Shown: positions 1 to 64,000 of the stretch, piece after piece
Position numbering within the stretch: position 1 is the stretch's first letter
Layout of the letters: each line of letters opens with the position of its first letter
Notes under the pieces: model-generated
Databases searched by the model: none
What the model saw: the letters and a program-made list of their open reading frames with translations, nothing else
What the model was told of the DNA's origin: nothing
DNA from: a candidate division FCPU426 bacterium
Lineage (GTDB): Bacteria > Oederibacteriota > Muellerivitia > Muellerivitales > Muellerivitaceae
Reading direction: 5' to 3'
Assembly: GCA_963796105.1 (NCBI GenBank)
Contig: CAWCKJ010000004.1
Location: 832,001 to 896,000, forward strand
DNA length: 64,000 bases
Position numbers and translations under genes: made by a program

Positions 1-442
1 GATACCACTACGACGTTTCCTTTTTCGCTCCAGAAGTGACGAAACGTTGCCTTCTTCTGACCGGGGTTATTGGGTCACGGCTTCCCCAACCGTGTTTATT
101 TTGCGGGGACATCAAGACTTCCCAAGTTCCTGGGGAACCCCCATGTGCACATGCCCTGCTCTACGACCGCGGTGGACTTGAGGACCCGGCCTTGCTTCGG
201 TCTCTCAGGTTTTGCCTTCCGTTCGTGGAACGACGTCGGCTTCCACAATTCCCTTTTCGAGGCTCAATCACACGGCCTGTGCACTCCCTGTTTACGCTTT
301 GCGGCAACAGTTACCCGTTGGCTCGCACAAAACTCGGTTCCGACTGCTGGCCAGCTTTGTCGGACAGGATTGTTTACCTGCTGGGTTCCATTACAAAGTT
401 TCAGTTATTTCACTTCCTCCTTGTCCAAGCTTCTTGGCGCAC
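1..442 (-). mobile_element. Group II intron (IIB-like), 5' portion; continues beyond the left edge, no RT ORF in window
   Basis: Minus strand starts GTGCGCC at 442 (GUGYG consensus). Domain-I-like motifs GGAACCGAG...AAAGCGTAAACAGGG...GTGATTGAGCCTCGAAA. EBS1 hairpin GCCGACGTCGT-TCCACGA-ACGGAAGGC (loop = revcomp of 223-229) is complementary to the last 7 exon nt TCGTGGA (revcomp of 443-449). Confidence 0.9.
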
Positions 443-476
443 TCCACGATGGGTCCCCTTCGCGGACAATAATTTT

Positions 477-989
477 CTATTTAAAAAGCTCTTTTAATGT
501 GTCAATTGCAGCAACTAATGAGTGCGAACCGCCCTCAAAGGGATGAAAACCGTACCGCAGGTAAAATTCCTCAGCCTTTTTGTTCTTAGCGTCCACAATC
601 ATGTACTTCGCGGCCACTGATTGAACGGCAGCAATGGACCTGCGGATAGCATCCATCAACAAAATCTCCCCCAACCCGGTTCTTTGCCATTTAAGGTCAA
701 CGGCAAGGCGGCCCAATCGCACCGCGGGAACCGGGTACCTCGGGAGGTTTTTTCGGTGGGATTCAGGAAGTGAACGCAATTCCACTTGAGCCATACTCAA
801 GGTGTGATAACCGGCGGCAACCGGATCTCCGCCGGCAGGCACGAGGACGTAAGTGCTGCCCAAACCATTGCGGTGGTTCTGTCCCGCGTATCTTTTCAGG
901 TAATCATTGAGTTCGAAAATGCCGCAGTCAAAAGACTGAAGTTCCGTCTTTTCCGCGATGGCTACAATCTTCCATTTCGGGCCTGGCAT
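477..989 (-). CDS. GNAT acetyltransferase toxin (AtaT/TacT/KacT-like), type II TA
   Basis: Motifs FDCG...LNDYLK, PRYPVPAVRLGRLAVD, GLGEILL, VDAKN...FY..YGF; directly downstream of a DUF1778-like gene. Confidence 0.9.
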   Translation of the reverse strand: MPGPKWKIVAIAEKTELQSFDCGIFELNDYLKRYAGQNHRNGLGSTYVLVPAGGDPVAAGYHTLSMAQVELRSLPESHRKNLPRYPVPAVRLGRLAVDLKWQRTGLGEILLMDAIRRSIAAVQSVAAKYMIVDAKNKKAEEFYLRYGFHPFEGGSHSLVAAIDTLKELFK

Positions 990-998
990 AAAAAGGGT

Positions 999-1286
999 TC
1001 AGGACATTTCTTTTTGGTAACGCCGCGCGGCCGCTTTAAGTTTTTCGTTCGGCATAGGAGGGGTTTCCAGGAGCCGCAGGAACAAGTCCACGTCTCGTTT
1101 GGCCGGAACATAGGTTTTAACCGGGATCGCGTCTTCCTGCGCCGCATGCAGGGATCTCGTCACGAGATAAGAACTAAGGCTCAAACCTTGGGCTTGAGCG
1201 GCTTTTTCCAGCAATCGCTTATCTTGGGGTCGCACCCTCAGTTCGATGCGTTCTTCTTTGGTTTTTAGAGCTTTTGACATGGTCAT
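999..1286 (-). CDS. DUF1778 / RHH antitoxin (AtaR/TacA-like)
   Basis: KEERIELRV...KRLLEKAA...GLSLSSY...PPMPNEKLKAAARRY. GGAGGG precedes the ATG at 1286; alternative start at 1280. Confidence 0.88.
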   Translation of the reverse strand: MTMSKALKTKEERIELRVRPQDKRLLEKAAQAQGLSLSSYLVTRSLHAAQEDAIPVKTYVPAKRDVDLFLRLLETPPMPNEKLKAAARRYQKEMS

Positions 1287-1307
1287 ACCCTCCGCTTTCA
1301 ATATACC

Positions 1308-1334
1308 ATATGTACGGTATTATTCCGTACATAT
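1308..1334. promoter_or_regulatory. Probable TA autoregulatory operator
   Basis: Perfect 10-bp inverted repeat ATATGTACGG-N7-CCGTACATAT about 20 bp upstream of the antitoxin start. Confidence 0.7.
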
Positions 1335-1493
1335 TAATGTGTTTTTCTTGTCCACGATCCCTGCATGAAGCCGGGGGCGGCAACGAACCATCGCTGCGGT
1401 GCGATGGTTTCCCAGCCGTAGACAATATCTCCGCACTCATTTTATTTAAAAAAAGCACGTGAATGCGTTTCCTTATAGCCCCTGGAAAATGTC

Positions 1494-2525
1494 TTAAAAC
1501 AGGGGAAGTTGGTCGGGGGAGACAGAGGCGAGGGATGAGCGTCTCTTACGAGGTTTTGGAGTAGCGGCCGCTGGAGCGACTGCCTCTTTAGATGCCGCGA
1601 CGGGCACAGCATCGGGCACTGGGGATTCAGCAACAACTGGTACGGCTTTGATTGGCGGGGCGGAAGCTTGAAGCTTGTTTTCCTTTGCCTCCTCTTTCCT
1701 CTTTTTCCGGTCCTCCACGGATTTCTTTCCCTCCGCGCAAAGGGGCAGGTACTCGCACCAGGGGCAAAGAGCGCTGGGCTTGGTCGGATAATCCTTGGCG
1801 CTTTCGACCGTCTTGATCTTGGAAACATATTTCTGCTTGAGCCACTCGATTTCCTTGCTGTTTCTTTCCCCCACCACTTGGTCTTCCTCGAAAGCCACGA
1901 AGTGCCAGATCAGCTTGATCTTCTCTTTCGGTCCGTAGCGGGGGTCATGTAAGAGGCCGATCTGGTAAAGGGCCAGCTGGTCCTCGTTCCTCGCGTCCTC
2001 GGCCCCCATCTTGCGGGAGCTGGTCTTGTAATCGTGGATCCAGAGGGTTCCGTCCGAATCCCGGCCCAGGCGGTCAATGTAGCCCTGCATCCTGTATTTG
2101 CGCTCGGGGTCCAGGTCGAAAAGCACCTTCTTCTCGATTCCCTCGGTCTTGTCCTGGTCGAAGGGGTGGTAACGGTGGTAATAGTTCTCCAGGAAAAGCT
2201 GTCCCTTTTGGAAATAATCCTCCGGGGTCTGTCCCTCCTGGATGATGCGGAGGGGCTCGGAGAACCCCTTGTCCTCCTGCTTGCGCAGGGACATTTTCCA
2301 CTGGCTTTCCCATTGGGCCTTGAATTGATCCAAGACCTCGTTCACGGTGGGGACGCGCTGGGGAACCAGCTCGTAAAGGAATTCCATGGCCTCATGGAAG
2401 CGGGACCCGAGGAAAAGCTCGATACCCTCCGGTACCGGAGAGGGGGTCTTGAGAAGATAGCGGTGTTGGAATTGGGAGGGACAGGTGAAGTAAGTATTAA
2501 TTCGCGAGTAGGAATAAACCGTCAT
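1494..2525 (-). CDS. PD-(D/E)XK nuclease, RecB/Cas4-like, with probable Fe-S cysteines
   Basis: SYSRINTYFTCP, LGSRFHEAME, GIE, GYIDRL, IHDYKT, QLALY and C-terminal CPWC-x5-C; low-complexity tail. Confidence 0.85.
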   Translation of the reverse strand: MTVYSYSRINTYFTCPSQFQHRYLLKTPSPVPEGIELFLGSRFHEAMEFLYELVPQRVPTVNEVLDQFKAQWESQWKMSLRKQEDKGFSEPLRIIQEGQTPEDYFQKGQLFLENYYHRYHPFDQDKTEGIEKKVLFDLDPERKYRMQGYIDRLGRDSDGTLWIHDYKTSSRKMGAEDARNEDQLALYQIGLLHDPRYGPKEKIKLIWHFVAFEEDQVVGERNSKEIEWLKQKYVSKIKTVESAKDYPTKPSALCPWCEYLPLCAEGKKSVEDRKKRKEEAKENKLQASAPPIKAVPVVAESPVPDAVPVAASKEAVAPAAATPKPRKRRSSLASVSPDQLPLF

Positions 2526-2581
2526 GCGGAAATTATAGAACAATTAATGAAAAATGAACAATGAACAATAGGTAACATCAT

Positions 2582-3052
2582 TCAGTTCAGTCGATGAATC
2601 AAGTGACAGATTCCGTCGGCGAGGTAGAGTTCCAGCCGGGCTTTCCGATCCGCCCATACATAGACTTTGCCGTCCCATCGCTGTTGGTAGGAAGGGGGCC
2701 AGAGTTTTTTAGTCCAGTATTCCTGGAGCTCCTTTTCCTTGGATTCGGTCATGCTGGAATGGTAGCGCCACTCCGCCTGTTCCAGGATCTTGGTCTTAGA
2801 GTTGAAATATAAAAAAAAGGCGGTGACAGAAGGGTCCCGGCTGACTCCCCGGCAGGCGATGAGACGGTCCGAGCTGAGGGCCGGGTCCACCTGCAAAGCC
2901 TTGGCGGAATAGAGGAACCATTGCTGTTTGACGTCCTCCATGTTTTGGCCCAGGGTCAGGTCTTCCACGACCTGGAGCTTGGCGATTCCCCGGTCCGTCA
3001 TGTTGCAGCCCATCAGGAAAACCAAAAGACATAAGGATGAAAACCAGCGCAT
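2582..3052 (-). CDS. Hypothetical lipoprotein
   Basis: Start MRWFSSLCLLVFLMGC has a lipobox-like signal; the longer ORF extension is probably spurious. Confidence 0.6.
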   Translation of the reverse strand: MRWFSSLCLLVFLMGCNMTDRGIAKLQVVEDLTLGQNMEDVKQQWFLYSAKALQVDPALSSDRLIACRGVSRDPSVTAFFLYFNSKTKILEQAEWRYHSSMTESKEKELQEYWTKKLWPPSYQQRWDGKVYVWADRKARLELYLADGICHLIHRLN

Positions 3053-3161
3053 TCCCGCCCCTTTTGGAAATAAGTTTCGCTCTATCCGCCTTCGCCCGTT
3101 CTGCTCCATGATGTACCTGAATGCCTTTTTTTCCAAGAGCGTGTTTGGTACATTATCGACC

Positions 3162-4895
3162 ATGCCTCCCTTAAACCCCCATCAATTGCCCCATGAGTTT
3201 CCGCGCCAATATATCCCCGCTTCCGCGGCGCTTGGGAATTGGCCTTCCGTGGAGCCTTTTTTCCAGGAATTGGAGAAACGCGAAATTACCTCCAAGGCCG
3301 GCCTGGAAAAATGGCTGAGAGACCTGGGAGAGTTGGAGAATGTCCTGGATGAGGAGGGCACCCTTCGCTACGTGCGAATGACCTGCGAGACAGAGGACCC
3401 GGAAATCGAGAAAAGATTCCTTGAGTTCCTGGAGCAGGTCTCGGAACCCTCCAAATCGAGGTTTTTCGCCCTCCTCAAGAAATATTGGAACTGCCCTTTC
3501 CGCCCAGAGATGCCGCAAGATGAGTTTTTCCTCTTCAACCGTTCCGTGGAAAACCAACTGGCCCTTTACCGGGAGGAAAATATCCCCCTGGAAACCGAGC
3601 TGGAGAAACTTTCCCAGCAATACCAAAAACTAAGCGGTTCCCTGATGGTCTCCTACGAGGGCAAGGAGCAAACCCTCCAGCAAATGGGGAAATACCAGGA
3701 ATCCACCGACCGGAACCAACGGGAGGAAACCTGGAGGCTGGTCGCGGGGCGTCGTCTTAAAGAAAAGGACGCCTTCGAGGCCCTCTTCGACCAGATGCTG
3801 GGCCTTCGGGTGAAGGCGGCGGGGAACGCCGGTTTCGAGAATTACCGGGATTACACTTTCCGCCGGAAGGAACGCTTCGATTACGGTCCCAAGGATTGCG
3901 AGGCATTCCACGAAAGCGCGGAAAAAATCGTCAAACCCCTGGTATCTAAAATACAGCGAAAACGCGCCGAGAAAATGGGGTTGGCTTCCTTGCGGCCCTG
4001 GGACTTGTCCGTGGACCCGGACGGCTTGGCGGCCTTGAGGCCCTTTGAGACCCCGCAAAAGCTCGCGGACGGCTGTGAGAAAATATTGGGGAAAGTGGAC
4101 CAAGAATTCCAAAAGACATTCAAGGCCATGAGGGAATTGGGCCTGCTGGACCTGGAATCCCGCAAGGGCAAGGCCCCCGGAGGTTACAACACCACACTCT
4201 CTGAGACGCGCCTCCCCTTCATCTTCACCAACGCGGTCGGGCTGGACCAGGACGTTCGCACCCTATTGCACGAGAGCGGCCACGCCATGCACGGTTTCGC
4301 CTCCAGGACCATACCCTTCTCGCCCTACCGGAGCGCCCCCATCGAGTTCTGCGAAGTGGCCTCCATGAGCATGGAGCTGTTGGGCGATCCTTTCATGCGG
4401 GAATTTTATCCGGACCCCAGGCAAGCGGCTCGCTCCAACCTTCGCCACCTAGAAAGCGTGGTGGCCATTATTCCCTGGATCGCCACCGTGGACGCATTCC
4501 AGCATTGGATCTACACGCATCCGGGCCACAGCCGGGAGGATAGAACCAGCGCCTGGACCGGCCTCCTGGACCGCTTCGGGGGTATCGAGGATTGGAAAGG
4601 CCTTGAGGAAATCCGCGCCTTCACCTGGCACCGCCAGCTTCATATCTTCGAGCTTCCCTTTTATTACATCGAGTACGCCATCGCCCAGCTGGGCGCCTTG
4701 CAGGTCTGGATGAATTTCAGGAAAGACCCGAAGGAAGCCGTGCGGCTTTACAAGCGGGGACTTTCCGTGGGCGGGAGCCAAACCTTGCCGGAGATTTTCA
4801 AATCGGCGGGAATCCTCTTTGATTTCAGCCCAAGGATGATCGAGCCTCTCATGGCCGAGGTGGAAAAGGAACTGGGAAGGTTAGATAAACTTTGA
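3162..4895 (+). CDS. M3 family oligoendopeptidase (PepF-like)
   Basis: HESGH zinc motif, RKGKAPGGY, EVASMSMEL, FYYIEYAIAQLGA. Start taken at MPPLNP. Confidence 0.9.
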   Translation: MPPLNPHQLPHEFPRQYIPASAALGNWPSVEPFFQELEKREITSKAGLEKWLRDLGELENVLDEEGTLRYVRMTCETEDPEIEKRFLEFLEQVSEPSKSRFFALLKKYWNCPFRPEMPQDEFFLFNRSVENQLALYREENIPLETELEKLSQQYQKLSGSLMVSYEGKEQTLQQMGKYQESTDRNQREETWRLVAGRRLKEKDAFEALFDQMLGLRVKAAGNAGFENYRDYTFRRKERFDYGPKDCEAFHESAEKIVKPLVSKIQRKRAEKMGLASLRPWDLSVDPDGLAALRPFETPQKLADGCEKILGKVDQEFQKTFKAMRELGLLDLESRKGKAPGGYNTTLSETRLPFIFTNAVGLDQDVRTLLHESGHAMHGFASRTIPFSPYRSAPIEFCEVASMSMELLGDPFMREFYPDPRQAARSNLRHLESVVAIIPWIATVDAFQHWIYTHPGHSREDRTSAWTGLLDRFGGIEDWKGLEEIRAFTWHRQLHIFELPFYYIEYAIAQLGALQVWMNFRKDPKEAVRLYKRGLSVGGSQTLPEIFKSAGILFDFSPRMIEPLMAEVEKELGRLDKL

Positions 4896-4913
4896 AATAA
4901 AAATATTTACAAG

Positions 4914-5064
4914 TGTCATTGCGAGGAATGCCCCGTAAATAGCGGGGCGATTATGACGAAGCAACCCCAGTATAATTAGACCGTTGCCAAGAGTCCGAAA
5001 TCAATGCTTCAATCACCCATAAGCTGAGGTTGCTTCGCCACATAAACCACGGCTCGCAATGACA
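4914..5064. repeat. REP-like palindromic element (GTCATTGCGAG...GAAGCAA type) between convergent genes
   Basis: TGTCATTGCGAG (4914) pairs with CTCGCAATGACA (5053-5064); internal CGAAGCAACC/GGTTGCTTCG. A half copy lies at 61742-61795. Confidence 0.75.
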
Positions 5065-5066
5065 AC

Positions 5067-5840
5067 CTAGTTAAATTTCCATTCCAAGCTCAGTTGTCCG
5101 GGCAAGGCCGAGACCGAGAAGTCCTTGGGCTTGTAAACCACGCAGTTCCCGATCAGAAATCCCAAGGTCGCTCCCGCGGTCACATCCGACAAATAATGGT
5201 AGTAACCCTCCACGCGGGCCAAGCCCGTCACCACCCCGAAAAGGTAGGCGGGAACCCCTGCCTCCCACCCGAAGTATTTCGTCACCACCGGCGCGAAACA
5301 AAAGGCAGTAATGGTGTGGCCGGAGGGGAAGGAATAGGAGCCCCCGTCGGGTCGGGTCCGATCGACGGAGTACTTGATCCCCGTCACCAGGACGGTGGAT
5401 AACAACAGAGACTCGGACGCGTCCCGCCCGAATTCCCGCATTCTTTTATCGTCGGTCACCGCGCCCAGGGACCATGCGCCTAGCGCGCTTCCTCCCTCCA
5501 CCCACCCAGCTCCGTAGAAATCGCCGAAGTCGAATAGGGGTTGGGCTTTCCAGCCTTTCAAGTCTGAGGCAAGGCGGTTCTCCCCGTCCAAGGTCCCCCA
5601 ATCCACGGCTGTGGCAAGCCCCCCAATCATCACGGGAAAAAAATTATACCGGTCCAAAAGATGGGGAAGGTCATCCAGGATCTTGGTGGGCAAGTGAACG
5701 AGTGATGTATCCGGGTCCGGGGACATCCAAACCTCATCCGAATGGGCTTTCAAGGAGCCGAAAAGGAATAAAAAAAGAAAGAATAACAGTCTTGGGAGAA
5801 TCAGGAGAAGCCGTGGACCCGGGGTTGAACTTTGATCCAA
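5067..5840 (-). CDS. PAP2 superfamily phosphatase
   Basis: K..V.R.RP, SFPSGH and ARV....HYLSDV motifs. Start uncertain; TTG at 5840 chosen because the longer ORF overlaps the upstream gene. Confidence 0.8.
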   Translation of the reverse strand: MDQSSTPGPRLLLILPRLLFFLFLFLFGSLKAHSDEVWMSPDPDTSLVHLPTKILDDLPHLLDRYNFFPVMIGGLATAVDWGTLDGENRLASDLKGWKAQPLFDFGDFYGAGWVEGGSALGAWSLGAVTDDKRMREFGRDASESLLLSTVLVTGIKYSVDRTRPDGGSYSFPSGHTITAFCFAPVVTKYFGWEAGVPAYLFGVVTGLARVEGYYHYLSDVTAGATLGFLIGNCVVYKPKDFSVSALPGQLSLEWKFN

Positions 5841-5845
5841 ACCCT

Positions 5846-6535
5846 TCAACAAATCTGGTCGTCTTGGGTTTCGGGAATGGGCCGGTACTTCTGGTAAAGC
5901 CAAAAACCAATGCCGATGCCCAAAAGGATGAAGAAGGCGGAAACTTTTCCCTCCCCGATTTGGGCGATGGCCGAGGCGGGACAGGTTCCCGCCAAGACCC
6001 AGCCTACCCCGAAAAGGAAAGCCCCTATCAGGCGTTTGGAATTCCACTTCAGCGACTTCAAAACCGGGGCTTTCCCGGTCCGGCTGGGGGGAAGCAAATA
6101 GCTGATCAGGGCGACGAGGGATAACGACAGGACGAAAGCCCCAGTCTGGGGCCAGAAATGAAACAGGAGATAGATGATGACCATATAAACAACCGTGGCG
6201 AAGACATACTTCGCGGGGGACAAAGCGGGAACTTTCTTGGGTAGGAAGTAAAGGCCCAGGAGGATCACCGCCACCGCCATGAGAATAACGCCGCATAGGC
6301 TTAACGACGCCAGGTGCCAGGAATCCAGGTGATGCCAAGCGCCGTTCATGAACGAGTCAGTGCGGAGTTCCCTGAGAAGGAACATGTCCGTGACCGAGTC
6401 GCAATTGGTGAATTCCGCCTTGGATAGGAAGTACCCGAAAAGGATTCCCAGGCCCAGGTAAGCCCCTTTTCCATCAATGAATTTTTTCTTGCTGGTTGAT
6501 GCTTTTCTCCGCAGGGTTGTATTTAGTTTTGCCAT
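5846..6535 (-). CDS. YeeE/YedE (DUF6691-like) sulfur-compound transporter subunit
   Basis: GILFGYFLSKA...MF at the N-terminus and LIGAFLFGVGWVLAGTCP; hydrophobic. Confidence 0.75.
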   Translation of the reverse strand: MAKLNTTLRRKASTSKKKFIDGKGAYLGLGILFGYFLSKAEFTNCDSVTDMFLLRELRTDSFMNGAWHHLDSWHLASLSLCGVILMAVAVILLGLYFLPKKVPALSPAKYVFATVVYMVIIYLLFHFWPQTGAFVLSLSLVALISYLLPPSRTGKAPVLKSLKWNSKRLIGAFLFGVGWVLAGTCPASAIAQIGEGKVSAFFILLGIGIGFWLYQKYRPIPETQDDQIC

Positions 6536-6536
6536 G

Positions 6537-7178
6537 TTAAAACACCTTTATGAAAGAAAATAAAAAATTGGCGAATAATATTCCTGCCACGAGAAGAGCC
6601 GCCGTGGAAAGAACGGTCATTTTATTTCCCTGGGCCAAGCCAAAGAGGTTGGTCCAGATCGAGCCCCCCGCCCAGCGGGCGCCGAAGCCCACCAACGCGC
6701 CGGCTATGAGCAGGATGGGGATCTTCATCAAGGGCAAACCGTAGGTTAACCCGTCCAGCCGCCCGAAAAGCCATGTCCAATTCCAATGGCCCGCGTTGGC
6801 GATGAAAGCTCCGATAGGAAGCCCCAGGATCAGCCAGAATTGCCAGCGGTCCTTGAGTGGAGTGGATTCCATCCAGGAAGCCAACAGAAGAATGGAAGCG
6901 ATGATGAGCAGGAAGAATAATAGGCCGAGCCATTCATTGTTGATATAAGCGGAAATGAGCCCCGTCAGGGTTGTAACCGCCAAAACCAGGAGGAACAACG
7001 TTAATTTGGGAGAGGTTGGATTGGCTTTCAACGCCAACCGAACATCCTCATAACCGCCGACAGCTCCCAACCGCCTTCCGGTCAGCCAATACAGGATCAA
7101 AGCGGTGCATCCGATACCCAACCCCGCGGCCCACCAATACCAGGGGTTGATAAATAGAACCCTAAGAATCATCACCAC
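6537..7178 (-). CDS. YeeE/YedE family membrane protein
   Basis: WYWWAAGLGIG...GRRLG, GLPIGAF, GALVGFGARWAGG; paired with a second YeeE-like gene. Confidence 0.75.
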   Translation of the reverse strand: MVMILRVLFINPWYWWAAGLGIGCTALILYWLTGRRLGAVGGYEDVRLALKANPTSPKLTLFLLVLAVTTLTGLISAYINNEWLGLLFFLLIIASILLLASWMESTPLKDRWQFWLILGLPIGAFIANAGHWNWTWLFGRLDGLTYGLPLMKIPILLIAGALVGFGARWAGGSIWTNLFGLAQGNKMTVLSTAALLVAGILFANFLFSFIKVF

Positions 7179-7413
7179 GATCGCCCTCCGTAGCTTTTTT
7201 CTGGCCCATATACTAAATCAAAAAAGGCCCCAGATAAACAAAGATTGGATATGGTTTTTCAGGTGATTTAACCAATCTATTTGAATTCAAACACCCCATA
7301 AAAGTATCCAAAACAAGCACAGTAACTAACAAAATAATAACTCAACATTAGGTCTGGTTCGTTCCCCTCTTAAGAAACAGGTTTAATACCTTGAAATTTA
7401 AGGTTTTTCCTAA

Positions 7414-7447
7414 CTGGGCCACTGTGGTTCCAACGGAACCTGCGGTG
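7414..7447 (-). repeat. CACCRCAG-hairpin-CACAG dispersed repeat copy
   Basis: Revcomp CACCGCAGGTTCCGTTGGAACCACAGTGGCCCAG resembles 9746-9779. Confidence 0.6.
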
Positions 7448-7470
7448 AATATGTTCTTTTGAGTTTTAAA

Positions 7471-8391
7471 TCAATCAAAAGAGCCGAATTTACGCCCGGT
7501 GATGCGCTCGTAGGCATCCACATATTTTTCGCGGGTTTTCAGGACGATTTCCTCCGGCAAGACCGGGCCCGGCGGGGTCTTGTTCCAATCCTTCAGGGTT
7601 TCCAAGTAATCCCTCACGAATTGCTTGTCGAAACTCTTTTGGGACACCCCTTCCTTGTAATCCGTCTTGGCCCAGAACCTGGAGGAATCGGGCGTCATCA
7701 CTTCGTCGATCAGGATGAGCTCCCCGTTCCCGAGCAAGCCGAACTCGAATTTGGTGTCGGCGATGATGATGCCCCTGTCGGCCGCCACTTCCCTTCCGCG
7801 CTCATAGAGGGCGATGCTGGTAGCTTTCACCTTTTCAGCCAAAGCTGCGTCCTTCAGAACTTCCTTCATTTTCTCGAAGGAAATATTGAGGTCGTGGCCC
7901 TCCTCCGCCTTCGTGGAGGGGGTGAAGATGGGCTTGGAAATGCGGGAGGATTCCACCAGGCCCTTGGGGAGATCGATGCCGCAGACCTTTCCGGTCTTTT
8001 GGTAATCCTTCAGGCCCGATCCTGTCAGGTAGCCTCTCACGATGCATTCCGCCGCGAGGGGCTTGGCCTTCTTGACGATCATGGAGCGGTTCACCAGCTG
8101 GTCCTTGGCCTTCCGGAACGGCTCGGGAAGGGTGGAGACATCGGTGGAAAGGATATGGTTGGGGATGATCTTTTCCACCTGCTTGAACCAATAGAGGGAG
8201 ATCTGGTTCAAGACCACTCCCTTGTCCGGGATGCCGTTAGGCATGATCACGTCGAAGGCCGAGATGCGGTCGGTGACGACGATAAGCAGTTTGTCGCCCA
8301 GGTCGTAGATGTCGCGGACCTTCCCCCGCTTGGGGGCGGGAACGCCCGGAATGTTGGTTTGAAGCACGACAGGGGATTGGGAGCCGGCCAT
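7471..8391 (-). CDS. purC: SAICAR synthetase
   Basis: [52 protein letters not shown]. Confidence 0.95.
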
Positions 8392-8393
8392 AG

Positions 8394-9362
8394 TCAACTC
8401 TCCTGTGATATGTTTTTTTGAAGCCACTTCACGTATTGCGCCACGCCGTCTTCGATGGAATGGAAGGGATCCTGGTATCCGGCTTTCCGCATCTTGCCCA
8501 TGTCCGCCTGGGTGAAGTACTGGTAGCCGGCCCGGAATTTCTCGGGGGTGTCCACCCACTCGATTTTCTGCTCCAAACCGAGGGACTTGAAGATGGCCTT
8601 GGACAAATCCAGGAAAGTGCGGGCCTGGCCCGTGCCGCAGTTGTAAATGCCGGATGCCGGTTTCTTCTGAAGGCAGAAGAGGCACAGCTTCACGATGTCC
8701 TCCACGAAGACGAAGTCGCGCTTCTGCTCCCCATCCTTGATGCCTTCCTTGTGGGAGCGGAACAGGGTCATCTTTCCTGTTTTCCGGATCTCGCGAAACC
8801 CGTGGAAGATGGAGGAGGCCATCCGGCCCTTGTGGTTCTCGTCAAAGCCGTAAACGTTGAAAAATTTCAGGCCCCACCAATGGGACGGGCTGGATTTCTG
8901 CCCCAGGGCCCATAGGTCGAACTCATGCTTGCTTTGGCCGTATGTGTTCAGGGGCTTGTAGCGGGGGATGTCCTTGTGGTCGTCGGAATAGCCTTCCTCG
9001 CCCTTGCCGTAGGTGGCCCCGCTGGAGGCGTAAAGCAGGGGGATCTTCTTTTCCGAGCACCAATTCCAAAGGGCCTTGGTGTAATCGGTGTTCATCTTCC
9101 ACATGTAGTCATGGTCGTGATTGCCCGTGTCGGTGCAGGCCCCCAGGTGGAGAACCGCCTCCACGCCTTTCAGGGAGGAAAGCCCCTCCAGGAACTTGGA
9201 CCGGTCCATGAAGGGAATCTTCTCCAGGCCTTTGGCGCAGGAACGGGTCGAGAGATAAGCGGGGTGATCCACCAGAACCAGGTCCTTGCGGCCCTGATCC
9301 ATCAGGGCGCGGGCCAGCCTGCTCCCGATAAACCCATAGGCTCCAGTCAATACCAGGCTCAT
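8394..9362 (-). CDS. hldD: ADP-L-glycero-D-manno-heptose 6-epimerase
   Basis: [65 protein letters not shown]. Confidence 0.93.
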
Positions 9363-9388
9363 TAGAGAAGAATTCCTTTCAGGAACAA

Positions 9389-9652
9389 TTACTTCGCGGC
9401 TTTGGTGTCAAACTCGACATCTTTGTTCTGGATGGTCCCGACAGAGGTGTTATCCGAGCCAGCCGAGCTTTTATCTTTAGACGAATTTTTTTTGCCTTTG
9501 GACTTTTTCCCGCTTTTTTTCTTGGATTTTTTTCCCTTGTGGCTTGCCTTGGATGTCGAATGGCCCGAGGAACCCTTGGCCATGACTTGAACAGGCGATA
9601 CCCATAATCCGGCTAAAGCCAAAACCAGTAAACCCAGCAGAAATTTCCGCAT
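9389..9652 (-). CDS. Small secreted Lys/Ser-rich hypothetical protein
   Basis: AAGGAGG RBS, signal peptide MRKFLLGLLVLALAGLW..., then a K/S-rich tract. Confidence 0.65.
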   Translation of the reverse strand: MRKFLLGLLVLALAGLWVSPVQVMAKGSSGHSTSKASHKGKKSKKKSGKKSKGKKNSSKDKSSAGSDNTSVGTIQNKDVEFDTKAAK

Positions 9653-9745
9653 AGTACGCCTCCTTATATTGGTTTTGAAAGAATGCTCATTATACGTTAC
9701 CCGGAAATCCGGGGAGCGAAAAAGAAACACCGAAAAACATCATCT

Positions 9746-9779
9746 CACCACAGGTTCCTTCGGAACCACAGAAGCACAG
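9746..9779 (+). repeat. CACCACAG-hairpin-CACAG dispersed repeat copy
   Basis: 31/34 identical to the revcomp of 63353-63386. Confidence 0.7.
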
Positions 9780-9988
9780 TTAAGTTTCAAAAATCTTAAT
9801 GTCTCATTAACCGTTTTTTTATCATTAATGCTTATTTTTTTATTAAAAAAGCCCACCACCGATTGTAAGGGTGAATGATTTTTGGGAGGCACTAACAAAA
9901 GTATAAATCTATCGCACCCTAGCGCTTGGTTGAGATTCAGAACTACAAAAACACATTTAAAAAAAACTAAAATCTAAGAAGTTTTAAA

Positions 9989-10025
9989 CTGTGTCCCTGT
10001 GCTGTGCGGAGCACAGCTGTGGTGA
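9989..10025 (-). repeat. CACCACAG-hairpin-CACAG dispersed repeat copy, inverted relative to 9746
   Basis: Revcomp TCACCACAGCTGTGCTCCGCACAGCACAGGGACACAG: same flanks, different hairpin. Confidence 0.6.
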
Positions 10026-10055
10026 ATGACTTTTTGTTATAAGTTCAAAAGCTTT

Positions 10056-10952
10056 TTATTGCTTCTTATCCATATCCAATTTCGACTTCGCGTTGTCCGC
10101 AGGGGGATTAATATCATCCGGAAGGGGAGGCAAGGAAGCGGCTGGCGTGGTTCCGGAGGCTGAAGAGGCCGGGAGCGGCGGCGCCGCGGCAGGGGCCGTT
10201 GAGGACGCGGGAGGCGCGGAAGCGGCAGGTGCCGCTTGAGGGGCGCTCGCGGAGGCTGGAGCCCTGGCGAAGGCATAGGGTCTCAGGGAAAGGAAATACC
10301 ACTTCCCGCCCCGGTTCGCCAGGGCCGAGTAAACATGGATCGGATTGTCAGGCACGTCGGAGCCATCCGCGTTTTTCATGCCGGCGATATCGCCGGAGGC
10401 GTCCACCAGGGCGAATCCCCCCAGGACGAAACGATACTTAAAGTCCGTGAAAGACAGGGTGCTTCCCTTCAAGAGCTGTAGGTCGGTGGCTAGCAATTGC
10501 TCGATCTCCTCCCGGTCTCCGGCCGGCTGGCCGAACAGGTTGAGGTAGGTCCCGTCAATGACCCAATGGGAAGCCACCTTCTTGGCATCGCCGGAAGCCC
10601 AGGCCTCAGAGAATGCATTGAAAAGTTTCTGGATACCAGCCACGTCGCCCTTGGCGGTTGGAGAAGAGGCGGCTCTTTTTCTCACAGATTTTTTAGGTTT
10701 GGCCTCAACGGTATTGGGTTGCGCCTCTTCGGCCGTATCCTTTACTTCTTCTTTCGCCGCGGGGGCATCGCTTGCCGCCTTAGTATCGGGTGTGGATGTC
10801 GGCACCGTGAGGTAGTTTTCCGAAGCGGAGGAACTAGCCGCTGGCGCGTTCGTTGAGTTTTCATCCGTGGGCACTCCCCCTTGGTCCTGTGCCAAGACCG
10901 GGAAAGCCAGGAGCAGGAAAGCCCCGGCATTAATCAGTAATTTCTTGATCAT
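10056..10952 (-). CDS. Secreted NTF2-like (SgcJ/EcaC, DUF4440/SnoaL-like) domain protein with disordered flanks
   Basis: Signal peptide; IQKLFNAFSEAWASGDAKKVASHW..DG...G....REEIE pattern; Ala/Pro-rich linkers. Confidence 0.65.
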   Translation of the reverse strand: MIKKLLINAGAFLLLAFPVLAQDQGGVPTDENSTNAPAASSSASENYLTVPTSTPDTKAASDAPAAKEEVKDTAEEAQPNTVEAKPKKSVRKRAASSPTAKGDVAGIQKLFNAFSEAWASGDAKKVASHWVIDGTYLNLFGQPAGDREEIEQLLATDLQLLKGSTLSFTDFKYRFVLGGFALVDASGDIAGMKNADGSDVPDNPIHVYSALANRGGKWYFLSLRPYAFARAPASASAPQAAPAASAPPASSTAPAAAPPLPASSASGTTPAASLPPLPDDINPPADNAKSKLDMDKKQ

Positions 10953-11073
10953 CGCTTTCTCCTTTTAATCCGTTAAGACCAGAAACTCATGTTTTTTGAA
11001 TGGCTTCATTGGAGCCGGTATTATCTACTCGCGTCATATAGGCGTCAATATTCCAACATCCAACTAACCAAAG

Positions 11074-11207
11074 ACCTTTGGCTGTGCGTTATACCGGCTA
11101 GAATAGCCCCAGACTTGCCCAGGGGCTTAGCCGTGTACTTGGGCGGGAAGCCATATTCCGCCCAAGTGGCGACCAAAGCCCTGCCATACGCTGCGGTGCG
11201 GAGGGCT
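11074..11207. ncRNA. Candidate structured cis-regulatory or non-coding RNA, family unassigned
   Basis: Nested stems CTTTGG/CCAAAG enclose CGGCTA..AGCCCC/GGGGCT.TAGCCG and ACTTGGGCGGGAA/TTCCGCCCAAGT; lies between divergent genes. Confidence 0.45.
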
Positions 11208-11248
11208 GTCCCTTGACTCAGGAAAATATTCACGTTACAAGAGGCCTT

Positions 11249-13147
11249 ATGAAAAAACTCCTTTTAACCCTCCTAGTCTTGATCGCCACAGGGCTGAATT
11301 TTCTGTCGGCGCAAACGTCGAGCTTCTATACCGTGCAGTGGAAAGACGGCAAAGCCTGGTTCCAATCGCCCGAGGAAAAGCAAATGCTTTCAATGGGTGT
11401 CAACGCCATCGGGGATCAGTCCTACAGAGCACCCAACCAAAACTACTATAACCCAGTGAAAAACCAGTACGAAGGCGACAAGCAAGCCTGGGTAAAAAAC
11501 GTCTTCTCGCGCTTGAAAAAATGGCGTTTCAACACCATCGGTTGCTGGTCGGATGAGGACCTGCTGGCCAAAAAGTTCCCCTATACCTACATGCTTTACA
11601 TCGACCGGGGAAACCCCTGGGAAAAGGTCTTGGTCTCTGTATTCACCGACGACTTCAAGAAGCTGGTCCAGGAAAACGCCCAGAAGGCCGCGCGCTACAG
11701 GGACGACCCCTATTTGGTCGGCTATTTCCTCGACAATGAGCTTCCCTGGTGGGGCGAGTACGGCTGGAAACAAGAAGGGCAGGAAACCCTTCTGGAAAAG
11801 TACGGCGTCATCGAAATCGAGAATGAAAATAAAATCGCCCTGAAGAAATTCTTCGAGAAGAGATACAACTCCGACATCGACCGCTTCGACAAGGTTTGGG
11901 ACCTGGACTTGAGGTCCTTTGACGACCTGGAAGGGCCCGTGACCTTCCAGGTGAAAACCAAGGTCCAGAAGGCGGACGCGGAAGCCTGGGCCGGGGCCGT
12001 CGCGGAGCGCTTTTTCCAGGTGACCACCCAGGCCTTAAGGGAAGTGGACCCCAACCACCTGATCCTGGGCGCCCGTTTCGCGGGGGGAACCCCCTGGGAA
12101 GTGGTGGAGGCCTGCGGAAGATATTGCGACGTGGTTTCGGTGAACCATTACGCCAAGTCAGGGGACATCGATAAGACGCTGTTGGACAATTTCTACTACA
12201 AGGCCCAAAAGCCCATCCTCATCACGGAATACTCCTTCAGCTCCCTGGAAAACCAAAGCGGCGATCCCAACAAGCACGGGGCGGACGTTACGGTATCCAC
12301 CCAAAAAGAACGGGCGGAACATTTCACGCGCTACGCCACCCAGGCATTGGGACTTCCCTATCTCGTGGGGCTCCACTGGTACGAATGGGCGGACGAGTCT
12401 CCCGAGGGGCGGTTCGACGGGGAGGATCAAAACTACGGCCTTGTGGACATCCACGGCAAGGATTACGCGCTTATCACCCAGGCCCACACCAAGATCAACC
12501 AGGAAGCCGTCTCCCTCCACGATAAATCCGCGGTTCCCCTTCCCCAGGAATTCGTGGCACCCGCTGAGGCCCGTTACCAGACTGCCAAGGCCGGCGTGAA
12601 GGTGGCCGATACCCGGCATTACTTGAAGATGGATTCCACGGTCCAAACCTATCCTTGGGGTGACACTGCCACCGGGGGGAAAATGACGCCCGTCGTGGCC
12701 GATGAGGTCCTGAACTTGAACTTTGAGACAGGCTCAGGCTGGGGCTGCGGGGCTTCCTTCCCTTCCAATATCGGCCCCTTCGTGGCGTCTGGAGTGGTGG
12801 ACCTGAGGGGCTACAACTATTTCCAATTCAGGGCTTTTGTCCCCAAAGGCCTCAAATTCACCATCTTCATGTCGGAATCAGGCAACGGAGATCCCTCGGG
12901 CACAAGTTTTCCCGGCGTGAATGGCGCGGATGGGGAATCCTACTCTTTCCCGGAATTCACCGGCTCGGGGAAATGGGAAACCTACCGTGTGGATCTCGTC
13001 AATTTGGAGCGCCGCCTTTACTGGGGCAACCAGCACGGGAACAACATCTTGGACCTCCAAGCCCTGGCCGACGTGGAGTTCTCCCTGCCAGGCAACCAGG
13101 GCGCAGGGAAGATGCTGGTGAGCGATTTGGAATTCAAGGTTAAATAA
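11249..13147 (+). CDS. Secreted glycoside hydrolase, GH50/beta-agarase-like, with C-terminal CBM-like domain
   Basis: Signal peptide; FNTIGCWSD, LVGYFLDNEL, DPNHLILGARF, PILITEYSF, GLHWYEWADE...GEDQNYGLVD. Substrate cannot be determined from the sequence. Confidence 0.75.
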   Translation: MKKLLLTLLVLIATGLNFLSAQTSSFYTVQWKDGKAWFQSPEEKQMLSMGVNAIGDQSYRAPNQNYYNPVKNQYEGDKQAWVKNVFSRLKKWRFNTIGCWSDEDLLAKKFPYTYMLYIDRGNPWEKVLVSVFTDDFKKLVQENAQKAARYRDDPYLVGYFLDNELPWWGEYGWKQEGQETLLEKYGVIEIENENKIALKKFFEKRYNSDIDRFDKVWDLDLRSFDDLEGPVTFQVKTKVQKADAEAWAGAVAERFFQVTTQALREVDPNHLILGARFAGGTPWEVVEACGRYCDVVSVNHYAKSGDIDKTLLDNFYYKAQKPILITEYSFSSLENQSGDPNKHGADVTVSTQKERAEHFTRYATQALGLPYLVGLHWYEWADESPEGRFDGEDQNYGLVDIHGKDYALITQAHTKINQEAVSLHDKSAVPLPQEFVAPAEARYQTAKAGVKVADTRHYLKMDSTVQTYPWGDTATGGKMTPVVADEVLNLNFETGSGWGCGASFPSNIGPFVASGVVDLRGYNYFQFRAFVPKGLKFTIFMSESGNGDPSGTSFPGVNGADGESYSFPEFTGSGKWETYRVDLVNLERRLYWGNQHGNNILDLQALADVEFSLPGNQGAGKMLVSDLEFKVK

Positions 13148-13272
13148 TATTTTTTATCGGCGATTGCTGGCCAAACCTTGATGGTTTTAAGAGCTCTTTA
13201 AAACCTTATCGGAATTACACATCCTCCCTGCAACTGTTGGGAAAAGCTTGAACATGAGGGCTTTTTCCGGCA

Positions 13273-13307
13273 TGGACAGATTTAAACTGATAGTTTAAAA
13301 TTGTCCA
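13273..13307. promoter_or_regulatory. Inverted repeat abutting the ATPase start codon (possible operator)
   Basis: TGGACAGATTTAAACT-GAT-AGTTTAAAATTGTCCA, arms 14/16 complementary. Confidence 0.55.
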
Positions 13308-14477
13308 ATGACCTTTTATCCCCGGCTTCTTGAAAAACGCCTGCTCCCAGCTTCACGCGGCTTCGCCGCCGTTCTCCTCACCGGCCCCCGTCGAAGCGGG
13401 AAAACCACCCTGTTGAGGCATCTGTTTCCCAAAGCGGATTACCGCCTATTGGAGGACCCGGACATATTGGGCCAGGTGCGGCGCGACCCCCGTGGATTCC
13501 TGGACAGCTTAAGGCTTCCGGCTTTGCTGGATGAAATTCAGAATGTTCCGGAACTTTTTTCCTATATTCGCTCACGAATTGACTCCCGGCCGGGGGACAA
13601 GGGGCGGTGGCTGCTAACCGGTTCACAGGAAACCACCCTCATGAGGGGGGTGAGCGAGTCCATGGCGGGACGGGTGGCCGTTTTCGATCTGCTCCCTTTC
13701 TCAACGCAGGAGCGCCCGGGAGTCGATGAATTCAGCGGCGGTTTCCCTGAAGTGCTGGCCAGGCCAAAATTGGCCGAGGACTGGTACCGATCCTATTTGC
13801 GCACCTACTTGGAAAGGGATGTCCGGACGGTAGCGGCCGTAAGGGATTTGGCGCTTTTCCGCCAATTCCTGGCGCTGTTGGCTTCCCGCTCCGCGAAGAC
13901 CCTTCACCTGACGGAAATGGCTGGCCCCCTGGGCTTGTCGGTTCCGGCCGTTAAGCAATGGCTGGGAATCCTGGAAGTCACGGGTCAAGTGATCCTAGTG
14001 CCGCCTTATTTCGAGAATTTTGGAAAGCGGCTCGTCAAGGCGCCAAAGGTTTATTTCTCCGATAGCGGAATGCTCTGTCACTTATTGGGCCTGCGCAGCC
14101 GGGTTGAACTGGAGCGCTCGCCATTCTTGGGTCCGGTTTTCGAGGGTTTCGTGGCGAGTGAGATCGCCAAAGCCCAGCAGCACCACGGCCAGCGTCGGGA
14201 GCTTTATTTTTTCCGCGACAAATCCGGCCTCGAGGTGGACTTCGTGGTCCCCCTAGCCGGAGGCCGCTTGGCCTTGATGGAAGCCAAAGCCACCCGAAGT
14301 CCGGGTCTTCGCGGGGCCGAGGCCCTTCCTAAAGTGATGAACTTGTTCAAGTCCAAGGATTGCCGGGGCTGGCTAATCCACCGGGGGCCCAATTTGAAAG
14401 TTTACTCGGGGCTTGGCCCAAACATATTGGCGGTTCCAATCCAGGAAATGGCGGGAAAGATCCTGGGTCTAAAATAA
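13308..14477 (+). CDS. ATP-binding protein, AAA_14 + DUF4143 family
   Basis: Walker A GPRRSGKT, LLDEIQ, LTGS, GGFPE, YLERDV, KRLVKAPKVYFSDSG, EVDF...E.K. Confidence 0.88.
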   Translation: MTFYPRLLEKRLLPASRGFAAVLLTGPRRSGKTTLLRHLFPKADYRLLEDPDILGQVRRDPRGFLDSLRLPALLDEIQNVPELFSYIRSRIDSRPGDKGRWLLTGSQETTLMRGVSESMAGRVAVFDLLPFSTQERPGVDEFSGGFPEVLARPKLAEDWYRSYLRTYLERDVRTVAAVRDLALFRQFLALLASRSAKTLHLTEMAGPLGLSVPAVKQWLGILEVTGQVILVPPYFENFGKRLVKAPKVYFSDSGMLCHLLGLRSRVELERSPFLGPVFEGFVASEIAKAQQHHGQRRELYFFRDKSGLEVDFVVPLAGGRLALMEAKATRSPGLRGAEALPKVMNLFKSKDCRGWLIHRGPNLKVYSGLGPNILAVPIQEMAGKILGLK

Positions 14478-14491
14478 AGGCGATTTTTATG

Positions 14492-14563
14492 GAGTTCTCC
14501 CTGCCCGGCAACCAGGGCGCGGGAAAGATGCTGGTGAGCGATTTGGAGTTTAAAGTTAAATAA
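14492..14563 (+). repeat. Second copy of the last 24 codons of the GH gene (13076-13147)
   Basis: 66/72 identical; both copies encode EFSLPGNQGAGKMLVSDLEFKVK*. Confidence 0.9.
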
Positions 14564-14624
14564 GGAATATTTTACCGGCGATTTATCGGCGGATTGCGTC
14601 CAACTCAGGGAGGTTTTAAAGTTA

Positions 14625-15470
14625 ATGAAAATCGTAAATGTTGCTCTATTGTTCATTTTGATATTTTTTCAATCCTTACCTATTTATGCCGAGTCTTCGG
14701 AACAAATTGTTGCAAAGATAAATAGAAAATGGGTTGAAAAACACAATGCAAAGATTCCTATTGAAGTTCAGAAATTAGAAAAAGTTTACGCAGGATGGCC
14801 AAATGATTTAGAGAAAAAGTACAAAGGTACCGATGTTTTGTTTTCAGATGAAAAAGCAAAATTTTTAGGAAATACTATTGAAATGAAAGATTGGCCGAAA
14901 TATCACATTCCTTTAAACAATATGACTTCTCTGTATCAGTTAAAGATGAATGAAAAATTATTTCTTGTTGCGGCATATGCGAAAACTCCGAAAAATGATA
15001 GTTCTTATTCTGATATATATTTAAAAGTGGATAAAGTTTATAAAAAACAATTTCATTCCTTTGACTCTTCCCCCATTTTTGTAAAGCTCGGAGAGAAAAA
15101 AACGCCTTTTATTTCCATCCAGGAAGCCTCAGCGAATGGGTGGAGCCAGATAATCTATAACCCCTCAAAAAAATCAACCCTCAGCGGGGCATCCCCGGAA
15201 AATAACTTCGAACGGGTATTTGGGACGTGGTTATGGCATGGGGGGTATGCCCTTTATAAAGACCTTTTCCATGATGGGTATTTTGAACTCGTTTGTATTA
15301 CTGAGATTAAAATGCCGTACGAAGTAGTGACTCGAATAAGTAAGAAATTGCATATTAGTACCGCCGAGGTGGAAGGCGTTTATCCAGGGCCTTGGGGTGG
15401 TAAGGTTTCAATTTACAAATGGAATGGTTTTGCATTTAAGAATTTGGGTGATTTTTTATCCCCCTATTAA
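14625..15470 (+). CDS. Secreted hypothetical protein, AT-rich
   Basis: GGAGG upstream, signal peptide, 281-aa ORF; no recognised motif. Confidence 0.7.
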   Translation: MKIVNVALLFILIFFQSLPIYAESSEQIVAKINRKWVEKHNAKIPIEVQKLEKVYAGWPNDLEKKYKGTDVLFSDEKAKFLGNTIEMKDWPKYHIPLNNMTSLYQLKMNEKLFLVAAYAKTPKNDSSYSDIYLKVDKVYKKQFHSFDSSPIFVKLGEKKTPFISIQEASANGWSQIIYNPSKKSTLSGASPENNFERVFGTWLWHGGYALYKDLFHDGYFELVCITEIKMPYEVVTRISKKLHISTAEVEGVYPGPWGGKVSIYKWNGFAFKNLGDFLSPY

Positions 15471-15550
15471 ATGAAATTTAACAGAATACGAAAATCGTTA
15501 GTCATGAGGATGTATTGAGATAAGGCGTTTTTAGTAAAGGATGTGTTTAC

Positions 15551-16012
15551 ATGATATTAATCGGGTTACCTATATTATTATCAATCATCCTAACTTTATT
15601 TGTGGCTTGGGTTTTGTACTTTTTTTCGAAGAAATTTAGTTTCAAAATCACTTTCTTATTTTCTTTTGCGATTTCATATTTAATTGTTTCATTGGCATTT
15701 CTTTACTTTCAATATCAACAACCCGCCTCCGAACTTTTCGGAATTCCTATAATGGCTGGTCTTGAATTACTTTCACTCCCTTTAGGAATTATTCCCGCAT
15801 ATTTAAGAAGTAATTTTTTTGTTGCTTGTCATCAATCGGAAGTAACTACGATTTGCGGTATTTTTCAATGGTTGATCTTAAGTTTTATTCAACAAAAAAT
15901 AGGTAAAAACAAAATATTTAAGATAATTCTTTTAATATTAATAAGCCTTTTGCTATTGACCGTATTACTTTCTCTTGTTTTCGTGTCCATATGGGGAAAA
16001 TACTTAGAATAG
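15551..16012 (+). CDS. Hypothetical multi-TM membrane protein, AT-rich
   Basis: Several hydrophobic helices; AAGGA upstream. Confidence 0.65.
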   Translation: MILIGLPILLSIILTLFVAWVLYFFSKKFSFKITFLFSFAISYLIVSLAFLYFQYQQPASELFGIPIMAGLELLSLPLGIIPAYLRSNFFVACHQSEVTTICGIFQWLILSFIQQKIGKNKIFKIILLILISLLLLTVLLSLVFVSIWGKYLE

Positions 16013-16436
16013 GATTTATGCACTCAATACCACGTAATGATTAGTTCTAAGAACGTAAGGTTTGGGGTGCCGATTCGCACTAATTACGAATTACCTCAAA
16101 AAAACGGACCACTACCCCACGCTGTGGTGCGCGGGGCTCGAACATTGTCATGTATGGGGAGCCATTTCCTCTGACCTTAGATTTATCCCAACGATCTGTT
16201 TAAGCCTTACTGCATGAAACATTCCCCAAAAAGGACAAACTACCTGGCAAGAAGTTACGTCACGTAACTTTCATTGGCAGCTTCGCTCGTCGGCCTTCCC
16301 ATGGGTGTCATTGGCGTCATTTCCTGGCGATATGTGAGCTAAACCGCCCACATCACTGCTGGCATCCGTCGGCGGGAGGGATAACCCGCACACATTCCCA
16401 GTGTCATTTGCCGACAGGAAGAGATAACCCGCCCAT

Positions 16437-16580
16437 ATTTCCGTCGGTAACCTGGGATAACCTGGTGACACCAGCCGGCATTTCCGTCGGCAACCCAGGA
16501 TAACCTGGTGACACCTACTGGCATTTCCGTCGGCAACCTAGGATAACCTGGTGTCAGCTACCGGCATTTCCGTCGGCAAC
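16437..16580 (+). repeat. 43-bp tandem repeat, interrupted by IS21 and resuming at 19287
   Basis: Unit ATTTCCGTCGGCAACCYAGGATAACCTGGTGACACCTACCGGC at 16437, 16480, 16523 and 16566; the fourth copy is completed at 19287-19314. Degenerate copies in register upstream (GATAACCCGC at 16380 and 16423). Confidence 0.9.
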
Positions 16581-16758
16581 TTCATAATCCAACGAAAGCG
16601 CGCATTCCCTCCAATTAAATCCGCGCACTAAATCCAATCCAAAGCGCGCATTTAGAAGGTGTTCGACGCGGGGTTATTCTGGTTTTAAATTCCTTTGACT
16701 GATTTATTAATTTCCGATGCTACACGGCCAAGAACCAATTCTGAAAGAAGAAAATGGT

Positions 16759-17508
16759 TTAGCCGTCAGGGTTGGCCTGGATTTTACGATTTTTCCGCAT
16801 GGATTCTCCTTTCAAGACGATGGAATGGGAGTTGTGGATTAGCCGGTCAAGAATGGCGTCAGCTAAAGTCGGGTCTCCGATGATTTCGTGCCAATGGCTT
16901 GGCGGGACTTGGGAAGTTACCAAGGTGGATCGCCGGTCATATCGGTCCTCCAATATCTCAAACAAGTCCTTGCGTTGCTCATCGGTGAGAACCGCCGTTC
17001 CCCAATCGTCCAGGATCAAAAGGTCATAGTGGGAGAAGGAGACGAGGATTTTCCCATATCGTCCATCCGCCTTGGCCAGGGCCAAGTCTTGGAAAAGTTT
17101 GGGAACCCTCAAGTAAAGAACGTGGAACCCTTCACGGCAGCCCTGGTGCCCCAGGGCACAGGCTAGGTAGCTCTTTCCACAGCCCGTGGGCCCTGTAATC
17201 AGGCAGTTGTCATGGGATCGAAGCCAAGCGCAGGATGCCAGTGACAGGATTTTCGCCTTGTCTAGACCGCGGGGCTGTTGGTAATCCACGTCCTCCATCG
17301 TTGCCGGAAGACGTAGTTTCGCCCTTTGCAGCCTGGCGGTGAGGCGGCTGTTGGATCTCATCATCTCCTCCCGGTCCAACAACAAAGCGAACCTTTCCTC
17401 GAAACTCAAGGAACTGCATTCAGGATTTTCCATCTGCTCTTGCAGGGCCTTGAGCATGCCGGGCAATCTCAGTTGATAAAGCTTGTCCAGGGTAGGGTGT
17501 TGAAGCAT
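16759..17508 (-). CDS. istB: IS21 helper ATPase
   Basis: GPTGCGKS, LLILDDWG, TSQ.P...W, ADAILDRL.HN. Confidence 0.95.
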   Translation of the reverse strand: MLQHPTLDKLYQLRLPGMLKALQEQMENPECSSLSFEERFALLLDREEMMRSNSRLTARLQRAKLRLPATMEDVDYQQPRGLDKAKILSLASCAWLRSHDNCLITGPTGCGKSYLACALGHQGCREGFHVLYLRVPKLFQDLALAKADGRYGKILVSFSHYDLLILDDWGTAVLTDEQRKDLFEILEDRYDRRSTLVTSQVPPSHWHEIIGDPTLADAILDRLIHNSHSIVLKGESMRKNRKIQANPDG

Positions 17509-17529
17509 ACGTCCTCCTTGTGATTGATT

Positions 17530-19077
17530 TCAAAGCTGGTAATAGGCCGATCCCCGTACGTTGTCGTGCAGGGGAAGGGGTAAACACACCACTTGGCTTT
17601 CCAAGGGACGCTGATCCAGGCCGGTCTTGAGGATGGACTGGATGCTCCTTCGGGAAACAGCGTTGGAAGCCAAAGCGCGCGAGCAGGCGGCGTTGAGCCT
17701 CGCCGCGCCGAACTGCTTGGAAAGTTGGATAAGTCCCAGACAGGCCCGGTAACCCTGCTGGGGATGAACTTTGGAAGCCAATATCTGTTCCACGCATTTC
17801 TCGACTGAATCCCCCAGCGAATGAGCCCAGCGCAAAAGTCTTTCGGGGCTCCAATCCCCGTAGTCCTTGTGATTCTTGGGCATATGGTCCTTGCAGGTAG
17901 TGTGATAGCCTTTCACGAAGGACCGTAAATGGCTGGCCACCCGCTTGTGTTGGTGGAAACATTCCACGATGGAGGATGTGGTTCGAACCCAAATACTTTG
18001 GCCGACCAATTGGTAGGGAATGCTGTAATAGTGTCGGTCGATTTCGACGTGGTAGTCGATATGCACCCGGGCTTGTTTCCATTGGGCGAAGTCGTAGGGA
18101 ACCTCAGGAAGAGGCTTCAAAAGGGGCTTTTCCAGCTCCTCAAAGAGGGACTTTCGGGAACCGGGAATCTTCTGGAAGGGTTTGGCATTGAACTTCACCA
18201 AAAGCTCGGCGATGGCCTCGTTGAGGTCGGCGAGGGAGAAAAATTGCCGGTGGCGAAGAACCGCTAGGATTTGACGCTCGATATCCTGAACGCCTTTTTC
18301 TACCTTGGCCTTGTCCCTTGGTTTTCGGACCCGGGCCGGAAGGATGGCAGTACCGTAATGGTTGGCGAGTTCCTGGTAGGTGGCATTGGGTTGGGGCTCA
18401 TAGCGGCAAGGACGGGTAATGCCGCTTTTGAGATTGTCGGGAACTATCAACTCGTGGATACCACCGAAGAATCTGAAAGCCCTTTGGTGGGAGGCGATCC
18501 AATCTGGAAGTCCCTGGGTCCAGGTGGCCTCGGCATAGGCGTAATTACTGGCGCAGGACACGGCCACGAAGATTTGGGCTTCACGAATTTCCCCGGTCAA
18601 GCGATCCACAACGGGCATGGTTAGGCCGGCGTAATCGACCATTAACTTTTCACCGGCCTTGTGGTCCAACCGCATGGAAACATCCAAGGTTTGGGTCCAG
18701 TCCCGGTAGAGCCCGAAGAAACGGCTTCGCAGGTATCCATCGGGATGGATATTCTTGTACTCTTGCCACAAGAGCTCCATGGTAACGCCCTTGCGTTTAA
18801 GTTCCTGGTGGATTTGATTCCAGGTGGGCAGGGGTCTGGATTTATTTCTGGGTTCGATGGGACCCGAGGGGAATAGTCGTGTTTCCAACGTGGCATCGTC
18901 CAAATCGGCTGGAAGCGGCCAAACCAACCCGGCTTTCTGCGCCCTGATGATATATTCCCGAACAGTTGTTTCGCCTAGTCCACAGCCTCGGGCAATATTT
19001 CGAAGACTCAGCCCCTTCTCGTACTTCAACCGCAATACTTCCCTGATTTGACGCATGGATGAACGCTCCCTTGGCAT
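17530..19077 (-). CDS. istA: IS21 transposase
   Basis: N-terminal HTH, VDYAG, VPDNLK, PRDKAKVE DDE motifs, YSIPY; AAGGAGG RBS before MPRERS. Confidence 0.95.
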   Translation of the reverse strand: MPRERSSMRQIREVLRLKYEKGLSLRNIARGCGLGETTVREYIIRAQKAGLVWPLPADLDDATLETRLFPSGPIEPRNKSRPLPTWNQIHQELKRKGVTMELLWQEYKNIHPDGYLRSRFFGLYRDWTQTLDVSMRLDHKAGEKLMVDYAGLTMPVVDRLTGEIREAQIFVAVSCASNYAYAEATWTQGLPDWIASHQRAFRFFGGIHELIVPDNLKSGITRPCRYEPQPNATYQELANHYGTAILPARVRKPRDKAKVEKGVQDIERQILAVLRHRQFFSLADLNEAIAELLVKFNAKPFQKIPGSRKSLFEELEKPLLKPLPEVPYDFAQWKQARVHIDYHVEIDRHYYSIPYQLVGQSIWVRTTSSIVECFHQHKRVASHLRSFVKGYHTTCKDHMPKNHKDYGDWSPERLLRWAHSLGDSVEKCVEQILASKVHPQQGYRACLGLIQLSKQFGAARLNAACSRALASNAVSRRSIQSILKTGLDQRPLESQVVCLPLPLHDNVRGSAYYQL

Positions 19078-19350
19078 TCCGACCTCCTTGGTTTTGGAAC
19101 AACCAAAAAAGGCCAAGAATAACCCTGTTGAAGGTTATCCCGCATCGTTCGCCCTCCCTTCAAACCCTAGAAATAGCTTTCTAGGGGTGCACGCTTTCGA
19201 TTGGATTAGGTGCGCGCTTTGGATTGGATTTAGTGCGCGGATTCGATTGGATTGGGTGCGCGCTTTCAATTGGAATATGCAGCAACCTAGGATAACCTGG
19301 TGACACCTACCGGCATGGGGGGATAAACTGCCCACATTTCCGCCGACCGA

Positions 19351-19490
19351 CTATGAACATGGGTGAAACTCCTATGGTCATAAGGCAGGGGTCCTATGAA
19401 CATGGCCGGTTCCCCTTTGGTCATGGGTCGGACTCCAAGGGACATGAAGCTGGCCCCTTAGGGTCATTGGGTCGGTTCTTGGGAGCATGG
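19351..19490 (+). repeat. Degenerate 21/22-bp periodic array
   Basis: CTATGAACAT/CTATGGTCAT-like units with CAT at 19358, 19379, 19401, 19422, 19443, 19465 and 19486. Confidence 0.65.
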
Positions 19491-19546
19491 TTCAAGATTT
19501 CTGCCAATTCTTGCCCTCCGGCGGGACAAACTTGGGTCCTAGAATA

Positions 19547-19614
19547 TTGTGCGAATCAAAAAAGTTGCGCGATTCGACCTGTAAAGTTGCGCGAATCTAA
19601 ATGTTGCGCGATTC
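19547..19614 (+). repeat. Four short direct repeats (G)TTGYGCGAWTC
   Basis: Copies at 19547, 19564, 19586 and 19603. Confidence 0.7.
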
Positions 19615-19775
19615 CGGACGGGTATTTTCCAATTTTGTCCAGCGGCTGGACAGGATCTTCTTTAAAACGAATGTTCCAATGCGAATTTACTTGGAATTAT
19701 TGGAATATTTGACTTTTAAACCATATGGGTATATGTTTAACACATAGAGTTTAACATTAAACTTAATGGTGATCT

Positions 19776-20060
19776 ATGGATAGGTTGAATCAAATCAACC
19801 AAATCCTGGATTCCTGTCTGACAACAGAAACTTTAGCCCAGGTCAATCCTTCCGTCAGTCATTCGGAAGATATGCTCATCAACACTTCCTCATTACAGGA
19901 TCAGCACCGCCAGGTGCAAATCGCCCTGTTGGAAAAGGTTGGAGCAAGGATTGAGGTCGAACTCGGGGATTCCATCAAGGACCAAGAGGTAGTCCTGGTG
20001 TGCCAAAGGATCGACCAATTCCTGGTCCAGCGGGGATTTTTTATAAGGTCTATTCTTTAA
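19776..20060 (+). CDS. Hypothetical protein
   Basis: 94-aa ORF with TTGACT-N17-TATGTT promoter-like sequence at 19710-19738; no recognised motif. Confidence 0.5.
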   Translation: MDRLNQINQILDSCLTTETLAQVNPSVSHSEDMLINTSSLQDQHRQVQIALLEKVGARIEVELGDSIKDQEVVLVCQRIDQFLVQRGFFIRSIL

Positions 20061-20240
20061 AAACCCACCCAGTTGTTTCTTCTCGTCCCATCAAAATATT
20101 TTGCGCCTATGTACAATGCACCTGTGGTCTATTGTTTTTTTTAACTTCCCCCTCTTTCAGAGGGGGAGATGTAGTGCATCCAGATTGAATTTGCCAAAGT
20201 CGAGTTACTGAATGAATTTTTGAGGGAAGAAAGAAGAGAT

Positions 20241-21479
20241 TTAGTTGCTGAATTGGGACTTGATGGAGAGGATTTTTTCCAAGTTGTTGTTGAAGGCCTG
20301 GGCGATGTTGGGATCGAAATGATGCCCCGTGCCGTCCTTGATGATCTTCAAGGAGTCCCCCAGGGAAAAGGCCGGCTTATAACAGCGCTTGGTCGTGAGG
20401 GCGTCAAACACGTCCGCCAGGGCCACGATGCGTCCCGATAGGGGGATCGTCTCGCCCTTCAATCCTTTTGGATAACCGGACCCGTCCCATTTCTCATGGT
20501 GCGACAGCGCGATTTCCTCGGACACCTTTAACAGCTCGTCCTTGGCGTTCTCCAGAATCTTCCCGCCAAAAATCGTATGATTTTGCATTTCCTTGAATTC
20601 CGCCGGCGTCAATTTCCCCGGCTTCATGAGAATGGCGTCCGGAACCCCCAATTTCCCGATGTCATGCATGGGGGAAGCGTAGCGGATATTTTCCACCTCA
20701 TGGTGCGACAATCCCAATCCCTCGGCCAGGACCGCGGAGTACCGGCTCATCCGGTGGAGGTGGGAGGCGGTGTCGTCATCCTTGTATTCCGCGGCAACCG
20801 ACAGGCGGAAGATAGTGTCCAAGTAAGCGTCCTTAAGCTCCTGGGTCAGCCGGGCGTTCCCTAACGCGATGGCGGCTTGGCTGGCCAGGGACAGGACCAG
20901 GTTCTCGAAATGTTTTTGAAAGGGAATGACCTTTTTTTTCTTTCGCGCGTTAATGAGCTGGATGACCCCCACCACCTTGCCCGAGGGGTCCTTCATGGGC
21001 ACCATCAGCATGCTTGTGGTGTGGTAATTGTTTTTCTGGTCGAAAGAGGGGTTGTGCTTGTATTCCTTGCTCTTGGGGATCTTATAGGCATCCGGAATGT
21101 TCAGGACCTTGCCGGTGGAGCCCACGTAGCCCGCCAGGGAGCTCTTGTCCAGTGAAACATAAAATCCCGTGAAGGTCGAGGGAACCACGTCCACGGGCTT
21201 ATTCTGGGCCTTCACTTCCGCCTTCCTGCGGGCGTCCAAGACGTCATTCTGGCTCACGGAAAAACGAAGCTGGTTCCCCTCGCGCACATAAAGGCTTCCC
21301 GCCTCGGAGTTGGTGAACTGCCGGCTCTCCGTGAGGATGAGGGTCAGGAGCTGGTTGAGATCCTGTTCCTTGGTCAGGGCGATCCCGATTCGGTTCAGCG
21401 ACATCAATTGTTCCTGGAGGCCGCTCGCGGTGATTTTGGTGGGCATTAAAATTTCCTTGGAAATGGTTCCATTGGCCAT
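20241..21479 (-). CDS. GAF + HD-GYP cyclic dinucleotide phosphodiesterase
   Basis: GAF (SMLMVPM, GVIQLIN); HDIGK, HHEKWDGSGYP, ADVFDAL...R.YK. Confidence 0.92.
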   Translation of the reverse strand: MANGTISKEILMPTKITASGLQEQLMSLNRIGIALTKEQDLNQLLTLILTESRQFTNSEAGSLYVREGNQLRFSVSQNDVLDARRKAEVKAQNKPVDVVPSTFTGFYVSLDKSSLAGYVGSTGKVLNIPDAYKIPKSKEYKHNPSFDQKNNYHTTSMLMVPMKDPSGKVVGVIQLINARKKKKVIPFQKHFENLVLSLASQAAIALGNARLTQELKDAYLDTIFRLSVAAEYKDDDTASHLHRMSRYSAVLAEGLGLSHHEVENIRYASPMHDIGKLGVPDAILMKPGKLTPAEFKEMQNHTIFGGKILENAKDELLKVSEEIALSHHEKWDGSGYPKGLKGETIPLSGRIVALADVFDALTTKRCYKPAFSLGDSLKIIKDGTGHHFDPNIAQAFNNNLEKILSIKSQFSN

Positions 21480-21545
21480 TTAAAAATACCCCCGAAAGGG
21501 GCAAATAACAAGGGGTTTGCCACTTTTGGCATGCCTGATTCTTTC

Positions 21546-21962
21546 CTAGAGTTTCTTGAGAATCTCCGCGGGGATAGGGGTTGGATTGAACTGGTTATTG
21601 ATGAAGACCATGACTTGGCGGGCGTCCACAATCAATTTTTTGGAGCCTTTCATGCGGAATTCGTAGGCCAAGGTCATGGAGGTTTTCCCGACTTTCTCGA
21701 TCCAGCCCGTGCCCAGGAGAATATCCTCGAAATGGGCTGGGGCGCGGTAGTTGATCTCCACCCGGGCCATGACCACCCAAACCTTCGCGTTGCGCACCTG
21801 CTTGAAAGAAAAGCCGAACTTCTTGCCGAGGGCATACCGGACCCTCTCGATATACCTCAGGAACTCGGTATTATTGACCACTCCCAGGAAGTCTGTCTCA
21901 AAGGACAAGACGGGAAGCTCGACCGTCGCGCTGTGCCTGACCCCAATGGATTTATTCGCCAT
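21546..21962 (-). CDS. Acyl-CoA thioesterase (4HBT/YbgC-like hotdog fold)
   Basis: ETD..GVVNN..FLRYIE..R, EINYRAPA.F.D, VGKTS. Confidence 0.85.
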   Translation of the reverse strand: MANKSIGVRHSATVELPVLSFETDFLGVVNNTEFLRYIERVRYALGKKFGFSFKQVRNAKVWVVMARVEINYRAPAHFEDILLGTGWIEKVGKTSMTLAYEFRMKGSKKLIVDARQVMVFINNQFNPTPIPAEILKKL

Positions 21963-22036
21963 AAAATTCCCCCCCTTCTCACGCTTACTACTCATCAGTT
22001 ATTTTAACTTATGGGTACTTCTAAAATTCATTCAGA

Positions 22037-22124
22037 CCCTCGCCCTGCGGGAGAGGGTAGGGTGAGGGGTAATAAATCAAAGTATTTCACCCTCATCCCG
22101 ACCTTCTCCCCTCGAGGGAGAAGG
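22037..22124. repeat. REP/BoxC-like palindrome doublet
   Basis: CCCTCGCCCTGCGGGAGAGGGTAGGGTGAGGG followed by an inverted copy CCCTCATCCCGACCTTCTCCCCTCGAGGGAGAAGG. Confidence 0.7.
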
Positions 22125-22186
22125 TGACCATCAATTATTATAGACCCCTTTATGGGCGTCCTCTTGCCCCGGAGAAACCCCCCTTG

Positions 22187-25100
22187 TCACCATTCCACCG
22201 GGCACTTCAGGATTTCCCCGGACTGCTTATGCGCGAAAAGGACGTGGCCCTTCTCTTTCCCGAACTTCCAAAGGTCGTGGGTGAGCTTCACGTCCTGTTT
22301 GCAATAATCGATCACCTGATCGTATTTGCCCTCTCGCCACCATTGGACCGCGAGCATGCCGTCGGCGGATTTTTCCGCGCCTCCCAGGGTATGCTGGGCC
22401 AGGTGGGCGAGGGAGAGCCTGTGTTTCAGCTTCTTCTGGATATCCGCCATGAGGTCCAGGGTCGGCAGGGTCTCCATCCGGAAAGAGGTGTAGCCCTGGA
22501 TCACGCCGTAGTCAAAGCGGAGGGTGTTGAAGCCGATCACGAGGCTGGAGGCTTTCAAGTGCGCGATCAGGTCCTTGACGTTTTCCTCCACGTAGGTGAA
22601 ATACTTGCCGAGGTCCACGTCATAAACCACCGCGCAGGAGAGCTTCATGCCTGGCAGGTTGCTCCAGCCTCCCGGGACTTCGGCTGAAAGGAACTGGGTC
22701 TCAATGTCAAAAACGACTTTCCCGGTTTTCTCCGGTACCGGGTCGTTGGAAATTTTCGGGCCCGGGGCTAAGCCGGCCGCTTTCGGGTGGATGCTATTGC
22801 TTGGCCCTTTGTCCTGGGCCGGGTTGACGCTTTCGGTATTATCCATTCTTTGCCCTTTCGTATTAAAAGATTCCTCGGCGTAGATCAAATTTTGTCGCGC
22901 CCAGCCGGAGGCCGGCTTCCAATCCTCCCGGCCCAGGATATGGCCCAGGATCAGGAGAGCCCCCTTCTTATCCAACGGGTGGTTGCCGCTTCCGCATTTG
23001 GGGGATTGCACGCAGGAGGGACAGCCGTCCTCGCACTCGCAGTCGCGGATCATCTCGAAAGTCGTGGTTAAAAGCTCCTCCATGGTCTCATACGCTTTTT
23101 CCGAGAGCCCGACTCCGCCGGGGTAGCCATCATAGATGAAGATGACCGGCTGGGGCACCTGGGGATGGGCGGGAGTGGAAATGCCCCCCAGGTCCCACCG
23201 GTCGCAGACGACATGAAGGGGCATCATGGCGATGGTTCCGTGCTCGGCGGCGTGCAGGCCCCCCATGAAATGGATTTTCTTCTCCGACAGGTTTCTCTGG
23301 AGCCAATCCGGAAGCGACATCCAAAGGGCCCTGGTCTCGAAAGTTTGCGGGGGAAGCGTGAGGGGATAGGTGGAAACCAGGGACCGGTCCACGATGCGGT
23401 GGATTTCATAATTGATGAACCTTTGGGTGATCCTGACCCTTCCCCACTTGATGGCGCATTGGGCGGAGCCCTTGCCGAGAGTCCTTTGCTTCAATTCCTC
23501 CAGGATGGTGGTCTCCTCCTCATAGTTGACTTGGGTGTAGTAATCCACCGGCTCGTCGGAAACCAGGATCTTGCGCTGTTCCCATTGAAGGTCCTTCACC
23601 ACGTACTGCGCGCCCTGGTGAAGATAGACCGCCCCGGGATGGCAGTCCCGGAAGGCCCTCATGCCGTCAATGGTGCCGATCATCTCGCCGGTATCCTGGA
23701 GGATGATCTGGTACCCCTCCCCCATGTCCCGAATGCTGATGGCCCTTTGGGGATTCTTGTCCGTGACCATCCATTTTTCACCGCCGGCCGATTCCAGAAT
23801 TTGCCCTTCCCTCACGAGGGAAGGAAGGAGGTCCGGGAGAAGCTTGCCGTAGAATTCCTCATCCCCGCTGGTCAAGGGGATCTCGGCCGCGGCGCACCGC
23901 AGGTGAGCCCGGGCGATGGTCTCGTTCTCAAATCCCACCATCAGGGACTCCGGCTTCATCGTGAAGAATTTCGAGGGATGTTTCATCCAGTACTGGTCCA
24001 TGGCGTCGGCCATGCCCACGAGAAAAACCGCGGACGGCGCCGAGCCCCTGCCCACGCGCCCGGAGCGCTGCCAGGTGGAGATCATGGTTCCCGGATAACC
24101 CACCAGGATGCAGGCGTCCAGCCCGCCCACGTCGATGCCCACCTCCAGGGCCGAGGTGGAGATGACCGCCTTGAGCTTGTCCTGGAACAGGAGCGCCTCG
24201 ATCTCGCGCCTCTCCTCTGGTAGATAACCAGCCCGGTAGCTTTTGATCTGGGAGGTCCACTCCGGGCGGGCCTGGGTGATCCACATGCTGATGAGTTCCG
24301 TGATTTTCCTGGCCTTGGTGAAGACGATGGTCTTCATCCCGGCCTTGAGGCATTCCGCCAGCAGGGTCACAGCCTCGGTATAGGGGGAGGTCGTGTCAGG
24401 ATTCCAAAGAACGAATGTTTTCTCGTTTTCGGGGGCCCCGGATTCGTCAACGATCTCATAATCCAGCCCGGTCAAATCCCCCAGGAACTCCGAGGGATTC
24501 CCCAGGGTTGCTGAGCAGGAAATGAATTGAGGCTGGGATCCGTAATAACGGCAGACCCGCCGGAGCCTGCGGAGGACATGCGCCACATGGGCGCCGAATA
24601 TGCCCCTATAGCTGTGGGCCTCATCCACCACCACGTATTTCAGGTTCTTGAAAAACTCCACCCAACCGTCGTGATAGGCGAGAATCCCCAGGTGGAGCAT
24701 GTCAGGATTGGAAAGGATGATCTGGGGAGGGTTCTTGCGGATACGGGCGCGCATTCCGGAGGCGGTGTCGCCGTCATAGATCTCGGCCTTGAAGACCGGA
24801 AGCTTGGCGGATTTGAGCAGGCTCATCCACTCCTGTAGGGTTTTTAACTGGTCCCGCGCCAGGGCTTTCATCGGGTAAAGATATAACGCGCGGGATTTGG
24901 GGTCTTTGAGGAAGGAATGAATGACCGGGAGGTTGAAACAAAGGGTTTTCCCCGATGCGGTCGGGGTGGTGATTGCGACATTTTTCCCGCTCAACAACAA
25001 CTCCAGGGCTTGGGCCTGATGGATCCAAAGCCTTTGGATTCCTGTTTTTTCAAGAAGACTCACGATTTCTTGGTCCAATGCCTTCGGAAAACCGCTGTAT

Positions 25101-25222
25101 CGGGAGGGTTTTGATTTCAACAATTCCACATGCTGGATCCGGTCTTTTAAATCCTTGCTGGTTCTCAAGCGGTTCAGCAAGGGGGCGAGAGGATAGGTTG
25201 GGGACGGGGCTTTAAAAACCAT
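22187..25222 (-). CDS. DEAH helicase with DUF1998 (MrfA/YprA/Hrq1-like) fused to a C-terminal DEDD exonuclease (MrfB/YprB-like)
   Basis: TPTASGKT, DEAH, SAT, YRAGY, QRSGRVGR, YDGYPGGVG, CECEDGCPSC; C-terminal FDIET, GFN..RFD, YCKQDV. Confidence 0.9.
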   Translation of the reverse strand: MVFKAPSPTYPLAPLLNRLRTSKDLKDRIQHVELLKSKPSRYSGFPKALDQEIVSLLEKTGIQRLWIHQAQALELLLSGKNVAITTPTASGKTLCFNLPVIHSFLKDPKSRALYLYPMKALARDQLKTLQEWMSLLKSAKLPVFKAEIYDGDTASGMRARIRKNPPQIILSNPDMLHLGILAYHDGWVEFFKNLKYVVVDEAHSYRGIFGAHVAHVLRRLRRVCRYYGSQPQFISCSATLGNPSEFLGDLTGLDYEIVDESGAPENEKTFVLWNPDTTSPYTEAVTLLAECLKAGMKTIVFTKARKITELISMWITQARPEWTSQIKSYRAGYLPEERREIEALLFQDKLKAVISTSALEVGIDVGGLDACILVGYPGTMISTWQRSGRVGRGSAPSAVFLVGMADAMDQYWMKHPSKFFTMKPESLMVGFENETIARAHLRCAAAEIPLTSGDEEFYGKLLPDLLPSLVREGQILESAGGEKWMVTDKNPQRAISIRDMGEGYQIILQDTGEMIGTIDGMRAFRDCHPGAVYLHQGAQYVVKDLQWEQRKILVSDEPVDYYTQVNYEEETTILEELKQRTLGKGSAQCAIKWGRVRITQRFINYEIHRIVDRSLVSTYPLTLPPQTFETRALWMSLPDWLQRNLSEKKIHFMGGLHAAEHGTIAMMPLHVVCDRWDLGGISTPAHPQVPQPVIFIYDGYPGGVGLSEKAYETMEELLTTTFEMIRDCECEDGCPSCVQSPKCGSGNHPLDKKGALLILGHILGREDWKPASGWARQNLIYAEESFNTKGQRMDNTESVNPAQDKGPSNSIHPKAAGLAPGPKISNDPVPEKTGKVVFDIETQFLSAEVPGGWSNLPGMKLSCAVVYDVDLGKYFTYVEENVKDLIAHLKASSLVIGFNTLRFDYGVIQGYTSFRMETLPTLDLMADIQKKLKHRLSLAHLAQHTLGGAEKSADGMLAVQWWREGKYDQVIDYCKQDVKLTHDLWKFGKEKGHVLFAHKQSGEILKCPVEW

Positions 25223-25355
25223 GAAAGGATTGTAAGTCCTTCAAAGATGATTTCAATGGCCCTCTCTTGAATAACTAAAATGACCTGGCAGGATTCATGA
25301 AGGAAAGCCTCTAACCGCGGGATTCATTCAAGAAAAACAAAAAGAGGCCCGGAGC

Positions 25356-25398
25356 AATAAAAAGGCCGGAAGTTCTGTGAACCCCCGGCCTTTTATTT
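25356..25398. terminator. Intrinsic terminator downstream of dnaN
   Basis: AAAAAGGCCGG..GTTC/GAAC..CCGGCCTTTT hairpin with A/T tails on both sides. Confidence 0.7.
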
Positions 25399-25419
25399 AT
25401 TCCAGCTGAACGGATTGAG

Positions 25420-26538
25420 CTAAACCCTCATTGGCATGATCACGCAGAGATAATCCGGGTCGCCCTTGGGCCGAATCACCCCCGGGCTAAGCGGCTGGGT
25501 CAGCTCCAGAAGAACCGTTTCGGTGCCGATATTCTTCAGGACATCCAGGACATATTTGGAATTGTAAGCGATGGCGATTTCCTCTCCCTTATAATCCACC
25601 TCGATCTCCTCCTGGGCCTCCCCCATATCGGGTGTTTTAGAGGAAATGGAGATTTTCCCGTTCTTGGCCTGGTAGCGGATGGAATTCGATTTTTCGGAGG
25701 TCAGAACCGCGACGCGGCGGGTCGCCGCGGAAAGTTCGGCGGTGGAGGCCTCAATTTTCTTGTCGGCCTCTTTTGGAATAACCTGATCGTAATTCGGGAA
25801 CTGACCGTCAATCAACCGGGAGACAATTTCGACATCGTTGACGTTGAACTTGATTTGGTTATCCGTCGCGATCACTTCGACAATGATCTCATTTTCTTTC
25901 CCTTTGCCCACGTCCGAAATGACCTTGGACAGCTCATTTAATGTCTTTGTCGGGATGATAACGCTGTATTTTTCATCCGACTTGTTCTCGAGTTTTTTCT
26001 GGATGAAAGCCAATCGGTGGCCGTCGGTAGCCACCATTTTTACTTTTCCTCCCTCGGCCTGGAAGAAAACCCCATTGAGGACATAGCGCGTCTCGTCGGT
26101 TGAGACGGCGAAAAGGGTTTTTCGGATCATATCCTGCAGGAGCAACCCGTTTATTTTTAAAACCTTATCTTTTTTGACTTCCGGCAAGATAGGAAAATCA
26201 TCCTTGGGGAGGCCATGAATCTTAAAATTGGACTTTTGACAGACCAAAATCATCTTATGATTGTCGTCGATCTCAAAATCAACGGAAGCTTCCGGCAGTT
26301 CCCGAACGATATCCGACAATTTTTTAGCGTTGATTGTGATGCTTCCCTTCTCAACCACCTCAGCTGGAACACTGCATCGGATGCCCATATCCAAATCCGT
26401 CGCCACAAACTCCAATTTTTTGTCCCTGGCTTCCAGCAGGACGTTTGCCAATATCGGCATGGTATTTTTAGCCGCGACAGCGTTTTGAACGGTATTGATT
26501 CCCTTTAAAAGGTCGGCCCTAGCCAGAACCACTTTCAT
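25420..26538 (-). CDS. dnaN: DNA polymerase III beta clamp
   Basis: PILANVL, ATDLD, DETRYVLNG, VATDGHRL, SRLIDGQFPNY, VIMPMR. Confidence 0.98.
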   Translation of the reverse strand: MKVVLARADLLKGINTVQNAVAAKNTMPILANVLLEARDKKLEFVATDLDMGIRCSVPAEVVEKGSITINAKKLSDIVRELPEASVDFEIDDNHKMILVCQKSNFKIHGLPKDDFPILPEVKKDKVLKINGLLLQDMIRKTLFAVSTDETRYVLNGVFFQAEGGKVKMVATDGHRLAFIQKKLENKSDEKYSVIIPTKTLNELSKVISDVGKGKENEIIVEVIATDNQIKFNVNDVEIVSRLIDGQFPNYDQVIPKEADKKIEASTAELSAATRRVAVLTSEKSNSIRYQAKNGKISISSKTPDMGEAQEEIEVDYKGEEIAIAYNSKYVLDVLKNIGTETVLLELTQPLSPGVIRPKGDPDYLCVIMPMRV

Positions 26539-26554
26539 TGAAAACTCCTTCGAC

Positions 26555-26870
26555 TATAAAGATTTAATTTTAAAATTTAACAGTATCAGTAGTAGGCATG
26601 GAGGATATGTGTAAAGATGCCTGAAATGCTTTATTCCGCAAAGATTAACAACGTTTTTTGTCGGGGTATAAACTGGGGATATTATAGAACAAATCCACAA
26701 CCCCGCAACCCTTTTGGTTTTTCACGATTCTTACGCACAAGTTTTTCAAAACTCATCAATCTTATTGTGTAAATCTCGGCTAGATATTCCCCCTGCGGGG
26801 AAAAATATTTTTTATGCCTGGATAAGAAGTGAATGGTTTGTGGAAAAAGAGGGAAAAGACGGGGAAAAAA
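26555..26870. other. oriC, unwinding part (dnaA-dnaN intergenic)
   Basis: AT-rich tract 26555-26580; DnaA-trio-like run TAA CAG TAT CAG TAG TAG (26578-26595); adjacent box TGTGTAAAG (26608-26616); further degenerate boxes (AAATCCACA 26691, TGTGGAAAA 26840). Confidence 0.75.
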
Positions 26871-26871
26871 C

Positions 26872-28290
26872 TTACAAGGAGTAATCGCCTTCCATCAGCT
26901 TCTTTTTCAGGCTGTCGGTCTCGGACAGCAAAACGAGATCGGATAGGAGCAGTTCCTCTATCTTTTCATAGGCATGAATGATGGTAGTGTGATCCTTGCC
27001 TCCGAAGGCCGCGCCGATCTCGGTCAGGGAATGGGCGGTCAACTCCCTGGAAAGGTACATGGCGATTTGTCTTGGATAGGCGATCTGTTTCGTCCGCTTT
27101 TTGGACTTCATGTCGGAATACTTGCAATTGTAATGCTCCGCCACCACCCTTTGAATGGCCTCAACGGATATCCTCTTCTCTTCCCTGGGAAAGGTGTCCT
27201 TGAGGACTTCCTTCACCATCTCCAGGGTGATTTCCTGGCGGGTAAGGGAGGCAAAGGCGATCACCCGGAGCATGGAACCCTCCAGCTCGCGGATATTTGC
27301 CTTGGCATGGTTGGCGATGAAAACCGTCACCTCATTGGGCACCAAAATGCCCTCGCTCTCAGCCTTTTTCCGCAAAATGGCGATGCGGGTTTCCAAGTCC
27401 GGCTCTTGAATATCGGTGATCAAGCCCATCTCAAAGCGGTTCTTCAGCCTTTCCTCCAGCTTGATTTCCTTGGGATGGCTGTCGGAGGTCGCCACAATCT
27501 GCTTTTGGGCCTCATACAAAACGTTGAAAGTATGGAAAAATTCCTCCTGGGTGGCTTCCTTGCCTTCCCAGAACTGGATATCGTCAATCAAAAGGACGTC
27601 AACGGTCCTGTATTTATTACGGAAATCCTGGGCGTGGCCCGATTGAATGGATTGGATGAAGTCATTCATGAATTTTTCGGAGGATATATAGAGAACCTTG
27701 ATATTGGGATTTTGTTCCATGACAAAATTTCCGATGGCTTGCAACAAATGGGTTTTTCCCAAACCCACTCCTCCATAGATGAACAAGGGGTTGTAGGATC
27801 GAGCGGGAGATTCCGCTACGGCTAGACAAGCCGCATGTGCGAATCGGTTGCTGTTTCCGACGACGAAACTCTCAAAGTTAAATTTTGAGTTAAGAATAAA
27901 TTCCGCGTCCGAGGAGCCTTTGCCGGTTGTCGGCATGGTTAAAAGAGGTTTTTGGACAATTTCAACGGTGTTTTGGACTTCGACTTTGTCGGGCGAGGCT
28001 TTTAGGACGGTACCGGGATTCGGATCCACCCAATTGCCGGGGGTTTCCACCACGAACTGAATCTCCAACTGTTCCGGATGGAGATTTTTTAACGCTTTTT
28101 TAATTTGAGGTTGGTAATGGTCCCTGATCCAATCCCTGTAGAATTCATTGGGAACTTGAACACTGATAATGTTACTGTCGTCAATTAGGGAAGCTTTTGT
28201 GGGTTTAAACCAAGTCTCGAAACTTTGACGATTTAGATCATTTTTGAGGTTCTCCAGACAACGATCCCAAATATCGGCATGAACAGTCAT
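26872..28290 (-). CDS. dnaA: Chromosomal replication initiator
   Basis: YNPLFIYGGVGLGKTHLL, LLIDDIQF, QEEFFHTFN, NIRELEG, GGKDHTT; GGAGG before the ATG at 28290. Confidence 0.98.
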   Translation of the reverse strand: MTVHADIWDRCLENLKNDLNRQSFETWFKPTKASLIDDSNIISVQVPNEFYRDWIRDHYQPQIKKALKNLHPEQLEIQFVVETPGNWVDPNPGTVLKASPDKVEVQNTVEIVQKPLLTMPTTGKGSSDAEFILNSKFNFESFVVGNSNRFAHAACLAVAESPARSYNPLFIYGGVGLGKTHLLQAIGNFVMEQNPNIKVLYISSEKFMNDFIQSIQSGHAQDFRNKYRTVDVLLIDDIQFWEGKEATQEEFFHTFNVLYEAQKQIVATSDSHPKEIKLEERLKNRFEMGLITDIQEPDLETRIAILRKKAESEGILVPNEVTVFIANHAKANIRELEGSMLRVIAFASLTRQEITLEMVKEVLKDTFPREEKRISVEAIQRVVAEHYNCKYSDMKSKKRTKQIAYPRQIAMYLSRELTAHSLTEIGAAFGGKDHTTIIHAYEKIEELLLSDLVLLSETDSLKKKLMEGDYSL

Positions 28291-28362
28291 CCACAAACCT
28301 CCAAGAGATAAAACACTCAAAAAAACCCATAAAAATGGGGTAAAACCAATAGGCCGGAGAAA

Positions 28363-28463
28363 TTATCCCCTGTTTATCCCCATACCGGGTAACTAAGACT
28401 TCCCATTCTTTTTTTGTTTGTCGCGGGGCATTTATCCACAATTATTCACAGGTTTGTGGATAA
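28363..28463. promoter_or_regulatory. DnaA-box cluster upstream of dnaA (oriC / autoregulation)
   Basis: TTATCCACA 28432, TTATTCACA 28442, TGTGGATAA 28455, plus TTATCCCCT 28363 and TTATCCCCA 28374. Confidence 0.88.
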
Positions 28464-28993
28464 CTTTGAGAGCCAATATCCTTTTAATATTGGATATTTT
28501 TAAAATGAATGCGTCCAGGGTCCAAAAGCCCGTCGGACATTCCCGCTTAAAAGCCTCATGTTTTAGTCACTACTTCTTGTGTTTCGCGATTAGGAGCAAA
28601 ACCAGTTCACAACATATCCACCGTCGCTCACAGCCTTCCCGTCAAAATCACCGGGAAGATCGAGGCTACCCGGCTAGAAAACCAAAATAAATTTCCTGAT
28701 TTAAAAAAATTTCCAGGAAATTAACTTGCATCACTCCTTTTAAAACTTTTTCAATTTAAGTCAAGAAAATTTTAAGCGAATGGAAAAAATATTTTGGATT
28801 AAAAATTCTTTTATTTCCACGCATATATACCACCCTTGAGTGAATTTTTCAGGGGGTAAAAAAAATATTTTTTCGCGGCGGGGTTATGAGCGTGAAAAAA
28901 AACTCAATGGAAGAATGTAAGGCTTGACATTTTTTCATTTCTTTCGGATGGAAAGGTCCGTTCTTAACATGGGAGGCGCTGGGAAAAATATTT

Positions 28994-30016
28994 TCAGTAG
29001 CTCAACGAGTCCAGTTTCACTTTCCCACGGAAGACCCAGTAAATGCTCGCGGTGTAGCCTACCACGAGGGGCATTCCCACGGCCGCGATCAGGGTCATGA
29101 TTTTCAAGGTTTTCACGGAGGAGGCCGCGTTGTAGATCGTCAGGCTGTTCTCGGGAGAGGGGCTTGAAAAAACGAGATTGGGGTACATGCCGATCCCGAA
29201 AAGCGCCATCAGGCTCACCAGCGCGGCGCATGAGGAAAGGAACGCGCGGAACTCCAAACCCTTGCTGATGTTGCGGGGAATGTTGGCGATCGCCAGGACG
29301 CTGGCGAAGGGGACCACAAAAAGGAACGGATGACTGCGGATGGTCTCGATCATGTGGGGAACATAAAGCAAGGTCGCCATGGTCGTTATGATGTAACAAA
29401 GGATGAAGAGGATCATGGTGTTCTTGATCCAGCCCCTCAAGCGGTCCTGGAGCGAACCCTCGGTTTTCAGGACGATATAAATGGAACCGTGCATGACGAA
29501 CAGGGCCACCGTCGTCATTCCCAACAAAAGGGAATAAGGGTTCAACAAGCCCAAGAAAGTCCCGGCGTATTCCCGGTCCGCGCCCAAGGGAATGCCCCAC
29601 GCGATATTTCCCATCGCGACTCCCACCAGGAATCCCGAGGCGAGGCTGGAGAGGCCGAAGGAGACGTCCCAAAAATTCCTCCACTCCGGGACCGAGATTT
29701 TGCTCCTGAACTCGATGGCCACCGCGCGAAAAATGAGGGCCACCAGCAGCAGCATGAAAGCCAGGTAGAATCCGGAAAAGACCGTGGCGTAAACCTCGGG
29801 GAACGCGGCGAAGAGTGCTCCTCCGCCCGTGACCAGCCAGACCTCGTTCCCGTCCCAAATGGGTCCGATGGCGTTGAGAAACACCCGCCTGTCACGGTCC
29901 TCTTTCACGAAAAGGTGAAGGACGCCGACCCCCAGGTCGAAGCCGTCCAATACCGCGTAACCCGTGAAAAGAACCCCGACTAAGATGAACCAAAGGGTCT
30001 GCCAATCGTAATTCAT
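28994..30016 (-). CDS. cydB: Cytochrome bd ubiquinol oxidase subunit II
   Basis: LDGFDLGVG, IGPIWDGNEVWL, FAAFP.VY, SLTIYNAASS. Confidence 0.95.
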   Translation of the reverse strand: MNYDWQTLWFILVGVLFTGYAVLDGFDLGVGVLHLFVKEDRDRRVFLNAIGPIWDGNEVWLVTGGGALFAAFPEVYATVFSGFYLAFMLLLVALIFRAVAIEFRSKISVPEWRNFWDVSFGLSSLASGFLVGVAMGNIAWGIPLGADREYAGTFLGLLNPYSLLLGMTTVALFVMHGSIYIVLKTEGSLQDRLRGWIKNTMILFILCYIITTMATLLYVPHMIETIRSHPFLFVVPFASVLAIANIPRNISKGLEFRAFLSSCAALVSLMALFGIGMYPNLVFSSPSPENSLTIYNAASSVKTLKIMTLIAAVGMPLVVGYTASIYWVFRGKVKLDSLSY

Positions 30017-31353
30017 GCCCGGTGTCCTTCCTCGACCTTCATATAAAGGCCGCTTTGGATTTTATCGTTTAAAAGATAGATGAAGAGGATGAAGAGAAGC
30101 AGGTAAATGAAGGAGAAGAGGATAAGAGAGGTCTCTATTTCCATGGGGGAAACTATTTTGGAAAGGCCTTCCGAGGTTTTCATGAGGTTGTAAACAATGT
30201 AGGGTTGGCGGCCCACCTCCGCGGAAAACCAGCCCAGCTGGTTGGCGGCTTGGGGAAGGAGTACGGACCAGACCAATAAGGTCAGGAACCACCGGGAATC
30301 ATAAAGCCTTCCCCGCCACTTCAGGAAGAGCCCCCCGCAAGCGATGAAGATCAAGGCCACTCCGATGGCAATCATTAAATGATAGGTTTGAAAAACAAAA
30401 TTGACGGGGGGTCTTTTATCGGGCGGGAACGACTTGAGCCCCGTCACGGGAGCGTTGAAATCACCGGTGACGAGATAGCTCAATAACCCCGGAACCGCCA
30501 GGCCGAGGGTTTGTTCTTTTTTCTCATCCGCCCAGCCGAATAAATAGGCGGGAGCGGGGGAAAGGGCCTCGAAATGCCCCTCATAGGCGGCCAATTTCGC
30601 GGGCTGGTAGGCAGCCACCGATTTCGCGCTTTGGTGGCCCGAAAGGAGCTGGAGCAGGGAGGCAATCACAGCCACCGAGAGGGCGATGTTCATGCAGGAT
30701 TTCGAGAAGGCCTCGTTTTTATTTTTTAATAAGTAGTAAGCGCAGATGCTCAAGACCGCGAATGCTCCGGCCTGCCAGGCGCCCATATAAACATGGAAGA
30801 TCCGGTCCAGCGAGGAAGGATTCAGGACAAGGGCCCAAAAATCGGTGATTTCAGCCCGGGCGGAGGCGCCCGCCCCGACCAAATGATAGCCCGCGGGGGT
30901 CTGCTGCCAGGAATTCGCCACCACAATCCAGATGGCGCTGAAGTGGGCCCCCAGGCAAACCATCAGGGTGGAGAAAAAATGCATTCCCCGGCTGATCCTG
31001 TCCCATCCGAACAGGAGAAGGGCGAAAAACCCCGACTCCAAAAAGAAGGCGAAGATCCCCTCGGCGGCCAAGGCGCTTCCGAAAACGTCGCCCACGAAGC
31101 GGGAATAGGTGGACCAATTGGTGCCGAATTGGAATTCCATCACAATGCCGGTCGCCACCCCGATGGAGAAGATGAGGCCGAAAATTCTCGTCCAAAATTT
31201 CGCCATCTCCAGGAACAGGGGTCTCTTCGTGAAATAAAAAAAGCCCTCCAGGATAACCAGGATGAGGGAGAGGCCGATACTGAGGGGAGGAAAAATGTAG
31301 TGAAATGCGGCGGTCAAGCCGAACTGCGCGCGGGCGAGGGTAAGGGCGTCCAT
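30013..31353 (-). CDS. cydA: Cytochrome bd ubiquinol oxidase subunit I
   Basis: LARAQFG...[37 protein letters not shown] before MDALTL; overlaps cydB (ATGA). Confidence 0.95.
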
Positions 31354-31641
31354 AAAACCTCCTGCGTTTTGATAGGCGAATAGACTAAACCTGGGATGAA
31401 ACGGGTTCAAGAAAAGAATCAACCGATGAGGGAAAAGTTGTTACCCGTACGGTTGAAATCCAATCCATGGCATTCGGGATCAAATAGGGCTGTTCCCTAT
31501 CCGGGCGATTTCCCCTCAAGACTTGAAAAAATTCCTCACGCAGCAGGAATTACGGGTGATTCTGGGCAGCAAGTTGACGCTTTTCCTAAAGCTCCCTAAA
31601 CTGATCCCCTGTTTTTAATCCCAAGTTTCGCAGGCAAAACC

Positions 31642-32427
31642 ATGCCTTTAGTTCAAGCCGAGAATATTTCATTCCAATACCCAAACCATTCCAAATTCCA
31701 ATTGCACCCAACCAGTCTCACGATCGAAAAGGGGGAATTGGTGGGCCTGCTGGGTTCCAACGGCGCAGGAAAATCAACTCTCCTGAAAATTTTGGTGGGG
31801 CTCCTTTCTCCGCTGGAAGGGCAGGTTACTTTCGAGGGTAAACCGCTTCAAGATATTCCTTTCCGGACGCGGGGCCGGAAAATCGCCTATGTTCCCCAAT
31901 CCACGCACTTTACTTTTCCTTTATCCGTTTGGGAGGTGGTGGAAATGGGAAGGCATCCCTACTTGGGCCGGTTTCAGCCCCTGGGAAAGGAGGACCGTCT
32001 CATTTGCGAAAAAGCCCTCGGGCTATGCGACGCCTTGGAATTTAAGAACCGCTCCTTTGATGAGCTTTCGGGGGGGGAGAAACAGCGCATTCTTTTAGCC
32101 TCGGCCCTGGCCCAAACTCCGGATCTTCTTTTGCTGGATGAGCCCACGCTTTCCCTGGATCTTTCCCATCAACTTCTCCTTTTCCAGATCATTCAAAAAC
32201 TTCACCGGGAAGAGGAATTGACGGTGGTGGTGGCCACCCACGAGCTGAATTTGGCGGGAAGATTTTTAAAGCGCTTGGTTTTGATGAAGGCGGGTCAGGT
32301 GGAGGCGGATGGGTCTCCCGGGAGGGTGCTCACTTCCCCGACTATCAGGAAAGTTTTAAATGTGGACGTAGAGAAGATCAAACATAGGGATGAATTTCCA
32401 TATTTCGTCCCAAAGAAGGGAAAATAA
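31642..32427 (+). CDS. Cobalamin/iron-chelate ABC transporter ATPase (BtuD/FecE-like)
   Basis: GSNGAGKST, LSGGEKQR, LLLDEP, H-loop. Confidence 0.9.
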   Translation: MPLVQAENISFQYPNHSKFQLHPTSLTIEKGELVGLLGSNGAGKSTLLKILVGLLSPLEGQVTFEGKPLQDIPFRTRGRKIAYVPQSTHFTFPLSVWEVVEMGRHPYLGRFQPLGKEDRLICEKALGLCDALEFKNRSFDELSGGEKQRILLASALAQTPDLLLLDEPTLSLDLSHQLLLFQIIQKLHREEELTVVVATHELNLAGRFLKRLVLMKAGQVEADGSPGRVLTSPTIRKVLNVDVEKIKHRDEFPYFVPKKGK

Positions 32428-32431
32428 CTAG

Positions 32432-33445
32432 GTGAAAAGCACTTCCGCCAAAATGCTGGTCTTAATGGGAACGATCCTGTTATTTTCCGCTGTATTGATT
32501 GGCTCGCCGTTTGTCGGCCCCACGCATTTATCCTATGACAAGGTTTTCCAATCCTACGGGACTTCGTCCGGGAACCAGGATGCCCTGATCTTTTTCAATG
32601 TCCGGCTTCCCCGCAATCTACTGGCGGCCTTGACCGGGGCGGCTATGGCCCTTGCGGGGGTGGTATTCCAGGCCGTTTTAAGAAATCCATTGGCCTGCCC
32701 CTTCACCTTGGGGGTGGCGGGAGGCAGTTCCTTCGGGGCGGCCCTGGCCCTATTACTCGGCCTCACGACCGCTTACCACGGATTCTCGACCGTGACCTTA
32801 TTTTCATTTTTAGGCGCGCTTCTATCCCTCGTCCTGGTTTACCTGTTGGCCACATTTCTCAATTCTTTCTCAGCCACGACGCTTTTGCTGGCGGGGATCG
32901 CGATCAGTTTCTTCTTTAACGCCCTGGTTCTCTTGTCCTACTACATCGCGGATTTCACCCAATCTTATGCCATGATTCATTGGATGATCGGAAGCCTGGA
33001 TGTGGTTGATTTGGAAACGGTGGAGAAATTGGCGTCGGGAATCGCCGCCGGCTTCGTGATCTTGTGCTGGATGGGACGGGAGCTGAACTTGCTTTCAGCT
33101 GGGGAGGAACTGGCCAAGGTCAAGGGGGTTCACACCTCCAGGGTCATCGCCTATTCCATCGTGACAGCTTCCTTGATGACCAGTATGGTGGTTGCCTTGA
33201 CAGGCCCCATCGCTTTTGTCGGTTTGATTGTTCCTCATATATATAGGCTTTTGATAGGTAACGATCACCGGTTTTTACTTCCCTTGAGCGCCTTGGGGGG
33301 CGCGGCATTCCTCGTGATTTGCGACACGGTGGCCCGTTCCTTCTTCGGGCCGGTCGAGCTTCCGGTGGGAATCCTGACGGCGTTGTTGGGAGTGCCGGTA
33401 CTGCTTTGGCTTTTATTTAGAAGAAAGAATTATCTCTCTTCCTAA
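32432..33445 (+). CDS. FecCD/BtuC family permease
   Basis: VRLPR, RNPLA.P, GPIAFVGLIVPH, ELPVGILTA. Confidence 0.9.
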   Translation: MKSTSAKMLVLMGTILLFSAVLIGSPFVGPTHLSYDKVFQSYGTSSGNQDALIFFNVRLPRNLLAALTGAAMALAGVVFQAVLRNPLACPFTLGVAGGSSFGAALALLLGLTTAYHGFSTVTLFSFLGALLSLVLVYLLATFLNSFSATTLLLAGIAISFFFNALVLLSYYIADFTQSYAMIHWMIGSLDVVDLETVEKLASGIAAGFVILCWMGRELNLLSAGEELAKVKGVHTSRVIAYSIVTASLMTSMVVALTGPIAFVGLIVPHIYRLLIGNDHRFLLPLSALGGAAFLVICDTVARSFFGPVELPVGILTALLGVPVLLWLLFRRKNYLSS

Positions 33446-33484
33446 TCCTTCCGCGGGAACCTAAAAATAAGGAAAGATAATCAA

Positions 33485-34363
33485 ATGTCGCTTCCATCAA
33501 AATATCAAAAGGCTTTCTTTTTGGGGCTCGCTCTTTTCTGGGCGGTGGGGCTTCTTCCGGCCCAGGAAACCCAGCGGAATTACCAACGGATCATCTCCAT
33601 GGCTCCTAATCTCACCGAGATTCTATATGACATCGGGGCGGAAGGGCGGTTGGTGGGAGTCACCGACTATTGCAAATTCCCCCCTGAGGCGCGGTTTAAA
33701 CCCAAAATCGGGGGTTGGATCAATCCAAACTATGAAATGATTCTTTCCCTCAAGCCGGATCTCATATTGGGTTTGAAATTTCACGGCCAAACGGTCGATC
33801 ATCTCCGCGCTCTTCACCTCCCTGTCCTGGTTGTGGATTGTCAGAAGGTCCAAGATGTCCTTAACGCATATCATGTTCTGGGTAAGGCCTTAGGTAGGGA
33901 GAAGGAAGCGGACCGGGCAAGGGTGCGGCTGGAGCGGAAATTGGCGAGGGCCCAAAAAAAGTCCCTGGGGCATAAACCCGTTTCAGTCCTTTTTATCATC
34001 GGCCGCAACCCGGGAACCCTGGACCAACTTTATGCCGCTGGTGCCGGGACTTTCGTGGATGAGATGATTACCCAGGCGGGAGGAAGGAATATCCTCTCGG
34101 ACGCGAAAGGGGCCTATCCCATGGTCTCCAAGGAACAACTTCTAAAACGGGATCCGGATGTCATTATCGACTCCATTCCCACCAGCGAGTCCAATCCGGG
34201 GCAATTGGAAGCGGAAAAGGAATCCTGGAATAAATTTCCAAGCTTGGAGGCGGTGCGGAAAGGGCGTGTTTATATCCTAACCCGGGATGATTATCTTATC
34301 CCGGGCCCCTCCTTAGCCGGGCTAGCGGAATATCTCGCCGGATTATTCAACCATGTGCGGTAA
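33485..34363 (+). CDS. Cobalamin-binding periplasmic protein (BtuF-like)
   Basis: RIISMAPNLTEILY, VGVTDYC.FP, PN.E.IL.LKPDL; adjacent B12 riboswitch. Confidence 0.85.
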   Translation: MSLPSKYQKAFFLGLALFWAVGLLPAQETQRNYQRIISMAPNLTEILYDIGAEGRLVGVTDYCKFPPEARFKPKIGGWINPNYEMILSLKPDLILGLKFHGQTVDHLRALHLPVLVVDCQKVQDVLNAYHVLGKALGREKEADRARVRLERKLARAQKKSLGHKPVSVLFIIGRNPGTLDQLYAAGAGTFVDEMITQAGGRNILSDAKGAYPMVSKEQLLKRDPDVIIDSIPTSESNPGQLEAEKESWNKFPSLEAVRKGRVYILTRDDYLIPGPSLAGLAEYLAGLFNHVR

Positions 34364-34445
34364 GCCCGAATTTTCTCGACTAGGATATTCGGGATGTTTT
34401 TACCGATTGACATTTCCAGTAAGGAAGAGTAAATACAACGTATAA

Positions 34446-34583
34446 CTCAAGGTGCTCGGGAAATCGGTGAAAAACCGATGCGGACCCGCCACTGTAAGGG
34501 GTATGGATTCATTCCGTAAGCCACTGTCTGAAAGGACGGGAAGGCCCGGAAGTTTGCCCCGTAGCCAGGAGACCGGCCTTGAG
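34446..34583 (+). promoter_or_regulatory. Cobalamin riboswitch
   Basis: AGGT..GGGAA-TCGGTGAAAAACCGA-GCGG-CCCGCCACTGTAA...GCCACTG...GGGAAGG...AGCCAGGAGACCGGCC, closed by CTCAAGG/CCTTGAG. Confidence 0.93.
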
Positions 34584-34691
34584 ATAAATTTTCGACGGCT
34601 TCTTCGGGATAAAGAAGCGGAGATTAAACCTTCTTTCCGGTTTTCCTCCCTTTTCACTCCCTTTAAAGTCTTCGGCCTCGGGAGTAGGCTC

Positions 34692-36692
34692 ATGTGCGAG
34701 TCATTCGGCAGGAAGTCTTTTTGTTTTATTGCTTTTTACTTCTTGATCTTTCCTCTTTCCCTTAAAGCGGATTCGTCCATACTGGAGTCTTCGGCGGACA
34801 CTTCGACCGCCGTTTCCAACCCCAATCTCCTATCGGCGCAATCCCCCGTTGAGTTGCCGGAAGTGGTGGTAACAGCCAACCGTCTGGACACACCGCTGAG
34901 CCAGGTGGCCAATTCCATGACCGTGATCACGGCGGAGGACATTCAGCAGAACCAGGCTGACACGACTTTGGGAGCCCTGCAGGGTATTCCAGGAATGACC
35001 CACTTCCAAAACGGGGGGCCGGGAGAAAACTCCGGTATTTTTATGCGAGGGGCTGACGCCGGGCACACCCTCGTTCTCTTGAATGGGATACCCCTGAACA
35101 ATCCCATCTCAACCGACCGAGCCTTCAGTGATTTTGACCAGCTATACCTGGACGACATTCGTCAAATCGAGGTGGTGAGGGGGCCCTTAAGCACTCTCTA
35201 TGGAACCAACGCCACGGCCGGGGTGGTCAATATCATCACCCAAAAGGGGGAAGGAGAACCCAAGGGTTCGCTTCTCTTCGAGGGAGGGGCCTACAACAGT
35301 TTCCGGGAGGCGGCTTGCGCCTCGGCCGGAAAAAGCGTTGGCAATCTTGCCCTGTCCGTCTCCCGTTTTGACACGCAAGGGTTTCCCTCGGCGGATAAAT
35401 CCTTCGGGAACACCATCGACAACGGGGATGGAAACACCACCTCTTCCCTGCGCTTCGGGGTTTCCCCCCTTTCCAACTTGGACAACAACCTGTTCGTGCG
35501 TTTCATTCAATCCCGGACCAACATCGACGCCACGAGCGGTGTTGGAGGGGATGATCCCAACTATTTCGTCAATGAACGCCAATGGGTGATGGGAAGCCAA
35601 ACAAATTGGAAGCTATTAGGGGGCGGTTGGGAACAAGTATTAGGGATCTCTTATATGAATGATCTACAGCTATACACGGATCAATTTAGTTCCTATGTCA
35701 ATTCCCATTATGAACGCGGGGCTTTTGAGGGGCAGTCGGCCCAATTGAATTGGCAAAACAATTTAAGCTTATGGAAAGGGGAAACCCTGGTGGCCGGAAT
35801 CCAGGGACAGCAGGAATGGGGCCGGGAAGACGACACCACCGATTATGGTTATGGGTTTTCCGATAGTTTGATCAATAAAAGCACCCAAACCGGCAGTTAT
35901 TATGTGGAAAGTCAGACTACCTTCTTGGACCGAATCTTCGCCACCTTGGGAGGGCGAATGGATTCGGTCAGTTCATTTGGCAGTCAATTCTCTTACCGCG
36001 GGGCATTCGCTTACTTCTTACCGGAATCGCAGACCAAGATTAAAGCCTCCTACGGGACGGGCTTTAAAGCGCCTTCGATATACCAGCTTTACTCTCCCTA
36101 CGGGAGTGTCGGCCTCCAGGCCGAGAAAAGCCAGGGGTGGGATGCGGGGTTGGAGCAGCCTTTCCTAGGAGGATCGGCCAAGGCGGGAGCGACTTATTTT
36201 CATAATGATTTTACCAACCTAATTGATTTCGAATCCACCGCCACTCCCCCCTATGGCGAGTACGTCAATATTGATAAAGCCCAAACGGAAGGCTGGGAAG
36301 TCTTCGCTTCATCTAAGCTCAATCGAAATTTGGAATTAAAAGCCGATTACACATATACCTGGGCTATCGATCTTCAAACCAGCCAACAGCTGTTAAGACG
36401 GCCTCAAAACCAGGCGGATTTCAGCGCTTTCGAGCATTGGGGTGATGTCAGTTTTGGATGCAGTTTTCTTTATGTTGGGGATAGGCCCGATTTGTCTTTC
36501 GCGACCTATCCGGCTACGCCAGTCGTGCTGCCTTCTTATTTGCTTGTGAACCTTATGGCTTCGTATCAGCTGGATAAGAGTTTCAAGTTATTCGGCCGGA
36601 TCAATAACCTGCTTAATGCGTCTTATGAGGAAATTTACGGATATGGAACGCCAGGCTTTTCGGTTTATCTCGGAACTAAAATCTCGCTTTAA
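34692..36692 (+). CDS. btuB: TonB-dependent vitamin B12 receptor
   Basis: TonB box EVVVTANR, plug IEVVRGP.S.LYG, SYGTGFKAPS, C-terminal beta strand; directly downstream of the riboswitch. Confidence 0.88.
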   Translation: MCESFGRKSFCFIAFYFLIFPLSLKADSSILESSADTSTAVSNPNLLSAQSPVELPEVVVTANRLDTPLSQVANSMTVITAEDIQQNQADTTLGALQGIPGMTHFQNGGPGENSGIFMRGADAGHTLVLLNGIPLNNPISTDRAFSDFDQLYLDDIRQIEVVRGPLSTLYGTNATAGVVNIITQKGEGEPKGSLLFEGGAYNSFREAACASAGKSVGNLALSVSRFDTQGFPSADKSFGNTIDNGDGNTTSSLRFGVSPLSNLDNNLFVRFIQSRTNIDATSGVGGDDPNYFVNERQWVMGSQTNWKLLGGGWEQVLGISYMNDLQLYTDQFSSYVNSHYERGAFEGQSAQLNWQNNLSLWKGETLVAGIQGQQEWGREDDTTDYGYGFSDSLINKSTQTGSYYVESQTTFLDRIFATLGGRMDSVSSFGSQFSYRGAFAYFLPESQTKIKASYGTGFKAPSIYQLYSPYGSVGLQAEKSQGWDAGLEQPFLGGSAKAGATYFHNDFTNLIDFESTATPPYGEYVNIDKAQTEGWEVFASSKLNRNLELKADYTYTWAIDLQTSQQLLRRPQNQADFSAFEHWGDVSFGCSFLYVGDRPDLSFATYPATPVVLPSYLLVNLMASYQLDKSFKLFGRINNLLNASYEEIYGYGTPGFSVYLGTKISL

Positions 36693-36769
36693 TGAAAATT
36701 CAGCTAATGGAAAATATCGGATTAAGAGAGCATGGATATTGAGTAAGTAAAAAAGATTTTAAGGATTTA

Positions 36770-37423
36770 TTAACGGTATCGCGGGGAATGAATTTCCTTG
36801 GAATTGGGTTTCAGGGAGGTTAGCCAGTATCCGTCGCGGGTTTTTGGTTTCAAGACTTGGCTTAATAACCGGGCCCTGTGCCGGTAGGAATAATCCAGTT
36901 TTTTTTGGACCCAATCCCGTGATTTTCCTGTTCGGATCGCCCAGAGAAGAAAATAAGGAACCAAAGTCTTAAAAGGAAATTGAGTCTGCCATAGGCCGAG
37001 TAAGCCCGCGTTCTCATACGAGGAAAAACGGGGAGTCTTCCCGAAACTATGAAAGAATTTCTCGAAATTATTCTCAAAAGTAGATTTCGGGAATTTCAAT
37101 TTGATTTTTTGCCAGGCATGACGAAGCTTGACGGATTTTTTGGAATAGCCAAGAGTTAAAAAGTGGCCTTGGATGGTATTGCGATGGATTTGAAGGGCTT
37201 CCGCCGTCTTTAAGATGTTCCCGGAATAAACCACAAACCAATGAAGGAAATAATGCCGTTCTAAATCCTTGGGGAACAAACCTCTTTTCCACAATCGATT
37301 TAAGGTCTCGAAACCTTTCTTCAATTTGTCTTTAGGTATGGATAAAGGGGGTTTGAAAATCACAAGGTCTCTTTCAATGCACAATTTGTAACCGAAAGTT
37401 CTTATGAGTAAGTTTCCAACCAA
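36770..37423 (-). CDS. Hypothetical basic protein with Fis-like HTH
   Basis: LERHYF......GNILKTAEALQIHRNTI resembles an HTH_8 motif; start uncertain. Confidence 0.6.
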   Translation of the reverse strand: MVGNLLIRTFGYKLCIERDLVIFKPPLSIPKDKLKKGFETLNRLWKRGLFPKDLERHYFLHWFVVYSGNILKTAEALQIHRNTIQGHFLTLGYSKKSVKLRHAWQKIKLKFPKSTFENNFEKFFHSFGKTPRFSSYENAGLLGLWQTQFPFKTLVPYFLLWAIRTGKSRDWVQKKLDYSYRHRARLLSQVLKPKTRDGYWLTSLKPNSKEIHSPRYR

Positions 37424-37892
37424 TTGATTATTTTTTCAAGCGTTGACAGGAAAAATATACTTCAACATTTTTATGTCAGAATAAGTTGAGTGGCAAGGCC
37501 CGGGAATGCCTTCATTCAAACCAAGTCGATTAATGTACTTTTTGTGAAGCATGGCTAAATTAAAAGGAATTGTTTATTGCTAAGACATTCAGGCCCGCAG
37601 CAAAGAAACGCAAATGTATTAGCCTACTAATAGAGAGCTATTCACTTTTTCAAGGGTAAAACTAGCTAGAACGGCTTTCCCGATATTTCTATCACCCACA
37701 AAATTATTTTAAGTTCAATGGAGGAACACAATCTCCAATCAAAATTATCTTCTTTGGGTTGAATCGCCGTTTTGGACGAAACCCATGATCATTATTTTTA
37801 ACCGAAAAATTCGAATCGATCGTCAAAGGGGTGATTTATTGAACTTCAGGAACTCTTAATTCCCCGGTTTTAATTAGTTTTCGAAGCATTCA

Positions 37893-37922
37893 TTGACGTT
37901 TCCTCCGCCAGTACGTTACAAT
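37893..37922 (+). promoter_or_regulatory. Sigma70-type promoter for the rpmH operon
   Basis: TTGACG-N18-TACAAT about 80 bp upstream of rpmH. Confidence 0.55.
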
Positions 37923-38000
37923 ATTGCTCTTTTCGGACTGTCATGGGCGACCGTGGCAGTCTCAAAAAAATTACTAAACATGAGGAAAAATTAGACTTTT

Positions 38001-38138
38001 ATGAAAAGGACCTTCCAACCTAACAAGCGTAAACGCCAAAAAGTCCACGGTTTTAGGAGCAGAATGAAAACAACCGGAGGCCGTCGCGTGTTGAGTTCGC
38101 GGCGCAAGAAGGGACGTTTACGAGTCAGTGTACAGTAA
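38001..38138 (+). CDS. rpmH: 50S ribosomal protein L34 (missed by the ORF track)
   Basis: Hand translation [45 protein letters not shown]. Confidence 0.97.
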
Positions 38139-38156
38139 GCTTAGGAATGATTGGTT

Positions 38157-38507
38157 ATGCCCCGTTTTTTAAAAACGGAGCGACTGAGGAAGTCGAATGA
38201 ATTTAAGGCGGTATTTCAGAAATGCCGCAAGTTAGAAGATGGTAATTTCGCGTTTTATGTACAGTTCGCCGAGGACAAGGGTTTGAGAAAATTCGGTATT
38301 TCGCTGGGACGGGCCTTTGGAAAGGCCCACCAACGCAACCAACTCAAACGGCGTCTTCGGGAAATTTACCGGGTGGAAAAGGAACGTTTCCGCGGGGGAT
38401 ATCAAATCATCGTTTTAACCCAACGCGGAAGTTCAGGCAGAACCTTTGAGGAACTGAGAAAGTCTTTTCTTTCGCTCTCAACAAAGGCTGGCCTCCTCGC
38501 CGGATGA
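38157..38507 (+). CDS. rnpA: RNase P protein component
   Basis: ERLRKSNEF, GKAHQRNQLKRRLRE; position after rpmH. Confidence 0.92.
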   Translation: MPRFLKTERLRKSNEFKAVFQKCRKLEDGNFAFYVQFAEDKGLRKFGISLGRAFGKAHQRNQLKRRLREIYRVEKERFRGGYQIIVLTQRGSSGRTFEELRKSFLSLSTKAGLLAG

Positions 38508-38525
38508 GAAAACCTGGGATTGAAA

Positions 38526-38747
38526 ATGGACAAGCTTTTGAAGCAGGGGCTGTTATTAATTATAAAAGGGTATCAACTCATGATTTCGCCTTATTTACCC
38601 TCTGCCTGCCGGTTTACGCCCACCTGCTCGGAATACACCCGCCAAGCCATTGAAAAATATGGAATTTTTAAGGGCTTTGCTATGGGTTTAAAGCGTTTGA
38701 GCCGTTGCCATCCCGCCTCATCCGGAGGATTCCACCCCGTTACTTAA
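38526..38747 (+). CDS. yidD: Membrane protein insertion efficiency factor
   Basis: YQLMISP...CRFTPTCSEY...RCHP...GG..PV. Confidence 0.95.
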   Translation: MDKLLKQGLLLIIKGYQLMISPYLPSACRFTPTCSEYTRQAIEKYGIFKGFAMGLKRLSRCHPASSGGFHPVT

Positions 38748-38766
38748 TTCATTTCGGGGGAATCAT

Positions 38767-40479
38767 TTGGAAAATCAAGGCCGTCTCGTTTTATTTCTAG
38801 TTCTTTCCATGCTGATCTTGTTTGCCTCGTCTTATTTTATGCCGGCTCCCCCTCCGCCGGTTCCCCAAGCCAAGACCGTCCAAACAAATCCTATGAAAGC
38901 CGAAACATCCTCAACGGAAAAGTTATCGGTGGTAAAAAATGAGACTAAAATTCCGAAGGTGGCCAAGATCCCTCAAGCAGAGCTCGCCTCCGTCATCATT
39001 GAGACCGAAGAATATATCGCAACCTTCTCCAATAAAGGCGCCGTTCTAGAAGGATTTCAGCTGAAAAAATACCTGAACCGGCAGACTCACCAGCCGATCC
39101 AGTTGGTTAATCCCGATTCTGACAGGCCAAGACCATTCTCGTTGGAATATTCTCCGATGCCAGAAGTGAACCAAGCTATATTTCAAGTAGAGGGTTCTTC
39201 CAAGCGCCTAACTAAACCGGAGGATAAGACGGTTCTGGTTTTTCGCACCTCAGACTCCCAAGGGCTTGTCTTGCAAAAAACATTCACCTTTAGAAACGGA
39301 AGTTATTTGATTGATTTTGACATGGCGTTAAACCAGACAGGCCGAACCCTCATTCCCTCTTCAAATTTGGCGGTGGAGTGGCCGGATACATTGGGCAAGG
39401 AAGAATTGACGGGGACGAATTCCAGGGTCCAGGGTTACAGGGTGGCGACCTTGACGGGAGACCATATATCAAACGAGGGACTTAAGAAGTCCCAGGAAAG
39501 CGTGGAAATTCCATCGCCTATCAGTTGGACAGCGTTGGCAAACCAGTTTTTCGTGGCGGCCTTGATCCCTGATCCCTCTTCGGGTGGGGCGTCCGTTAAA
39601 GTTTTGCGGGACTATAACGCCTATAGAAGCCCGACGCAGGAGGAGCCCAATCCGGGATTGGACACAAAAACTTTCGATCCCAGGCCGCTTCTTGTTTTTA
39701 GCGGCCAAGCCATTCGCGCCGGCGAGAGCTTCGAACGTAAAGGCAGGGTCTTTTTTGGCCCCCAGGATTATTCCCTTTTAAAAAGTTTGCGCCTCAAACT
39801 GGAAGGGGTTGTAGATTTTGGCATGTTTGGATTCATCAGCGTTTATATGCTGGACCTTCTCAAGTGGTTCTTTACCTGGTGCCGTAACTGGGGCTTGGCG
39901 ATTATATTTTTATCAATAGCCGTGAAACTGATTCTCTGGTTTCCAACCCATTCCAGCTATAAGAACATGTATCTTATGTCGCAGAAAACTAGGGAAATCC
40001 AACCGAAACTCGAGGCCATCAAGCGGAAATACGCCGATGACAAGCAGAAGCAGCAGCAAGAGACCATGGCCTTATATCAGCAGGCCGGAATCAACCCCTT
40101 GGGAGGGTGTCTGCCCATGCTTCTTCAAATGCCGGTCTTTATCGCGCTGTATTCAACCCTCTCCCATAGTATTGAGCTGAGGGGAGCCCCCTTTCTTTGG
40201 ATTGACGACTTAACCCTCAAGGACCCGATTTATCTGCTTCCACTTCTTATGGGAGCCTCCATGATTTTCTCGCAGAAAATGTCCGGCCAGATGACCACTC
40301 AAGCGGCCGGGCAACAAAAAATGATGATGTGGATGATGCCGGTCATGTTGACGTTCTTCTCTTTCCAGTGGCCAGCCGGGCTTTTGGTTTACTGGGTAGT
40401 GACGAACGTTCTTTCAATGATTCAACAAAAGATTGTGAACATTGAAATTAAGAAGGCTAAAAAGAAAGCGGAGGCTTAA
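38767..40479 (+). CDS. yidC: Membrane protein insertase, long periplasmic-domain form
   Basis: NWGLAII, NPLGGCLP..QMP, DPIYLLP, PAGLLVYW..N. Confidence 0.96.
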   Translation: MENQGRLVLFLVLSMLILFASSYFMPAPPPPVPQAKTVQTNPMKAETSSTEKLSVVKNETKIPKVAKIPQAELASVIIETEEYIATFSNKGAVLEGFQLKKYLNRQTHQPIQLVNPDSDRPRPFSLEYSPMPEVNQAIFQVEGSSKRLTKPEDKTVLVFRTSDSQGLVLQKTFTFRNGSYLIDFDMALNQTGRTLIPSSNLAVEWPDTLGKEELTGTNSRVQGYRVATLTGDHISNEGLKKSQESVEIPSPISWTALANQFFVAALIPDPSSGGASVKVLRDYNAYRSPTQEEPNPGLDTKTFDPRPLLVFSGQAIRAGESFERKGRVFFGPQDYSLLKSLRLKLEGVVDFGMFGFISVYMLDLLKWFFTWCRNWGLAIIFLSIAVKLILWFPTHSSYKNMYLMSQKTREIQPKLEAIKRKYADDKQKQQQETMALYQQAGINPLGGCLPMLLQMPVFIALYSTLSHSIELRGAPFLWIDDLTLKDPIYLLPLLMGASMIFSQKMSGQMTTQAAGQQKMMMWMMPVMLTFFSFQWPAGLLVYWVVTNVLSMIQQKIVNIEIKKAKKKAEA

Positions 40480-40483
40480 TAAA

Positions 40484-41599
40484 ATGAGGAATTATTCAAA
40501 TCAAAACAGCGGACGGCCTTCCCCAGGTTACAACCGAACGCCGAGCGACAGGGGAAATTTCAACAAGCAAAGCAAGCCAGGAGGGTACCGTAAACCTTAC
40601 CGCTCCGACCGGGAGGAATATCGGGGTGACCGCCGACCCTCAGGGAACCAAAGCAGGCCCTACACGTCATCTTCTCGTGGACCGGTTCGAAACGAACGGC
40701 CTGTAAAAACGGAATATCGCCCTTCACCCCGCAGTGAAGGCGGATGGTTGGAAGTTTCAGGAAAATCGGTCGAGGAAGCAGTGGAACTGGCCGCGAAAAG
40801 GTTTAATGTCAAACGAGAGGATTTGAAGACCGAAGTGGTGGATGAGGGAAAAAAAGGGTTTTTAGGAATCGGGTCAAAAGAGGCTAGGGTTAAGCTTATC
40901 TTGAAATCCGCGGCAGTGCCTGCTTTTGCGGAAGGCGTTCTTTCCCGTATTCTTCATGATATGAACCTCCCGGATAAGGTCAAAATCCAAAAGGATTCTG
41001 ATGGAAACACGGTCCTAAACATCCTGGGCCCATCTAGCGGGACTCTTATCGGCCGCCACGGCCATACTTTGGAGGCCCTTCAATATATTGTTTCCAAAGT
41101 CGTTCAAAGGATGACAGGCGACGAAAGAGCCATTGTGATCGTGGATGTGGAAAGTTATTTAGACCGCCAAAAGGATAAATTGAAGGAATTGGCCCTCAAT
41201 CTGGCTCAAAAAGCCAAAGAAACAGGCGTGGAGATTCCCATGAGGCCCATGAGTTCCAAGGACCGCAGGGTCGTTCACTTGGCTCTTAAAGATCACGAAC
41301 ATGTGACAACCGAGAGCCGAGGCGAAGGGCTTAGGCGCAAAGTGGTTATTGTTCCCAAAGTGAAAGCTTCCGAAGCTGCGGTTGCAATCCAACCTGGGAA
41401 CGGGTCGGAAACGCAGAACCAGCAAATACCATCTGAAACAGAGCCACAGAATATTCAAGATGGAAATGAGCCGGTTTCGGAAGGAAATAAAATTACACCG
41501 GAAGAAACGTCATCTTCGGCTTCCGCTACATTGGAGCCGGGAAATTCCATTGCAAGCGATGCTTCTCAAGTTTTGGATGACAATATCGGGAATCATTAA
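40484..41599 (+). CDS. jag: Jag/KhpB (EloR) RNA-binding protein
   Basis: Jag_N (GKSVEEAV...KGFLGIGSK), KH (LIGRHG.TLEALQ), R3H (RRVVH); long disordered termini. Confidence 0.92.
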   Translation: MRNYSNQNSGRPSPGYNRTPSDRGNFNKQSKPGGYRKPYRSDREEYRGDRRPSGNQSRPYTSSSRGPVRNERPVKTEYRPSPRSEGGWLEVSGKSVEEAVELAAKRFNVKREDLKTEVVDEGKKGFLGIGSKEARVKLILKSAAVPAFAEGVLSRILHDMNLPDKVKIQKDSDGNTVLNILGPSSGTLIGRHGHTLEALQYIVSKVVQRMTGDERAIVIVDVESYLDRQKDKLKELALNLAQKAKETGVEIPMRPMSSKDRRVVHLALKDHEHVTTESRGEGLRRKVVIVPKVKASEAAVAIQPGNGSETQNQQIPSETEPQNIQDGNEPVSEGNKITPEETSSSASATLEPGNSIASDASQVLDDNIGNH

Positions 41600-41651
41600 T
41601 AATTCGGATAAGTTTCATGGTTTGTTAGCAATGGGTCACGGTTAAAAAATC

Positions 41652-43028
41652 ATGTATCAATTAGAAGACACCATTGCAGCGATCGCTACTCCCGCCGGCA
41701 TCGGCGGGATAGGCGTGATTAGGGTTTCTGGGTCCAAAGCCTTGGATACCATCCAGTCCTTCCACACTTCCTCTAAAATCCTGGAACGAAAAAGACAAAT
41801 TTCTTTTGTCAAAATCAGGGATCACCGTTCGGGAGAAATTCTGGATGAAGCCCTGATTTTAGTGATGCCAGGCCCACATAGTTATACCACTGAGGATGTC
41901 GTTGAGTTCCACTTGCATGGTAACCCGCGGATTCTGAATAAAATAATGGAAATTATTACGTCCATGGGAGTACGACCCGCTGATCCGGGGGAATTTACAT
42001 ATAGAGCGTTCATCAAAGGGCGTCTGGATTTAACCCAAGCAGAAGCCGTAGAAGCCTTAGTTTCATCGCAGGGAGACGCAGGCAGGCGCCAGGCTTTCAG
42101 TCAATTAACGGGTTCCTTGTCGCACCACTTGGAACCATTGGAGGAGACGCTTAAGTCATTATATTTAAAAATTGAAGCCCGCCTTGAGTTTGCCGATGAA
42201 GGAATTCCCCAATTGGATTTGACCCAATTCAAGAATGAAGTGGTGGAAGCCAAGAAAAACCTTGGAAAATTACTGGAAAGTTATCGCCAGGGGAAAATCC
42301 TACGGGAAGGTATCAAGGTGGCCCTTGTGGGACCGCCTAATGTTGGAAAATCAAGTCTTTTAAATATTTTGTTAGGCTCTGAAAAAGCGATAGTGACCCC
42401 GCAGGCGGGAACTACCCGTGACATTGTTGAAGGGGAACTGTATTTAAAAGGAGTTAAAATCAGGCTTTTCGATACAGCGGGAATTCGAGAATCCTCAAAT
42501 ATTGTGGAAGCCGAGGGAGTTCGTCGGAGCCGCCAAATAATTGGGGAAGCCGATGTGATTTTCTGGGTGGTGGACGCTTCAAATCCAGAAGAGAATTGGC
42601 AGCTTCAAGAGGATATTTCCCTGCACTTGGGAAGAACTTATTATTTGATGAATAAAATGGATCTGATTGAGCCGGATCAATTTTCTAAATTAAAGAACAC
42701 TTCCCTATTTCCGCCAGAGCGATGCATTGAACTTTCCTGTGTTACCAGGCAAGGTTTGGAAAGGGTGTTTCACCTTTTGGAACTCTTACTGGAAAATCCG
42801 ATTTCAACCGAGAACGTGGTATTAATTTCTCTGCGGCATCAACAGGAAGCGGAAAAAGCATATAAAGCTTTAGAAAACCTTTTAGATCTTATAGTCATCA
42901 AGCAACCCTATGAACTTTGGGCAGAAGAGTTGAGGGAATCCGCCCTTGCCGTTGGCAGAATACGGGGGCGCAATCTGACCCAGGATGCTTTCGAAGAGAT
43001 TTTTAGCCGATTTTGTATTGGGAAGTAA
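41652..43028 (+). CDS. mnmE: tRNA modification GTPase
   Basis: DTIAAIAT, GPPNVGKSS, GTTRD, DTAG, NK.D, FCIGK. Confidence 0.97.
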   Translation: MYQLEDTIAAIATPAGIGGIGVIRVSGSKALDTIQSFHTSSKILERKRQISFVKIRDHRSGEILDEALILVMPGPHSYTTEDVVEFHLHGNPRILNKIMEIITSMGVRPADPGEFTYRAFIKGRLDLTQAEAVEALVSSQGDAGRRQAFSQLTGSLSHHLEPLEETLKSLYLKIEARLEFADEGIPQLDLTQFKNEVVEAKKNLGKLLESYRQGKILREGIKVALVGPPNVGKSSLLNILLGSEKAIVTPQAGTTRDIVEGELYLKGVKIRLFDTAGIRESSNIVEAEGVRRSRQIIGEADVIFWVVDASNPEENWQLQEDISLHLGRTYYLMNKMDLIEPDQFSKLKNTSLFPPERCIELSCVTRQGLERVFHLLELLLENPISTENVVLISLRHQQEAEKAYKALENLLDLIVIKQPYELWAEELRESALAVGRIRGRNLTQDAFEEIFSRFCIGK

Positions 43029-43564
43029 TGGGTCGATGAACTGCTTTTTTAGAAGAGAATAAACCTTTTGTATCTAATCGATATTAATACCCGTTTATTC
43101 GCTTATACACCGGTTAGTTTCAAAACACTCTTAAATAAACAAGAAAAAAACAAAACGGCTTTATAAGGAATACTATTGTATACCTTATTCGGTTGGCTTA
43201 AGTTTGAAACAAATCTATCTATTTAAAGAGAATGAGAGTACCGACCTAAAAATAATGAAGATCATCCATTGCTAATAATTATTTATACGGACATTATTTA
43301 GGCTATTTATAAACTTATCAAGAGTACGTTAAAATAATCGCGCCTCATTAACAAACGCATTCTTTCATAAAGAATCTCGCAAAGTCTTGAACGCTTAAAA
43401 GAAGAAATATTACCCTACCAGTAATTATTCGTGATCTATCTGCTAGGGTCTCATTGCCGGTTATGTTCTGGGAAATGAAAAATCAATGTCATCATAAACA
43501 ACCAAAAAGACCCCATTTTCTGATCACGCAATAGAATGGAATAAATTCAATCTCGATGGGACCT

Positions 43565-43580
43565 TGTTCCACGTGGAACA
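43565..43580. promoter_or_regulatory. parS site
   Basis: Perfect palindrome TGTTCCACGTGGAACA. Confidence 0.9.
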
Positions 43581-43658
43581 GATTTAAAAATTTATGTCAC
43601 ATTGTGTCGTCATAAACCATGTGTTATATAAGCGCTGAAAACTTTTTAGGGGTTCAAC

Positions 43659-45572
43659 GTGGGAAATGCTTTGCCAAAATTTGACGTGGTGGTAGTGGGA
43701 GCCGGACACGCTGGGTGCGAGGCCGCATTAGCTTGTAGCCGGATGGGTTTGCTAACAGCTCTGATTACTATGAACCCTGAAAATGTGGCCAAAATGAGCT
43801 GCAACCCCGCCATCGGGGGTTTGGCCAAGGGGCATTTAGTTCGTGAGATTGATGCCTTGGGTGGGGAAATGGGAAAAGCCACAGATGAAACATCAATTCA
43901 ATCCCGCGTTTTAAATAAAACACAAGGACCGGCAGTTTGGGGATTGCGGGCTCAATGCGACAAGGAACTCTACAACCAACGAATGAAAAAAACAGTTTGC
44001 AATCAAAGCGGTCTTACGGTGATAAAAGCAACCGTTGAGTGTCTTTTGGTTGTAGGGAATCAGGTTGAAGGAGTTCGAGTTCAATCAGGTGAGAAAATTA
44101 AAGCCAAAGCAGTCATTATCACTACCGGGACATTTTTAAACGGCTTAATGCATATTGGGGAAAAGAAAATTGAAGGAGGCCGAACGGGCGAGTTAGCCGC
44201 AAAAGGACTTTCGAAGCACCTAAAAGAATTAGGTTTTGAGGTGGGACGTTTAAAAACCGGCACCAATCCGAGAGTAAAACGGGAATCCATTGATTTTAAA
44301 AAAACGGAAGAGCAAACGGGAGACAAAACACCTATTCCCTTTTCACATTTCACCAAGTTTTTTCCAATTCAACCTCAAGTGTCCTGTTTCATTACCTATA
44401 CCAACCCTCAAACCCATCAGATTATTAGGGATAATATGGTTCGGTCCCCACTTTATTCTGGCACGATTAAAGGAATAGGTCCTCGGTATTGTCCTTCCAT
44501 TGAAGATAAAGTAGTGAAATTTCCAGATAAACCTAGGCATCAGATCTTTTTGGAACCGGAAGGTCTTACCACGAACGAATATTACTTAAATGGGTTATCC
44601 ACTTCCCTTCCCCTAGATGTTCAATATGCTTTTTTACATTCAATCCCAGGTCTTGAAAAAGCGGAAATTATTCGGCCTGGATACGCTGTTGAGTATGATT
44701 TCATTCCGCCTACCCAAATTTCCCATTCTTTGGAAACGCATCGGCTGAAAAATCTGTTTTTAGCCGGGCAAATTAACGGGACTTCAGGTTATGAAGAGGC
44801 TGCTGCTCAAGGACTTATTGCTGGCATCAATGCTTGTTTGTCAATCAAAGGTCTAAAGCCATTTATCTTGTCTCGAACAGAAGCTTATATGGGTGTTTTA
44901 GTGGATGACCTTGTAACCAAAGGCACAGAAGAACCTTACAGACTTTTTACTTCTAAAGCCGAATATAGGCTTTTGTTGAGGCCTGACAACGCTGATTTGC
45001 GATTGATGGAAAAAGGTTTTGATTTGGGTTTAATCGCTGTTGATGCTAGGGATTATGTAGTTGAGAAAAAAAGAATAATTAAGAGAAGTTTAAACGAATT
45101 TAAAACCCGGCTTTTACCAGTTCAGGCGGCTCCCAATGAATCCCTTCAGCTTTCAATTCATGATCGGGTATTAAAGTTGGAAGATGTAATTCGCCGTCCT
45201 TGGATCAGTTATAAAGATCTGAATCCATTTTTATCGAAAGATCTTCAATTAGAGCCGGAAGTAGCCTTTCAAGTCGAGGTTGAGCTCAAATATGAGGGTT
45301 ATTTAAAAAAACAACGGCTGGAAATACAAAGACAAAACCGAAGTGAAAACCTAATCATACCTCATCAGTTTTCTTACCTTGAAGTAAGGGGACTGACCCA
45401 GGAAGCCAAGGAAAAGCTCCACCGGATTCGGCCTCAAACTTTTGGCCAAGCTTCAAGAATACAAGGGGTTACCCATGCTGATTTAGCGGTTCTTCTCTTA
45501 GCCATTAGCCGGTTTTCGAAACAGCAAGTTATTAGCCAAAATATATCTTCTTCTCAGGATGACCAAGTTTGA
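43659..45572 (+). CDS. mnmG: tRNA uridine 5-carboxymethylaminomethyl modification enzyme
   Basis: VVGAGHAGCEAA, MSCNPAIGG, GPRYCPSIEDK, AGQINGTSGYEEAAAQG. Confidence 0.98.
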   Translation: MGNALPKFDVVVVGAGHAGCEAALACSRMGLLTALITMNPENVAKMSCNPAIGGLAKGHLVREIDALGGEMGKATDETSIQSRVLNKTQGPAVWGLRAQCDKELYNQRMKKTVCNQSGLTVIKATVECLLVVGNQVEGVRVQSGEKIKAKAVIITTGTFLNGLMHIGEKKIEGGRTGELAAKGLSKHLKELGFEVGRLKTGTNPRVKRESIDFKKTEEQTGDKTPIPFSHFTKFFPIQPQVSCFITYTNPQTHQIIRDNMVRSPLYSGTIKGIGPRYCPSIEDKVVKFPDKPRHQIFLEPEGLTTNEYYLNGLSTSLPLDVQYAFLHSIPGLEKAEIIRPGYAVEYDFIPPTQISHSLETHRLKNLFLAGQINGTSGYEEAAAQGLIAGINACLSIKGLKPFILSRTEAYMGVLVDDLVTKGTEEPYRLFTSKAEYRLLLRPDNADLRLMEKGFDLGLIAVDARDYVVEKKRIIKRSLNEFKTRLLPVQAAPNESLQLSIHDRVLKLEDVIRRPWISYKDLNPFLSKDLQLEPEVAFQVEVELKYEGYLKKQRLEIQRQNRSENLIIPHQFSYLEVRGLTQEAKEKLHRIRPQTFGQASRIQGVTHADLAVLLLAISRFSKQQVISQNISSSQDDQV

Positions 45573-46306
45573 ATTTAACACCGGAAGACATTCAAGAATC
45601 AATCAAAGAAACAGGCGGATTAAGTCTTTTTCCGTCTACTTCTTTTTTGCCCCTCATTCGGTTTATTGAAAAAATGCTCGATATCAATCGATCTTTAAAC
45701 CTCACAAAATGGGTAAAAAATACGGATGTTCTAAAATATCATGTTAAGGATTCCGCCATTTGTTTGTTGAGCCTCTCAAATTTATTGAAGAATCAAGATA
45801 GTCCACAAGCTTGGTTAGATCTAGGTACGGGTTGTGGGTTCCCCGGCATCCTATTGTTGGCAGCCTACCCTCATTGGAATATAACTTTTTTAGATTCTAT
45901 TGGAAAAAAAGTGAAGGCCGTGCAGGAATGCCTTGATGTCTCTGAATGGAAGGCAAAGACTTTAATTGGAAGAGCGGAAGAAATTGGCCAAAACCTGAAT
46001 TATCGGGAAAGTTTTGATGGAGTGGTGACTCGGGCGGTTGCTGAGTTTGGGATTGTTCTTGAATATGCTATTCCTCTTTTAAAAGTTGGGGGATACCTCG
46101 TGGATTGGAGGACTCAAGAGCAATTGAAAGTTGTGGAAAAGTCAAAAAATGCCCTAGATCAACTTCATTCAAAAATAATAAAAATTGACCTTTATACCCT
46201 TCCTAACACAACCCAAAAAAGATGTCTTGTTATTGTGGAAAAATTGGGGAAAACACTTCCTCAATATCCAAGATCGATTGGAAAGCCCTTTAAGAATTCG
46301 CTTTAG
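45569..46306 (+). CDS. rsmG: 16S rRNA m7G527 methyltransferase
   Basis: NLT, H..DS, DLGTGCGFPG, RAEE, RAVA, YPR..G.P. Confidence 0.93.
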   Translation: MNLTPEDIQESIKETGGLSLFPSTSFLPLIRFIEKMLDINRSLNLTKWVKNTDVLKYHVKDSAICLLSLSNLLKNQDSPQAWLDLGTGCGFPGILLLAAYPHWNITFLDSIGKKVKAVQECLDVSEWKAKTLIGRAEEIGQNLNYRESFDGVVTRAVAEFGIVLEYAIPLLKVGGYLVDWRTQEQLKVVEKSKNALDQLHSKIIKIDLYTLPNTTQKRCLVIVEKLGKTLPQYPRSIGKPFKNSL

Positions 46307-46344
46307 ATTCAGAAAAGAATATTAGCGGGCCTTTTTTAATGAAG

Positions 46345-46360
46345 TGTTCCATGTGGAACA
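46345..46360. promoter_or_regulatory. parS site
   Basis: TGTTCCATGTGGAACA, one mismatch to the 43565 copy. Confidence 0.85.
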
Positions 46361-46701
46361 TTTAAGCTTGACGCTGAATTTAAAAAAGCTCTTAATTAAT
46401 TGTACAATAAATAGTGCATAAATATATTAGTTGCTTATTTTTTCGTTTAAAATAAAGGTATTTTGGCCTCTTAGTGATTATAATAAGTTCACTTTTTAAG
46501 CAATTTAAAGATGTTTGGCTTGTCATTACCAATCGTTATTTATAAGGAAAGATCTAAGAGAATCGAGCTTTGACATCTTGAAATCCCTTAAAACGATAGT
46601 TTTATGCTGTCGAGAATCAATTTGAATCATATTTGTTGTGTTAAAGGTATTTCGGGACCAATAAATACATATCTATTATTTTTTTCATTAGAGGTGGGTG
46701 A

Positions 46702-47814
46702 GTGCATGTTGACTCTTTACGACTCTTTCACTTTCGTAATTATGAATCATTAGAGTTAACTTTTCATCCTCGTTTAAATCTTCTTTTGGGGGCGAACGCT
46801 CAAGGAAAAACCAACATATTAGAGGCGATTTACTTTCTTTCAACCGCCCGTTCTTTTCGTGCAGCTGACGATGAGCAGGTAGTTCAGCTGAACCAAGAAG
46901 AGAGTTGTGTGGAAGGAACTCTCATTCGGGAAGAGGGTCAGGAGCAGGTTAGGTTGGAAATTCACAAGGGGAAGCATAAAACTCTTTTTATTAATGGAAA
47001 AAAGCAATTAAAGCTTTCTTCCCTTCTGGGACACCTCCCTTCTGTTGTTTTTTCACCAGATGATTTGCTTTTGATCAAAGGAGGGCCGGCTTCCCGGCGC
47101 CGTTATCTGGATGTGGCGATTTTACAACTTGACCAGGCTTATCGGCTGCATTTGCAAAAATTTGAAAGGGCATTAAAACAACGCAATTCCCTTTTGCGAC
47201 AGAAATATTCCCGTCCCGAAAATCAATTAACTGCATGGGATGAGCTTTTAGCCGAGCATGGTTCGATTTTAATGGAAAAGCGGGCGGACTTGGCCAAACG
47301 GTTGTCTTTTTTTGCCCAAAAGGCCCTGCAGGATTTAACAGGCGGAGCCGAGCATTTTGAAATAAGGTATGAGCCCTGTCTTGAAATGGAAGAGGAAAGA
47401 AGTTTATTGAAAGAAAAAATCTCTGAAATTCTTATTGAATCTAGAAGAGAAGATATAGCGAGGGGTTTAACAACCCGAGGGCCTCACAGGGATGATCTGG
47501 GTTTTTGGTTAAATGGGCAATCGATGGTGCGATTTGGCAGCCAGGGGCAACAGCGTACAGGAGCGCTTGCCTTGAAGCTGTCTCAATTGTCCGTTTTGGC
47601 GGAGGGCTGCCACACAACCCCGCTAGTTTTGTTTGATGATGTAATGGCGGAGTTAGACCAGAAAAGGCAGGATTTTTTTTTAAACAGACTTCTTCAAGAG
47701 GGCCAGGCTATTTTAACCGGGACCTCTCCGCACGATTTTAAGATGGCAACTGACACCGCCCGGGTTTTCGGCGTGGAAGCCGGAGCGGTTCGAGTTGAAA
47801 GGATAGGAGCTTAA
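46702..47814 (+). CDS. recF: DNA replication/repair protein RecF
   Basis: FRNY, GANAQGKTN, GPHRDDL, GSQGQQR, DDVMAELD. Confidence 0.96.
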   Translation: MHVDSLRLFHFRNYESLELTFHPRLNLLLGANAQGKTNILEAIYFLSTARSFRAADDEQVVQLNQEESCVEGTLIREEGQEQVRLEIHKGKHKTLFINGKKQLKLSSLLGHLPSVVFSPDDLLLIKGGPASRRRYLDVAILQLDQAYRLHLQKFERALKQRNSLLRQKYSRPENQLTAWDELLAEHGSILMEKRADLAKRLSFFAQKALQDLTGGAEHFEIRYEPCLEMEEERSLLKEKISEILIESRREDIARGLTTRGPHRDDLGFWLNGQSMVRFGSQGQQRTGALALKLSQLSVLAEGCHTTPLVLFDDVMAELDQKRQDFFLNRLLQEGQAILTGTSPHDFKMATDTARVFGVEAGAVRVERIGA

Positions 47815-47927
47815 TTATCTCCCGTATCGAAAGATTGGTGGGGGAAGTTAAAATTTTTATACTCTCAGTTGGACGCTAATCGTTGGACTCAGCGCCCCTT
47901 TTGACTCCAATTCGAGAAAGGCTTAAG

Positions 47928-48257
47928 ATGAGGCGCCGCAAAAAGAGCCGACAAGGCCTTGTTGATGTCAGAGAGCTTTTAGAGGGCGCCCTACAACAGT
48001 TGGGCGTGAAGGGTGACTTTGAAAAGTTCCAATTGGAAAACAAATGCAGGGAACTTTTGGGCGCGACTTTTTCAAAGGGTTTTGTCCAGGCGGTATTAAA
48101 AGGATCCACCGTGCAAATGGAATTTACCCATTCCATTTGGATGAACGAGTTTAGTTTCCGAAAAGCAGTGTTTCTCCAGGAACTTCAACGCGACTTGCCG
48201 ACGCTGGGCATTAAAAGTCTTTCATTGGTTTTGGCTGGAAATCACAAGAAGAATTGA
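47928..48257 (+). CDS. DUF721 / DciA-like helicase operator
   Basis: Small ORF between recF and gyrB; S.WMNE.......L...Q pattern. Confidence 0.65.
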   Translation: MRRRKKSRQGLVDVRELLEGALQQLGVKGDFEKFQLENKCRELLGATFSKGFVQAVLKGSTVQMEFTHSIWMNEFSFRKAVFLQELQRDLPTLGIKSLSLVLAGNHKKN

Positions 48258-48269
48258 TTTTTTAAATAA

Positions 48270-50873
<2,604 letters not shown>

Positions 50874-50952
50874 GTCAAACGCGAAGGGGCAGGGAGTCAA
50901 GTTTAAAAACTCCCGGCTTGAAAGATTAAATTTTTATCCTTAAAGGAAAGAA

Positions 50953-53523
50953 ATGGCCAGGCCTCGAAAGAAAAAAGGAAACAAAGCCCAGGACCCGGAA
51001 CTTTTCGACGAAAAGACCGAGGAAAAAGCCGAACCGAAACCAAAAACCCCCGAGGCCGCCGCTGGCGGGGGCGAGGACATCAACCGGGGCCGCGTTCACA
51101 CGACGGAAATCGAAGAGGAAATGGAGAATTCCTATCTCGATTACGCCATGAGCGTTATCGTCGGGCGGGCCCTTCCCGACGTGCGCGACGGATTGAAGCC
51201 CGTGCACCGGCGCGTTTTCATGGGCATGCATGACCTAGGCCTCACATCCAAGAAGGCCTACCGCAAATCAGCCAAAGTCACCGGCGATGTCACGGGTAAT
51301 TACCATCCCCACGGGACAGCGTCCGTCTACGACACCATTGTGCGGCTGGCCCAGGATTTTTCCATGCGCTATCCCCTTGTGGATGGACAGGGAAATTTCG
51401 GCTCCGTGGACGGTGATCCTCCCGCCGCCGAGCGTTACACCGAAGTGCGCATGTCCCCGCTGGCCGAGGAACTTCTCAAGGACATCGACAAGAATACCGT
51501 CGAATTCGTGCCAAACTACGATAACACCCGCATGGAGCCGGTGGTTCTTCCCTGCGCCTTCCCGAATTTCCTGGTGAACGGAAGCCAGGGAATCGCCGTC
51601 GGGATGGCCACCAACGTTCCACCGCACAACCTCGGTGAAGTGATCGACGGTCTTATCCACTTGATCGAGCATCCGGAAGCAACGGTGAAGGAGTTGACCC
51701 AGTTCATCAAGGGGCCGGATTTCCCGACTGGCGGCTACATCCTGGGCCGGGAAGGCATTGTCGAGGCCTACAACACCGGGCGCGGAAGCATCCGTCTGCA
51801 GGCCAAAGCCGGCGTGGAAACGGCCAAGAAAGACCGGGAAAGAATCATCGTCAGTGAAATCCCCTACCAGGTCAACAAAGCCCAGCTCATCGAGAGAATC
51901 GCGGAGATGGTCCGGGACAAAAAGATCGAGGGCATCTCCGATCTTCGGGATGAATCCGACCGTGACGGAATGCGCATTGTCATCGAAGTCTCTAAAAGCG
52001 TAAATTCGCAGGTTCTACTGAACAACCTGCTCACCCAGACATCCTTGAGGACCTCCTTTGGAGTCATCATGCTGGCTTTGGTGAACGGCCAGCCGCGGGT
52101 CCTGAACCTCAAGGGTCTTTTGCACCATTACCTGGAGCACCGCAAGGACGTCGTGGTCCGCCGGACGAAGTTCGAGCTGGACAAGGCCGAGAAACGAGCC
52201 CACATCCTGGAGGGCCTTCGCATCGCGGTGGACAACCTGGACAAGGTCATTAAGACCATCCGTGCCTCCAAATCCACCGAGGACGCCAAAGCGGCCCTCA
52301 TCAAGAGTTTCGACCTTTCCCCCATCCAGGCCCAAGCTATCCTGGAAATGCAATTGCGGCAGTTGACCAACCTCGAGATCAAAAAAATCGAGGATGAGTA
52401 CAAAGAAATCATCAAGACCATCGAGGTTTTGAAAGGCATACTCGCCTCCGAGAAGAAGCTTTGGCAGGTCATCCGTGAGGAACTGACGGAAATTAGGACA
52501 AAATACGCAGATCCCCGCCGCACCGAGATCATCGGCAAGGCCGAGGACATGAAAATCGAGGACCTAATCGAGGATGAGAACTCAGTCATCTCCCTTTCCC
52601 ACGGGGGCTACATCAAGCGCATGCCGGTGGACACCTACCAAAAACAACGCCGGGGAGGGAAGGGAATCACGGGCTCCACCATGAAGGAGGAGGATTTCAT
52701 CGAGCGCATGTACGCGGCCTCCACCCATGATTTCCTGCTTATCTTCACGAATTTCGGAAAAGTTCATTGGCTGAAAGTATACGAGATCCCCGAGGCGTCC
52801 CGTTACGCCAAGGGGACCGCCCTGGCCAACGTCTTGAAACTCGGAGAGAACGAAAAAATCGCCACGGTGCTTCCGGTCAAGGAGTTCAATGAGAAAAACG
52901 CCGTGCTCATGGCCACCGCGCTGGGCCTCATTAAAAACACGGCCCTCTCGGCCTTTGACAAACCCAGGGCGGGGGGCATCATCGCTATTACTCTTTCCAA
53001 AGGCGACAGCCTGGTTTCCGCCGAGATCACCGACGGCAAAAAGGAAATTCTTTTGGCGACCCGGCAGGGGAAAAGCATCCGCTTCCAGGAAAAAGAAGTC
53101 CGGGAGGTAGGCAGGGCGGGAAAAGGGGTCAAGGGAATCAGGCTTGGAAAGAACGACCTGGTGATCGGCATGGAAGTGATGAAGGAAGGAAAGTCCCTCT
53201 TGACCGCGACGGAAAGGGGCTTCGGAAAGAGGACCAAGCTTTCCGCTTACCGAAGACAAGGCCGGGGCGGAAAAGGCATATTAAACATTAAAACCACGGC
53301 CAAAAACGGCCTGGCGATCGGGACTCTCACGGTGGGGGACGAGGACGAAATCATCGCCATGACGGCCTCCGGTAAGGTCATCCGCCAAAGAGTCAAGGAA
53401 ATCAAGACCACGGGAAGGTTGGCGCAGGGCGTCCGTTTGATTAAAATGACCGATGACGACCGCTTGGTCTCGGTTGTGAACGTGCCTAAAGAAGAGGAAG
53501 AAGGAGAAGCTGGTGAAAAGTAA
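50953..53523 (+). CDS. gyrA: DNA gyrase subunit A
   Basis: RALPDVRDGLKPV, YHPHG, AAERYTE active-site Tyr, GyrA box QRRGGKG. Confidence 0.98.
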   Translation: MARPRKKKGNKAQDPELFDEKTEEKAEPKPKTPEAAAGGGEDINRGRVHTTEIEEEMENSYLDYAMSVIVGRALPDVRDGLKPVHRRVFMGMHDLGLTSKKAYRKSAKVTGDVTGNYHPHGTASVYDTIVRLAQDFSMRYPLVDGQGNFGSVDGDPPAAERYTEVRMSPLAEELLKDIDKNTVEFVPNYDNTRMEPVVLPCAFPNFLVNGSQGIAVGMATNVPPHNLGEVIDGLIHLIEHPEATVKELTQFIKGPDFPTGGYILGREGIVEAYNTGRGSIRLQAKAGVETAKKDRERIIVSEIPYQVNKAQLIERIAEMVRDKKIEGISDLRDESDRDGMRIVIEVSKSVNSQVLLNNLLTQTSLRTSFGVIMLALVNGQPRVLNLKGLLHHYLEHRKDVVVRRTKFELDKAEKRAHILEGLRIAVDNLDKVIKTIRASKSTEDAKAALIKSFDLSPIQAQAILEMQLRQLTNLEIKKIEDEYKEIIKTIEVLKGILASEKKLWQVIREELTEIRTKYADPRRTEIIGKAEDMKIEDLIEDENSVISLSHGGYIKRMPVDTYQKQRRGGKGITGSTMKEEDFIERMYAASTHDFLLIFTNFGKVHWLKVYEIPEASRYAKGTALANVLKLGENEKIATVLPVKEFNEKNAVLMATALGLIKNTALSAFDKPRAGGIIAITLSKGDSLVSAEITDGKKEILLATRQGKSIRFQEKEVREVGRAGKGVKGIRLGKNDLVIGMEVMKEGKSLLTATERGFGKRTKLSAYRRQGRGGKGILNIKTTAKNGLAIGTLTVGDEDEIIAMTASGKVIRQRVKEIKTTGRLAQGVRLIKMTDDDRLVSVVNVPKEEEEGEAGEK

Positions 53524-56500
53524 ATATTGGCTGACCCTTATCTTTATTGGAATTGTGCCGGTCCTGGCCTTGTCAGGTTTTTATGTTTGGATGCTTTTCA
53601 ACCAGAGCCAGGTCCAGGCCCCCCAGCCTCCTTCGGGCGCCAAACATACGATTCAAACTTCCATCGACTCCCTCAAGGCTGATGTCCAATCCATCGCTAG
53701 TTCCTTGCTCGACGGCATCAAGAAAACACACGACGATATCAACACATTGTCCGTCCACAACTCGGATGCGGACTTATCCACGTTCAAATCCACCCACCCC
53801 GGCGTCGAGTACATCCTGGTTCTGTCGTCCTTGGGGAGCCTGCAGAAAAGTTTTCCCACGAACTCTTCATTGGCCGACCCCAGTTACGGCAATTCCGACG
53901 AGTTCAAGAATATACTGGAGAAATTCAAAAACAAACCCGGGGAAGCTTACCAGTTTTATTCCCAAAGGCTTGGTTATCCCGCGTTCATCTTCGCGCTTCC
54001 CCTATCCGCGAATACCATCCTGGAAGTTGTCTTCAACTTAGGAAGATTTTTCAAGAGCATGGACGCCATCAGCGGAGATTACTTTCTTTTGGACGCCGGC
54101 TCCGGCCGGTATTTTTACCACTCCAACCCCTCCAAACTTTCCGAGACATTTAATAAAAACCAGGAGCCTTGGCTGAATAAGGTGGTTGCCGATCTTAATG
54201 ACGGCAAGACGGATTCTTCCATCGAGCCTGACCAGGGGAGCGCGGCCGTTTACGCGCCCTTGGGTATCGCTAAATTCGGGGTGGTCCACACGGTTCCTTT
54301 TTCCGTTCTTCAGCCTCCGGAGAAGGTCTCCAAGCCCTCAGCCCAGTATTCTTTGGAAAACCTTCCGCAATTTTTCCAATCGCCCACTGGCATGGAGCTG
54401 ATGATCGCCTTGTTTGTCCTCCTGGCGTGGGTATTCATCGTGGGCGCCCTTTGCTTCGGCATGATCTTAAAACCCCTGCGGAAAGCCTCCGGGCTTATCT
54501 TGAACGCCTCCCAAGGAAGCGGGAAGCTAGCCCCGGAAGCCGTGAGATCGTTCGGGAATGACGAGGTGGGCCAAGTCCTCCAATCCGCGTCCCTTTTAAT
54601 GGCGAAGCTGGAAAAGGAAAAAACCCAAATCAACGAGGAATCTGAGGACGCCCTCCGGCGGGCGCGCTCTCAAATGGATGAGAAAACCAAGGAAGCCGAG
54701 TCACAGGTCGCTTCCGCCCAGCAGCAAGCCCAAACGACCCGAAACGAGCTAAGCGAGAAAAACCAGATGTTAAGCGATAAGTTGAGGGAACTGGACGCCT
54801 TGAAGAACATGTCCGAGGGCCTCCGCAACCAGGTCGAGCAAACCAAGGCGGACAATTCCAAGTTCAAGGCGCAAATTTCCTCCGCCGAGCAGGAAAAAGC
54901 GGACTTTCAGCAGAAGAACTCGGACCTGCAGGCCAAACTCCATGAGATGGAAAACAAACTCCTGTTGGCGGTATCAGCCTCATCGGCCATCCAGGTCTCC
55001 CAAGTCCGCGCGGCCGCGATCCGGACCATGGCGGAGGAGTTCAAGACCACGCTGGGAATCATCAAAGGCTACGTTTCCTCGGCCCTGGGATCAGCCCAAG
55101 GGGGGATCAGCGAGAAACAGCAGGAATTCCTTGGAATGGTCATCAACCGGTCCGCTCGCCTGGAAAAATTCATCAATGATCTCCTGGACGTGTACCAGGT
55201 CGAGGTGGAAATGGAGGACGCCAAGAGGGAAGAAGTCAACCTGGCCGCGGAGATCGAGGGCCTGGCCTTCAATTTCCAGGCTCAAGCCGAGGTGAAGAAC
55301 ATCAAACTGAGGGTGGAGGCCAAACCCAATCTTCCGGCTGTCCCGATCGTGCGAAGGCGCTTCAACCAGCTTTGGAACATCCTTTACCTGCAAGTCATCA
55401 AGGACGCCCCCCGTGGATCGGCTATTCCCATCACGGTGGAATCCCTTGGGGACAATCTCAAGGTCACCTTTCCCGATCCCGGATTAATCGTTGCCCCGGA
55501 CAAGCTTCCAAAACTCTTCGACGAATTTTACGATCCGAAACATCCGGCCTCTCCTCAACTAGCCGGAACGGGACTGAAGTTCGCCTTGGTGAAAACCATC
55601 CTCGGAGCCCACGGGGGAGGGGCGGTCGCGGAAAAGGGGGAAACAGGAACCCTTCTCATCCTGACATTCCCCACGAAGATTAAAAAACCCGGGGAGACGC
55701 CCGTCGCGGCCCCGGCCCCATCCGTGGCAAAGCCTTCCAGCCCGGCCGCTTCTCCCCTCAAGAGCGCTGGGCAGGGAATAGGAGCGGGCAAGCCCGGATT
55801 GATTTTCCCCCCGATGGGATCACCCAAACCTCCCTCCGCCGGAACCCCGTTGGTTACCCCTAAAACCGGAGGCGCCGGCGGAGCCATGGATTCCCTCTTG
55901 GCCGGGAAAATTCCCCCCGTAACGGCTCAACCCCTCAAACCCGCGGGAGCCCCCTCCGGTTCGTCCACAGCGCCTCATAAAGCGGATGAGGGGTCGGATT
56001 TATCCGACATCTTCGCGGGGATTGGAAAAGTGGCGCCTCCTCCGCCTCCTGTTCCCAAGCCAACAGGGCCAGTTCCCGTGAGTCCATCCCCTATTTCGGC
56101 CCCGAAACCCCCTGTTTCCGGGGCATCGGCCCCCAAACCGGCGGCTCCCCCTATGTCCAACATTTCCAACGTTTTGGATTCCCTTTTAGGCAACAAGGAA
56201 GGGGCCCCTCAACAGGGTGGAATCGGCACTCCTCCCCCGGCGGCTCCCAAACCAGTGGCGCCTCCGCCGCCCAAGGTGGTTCCCACCAATTTGAAACCGA
56301 CGGCTCCCCCCTCCGGTATTTTAGACATGGATACTTTGGATACCGTCAAGTTGGACGCGATTCCGGCACCTCCTAAGGTTCCCCTTCCCCCGGGAGTGAA
56401 GCCTCCGGCTCCCCCTATCATGCCGCCGGGAGGACTCAACGCCAATAAGCCAATCGTGAAGGACATCAACAAGGAAGGGGATGGGGAATTGATAGAGTAA
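53513..56500 (+). CDS. Membrane sensor-kinase-like protein with degenerate HisKA/HATPase, coiled coil and Pro-rich tail
   Basis: TM, periplasmic domain, TM, HAMP-like (PLR...DEVGQV), coiled coil, then AEEFKTTLGIIKGY...FINDLLD...LFDEFY...GTGL; about 270-aa Pro-rich C-terminus. Confidence 0.8.
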   Translation: MKSKYWLTLIFIGIVPVLALSGFYVWMLFNQSQVQAPQPPSGAKHTIQTSIDSLKADVQSIASSLLDGIKKTHDDINTLSVHNSDADLSTFKSTHPGVEYILVLSSLGSLQKSFPTNSSLADPSYGNSDEFKNILEKFKNKPGEAYQFYSQRLGYPAFIFALPLSANTILEVVFNLGRFFKSMDAISGDYFLLDAGSGRYFYHSNPSKLSETFNKNQEPWLNKVVADLNDGKTDSSIEPDQGSAAVYAPLGIAKFGVVHTVPFSVLQPPEKVSKPSAQYSLENLPQFFQSPTGMELMIALFVLLAWVFIVGALCFGMILKPLRKASGLILNASQGSGKLAPEAVRSFGNDEVGQVLQSASLLMAKLEKEKTQINEESEDALRRARSQMDEKTKEAESQVASAQQQAQTTRNELSEKNQMLSDKLRELDALKNMSEGLRNQVEQTKADNSKFKAQISSAEQEKADFQQKNSDLQAKLHEMENKLLLAVSASSAIQVSQVRAAAIRTMAEEFKTTLGIIKGYVSSALGSAQGGISEKQQEFLGMVINRSARLEKFINDLLDVYQVEVEMEDAKREEVNLAAEIEGLAFNFQAQAEVKNIKLRVEAKPNLPAVPIVRRRFNQLWNILYLQVIKDAPRGSAIPITVESLGDNLKVTFPDPGLIVAPDKLPKLFDEFYDPKHPASPQLAGTGLKFALVKTILGAHGGGAVAEKGETGTLLILTFPTKIKKPGETPVAAPAPSVAKPSSPAASPLKSAGQGIGAGKPGLIFPPMGSPKPPSAGTPLVTPKTGGAGGAMDSLLAGKIPPVTAQPLKPAGAPSGSSTAPHKADEGSDLSDIFAGIGKVAPPPPPVPKPTGPVPVSPSPISAPKPPVSGASAPKPAAPPMSNISNVLDSLLGNKEGAPQQGGIGTPPPAAPKPVAPPPPKVVPTNLKPTAPPSGILDMDTLDTVKLDAIPAPPKVPLPPGVKPPAPPIMPPGGLNANKPIVKDINKEGDGELIE

Positions 56501-56530
56501 TTCCCTTGATCCGAATTTGAATCATCAGGA

Positions 56531-56558
56531 AAAGACCCTGTTCCAGCAGGGTTTTTTC
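56531..56558 (+). terminator. Intrinsic terminator
   Basis: GACCCTG-loop-CAGGGTT followed by a T run. Confidence 0.7.
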
Positions 56559-56643
56559 ATTTCCGCAGGAACACATAAAGCGCCAAAGGTAAAAAGGAAT
56601 TTTAAAAGTCCATTTTTAACAATCTAACTTATAAGTTGAGACC

Positions 56644-57564
56644 ATGATTCCAACATCGATAACCCGGAAATATATTTCCCCGGCAAAAAGCCGGTATCCC
56701 CTGGCCAAGGAAATCCTTCGGAAAAGACTCCGTTCTTATAACGCCGGGATCATCGGGCCCCGCAGGATGAGACTTCTGGGCGTCGGGATTAAAAGCCCCG
56801 GGGGACGGGTCGTGGGGGCCTTGACCGGTTACAGGGTCGGCGATTGGTTTTATATCAGCCAGATGTGGATTGACCGCGGGTATCGCGGGCGGGGATTAGG
56901 AACCTGGGTGGTTCAAAAGGCCGAGAAGGAAGCTTTTAAAAGAGGCTGCCGGCACGCCTTCCTGGAAACCATCAGTTTTCAAGCGCCGGGGTTTTATTCC
57001 AAGCTGGGCTACAAGCCATTCGGGAGCCTGAAGAATTGCCCGGAAGGTTTTTCCTTCCATTGTTTTTTCAAGCGGTTGAGGAGCAATAAAAACCCCGCGG
57101 CCGGCAGCCATGCGCCGGAAAAAAGGAGAAAGGCTTTACCGGGTTTTAAGCTGTTTTCGGGCGGTGGATTCGAGGTCCGAAAAGCCAGGGATTTGATCCA
57201 AAAGCGCTTGGATTCTTTCAATTTCCGGAAAACGGGAAGGTCCCATTACAAGGAACTTTGGCTGGAGGTCCGGAATAAGAAGGGACGCCTGGTGGGAGGA
57301 TTGTCCGGAAGCACTTTCTGGGGTTGGCTGCAACTCGACTTGTTGTGGGCGGACCTTGGGGCCCGAGGTCAAGGTTTTGGGAAGAAAATGATCCTCATGG
57401 CGGAAAGCGAGGCCCTCAAGAGGGATTCGCCTAATGTTTACTTGAAATTTTACAGTTTCCAATCCGAGGGATTTTTCAAAAAGCTGGGGTATCGGGCTTT
57501 CGCCCGGTTGAGGGGGTTCCCAAAAGGATATTCCTATTGTTATTACTTCAAAAAGCTAAAATAA
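56644..57564 (+). CDS. Tandem double-GNAT acetyltransferase
   Basis: Two repeats of VGGL.G....W......W....RG.G.G...AE.EA..R......SFQ..GF..KLGY. Confidence 0.85.
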   Translation: MIPTSITRKYISPAKSRYPLAKEILRKRLRSYNAGIIGPRRMRLLGVGIKSPGGRVVGALTGYRVGDWFYISQMWIDRGYRGRGLGTWVVQKAEKEAFKRGCRHAFLETISFQAPGFYSKLGYKPFGSLKNCPEGFSFHCFFKRLRSNKNPAAGSHAPEKRRKALPGFKLFSGGGFEVRKARDLIQKRLDSFNFRKTGRSHYKELWLEVRNKKGRLVGGLSGSTFWGWLQLDLLWADLGARGQGFGKKMILMAESEALKRDSPNVYLKFYSFQSEGFFKKLGYRAFARLRGFPKGYSYCYYFKKLK

Positions 57565-57622
57565 CCGTAGGATGAACCGTCATCCCGGGAAACCGGACGA
57601 TCGTTCGGAACAAAGGAATGTA

Positions 57623-58666
57623 GTGAGTCAACCCAACAAAAAAATCATCGTGGTTTTGTTCCTCTTCGTCGCGGGGATCATGATCCTGGGGCTTGTGACC
57701 GCCTTCTTCAGCGACCTGCCGAAACTCGCCGGGGTTTTTCATTCCATAAAAATAGAGCCCCTTCTCTTTTCCTTGATGTGCACCTCCACCGCGTACCTGG
57801 CTTTCACCCTGTCCTTCAGCAGTCTCTTTAAGATGACGCCTTACCAAGTCCCATTCGGGAAGTTTTTTTCCATCATGTTCATCTCCGCCACCATCAACTT
57901 CATCCTTTCCTCCGGCGGCTGGGCTGGCATCGCCCTCCGGTCCTTTCTTTTGAAACAGCATAAGATCCCCTACTCGGTCACGGTTCCCCTATCCTTCGCG
58001 CAAAACATGGTTTTCAACCTGGTGCTTTCCTGCGTGTGTTTCGGGGGTCTGGTGTTTCTCCGCCAGCACCCGGAGTTTATCGGGGGCTCCCGGGAATACA
58101 TCATCCTGATGTTCATGCTGGGCCTGGTCCTGCTCGTGGGGACCATGGTCCTGATCTTCATGAACGGCTCCTTCCGCCGGTGGTTCCTGCGGCAGGTCCT
58201 TCGCATCGCCCATGGGTTCAACCATAAAATCCTCCGGCGGGAATCGAACAACCAAAGGCTCGTGGAAATCCGAAACAACCTGGACGAAACCATCCGGTAT
58301 TTCCACAAGGGGAAACTTCAGCTCCTGGTGGTCTTGTTCTGGGTCTCGATGGACTGGTGTTTCACGGCGCTGGTCCTTTATTTTTGTTTCCAATCCGTGG
58401 GCGTGGACCTGCCTCCGGGGCTTCTCATGGTGGGCTTCACCATTTTTTTCCTGACGTCCAACATCAATCCCGTCCCCGCCGGTTTGGGGGTCAGCGAGGT
58501 CGCCCTCGCCGGGGCCTTCAGCCTCTTGGGAGTGGGGTTTGAGAAGGCGATGGTGGCTGCGCTCCTGTTCAGGTTCGTTTTTTTCCTCCTTCCCTTGGCC
58601 GTATCCACGGCCCTTTACCTGGATACCATGAGAAGTTTCCTTCTCAACCAAGCACGGGAGTCTTAA
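57623..58666 (+). CDS. UPF0104 / LPG-synthase TM (flippase-like) membrane protein
   Basis: Multi-TM; N..LSSGG.AG, PVPAGLGVSE, AALLFR. GTG start assumed. Confidence 0.8.
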   Translation: MSQPNKKIIVVLFLFVAGIMILGLVTAFFSDLPKLAGVFHSIKIEPLLFSLMCTSTAYLAFTLSFSSLFKMTPYQVPFGKFFSIMFISATINFILSSGGWAGIALRSFLLKQHKIPYSVTVPLSFAQNMVFNLVLSCVCFGGLVFLRQHPEFIGGSREYIILMFMLGLVLLVGTMVLIFMNGSFRRWFLRQVLRIAHGFNHKILRRESNNQRLVEIRNNLDETIRYFHKGKLQLLVVLFWVSMDWCFTALVLYFCFQSVGVDLPPGLLMVGFTIFFLTSNINPVPAGLGVSEVALAGAFSLLGVGFEKAMVAALLFRFVFFLLPLAVSTALYLDTMRSFLLNQARES

Positions 58667-58829
58667 GCCGTCCAGAGATTTTTCACCGCTCGGTATCCCG
58701 CCCGTCCCAAGGGTATTCCCAAGAGCCGATATACCATCCCCAGCCGCCAACACACCCAGCCCAAAAGGGCGTCAAAACCCTGTAAATAAGCCATTTCGAA
58801 GGAATTTTGGTATTGAGAACAATTTCCAT

Positions 58830-58858
58830 TTGACGTGATACGAACTGGCTCATATAAT
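58830..58858 (+). promoter_or_regulatory. Sigma70 consensus promoter
   Basis: TTGACG-N17-TATAAT upstream of the sigma factor gene. Confidence 0.7.
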
Positions 58859-58930
58859 CTGTTTAATAGTTAACAGTTAATCGCATTTGCGAATAGAAGG
58901 ACATCTAAGCTTAACATTGGGGAGAAAGAC

Positions 58931-59782
58931 ATGGAAAAATCATCGTTTGTCAGCGAAGAAAAATCAGTCGGGACCTATCTGAAAGAGATAGCCAGGATTT
59001 CTCTTTTGACTCCCGAGGAAGAAAAGTCCATCAGCCGCAGCGCCCGGAAGGGTGACGAGGCTGCCATGAACAGGATGGTGGAGTCGAACCTGCGGTTCGT
59101 GGTCTCGGTGGCCAAGGGCTTCCGGAACAGGGGCCTTTCCTTCCTGGACCTCATCAACGAGGGCAACTTGGGATTGATCAAGGCAGCCAAGACCTATGAC
59201 CCCGAGAGGGGCGTAAGGTTCGTCTCCTACGCCGTATGGTGGATCCGCCAGTCCATCCTGGCGGCCATATTGGATAAGGGGAATATGGTGCGCATCCCGC
59301 AGAGCCAATCCAAGAAAATCCGGAAAATCAACAAGCAGGTGGACGCAATGAGGCAAAAAGCCAAGAAGCCCGTTTCGGACCTGGATGTCATGAAGAAAAC
59401 TGGGATCGACCGGGAGACCTTGACCGAGGTCCAGGAATTCGCCTACGGTTACCTGAGCCTGGACACGACCCATATCGGGGAAAGCGAGCGCCCGATCATC
59501 GAGTTCTTGAGGGACCCCAAGGACCAGGAATCCTTCGAGCGGGAAATCATGGACAAGGACCTCTCGGAGAAACTTTGGAAGGCCCTGCAGGTCCTGGACA
59601 AGCGCGACGGACAAATCCTCGTCTGGCGCTACGGCCTCGACGGCCGGGGACAGAAGACCCTGGACGAGATAGGCCAGAAGTTGAAAATTTCCAAGGAAAG
59701 GGTCCGGCAGATCGAGGAGCGGGCCATGAGGAAGGTCCGGGGCTCGAAGGAAGCCGACCACTTGAGGGATTATTTTTCTTGA
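58931..59782 (+). CDS. Sigma70 family factor, RpoD/SigA-like, lacking region 1.1
   Basis: YLKEI...LL..EEE, NLRFVVSVAK, DLINEGNLGL, SYAVWWIRQ, TLDEIG....SKERVRQIE. Confidence 0.92.
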   Translation: MEKSSFVSEEKSVGTYLKEIARISLLTPEEEKSISRSARKGDEAAMNRMVESNLRFVVSVAKGFRNRGLSFLDLINEGNLGLIKAAKTYDPERGVRFVSYAVWWIRQSILAAILDKGNMVRIPQSQSKKIRKINKQVDAMRQKAKKPVSDLDVMKKTGIDRETLTEVQEFAYGYLSLDTTHIGESERPIIEFLRDPKDQESFEREIMDKDLSEKLWKALQVLDKRDGQILVWRYGLDGRGQKTLDEIGQKLKISKERVRQIEERAMRKVRGSKEADHLRDYFS

Positions 59783-59792
59783 GAAAATATAA

Positions 59793-60158
59793 ATGAACGT
59801 CCCCCCAGAACATCCGCTTTACACGATCAGCGTGGTGGCCGAGCTGTTGGGCCTCCATGAGCAGACCATCCGCCAGTACGAGCGGTTAGGTTTGATCTGC
59901 CCCTGCAGGACCATCCGGAAAACCAGGCTCTATTCCCAGTTGGACGTGGAACGGCTCGAAAGCATCACGTACCTCGTCAAAACCTGCGGAGTGAATATTT
60001 CGGGCGTCAAGATCGTCATCAACTTGTCGTCCAATCACCCGGATATCGACGACTTGCTGAGGAAAAAATCCATCACCGCCCAGGCCAAAAAAGAGGCCGG
60101 GCCTGATGAACAACCGGAGGTATTTAATGAGAAACAGAAACGGCAGAAAAAAAAATAA
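59793..60158 (+). CDS. MerR-family regulator, HspR-like
   Basis: PLYTISVVAELLGLHEQTIRQYERLGLI.P.RT...RLYS..D......GVNISGV. Confidence 0.8.
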   Translation: MNVPPEHPLYTISVVAELLGLHEQTIRQYERLGLICPCRTIRKTRLYSQLDVERLESITYLVKTCGVNISGVKIVINLSSNHPDIDDLLRKKSITAQAKKEAGPDEQPEVFNEKQKRQKKK

Positions 60159-61665
60159 GACGGTTTACCGGAAGGCCGCGGTCCTAGCCGCCCTGCTTCT
60201 GGCATGCGCGATTCTTCCCTTTAACGCCGGTTCGGCGACGTTGCGCCTGGGACAAGGGGAGGCCCCGGTGCAGTTGTCGCCCAACAACCCGGCCGTGGCG
60301 CTCCAGAACGCCTTTATCGACGTGGCCGCCGCCATCAGCCCCGCGGTAGTCAATATCAGCGTCGAGTGGACCGAGGATATCCGGGGCTTCAACGATTTCG
60401 GCAACATGGACAATTTCTTCAATTACTTCTTCTACGGGCCCCAGGGCGCGCCCCGCCAAAGGATGTTCAAGCAGAAACAACGCAGCCTGGGGTCGGGGTT
60501 CATCGTGACCGAGGACGGCTATATCATGACCAACGCCCACGTCGTGAGCAAGGCCGAGAAAGTGACGGTCACCCTCGAGGACGGAACTTCCTACCCGGCC
60601 AAGATCATCGGCAAGGACGAGAAAATCGACATCGCCGTGGTGAAGATCGCCGCCGCCGACAAGAAGTTCCCGCATGTAGTTCTGGGCGACTCCGACGCCC
60701 TCAAGGTGGGGGAATGGGCCATCGCGGTGGGAAACCCCTTTGGGCTTGACCATACGGTCACGACCGGCGTCATTTCGGCCAAGGGCAGGAGCGTGGAGAT
60801 CAGCCAGGACCAAGGCATGCAAAACTACATCCAAACCGATGCCTCCATTAACCCTGGGAACTCCGGAGGACCCCTTTGCAACATCAAGGGTGAGGTCATC
60901 GGCATCGACAGCGCCATCTACAGCCAATCGGGGGGCTCCATCGGCATAGGTTTCGCCATCCCCTCCAATATCGCGCGCAAGGCAGCGGAGGACCTCGTCA
61001 ACAAAGGAAAGATCGTCCGCGCTGGCTTGGGGGCCATGATCCAGTCGCTCAACGCCAAAATGGCGAAAAGCTTCGGGTTAACCTCGACGGAGGGCGCGCT
61101 TATTTCCAGCGTCAATCCGGGGAGCGCCGCCGAGAAGGCGGGATTGAAGCCCGGCGACATCATTTTGAAGGTCAACGGAACCCAGGTGGTGAATATGGGG
61201 GATTTGGTGGCCAAGCTCTACACTTACCAGCCAGGCGAGACCGTCCAACTCACGGTCATGCGAAATGGGGCCAGCTCGGAAATTCCCGTGACCCTGCAGG
61301 AATTGGATGAGGCCAGCCTGAAAAAGGGTTCCGGCAAACCGGACGAGGGCGATAAAACCCCCGGCGCTGGCCAAAACGACAACCTAGGCCTGGCCTTCCA
61401 GGACCAGACCGCGGATATCAAGAGCCAGCTTCCGGAAAACGCCCCGAAAGGGCCTGTCATCACCGAGGTGGATCCCCAGGGACCGGCGGCCCAGGCGGGT
61501 TTACAGCAGGGCGACATCATCTTGAACCTGGAAAACACAAAGGTTTATTCCGCGAGCCAATTGACAGTCTTGTTGAAAAAGAGCGATTTGAAGAACGGGG
61601 TCCGCCTATTCGTCTGGCGGGACGGCATGACCCTCTACGCCTTGCTTCAAACGGGGGATGAGTAA
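60127..61665 (+). CDS. DegP/HtrA serine endoprotease with two PDZ domains
   Basis: GSGFI, TNAHV, DIAV, QTDASINPGNSGG; GGAGG before the ATG at 60127. Confidence 0.93.
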   Translation: MRNRNGRKKNKTVYRKAAVLAALLLACAILPFNAGSATLRLGQGEAPVQLSPNNPAVALQNAFIDVAAAISPAVVNISVEWTEDIRGFNDFGNMDNFFNYFFYGPQGAPRQRMFKQKQRSLGSGFIVTEDGYIMTNAHVVSKAEKVTVTLEDGTSYPAKIIGKDEKIDIAVVKIAAADKKFPHVVLGDSDALKVGEWAIAVGNPFGLDHTVTTGVISAKGRSVEISQDQGMQNYIQTDASINPGNSGGPLCNIKGEVIGIDSAIYSQSGGSIGIGFAIPSNIARKAAEDLVNKGKIVRAGLGAMIQSLNAKMAKSFGLTSTEGALISSVNPGSAAEKAGLKPGDIILKVNGTQVVNMGDLVAKLYTYQPGETVQLTVMRNGASSEIPVTLQELDEASLKKGSGKPDEGDKTPGAGQNDNLGLAFQDQTADIKSQLPENAPKGPVITEVDPQGPAAQAGLQQGDIILNLENTKVYSASQLTVLLKKSDLKNGVRLFVWRDGMTLYALLQTGDE

Positions 61666-61690
61666 TAAAAATTTAAAATATCGTAAAATC

Positions 61691-61721
61691 AAAAAGCCCT
61701 GGGATTCTCAGGGCTTTTTTT
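61691..61721 (+). terminator. Intrinsic terminator
   Basis: AAAAAGCCCTG-GGATTCT-CAGGGCTTTTTTT. Confidence 0.8.
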
Positions 61722-61741
61722 ATTTTTCAGTATTGTCTAGC

Positions 61742-61795
61742 TGTCATTGCGATGAGTTGCCGATGAATAAGCGGCTGATAACGAAGAAGCAACCC
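61742..61795 (+). repeat. Half copy of the GTCATTGCGA REP-like element
   Basis: TGTCATTGCGA...GAAGCAACCC, as at 4914-4968. Confidence 0.6.
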
Positions 61796-61900
61796 AAGTT
61801 TAATAAAATCTTCCTAATCCTCTAAAATCGCTAAACATATCCCGGTTGAAGAGTAGAATATTCCCCACTTGTATTTCCCATTCCTCCCAAAGGATAAAAA

Positions 61901-63046
61901 ATGCCGACCTTTCAGGATGATCTCGACTTCCTCAAGAACCACACGGACATTCATGTCTTAACCGACGGCAAGGGCCATGAGGTGGCGGTGGCTCCAAAGC
62001 TCCAAGGGCGGGTCTTTACCAGCACTTTGGGGGGCTCCAAGGGGATGAGCTACGGCTGGATCAATAGGGTACTCATCGCTTCGGGAATATCCATGCCTCA
62101 CTTCAACGCCTATGGGGGGGAAGACCGTTTCTGGCTGGGGCCGGAAGGCGGTCAATACGCCCTGTTCTTCGCGCCAGGGACCCCCTTTGACCTGGAGCAC
62201 TCCTACGTTCCGGTCCCTTTTGACAAGGAGCCGTTCGAGGTCGTCGAAAAAGACAACAGGCGCATCCGCCATAGGAAAGAAATGACTCTTCCCAATTACG
62301 CCGGGTTCACATTCCAGGCGGAGCTGGACCGCAGGATTCACTTGCTGGGGGATGACCGGATCTATTCCGAGTTGGGATTGGAAGCGCCAGGCTTGTTCGC
62401 CGTGGGTTTTGAGTCGGTCAACCGATTGAAAAACACGGGAAAGGAAGCCTGGAAGAGGGAAAAGGGGCTGGTCTCCATTTGGATTCTCGGAATGTTCCAG
62501 CCTTCACCCTATTCCCGCGTGGTGATCCCATTCCTGGAGGGGCCGGAGAACGAATTGGGCTCCATTGTGAACGATTCCTATTTCGGGAAGGTCCCGGCGG
62601 ACCGCATCAAGGCGGGGAAGAACGCGGTATATTTCAGCGGGGATGGGCTTTGCCGAAGCAAGATCGGGATATCGCCCAAGAGGGCCAAGCCGGTCCTGGG
62701 TTCCTGGGACTCGAAAAACGGGGTCCTCACAGTGGTTCGTTATACCCTGCCGCATCCCCCTAAGGTTTACGTGAACTCCATGTGGGAAATCCAGAAGGAC
62801 CCTTACGGCGGGGACGTCGTGAACAGTTACAACGACGGGCCGCCGGAGCCGGGGAAGAAACCCCAAGGGCCATTTTATGAGTTGGAAACATCCTCCCCCG
62901 CAGGGGTCTTGGCTCCTGGGGAAACCCTGGAACATGTCCACAAGACTTACCATTTCACGGGCGACCGGGCGGCGTTGGACCGGACTTCGAAACAATTATT
63001 CGGCGCGGGGCTGGAGGAGATCGAGAAAGCCCTCCCGGTTAAATAG
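61901..63046 (+). CDS. Conserved hypothetical protein (DUF6786-like)
   Basis: QGRVFTST, GGEDRFWLGPEGGQ, YVNSMW, SYNDGP, GPFYELETSSP; family assigned from recall. Confidence 0.7.
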   Translation: MPTFQDDLDFLKNHTDIHVLTDGKGHEVAVAPKLQGRVFTSTLGGSKGMSYGWINRVLIASGISMPHFNAYGGEDRFWLGPEGGQYALFFAPGTPFDLEHSYVPVPFDKEPFEVVEKDNRRIRHRKEMTLPNYAGFTFQAELDRRIHLLGDDRIYSELGLEAPGLFAVGFESVNRLKNTGKEAWKREKGLVSIWILGMFQPSPYSRVVIPFLEGPENELGSIVNDSYFGKVPADRIKAGKNAVYFSGDGLCRSKIGISPKRAKPVLGSWDSKNGVLTVVRYTLPHPPKVYVNSMWEIQKDPYGGDVVNSYNDGPPEPGKKPQGPFYELETSSPAGVLAPGETLEHVHKTYHFTGDRAALDRTSKQLFGAGLEEIEKALPVK

Positions 63047-63221
63047 TTTCTTGGGACAAGTTTTTAAAGGGTGACAGGCTTGCTTTTCCGTTCTCCTGGG
63101 CCCCATCATATTGTGAAAACAAACATTTGTAATCTTTGCCACAGATTCAGGGGTACACTCAGATTGGCTAAAGTAAAAAGGCTTTAAATTTTTATGTTTA
63201 TTAAATCCCATGAATCCCATG

Positions 63222-63260
63222 CATGCCAGCCTTCCATAAATCTAATAAGGCGGCTGGTAT
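63222..63260 (+). repeat. Hairpin repeat, copy 1
   Basis: CATGCCAGCCTTCCATAA...GGCTGGTAT; copy 2 at 63960-63998. Confidence 0.7.
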
Positions 63261-63352
63261 CGTACCGATTTCATTAACTGCTTTATTGTGAATCGGCACA
63301 TTCGTGGCTAAGTTTATTTTTGGACGGTGTAAAAATTTTTGGTTTTTCCTTA

Positions 63353-63386
63353 CTGTACCTTTGTGGTTCCGAAGGAACCTGTGGTG
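63353..63386 (-). repeat. CACCACAG-hairpin-CACA dispersed repeat copy
   Basis: Revcomp is 31/34 identical to 9746-9779. Confidence 0.7.
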
Positions 63387-63427
63387 GATATAGTTTTTAT
63401 TAGTGTCTGTAACGAAAGGATTTAAGG

Positions 63428-63913
63428 ATGAAGTATTCGGAACGAGTTGAGAAGATCAAGGAATACGGGAACGTCGCAAGGGATCTGCCGGAAATCCTCG
63501 TGAAATTCCCGCGAACTATGTGGAATTACAAACCCGATCCGGGGCGATGGTGTGTGCACGAAATCCTCTTTCACCTTCTTGATACCGAGGCCAACCTCTA
63601 TGTCCGTTACCGCGCCGCCCTGGCCGAGCCGGGAAAAACAATTATGCCTTTCGACCAGGACCGCTGGTCCAAGGAGCTGGATTACAAGGGCAAGGATGTG
63701 GAATTCGCCATTGACGGGTTAAGGTGGATGATCCGCGCCAATACGGACCTTCTTTTAGCCCAGCCTGAGAAGGCGTTTGAACGCGATATCACTCACCCGG
63801 AACGGGGTTCCTTGACATTGGACCGCATGTTGGAAACCTATCTGGGCCATATTCCCCACCATATCGGGCAGATGAATAAACGCCTGACCGAATGGAAAGC
63901 ATTGGGAAATTAA
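63428..63913 (+). CDS. DinB family protein (YfiT-like)
   Basis: PGRW...EIL.HL.D.E, FDQD.W, HPERG, H..HH..Q metal-binding histidines. Confidence 0.85.
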   Translation: MKYSERVEKIKEYGNVARDLPEILVKFPRTMWNYKPDPGRWCVHEILFHLLDTEANLYVRYRAALAEPGKTIMPFDQDRWSKELDYKGKDVEFAIDGLRWMIRANTDLLLAQPEKAFERDITHPERGSLTLDRMLETYLGHIPHHIGQMNKRLTEWKALGN

Positions 63914-63959
63914 AAACTGGCAAAACTTCATTTTCACCACAGCGGTGCTACGCATCACA

Positions 63960-63998
63960 CATGCCAGCCTTCCATAAGTCTGTTTATGAGGCTGGTAT
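63960..63998 (+). repeat. Hairpin repeat, copy 2
   Basis: First 18 nt and last 9 nt identical to 63222-63260. Confidence 0.7.
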
Positions 63999-64000
63999 AG

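Follow-up and report, generated by a model that had tools for sequence, protein, structure and literature searches.

A 30-bp palindromic site appears to bound mobile gene cassettes across a family of uncultured bacteria, with a short serine recombinase as their probable mover

Integrons are the only well-known dedicated platform for gene cassettes, in which one tyrosine recombinase works on folded single-stranded sites. Their attC sites are defined by R and L boxes with the crossover near the outer end, and short sites are also known to bound mobile gene modules in the pdif modules of XerC/XerD. According to an excerpt of PMC7923331, attC sites are known to harbour group II introns of class IIC, and class IIB has been reported there as well; ORF-less introns are described as rare in bacteria in part of the text of PMC4424553. 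For serine recombinases, excerpts of three papers report that the recombinase domain of the LI integrase contacts 13 bp and its zinc ribbon positions 16-24 (PMC3783163), that the zinc ribbon contains a coiled coil which enforces direction (PMC5499577), and that the coiled coil controls the direction of recombination and cleavage leaves a 2-nt overhang at the site centre (PMC11722253).

We analysed a stretch of 64,000 nucleotides (the window) from contig CAWCKJ010000004.1 of a candidate division FCPU426 bacterium, whose genome is called G000 here; positions in the window are given without prefix, and those on contigs of G000 with the prefix C2 to C6. An earlier note on this sequence had described two similar minus-strand sequences on either side of a GNAT/DUF1778 gene pair, with a group II intron inserted in one of them. 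Both sequences lie where it placed them: its pattern has exactly two matches in the window (469-447 and 1425-1402; 0 of 100 shuffles reach two), a gapped alignment of the downstream copy (A) with the upstream copy (B) gives 19 identities, in agreement with its count of about 19 of 26, and a gene end precedes each copy, as it had claimed. The genes between them are likewise those that had been named, a TacA1/DUF1778-type antitoxin (999..1280, minus strand; PF08681, E 1.5e-15) and a GNAT acetyltransferase (477..989, minus strand; PF13673/PF13508/PF00583), the latter probably being the toxin of the toxin-antitoxin (TA) pair. Ahead of the antitoxin there is a 27-bp palindrome (1308..1334), found too in two other copies of the TA cassette, which is probably the operator of the pair. 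The DNA of this cassette recurs at the loci L022 (84% identity over 876 bp) and L114 (81% identity over 908 bp), in both cases with different neighbours. A PD-(D/E)XK nuclease gene (1494..2525, minus strand; PF12705) forms the conserved flank outside the cassette. It is present in 30 of 31 family genomes, and since none of 29 relatives (downstream sequence exceeds 1.3 kb in 27 of them) has a site behind it, the window array is, judged from this comparison, a recent insertion behind that gene. Elsewhere, the window contains a cobalamin riboswitch (34433-34595; RF00174, 103 bits).

The two copies belong to a family of sites which was first seen by BLAST of copy A against the genome and then counted with a weight matrix. 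The site is a 30-bp palindrome composed of a 14-bp arm, a central GA and a second 14-bp arm, with the consensus TTGTCCACGACGGG-GA-CCCGTCGTGGACAA. Copy A (443..469, minus strand; matrix score 32.5) consists of nt 1-27 of this palindrome. Copy B (1348..1425, minus strand) had been taken for the uninterrupted one, which is wrong: the 14-bp left arm and GA (1425-1410) are followed directly by a 51-nt hairpin insert (1409-1359) and then by the outer 11 bp of the right arm (1358-1348), and the hairpin formerly regarded as part of the repeat unit is this insert. Both copies are probably damaged as sites. The 51-nt insert has four other genomic copies, each starting directly after GA, and other inserts start at the same point too. 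Besides the one at 1409-1359, such modular hairpin inserts, which begin immediately behind the central GA and terminate in a short tag that contains CAG, are located at C4:717591, 719655, 720736 and 1483979, at C6:185670 and 188823, and at L038, L042 and L050; they are possibly small REP-like units.

The start of the group II intron at 442 was confirmed (Rfam RF02005, 130 bits). Its junction, formerly placed in the loop of the hairpin, lies after nt 27 of the 30-nt palindrome of copy A. The window holds a 5' fragment of an ORF-less intron (1..442, minus strand), which extends about 57 nt past the window edge, and the whole fragment of 499 nt is 97% identical to a complete 792-nt ORF-less intron of genome G001 (L326), which occupies the same repeat position. 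The 3' exon of this complete form begins with CAC, the last three bases of the site, so the insertion point of the intron is three bases short of the repeat end, and the CGATGG-containing arm that had been predicted for the 3' exon is absent. Neither is there an intron 3' end to the left of the window, where it had been expected: the intron breaks off and is followed by two IS1595-family transposase genes (PF12762). These belong to two different IS1595-family elements, arranged tail to tail at C4:829916-831905, each of which has dozens of near-identical copies in G000. An EBS1 loop, TTCCACGA (223..230, minus strand), can pair with TCGTGGA, the final 7 nt of the 5' exon; the IBS1 of the window intron is formed by the last 6-7 nt of copy A. 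The window itself contains the intron start, domain I (RF02005) and the EBS1-IBS1 pairing as group II features, while domains V-VI are found only in the complete relative L326.

In G000 there are 53 copies of the site in 21 clusters, compared with 0, 2 and 1 matches at the same score in three shuffled genomes. Neighbouring sites share their orientation in 30 of 32 pairs in G000 and, among the other loci fetched, in 401 of 410 (431 of 442 overall). The site pattern occurs in 20 of 24 genomes of the same family and in the single further genome of the same order, and in none of the 15 genomes from elsewhere in the phylum; the reversed pattern, used as control, gave 0. Public records with the pattern are uncultured MAGs, one of which is titled Candidatus Firestonebacteria, and metagenome contigs, while viral contigs gave no site match. 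It turned out that the core of the earlier inference, a cassette-like array with a non-attC repeat used as a target by a group II intron, holds at a much larger scale than had been proposed, and further copies exist both in this genome and in its relatives.

Generally, GA or its complement follows paired arms (775 of 796), while nt 20-23 in the inner right arm are poorly conserved and far more variable than their mirror positions. No conserved bases were found in the 10 bp on either side of the site, and the R and L boxes of attC are absent from the 30-bp consensus. The site is able to fold as a hairpin; as left-arm variants have no compensating change in the right arm, the hairpin is not the conserved feature. 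Recognition of an attC-like single-strand hairpin was accordingly lowered as a candidate, for the arm variants are uncompensated and the inserts start after GA. With inverted arms of 14 bp on either side of an invariant, asymmetric dinucleotide, the site has the layout of a serine-recombinase site. A likeness to site I of Tn3-family resolvases was dropped, because no open-access text supported it and the candidate enzyme described below is not of that type. Only two tRNAs lie within 1.5 kb of a site. The 3' end of a tRNA-Asn gene (C4:1259578-1259652) matches the conserved left-arm positions and GA and then continues with GCC, which is the commonest core variant (22 of 352 sites), and a site on C2 (C2:259656) has a tRNA-like left half. 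Speculatively, the site may descend from the tRNA attachment site of an ancestral integrase.

The sites separate single-gene or toxin-antitoxin cassettes. The 259 unique cassettes have a median length of 856 bp and a median distance of 21 bp between stop codon and site, and the longest ORF points in the direction of the site in 244. A scan of 79 cargo proteins, picked from 157 listed, found 37 without Pfam match and 9 TA toxins, the rest being assorted enzymes and secreted proteins. Two units have nearly or entirely the same sequence from site to site within unrelated flanks: one of 1215 bp is 100% identical in two arrays of genome G002, and a TA unit of 798 bp is 99.7% identical in G002 and G022, which belong to different genera. 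From these comparisons we consider it very probable that the cassette system is real and mobile. Circular cassettes were not seen. In contigs matched to the largest G002 array, one joint connects site with site and several contig ends hang loose at sites; these are not counted as evidence given their low depth and a possible assembly artefact. A single cassette between two sites at C3:300419-301396 (L055) is flanked by genes that look panB- and panC-like by sequence, which shows that arrays are seeded inside a housekeeping operon.

One 30-bp-site cassette (C5:44443-45874; L056:4443-5874) consists of a solo cas1 gene (PF01867) and a putative cas2 of 111 aa; this cas1 is 99.7% identical in another genus. 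Behind the cassette come a leader-like stretch and a 37-bp repeat; the latter has 14 copies in G000, which bracket gene-sized pieces of 1.3-4 kb in place of short spacers. Loci with this repeat or cas1 are C6:78386-82698 (L057), C4:829903 and 828010 just left of the window, L023, L035 and L017. As a possible mover of the 30-bp cassettes, Cas1 was rejected, since adjacent sites turned out to be hybrids instead of duplicates; moreover, cas1 is itself cargo with its own repeat. Y1/HUH transposases were rejected as well: of 16 matches in G000 only some are near arrays, with no recurring position at array ends.

Clustering of 1460 ORFs around the arrays yielded a serine recombinase gene that ends a few bases from a terminal site. 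The protein contains only PF00239 (E 4e-22) and PF07508, and zinc ribbon and coiled coil are absent. There are 19 such proteins of 275-283 aa with 74-100% identity (the next match has 61%), which form one clade (99/100) among longer integrases. Residues Y16, R18, S20, D89, R90 and R93 are invariant in 33 aligned proteins, a predicted model of the short recombinase (mean pLDDT 77.6) matches serine integrases in the PDB, and the genomic copies end in true stops. Four of the five intact copies end 7, 13, 13 and 33 bp from a site and are convergent with the array, and a half-site adjoins the fifth. In four further loci, 3' fragments (tblastn) end 13 bp from a site, and two broken copies adjoin a site too. 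The gene is unlike a cassette, as no site was found within 1.5 kb upstream of its start in any of the 5 intact loci. No sites were found near the long relatives listed, and a search of plasmids for the short recombinase (E 1e-40) was negative. Some of the long serine integrases related to it end antisense inside tRNA 3' ends (C6:130222-131043; L359, L363, L364, L365).

An intact short recombinase was found in only 5 of 32 genomes. It was not found in G000 or in the array-rich, incomplete genomes G006, G011, G016, G022 and G023, and G019 has fragments only. The earlier note had suggested looking for copies that bracket variable genes or lie near a recombinase: the former was borne out, while the latter comes down in G000 to a 48-bp 3' remnant of the recombinase beside a site on C6, apart from two long integrases. 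As the intact enzyme has been lost from G000, its arrays are probably orphans. Taken together, the genomic position and the domains of the short serine recombinase make it the likely mover of the cassettes.

To locate the exchange, we compared sites that share only one of their 60-bp flanks, using one spanning set per family and leaving out 16 intron-occupied contexts of 637. The genomes compared are related MAGs and so non-independent, and the expected mismatch counts are inflated by the inclusion of old degenerate sites. With this in mind, 21 pairs with only the upstream flank in common differ 4 times in nt 1-11 (expected 39.9) and 54 times in nt 20-30 (expected 67.7). The 21 pairs with only the downstream flank in common, one of which is an intron pair missed by the filter, differ 11 times in nt 20-30 (expected 67.7) and 24 times in nt 1-11 (expected 39.9). 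The left arm of a site therefore stays linked to the cassette upstream of it, and the right arm to the one downstream, and this flank linkage resolves the exchange to about nt 12-19 only. Some breaks are off-centre: five downstream-sharing pairs, of which two have completely identical flanks, show mismatches in nt 20-22, and five upstream-sharing pairs show them in nt 7-15. Lone arms give a finer view. Among 81 arms without partner (about 9 are expected by chance, and some are intron-occupied), 58 keep GA or its complement next to the arm. The base after lone arm and GA is C in 18 of 51, versus 84% in whole sites, so that conservation in lone arms breaks directly after GA. Judging by these patterns, the exchange points lie inside the site and are best placed at GA.

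This resolution bears on the question whether another enzyme moves the cassettes and the serine recombinase is a passenger. An example is a family-wide Xer-like tyrosine recombinase, for which the site would be read as 11-8-11. Its gene is single-copy in 26 of 27 family genomes and in the order member (57-76% identity), has the same taxonomic range as the site and is intact in G000, and an exchange resolved only to about nt 12-19 leaves room for such a reading. However, conservation ends right after GA instead of at the border of an 8-bp core. All 28 loci of the Xer-like gene are without a nearby site, for which reason this gene was rejected as the mover, and it is present too in genomes without site match. 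The gene (L059:4879-5841; L328-L355) lies between the two copies of an inverted repeat of its own, which is conserved, 15 bp long and spaced by about 1.4 kb. A passenger role of the serine recombinase is opposed by the lack of any site within 1.5 kb upstream in all 5 intact loci. Besides, most family genomes do not have a XerC/XerD pair, and a loose pattern scan for a dif-like site in G000 gave chance-level matches only. A different enzyme as the mover is thus rather improbable.

A palindrome might also be kept for another reason, as a REP-like hairpin, a protein-binding site or an RNA-processing site, with the genes around it swapped by homologous or microhomology recombination of the host. 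The off-centre breakpoints and the many array-rich genomes without short recombinase would suit host recombination, and the possible hairpin folding would suit a REP-like element. Against both stand the near-strict co-orientation of the sites (431 of 442 pairs) and the almost invariant central GA, which lone arms keep before they diverge directly after it. The uncompensated arm variants do not fit a conserved hairpin, nor does a dedicated recombinase clade adjoining the site fit host recombination. We regard this explanation as improbable.

The site is also a target of group II introns, which raises a third possibility. Four intron lineages are inserted in it, after nt 12, 20, 27 (that of the window) and 28, the last being uncertain by one base. 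Among 29 insertion contexts, 26 are in a site, and the 3 off-site ones comprise two relatives of the window intron elsewhere and one copy in tandem behind another. The EBS1 loop of each lineage pairs with the bases just before its own insertion point. In the nt-20 lineage, EBS1 and site position 20 change together between G000 and a relative, a copy of the nt-28 lineage shows a compensatory EBS1/IBS1 change too, and an off-site relative in L327 has a different EBS1 loop that matches its own exon. The window intron had been called IIB-like in the earlier note, a class that is tentative at most: its EBS1 is 6-7 nt long, but no EBS2 candidate was found upstream of it. The lineages fall in Rfam D1D4-4 and D1D4-6 and are mostly inserted in the sense strand of the cassettes. 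Their copies are mostly ORF-less; RT-encoding forms occur in L022, where the protein has RT and maturase domains only, and in L114, and no RT-encoding copy of the window lineage was found. By its position the window intron would remove the conserved nt 28-29 from the site, whereas the first bases of the nt-28 lineage restore the site end, so this lineage probably leaves the site usable.

Such introns could in principle drive the cassette traffic themselves, if copies in neighbouring sites recombined and were later lost via splicing and reverse transcription, as has been proposed for IIC-attC introns. In L114 the TA cassette of the window does lie between two identical intron copies, one array of G000 contains two identical copies of another intron, and RT-encoding versions exist. 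Nevertheless, introns were flagged in only 16 of 637 site contexts, no RT match was found in G000, and position 20 usually accompanies the cassette downstream, a pattern not predicted by insertion after nt 20, 27 or 28. An intron-driven traffic is therefore very improbable. The arrays could finally be divergent integron arrays (CALINs) with a missed integrase, as cassette size, orientation and cargo (9 TA toxins and 37 proteins without Pfam match among 79) are integron-like, but this is largely refuted already and most improbable, because the TIGR02249 cut-off is reached in 0 of 31 family genomes and the 30-bp sites have no attC boxes and exchange in the middle, not near the outer end.

We therefore prefer the reading in which a palindromic site bounds mobile cassettes family-wide and the short serine recombinase moves them at GA, which the sequence comparisons make fairly probable. 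The enzyme would cut the 30-bp sites at the central GA, excising and re-inserting cassettes, and would thereby let the system work like an integron with a different enzyme. It may be the catalytic-plus-recombinase-domain remnant of a large serine integrase. As zinc ribbon and coiled coil are absent, arms of about the present length and reversible recombination of like sites are to be expected: the enzyme would read about 13-14 bp per arm and, having no directionality module, would recombine like sites forwards as well as backwards. Because of its asymmetry, GA would permit a single site orientation only, cassettes might travel as circles closed by one site, and the introns would use the site as a plentiful intergenic target. 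A wider version of this reading is a second, independently evolved integron, and we lean towards it with some reserve. Here a tRNA-targeting large serine integrase would have lost its directionality module and become a reversible shuffler on a 30-bp symmetric site, with dozens of arrays per genome throughout the family and at least four intron lineages contesting the site, one of them regenerating its end and riding in cassettes.

If this is true, a lineage-wide equivalent of the integron has been built on a stripped-down serine integrase, and the cassette design evolved twice. Software that finds integrons would then miss a class of accessory-gene reservoirs, and nature would have supplied a test of the model in which directionality is due to zinc ribbon and coiled coil alone. 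Besides, an enzyme of 278 residues with a 30-bp site is far smaller than tools of the Bxb1 type, and the four intron lineages repeat the relationship of introns to attC on an unrelated site and provide natural EBS1/IBS1 covariation data. Open-access main texts in PMC and bioRxiv yielded no description of cassette arrays with a serine recombinase.

Compared with known systems, the arrays share with integrons and CALINs the co-oriented, mostly single-gene cassettes that each end close to a repeated site, the occurrence of the same cassettes in different arrays, a TA-rich cargo with many proteins of unknown type, the many arrays without adjacent recombinase, and sites that are targeted by group II introns. 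They differ in that no IntI was found in 31 genomes, that the 30-bp site has no attC boxes and exchanges at its centre, that the candidate is a serine recombinase convergent at the downstream end of the array, and that there are about 20 small arrays per genome. The XerC/XerD pdif modules are likewise mobile modules bounded by short sites; here, in contrast, the sites are self-symmetric and have one orientation per array, G000 has no convincing dif-like match, and most family genomes have no XerC/XerD pair. The introns of class IIC-attC and of IIB/class E in integron arrays, as excerpted from PMC7923331, are also parked in cassette recombination sites; the former have an EBS1 of 3-4 bp and use the attC bottom strand, whereas here an EBS1 of 6-7 nt meets a non-attC site, and four lineages, mostly as ORF-less copies, occupy four positions of one site.

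With the large serine integrases (Bxb1, phiC31, SPbeta, LI/A118), the short enzyme shares the catalytic and recombinase domains and a palindromic site with an asymmetric central dinucleotide, and its nearest relatives are integrases of about 510 aa (50-58% identity), some of which end antisense in tRNA 3' ends. It has neither zinc ribbon nor coiled coil, however, and while the large enzymes use distinct attP and attB sites of 40-50 bp that bound one prophage, here one class of 30-bp sites, dozens per genome, bounds cassettes. In conclusion, the system is integron-like in its working, yet its integrase and its site place it outside the integrons, and its enzyme is a serine recombinase, yet domain content and site type set it apart from the large serine integrases.
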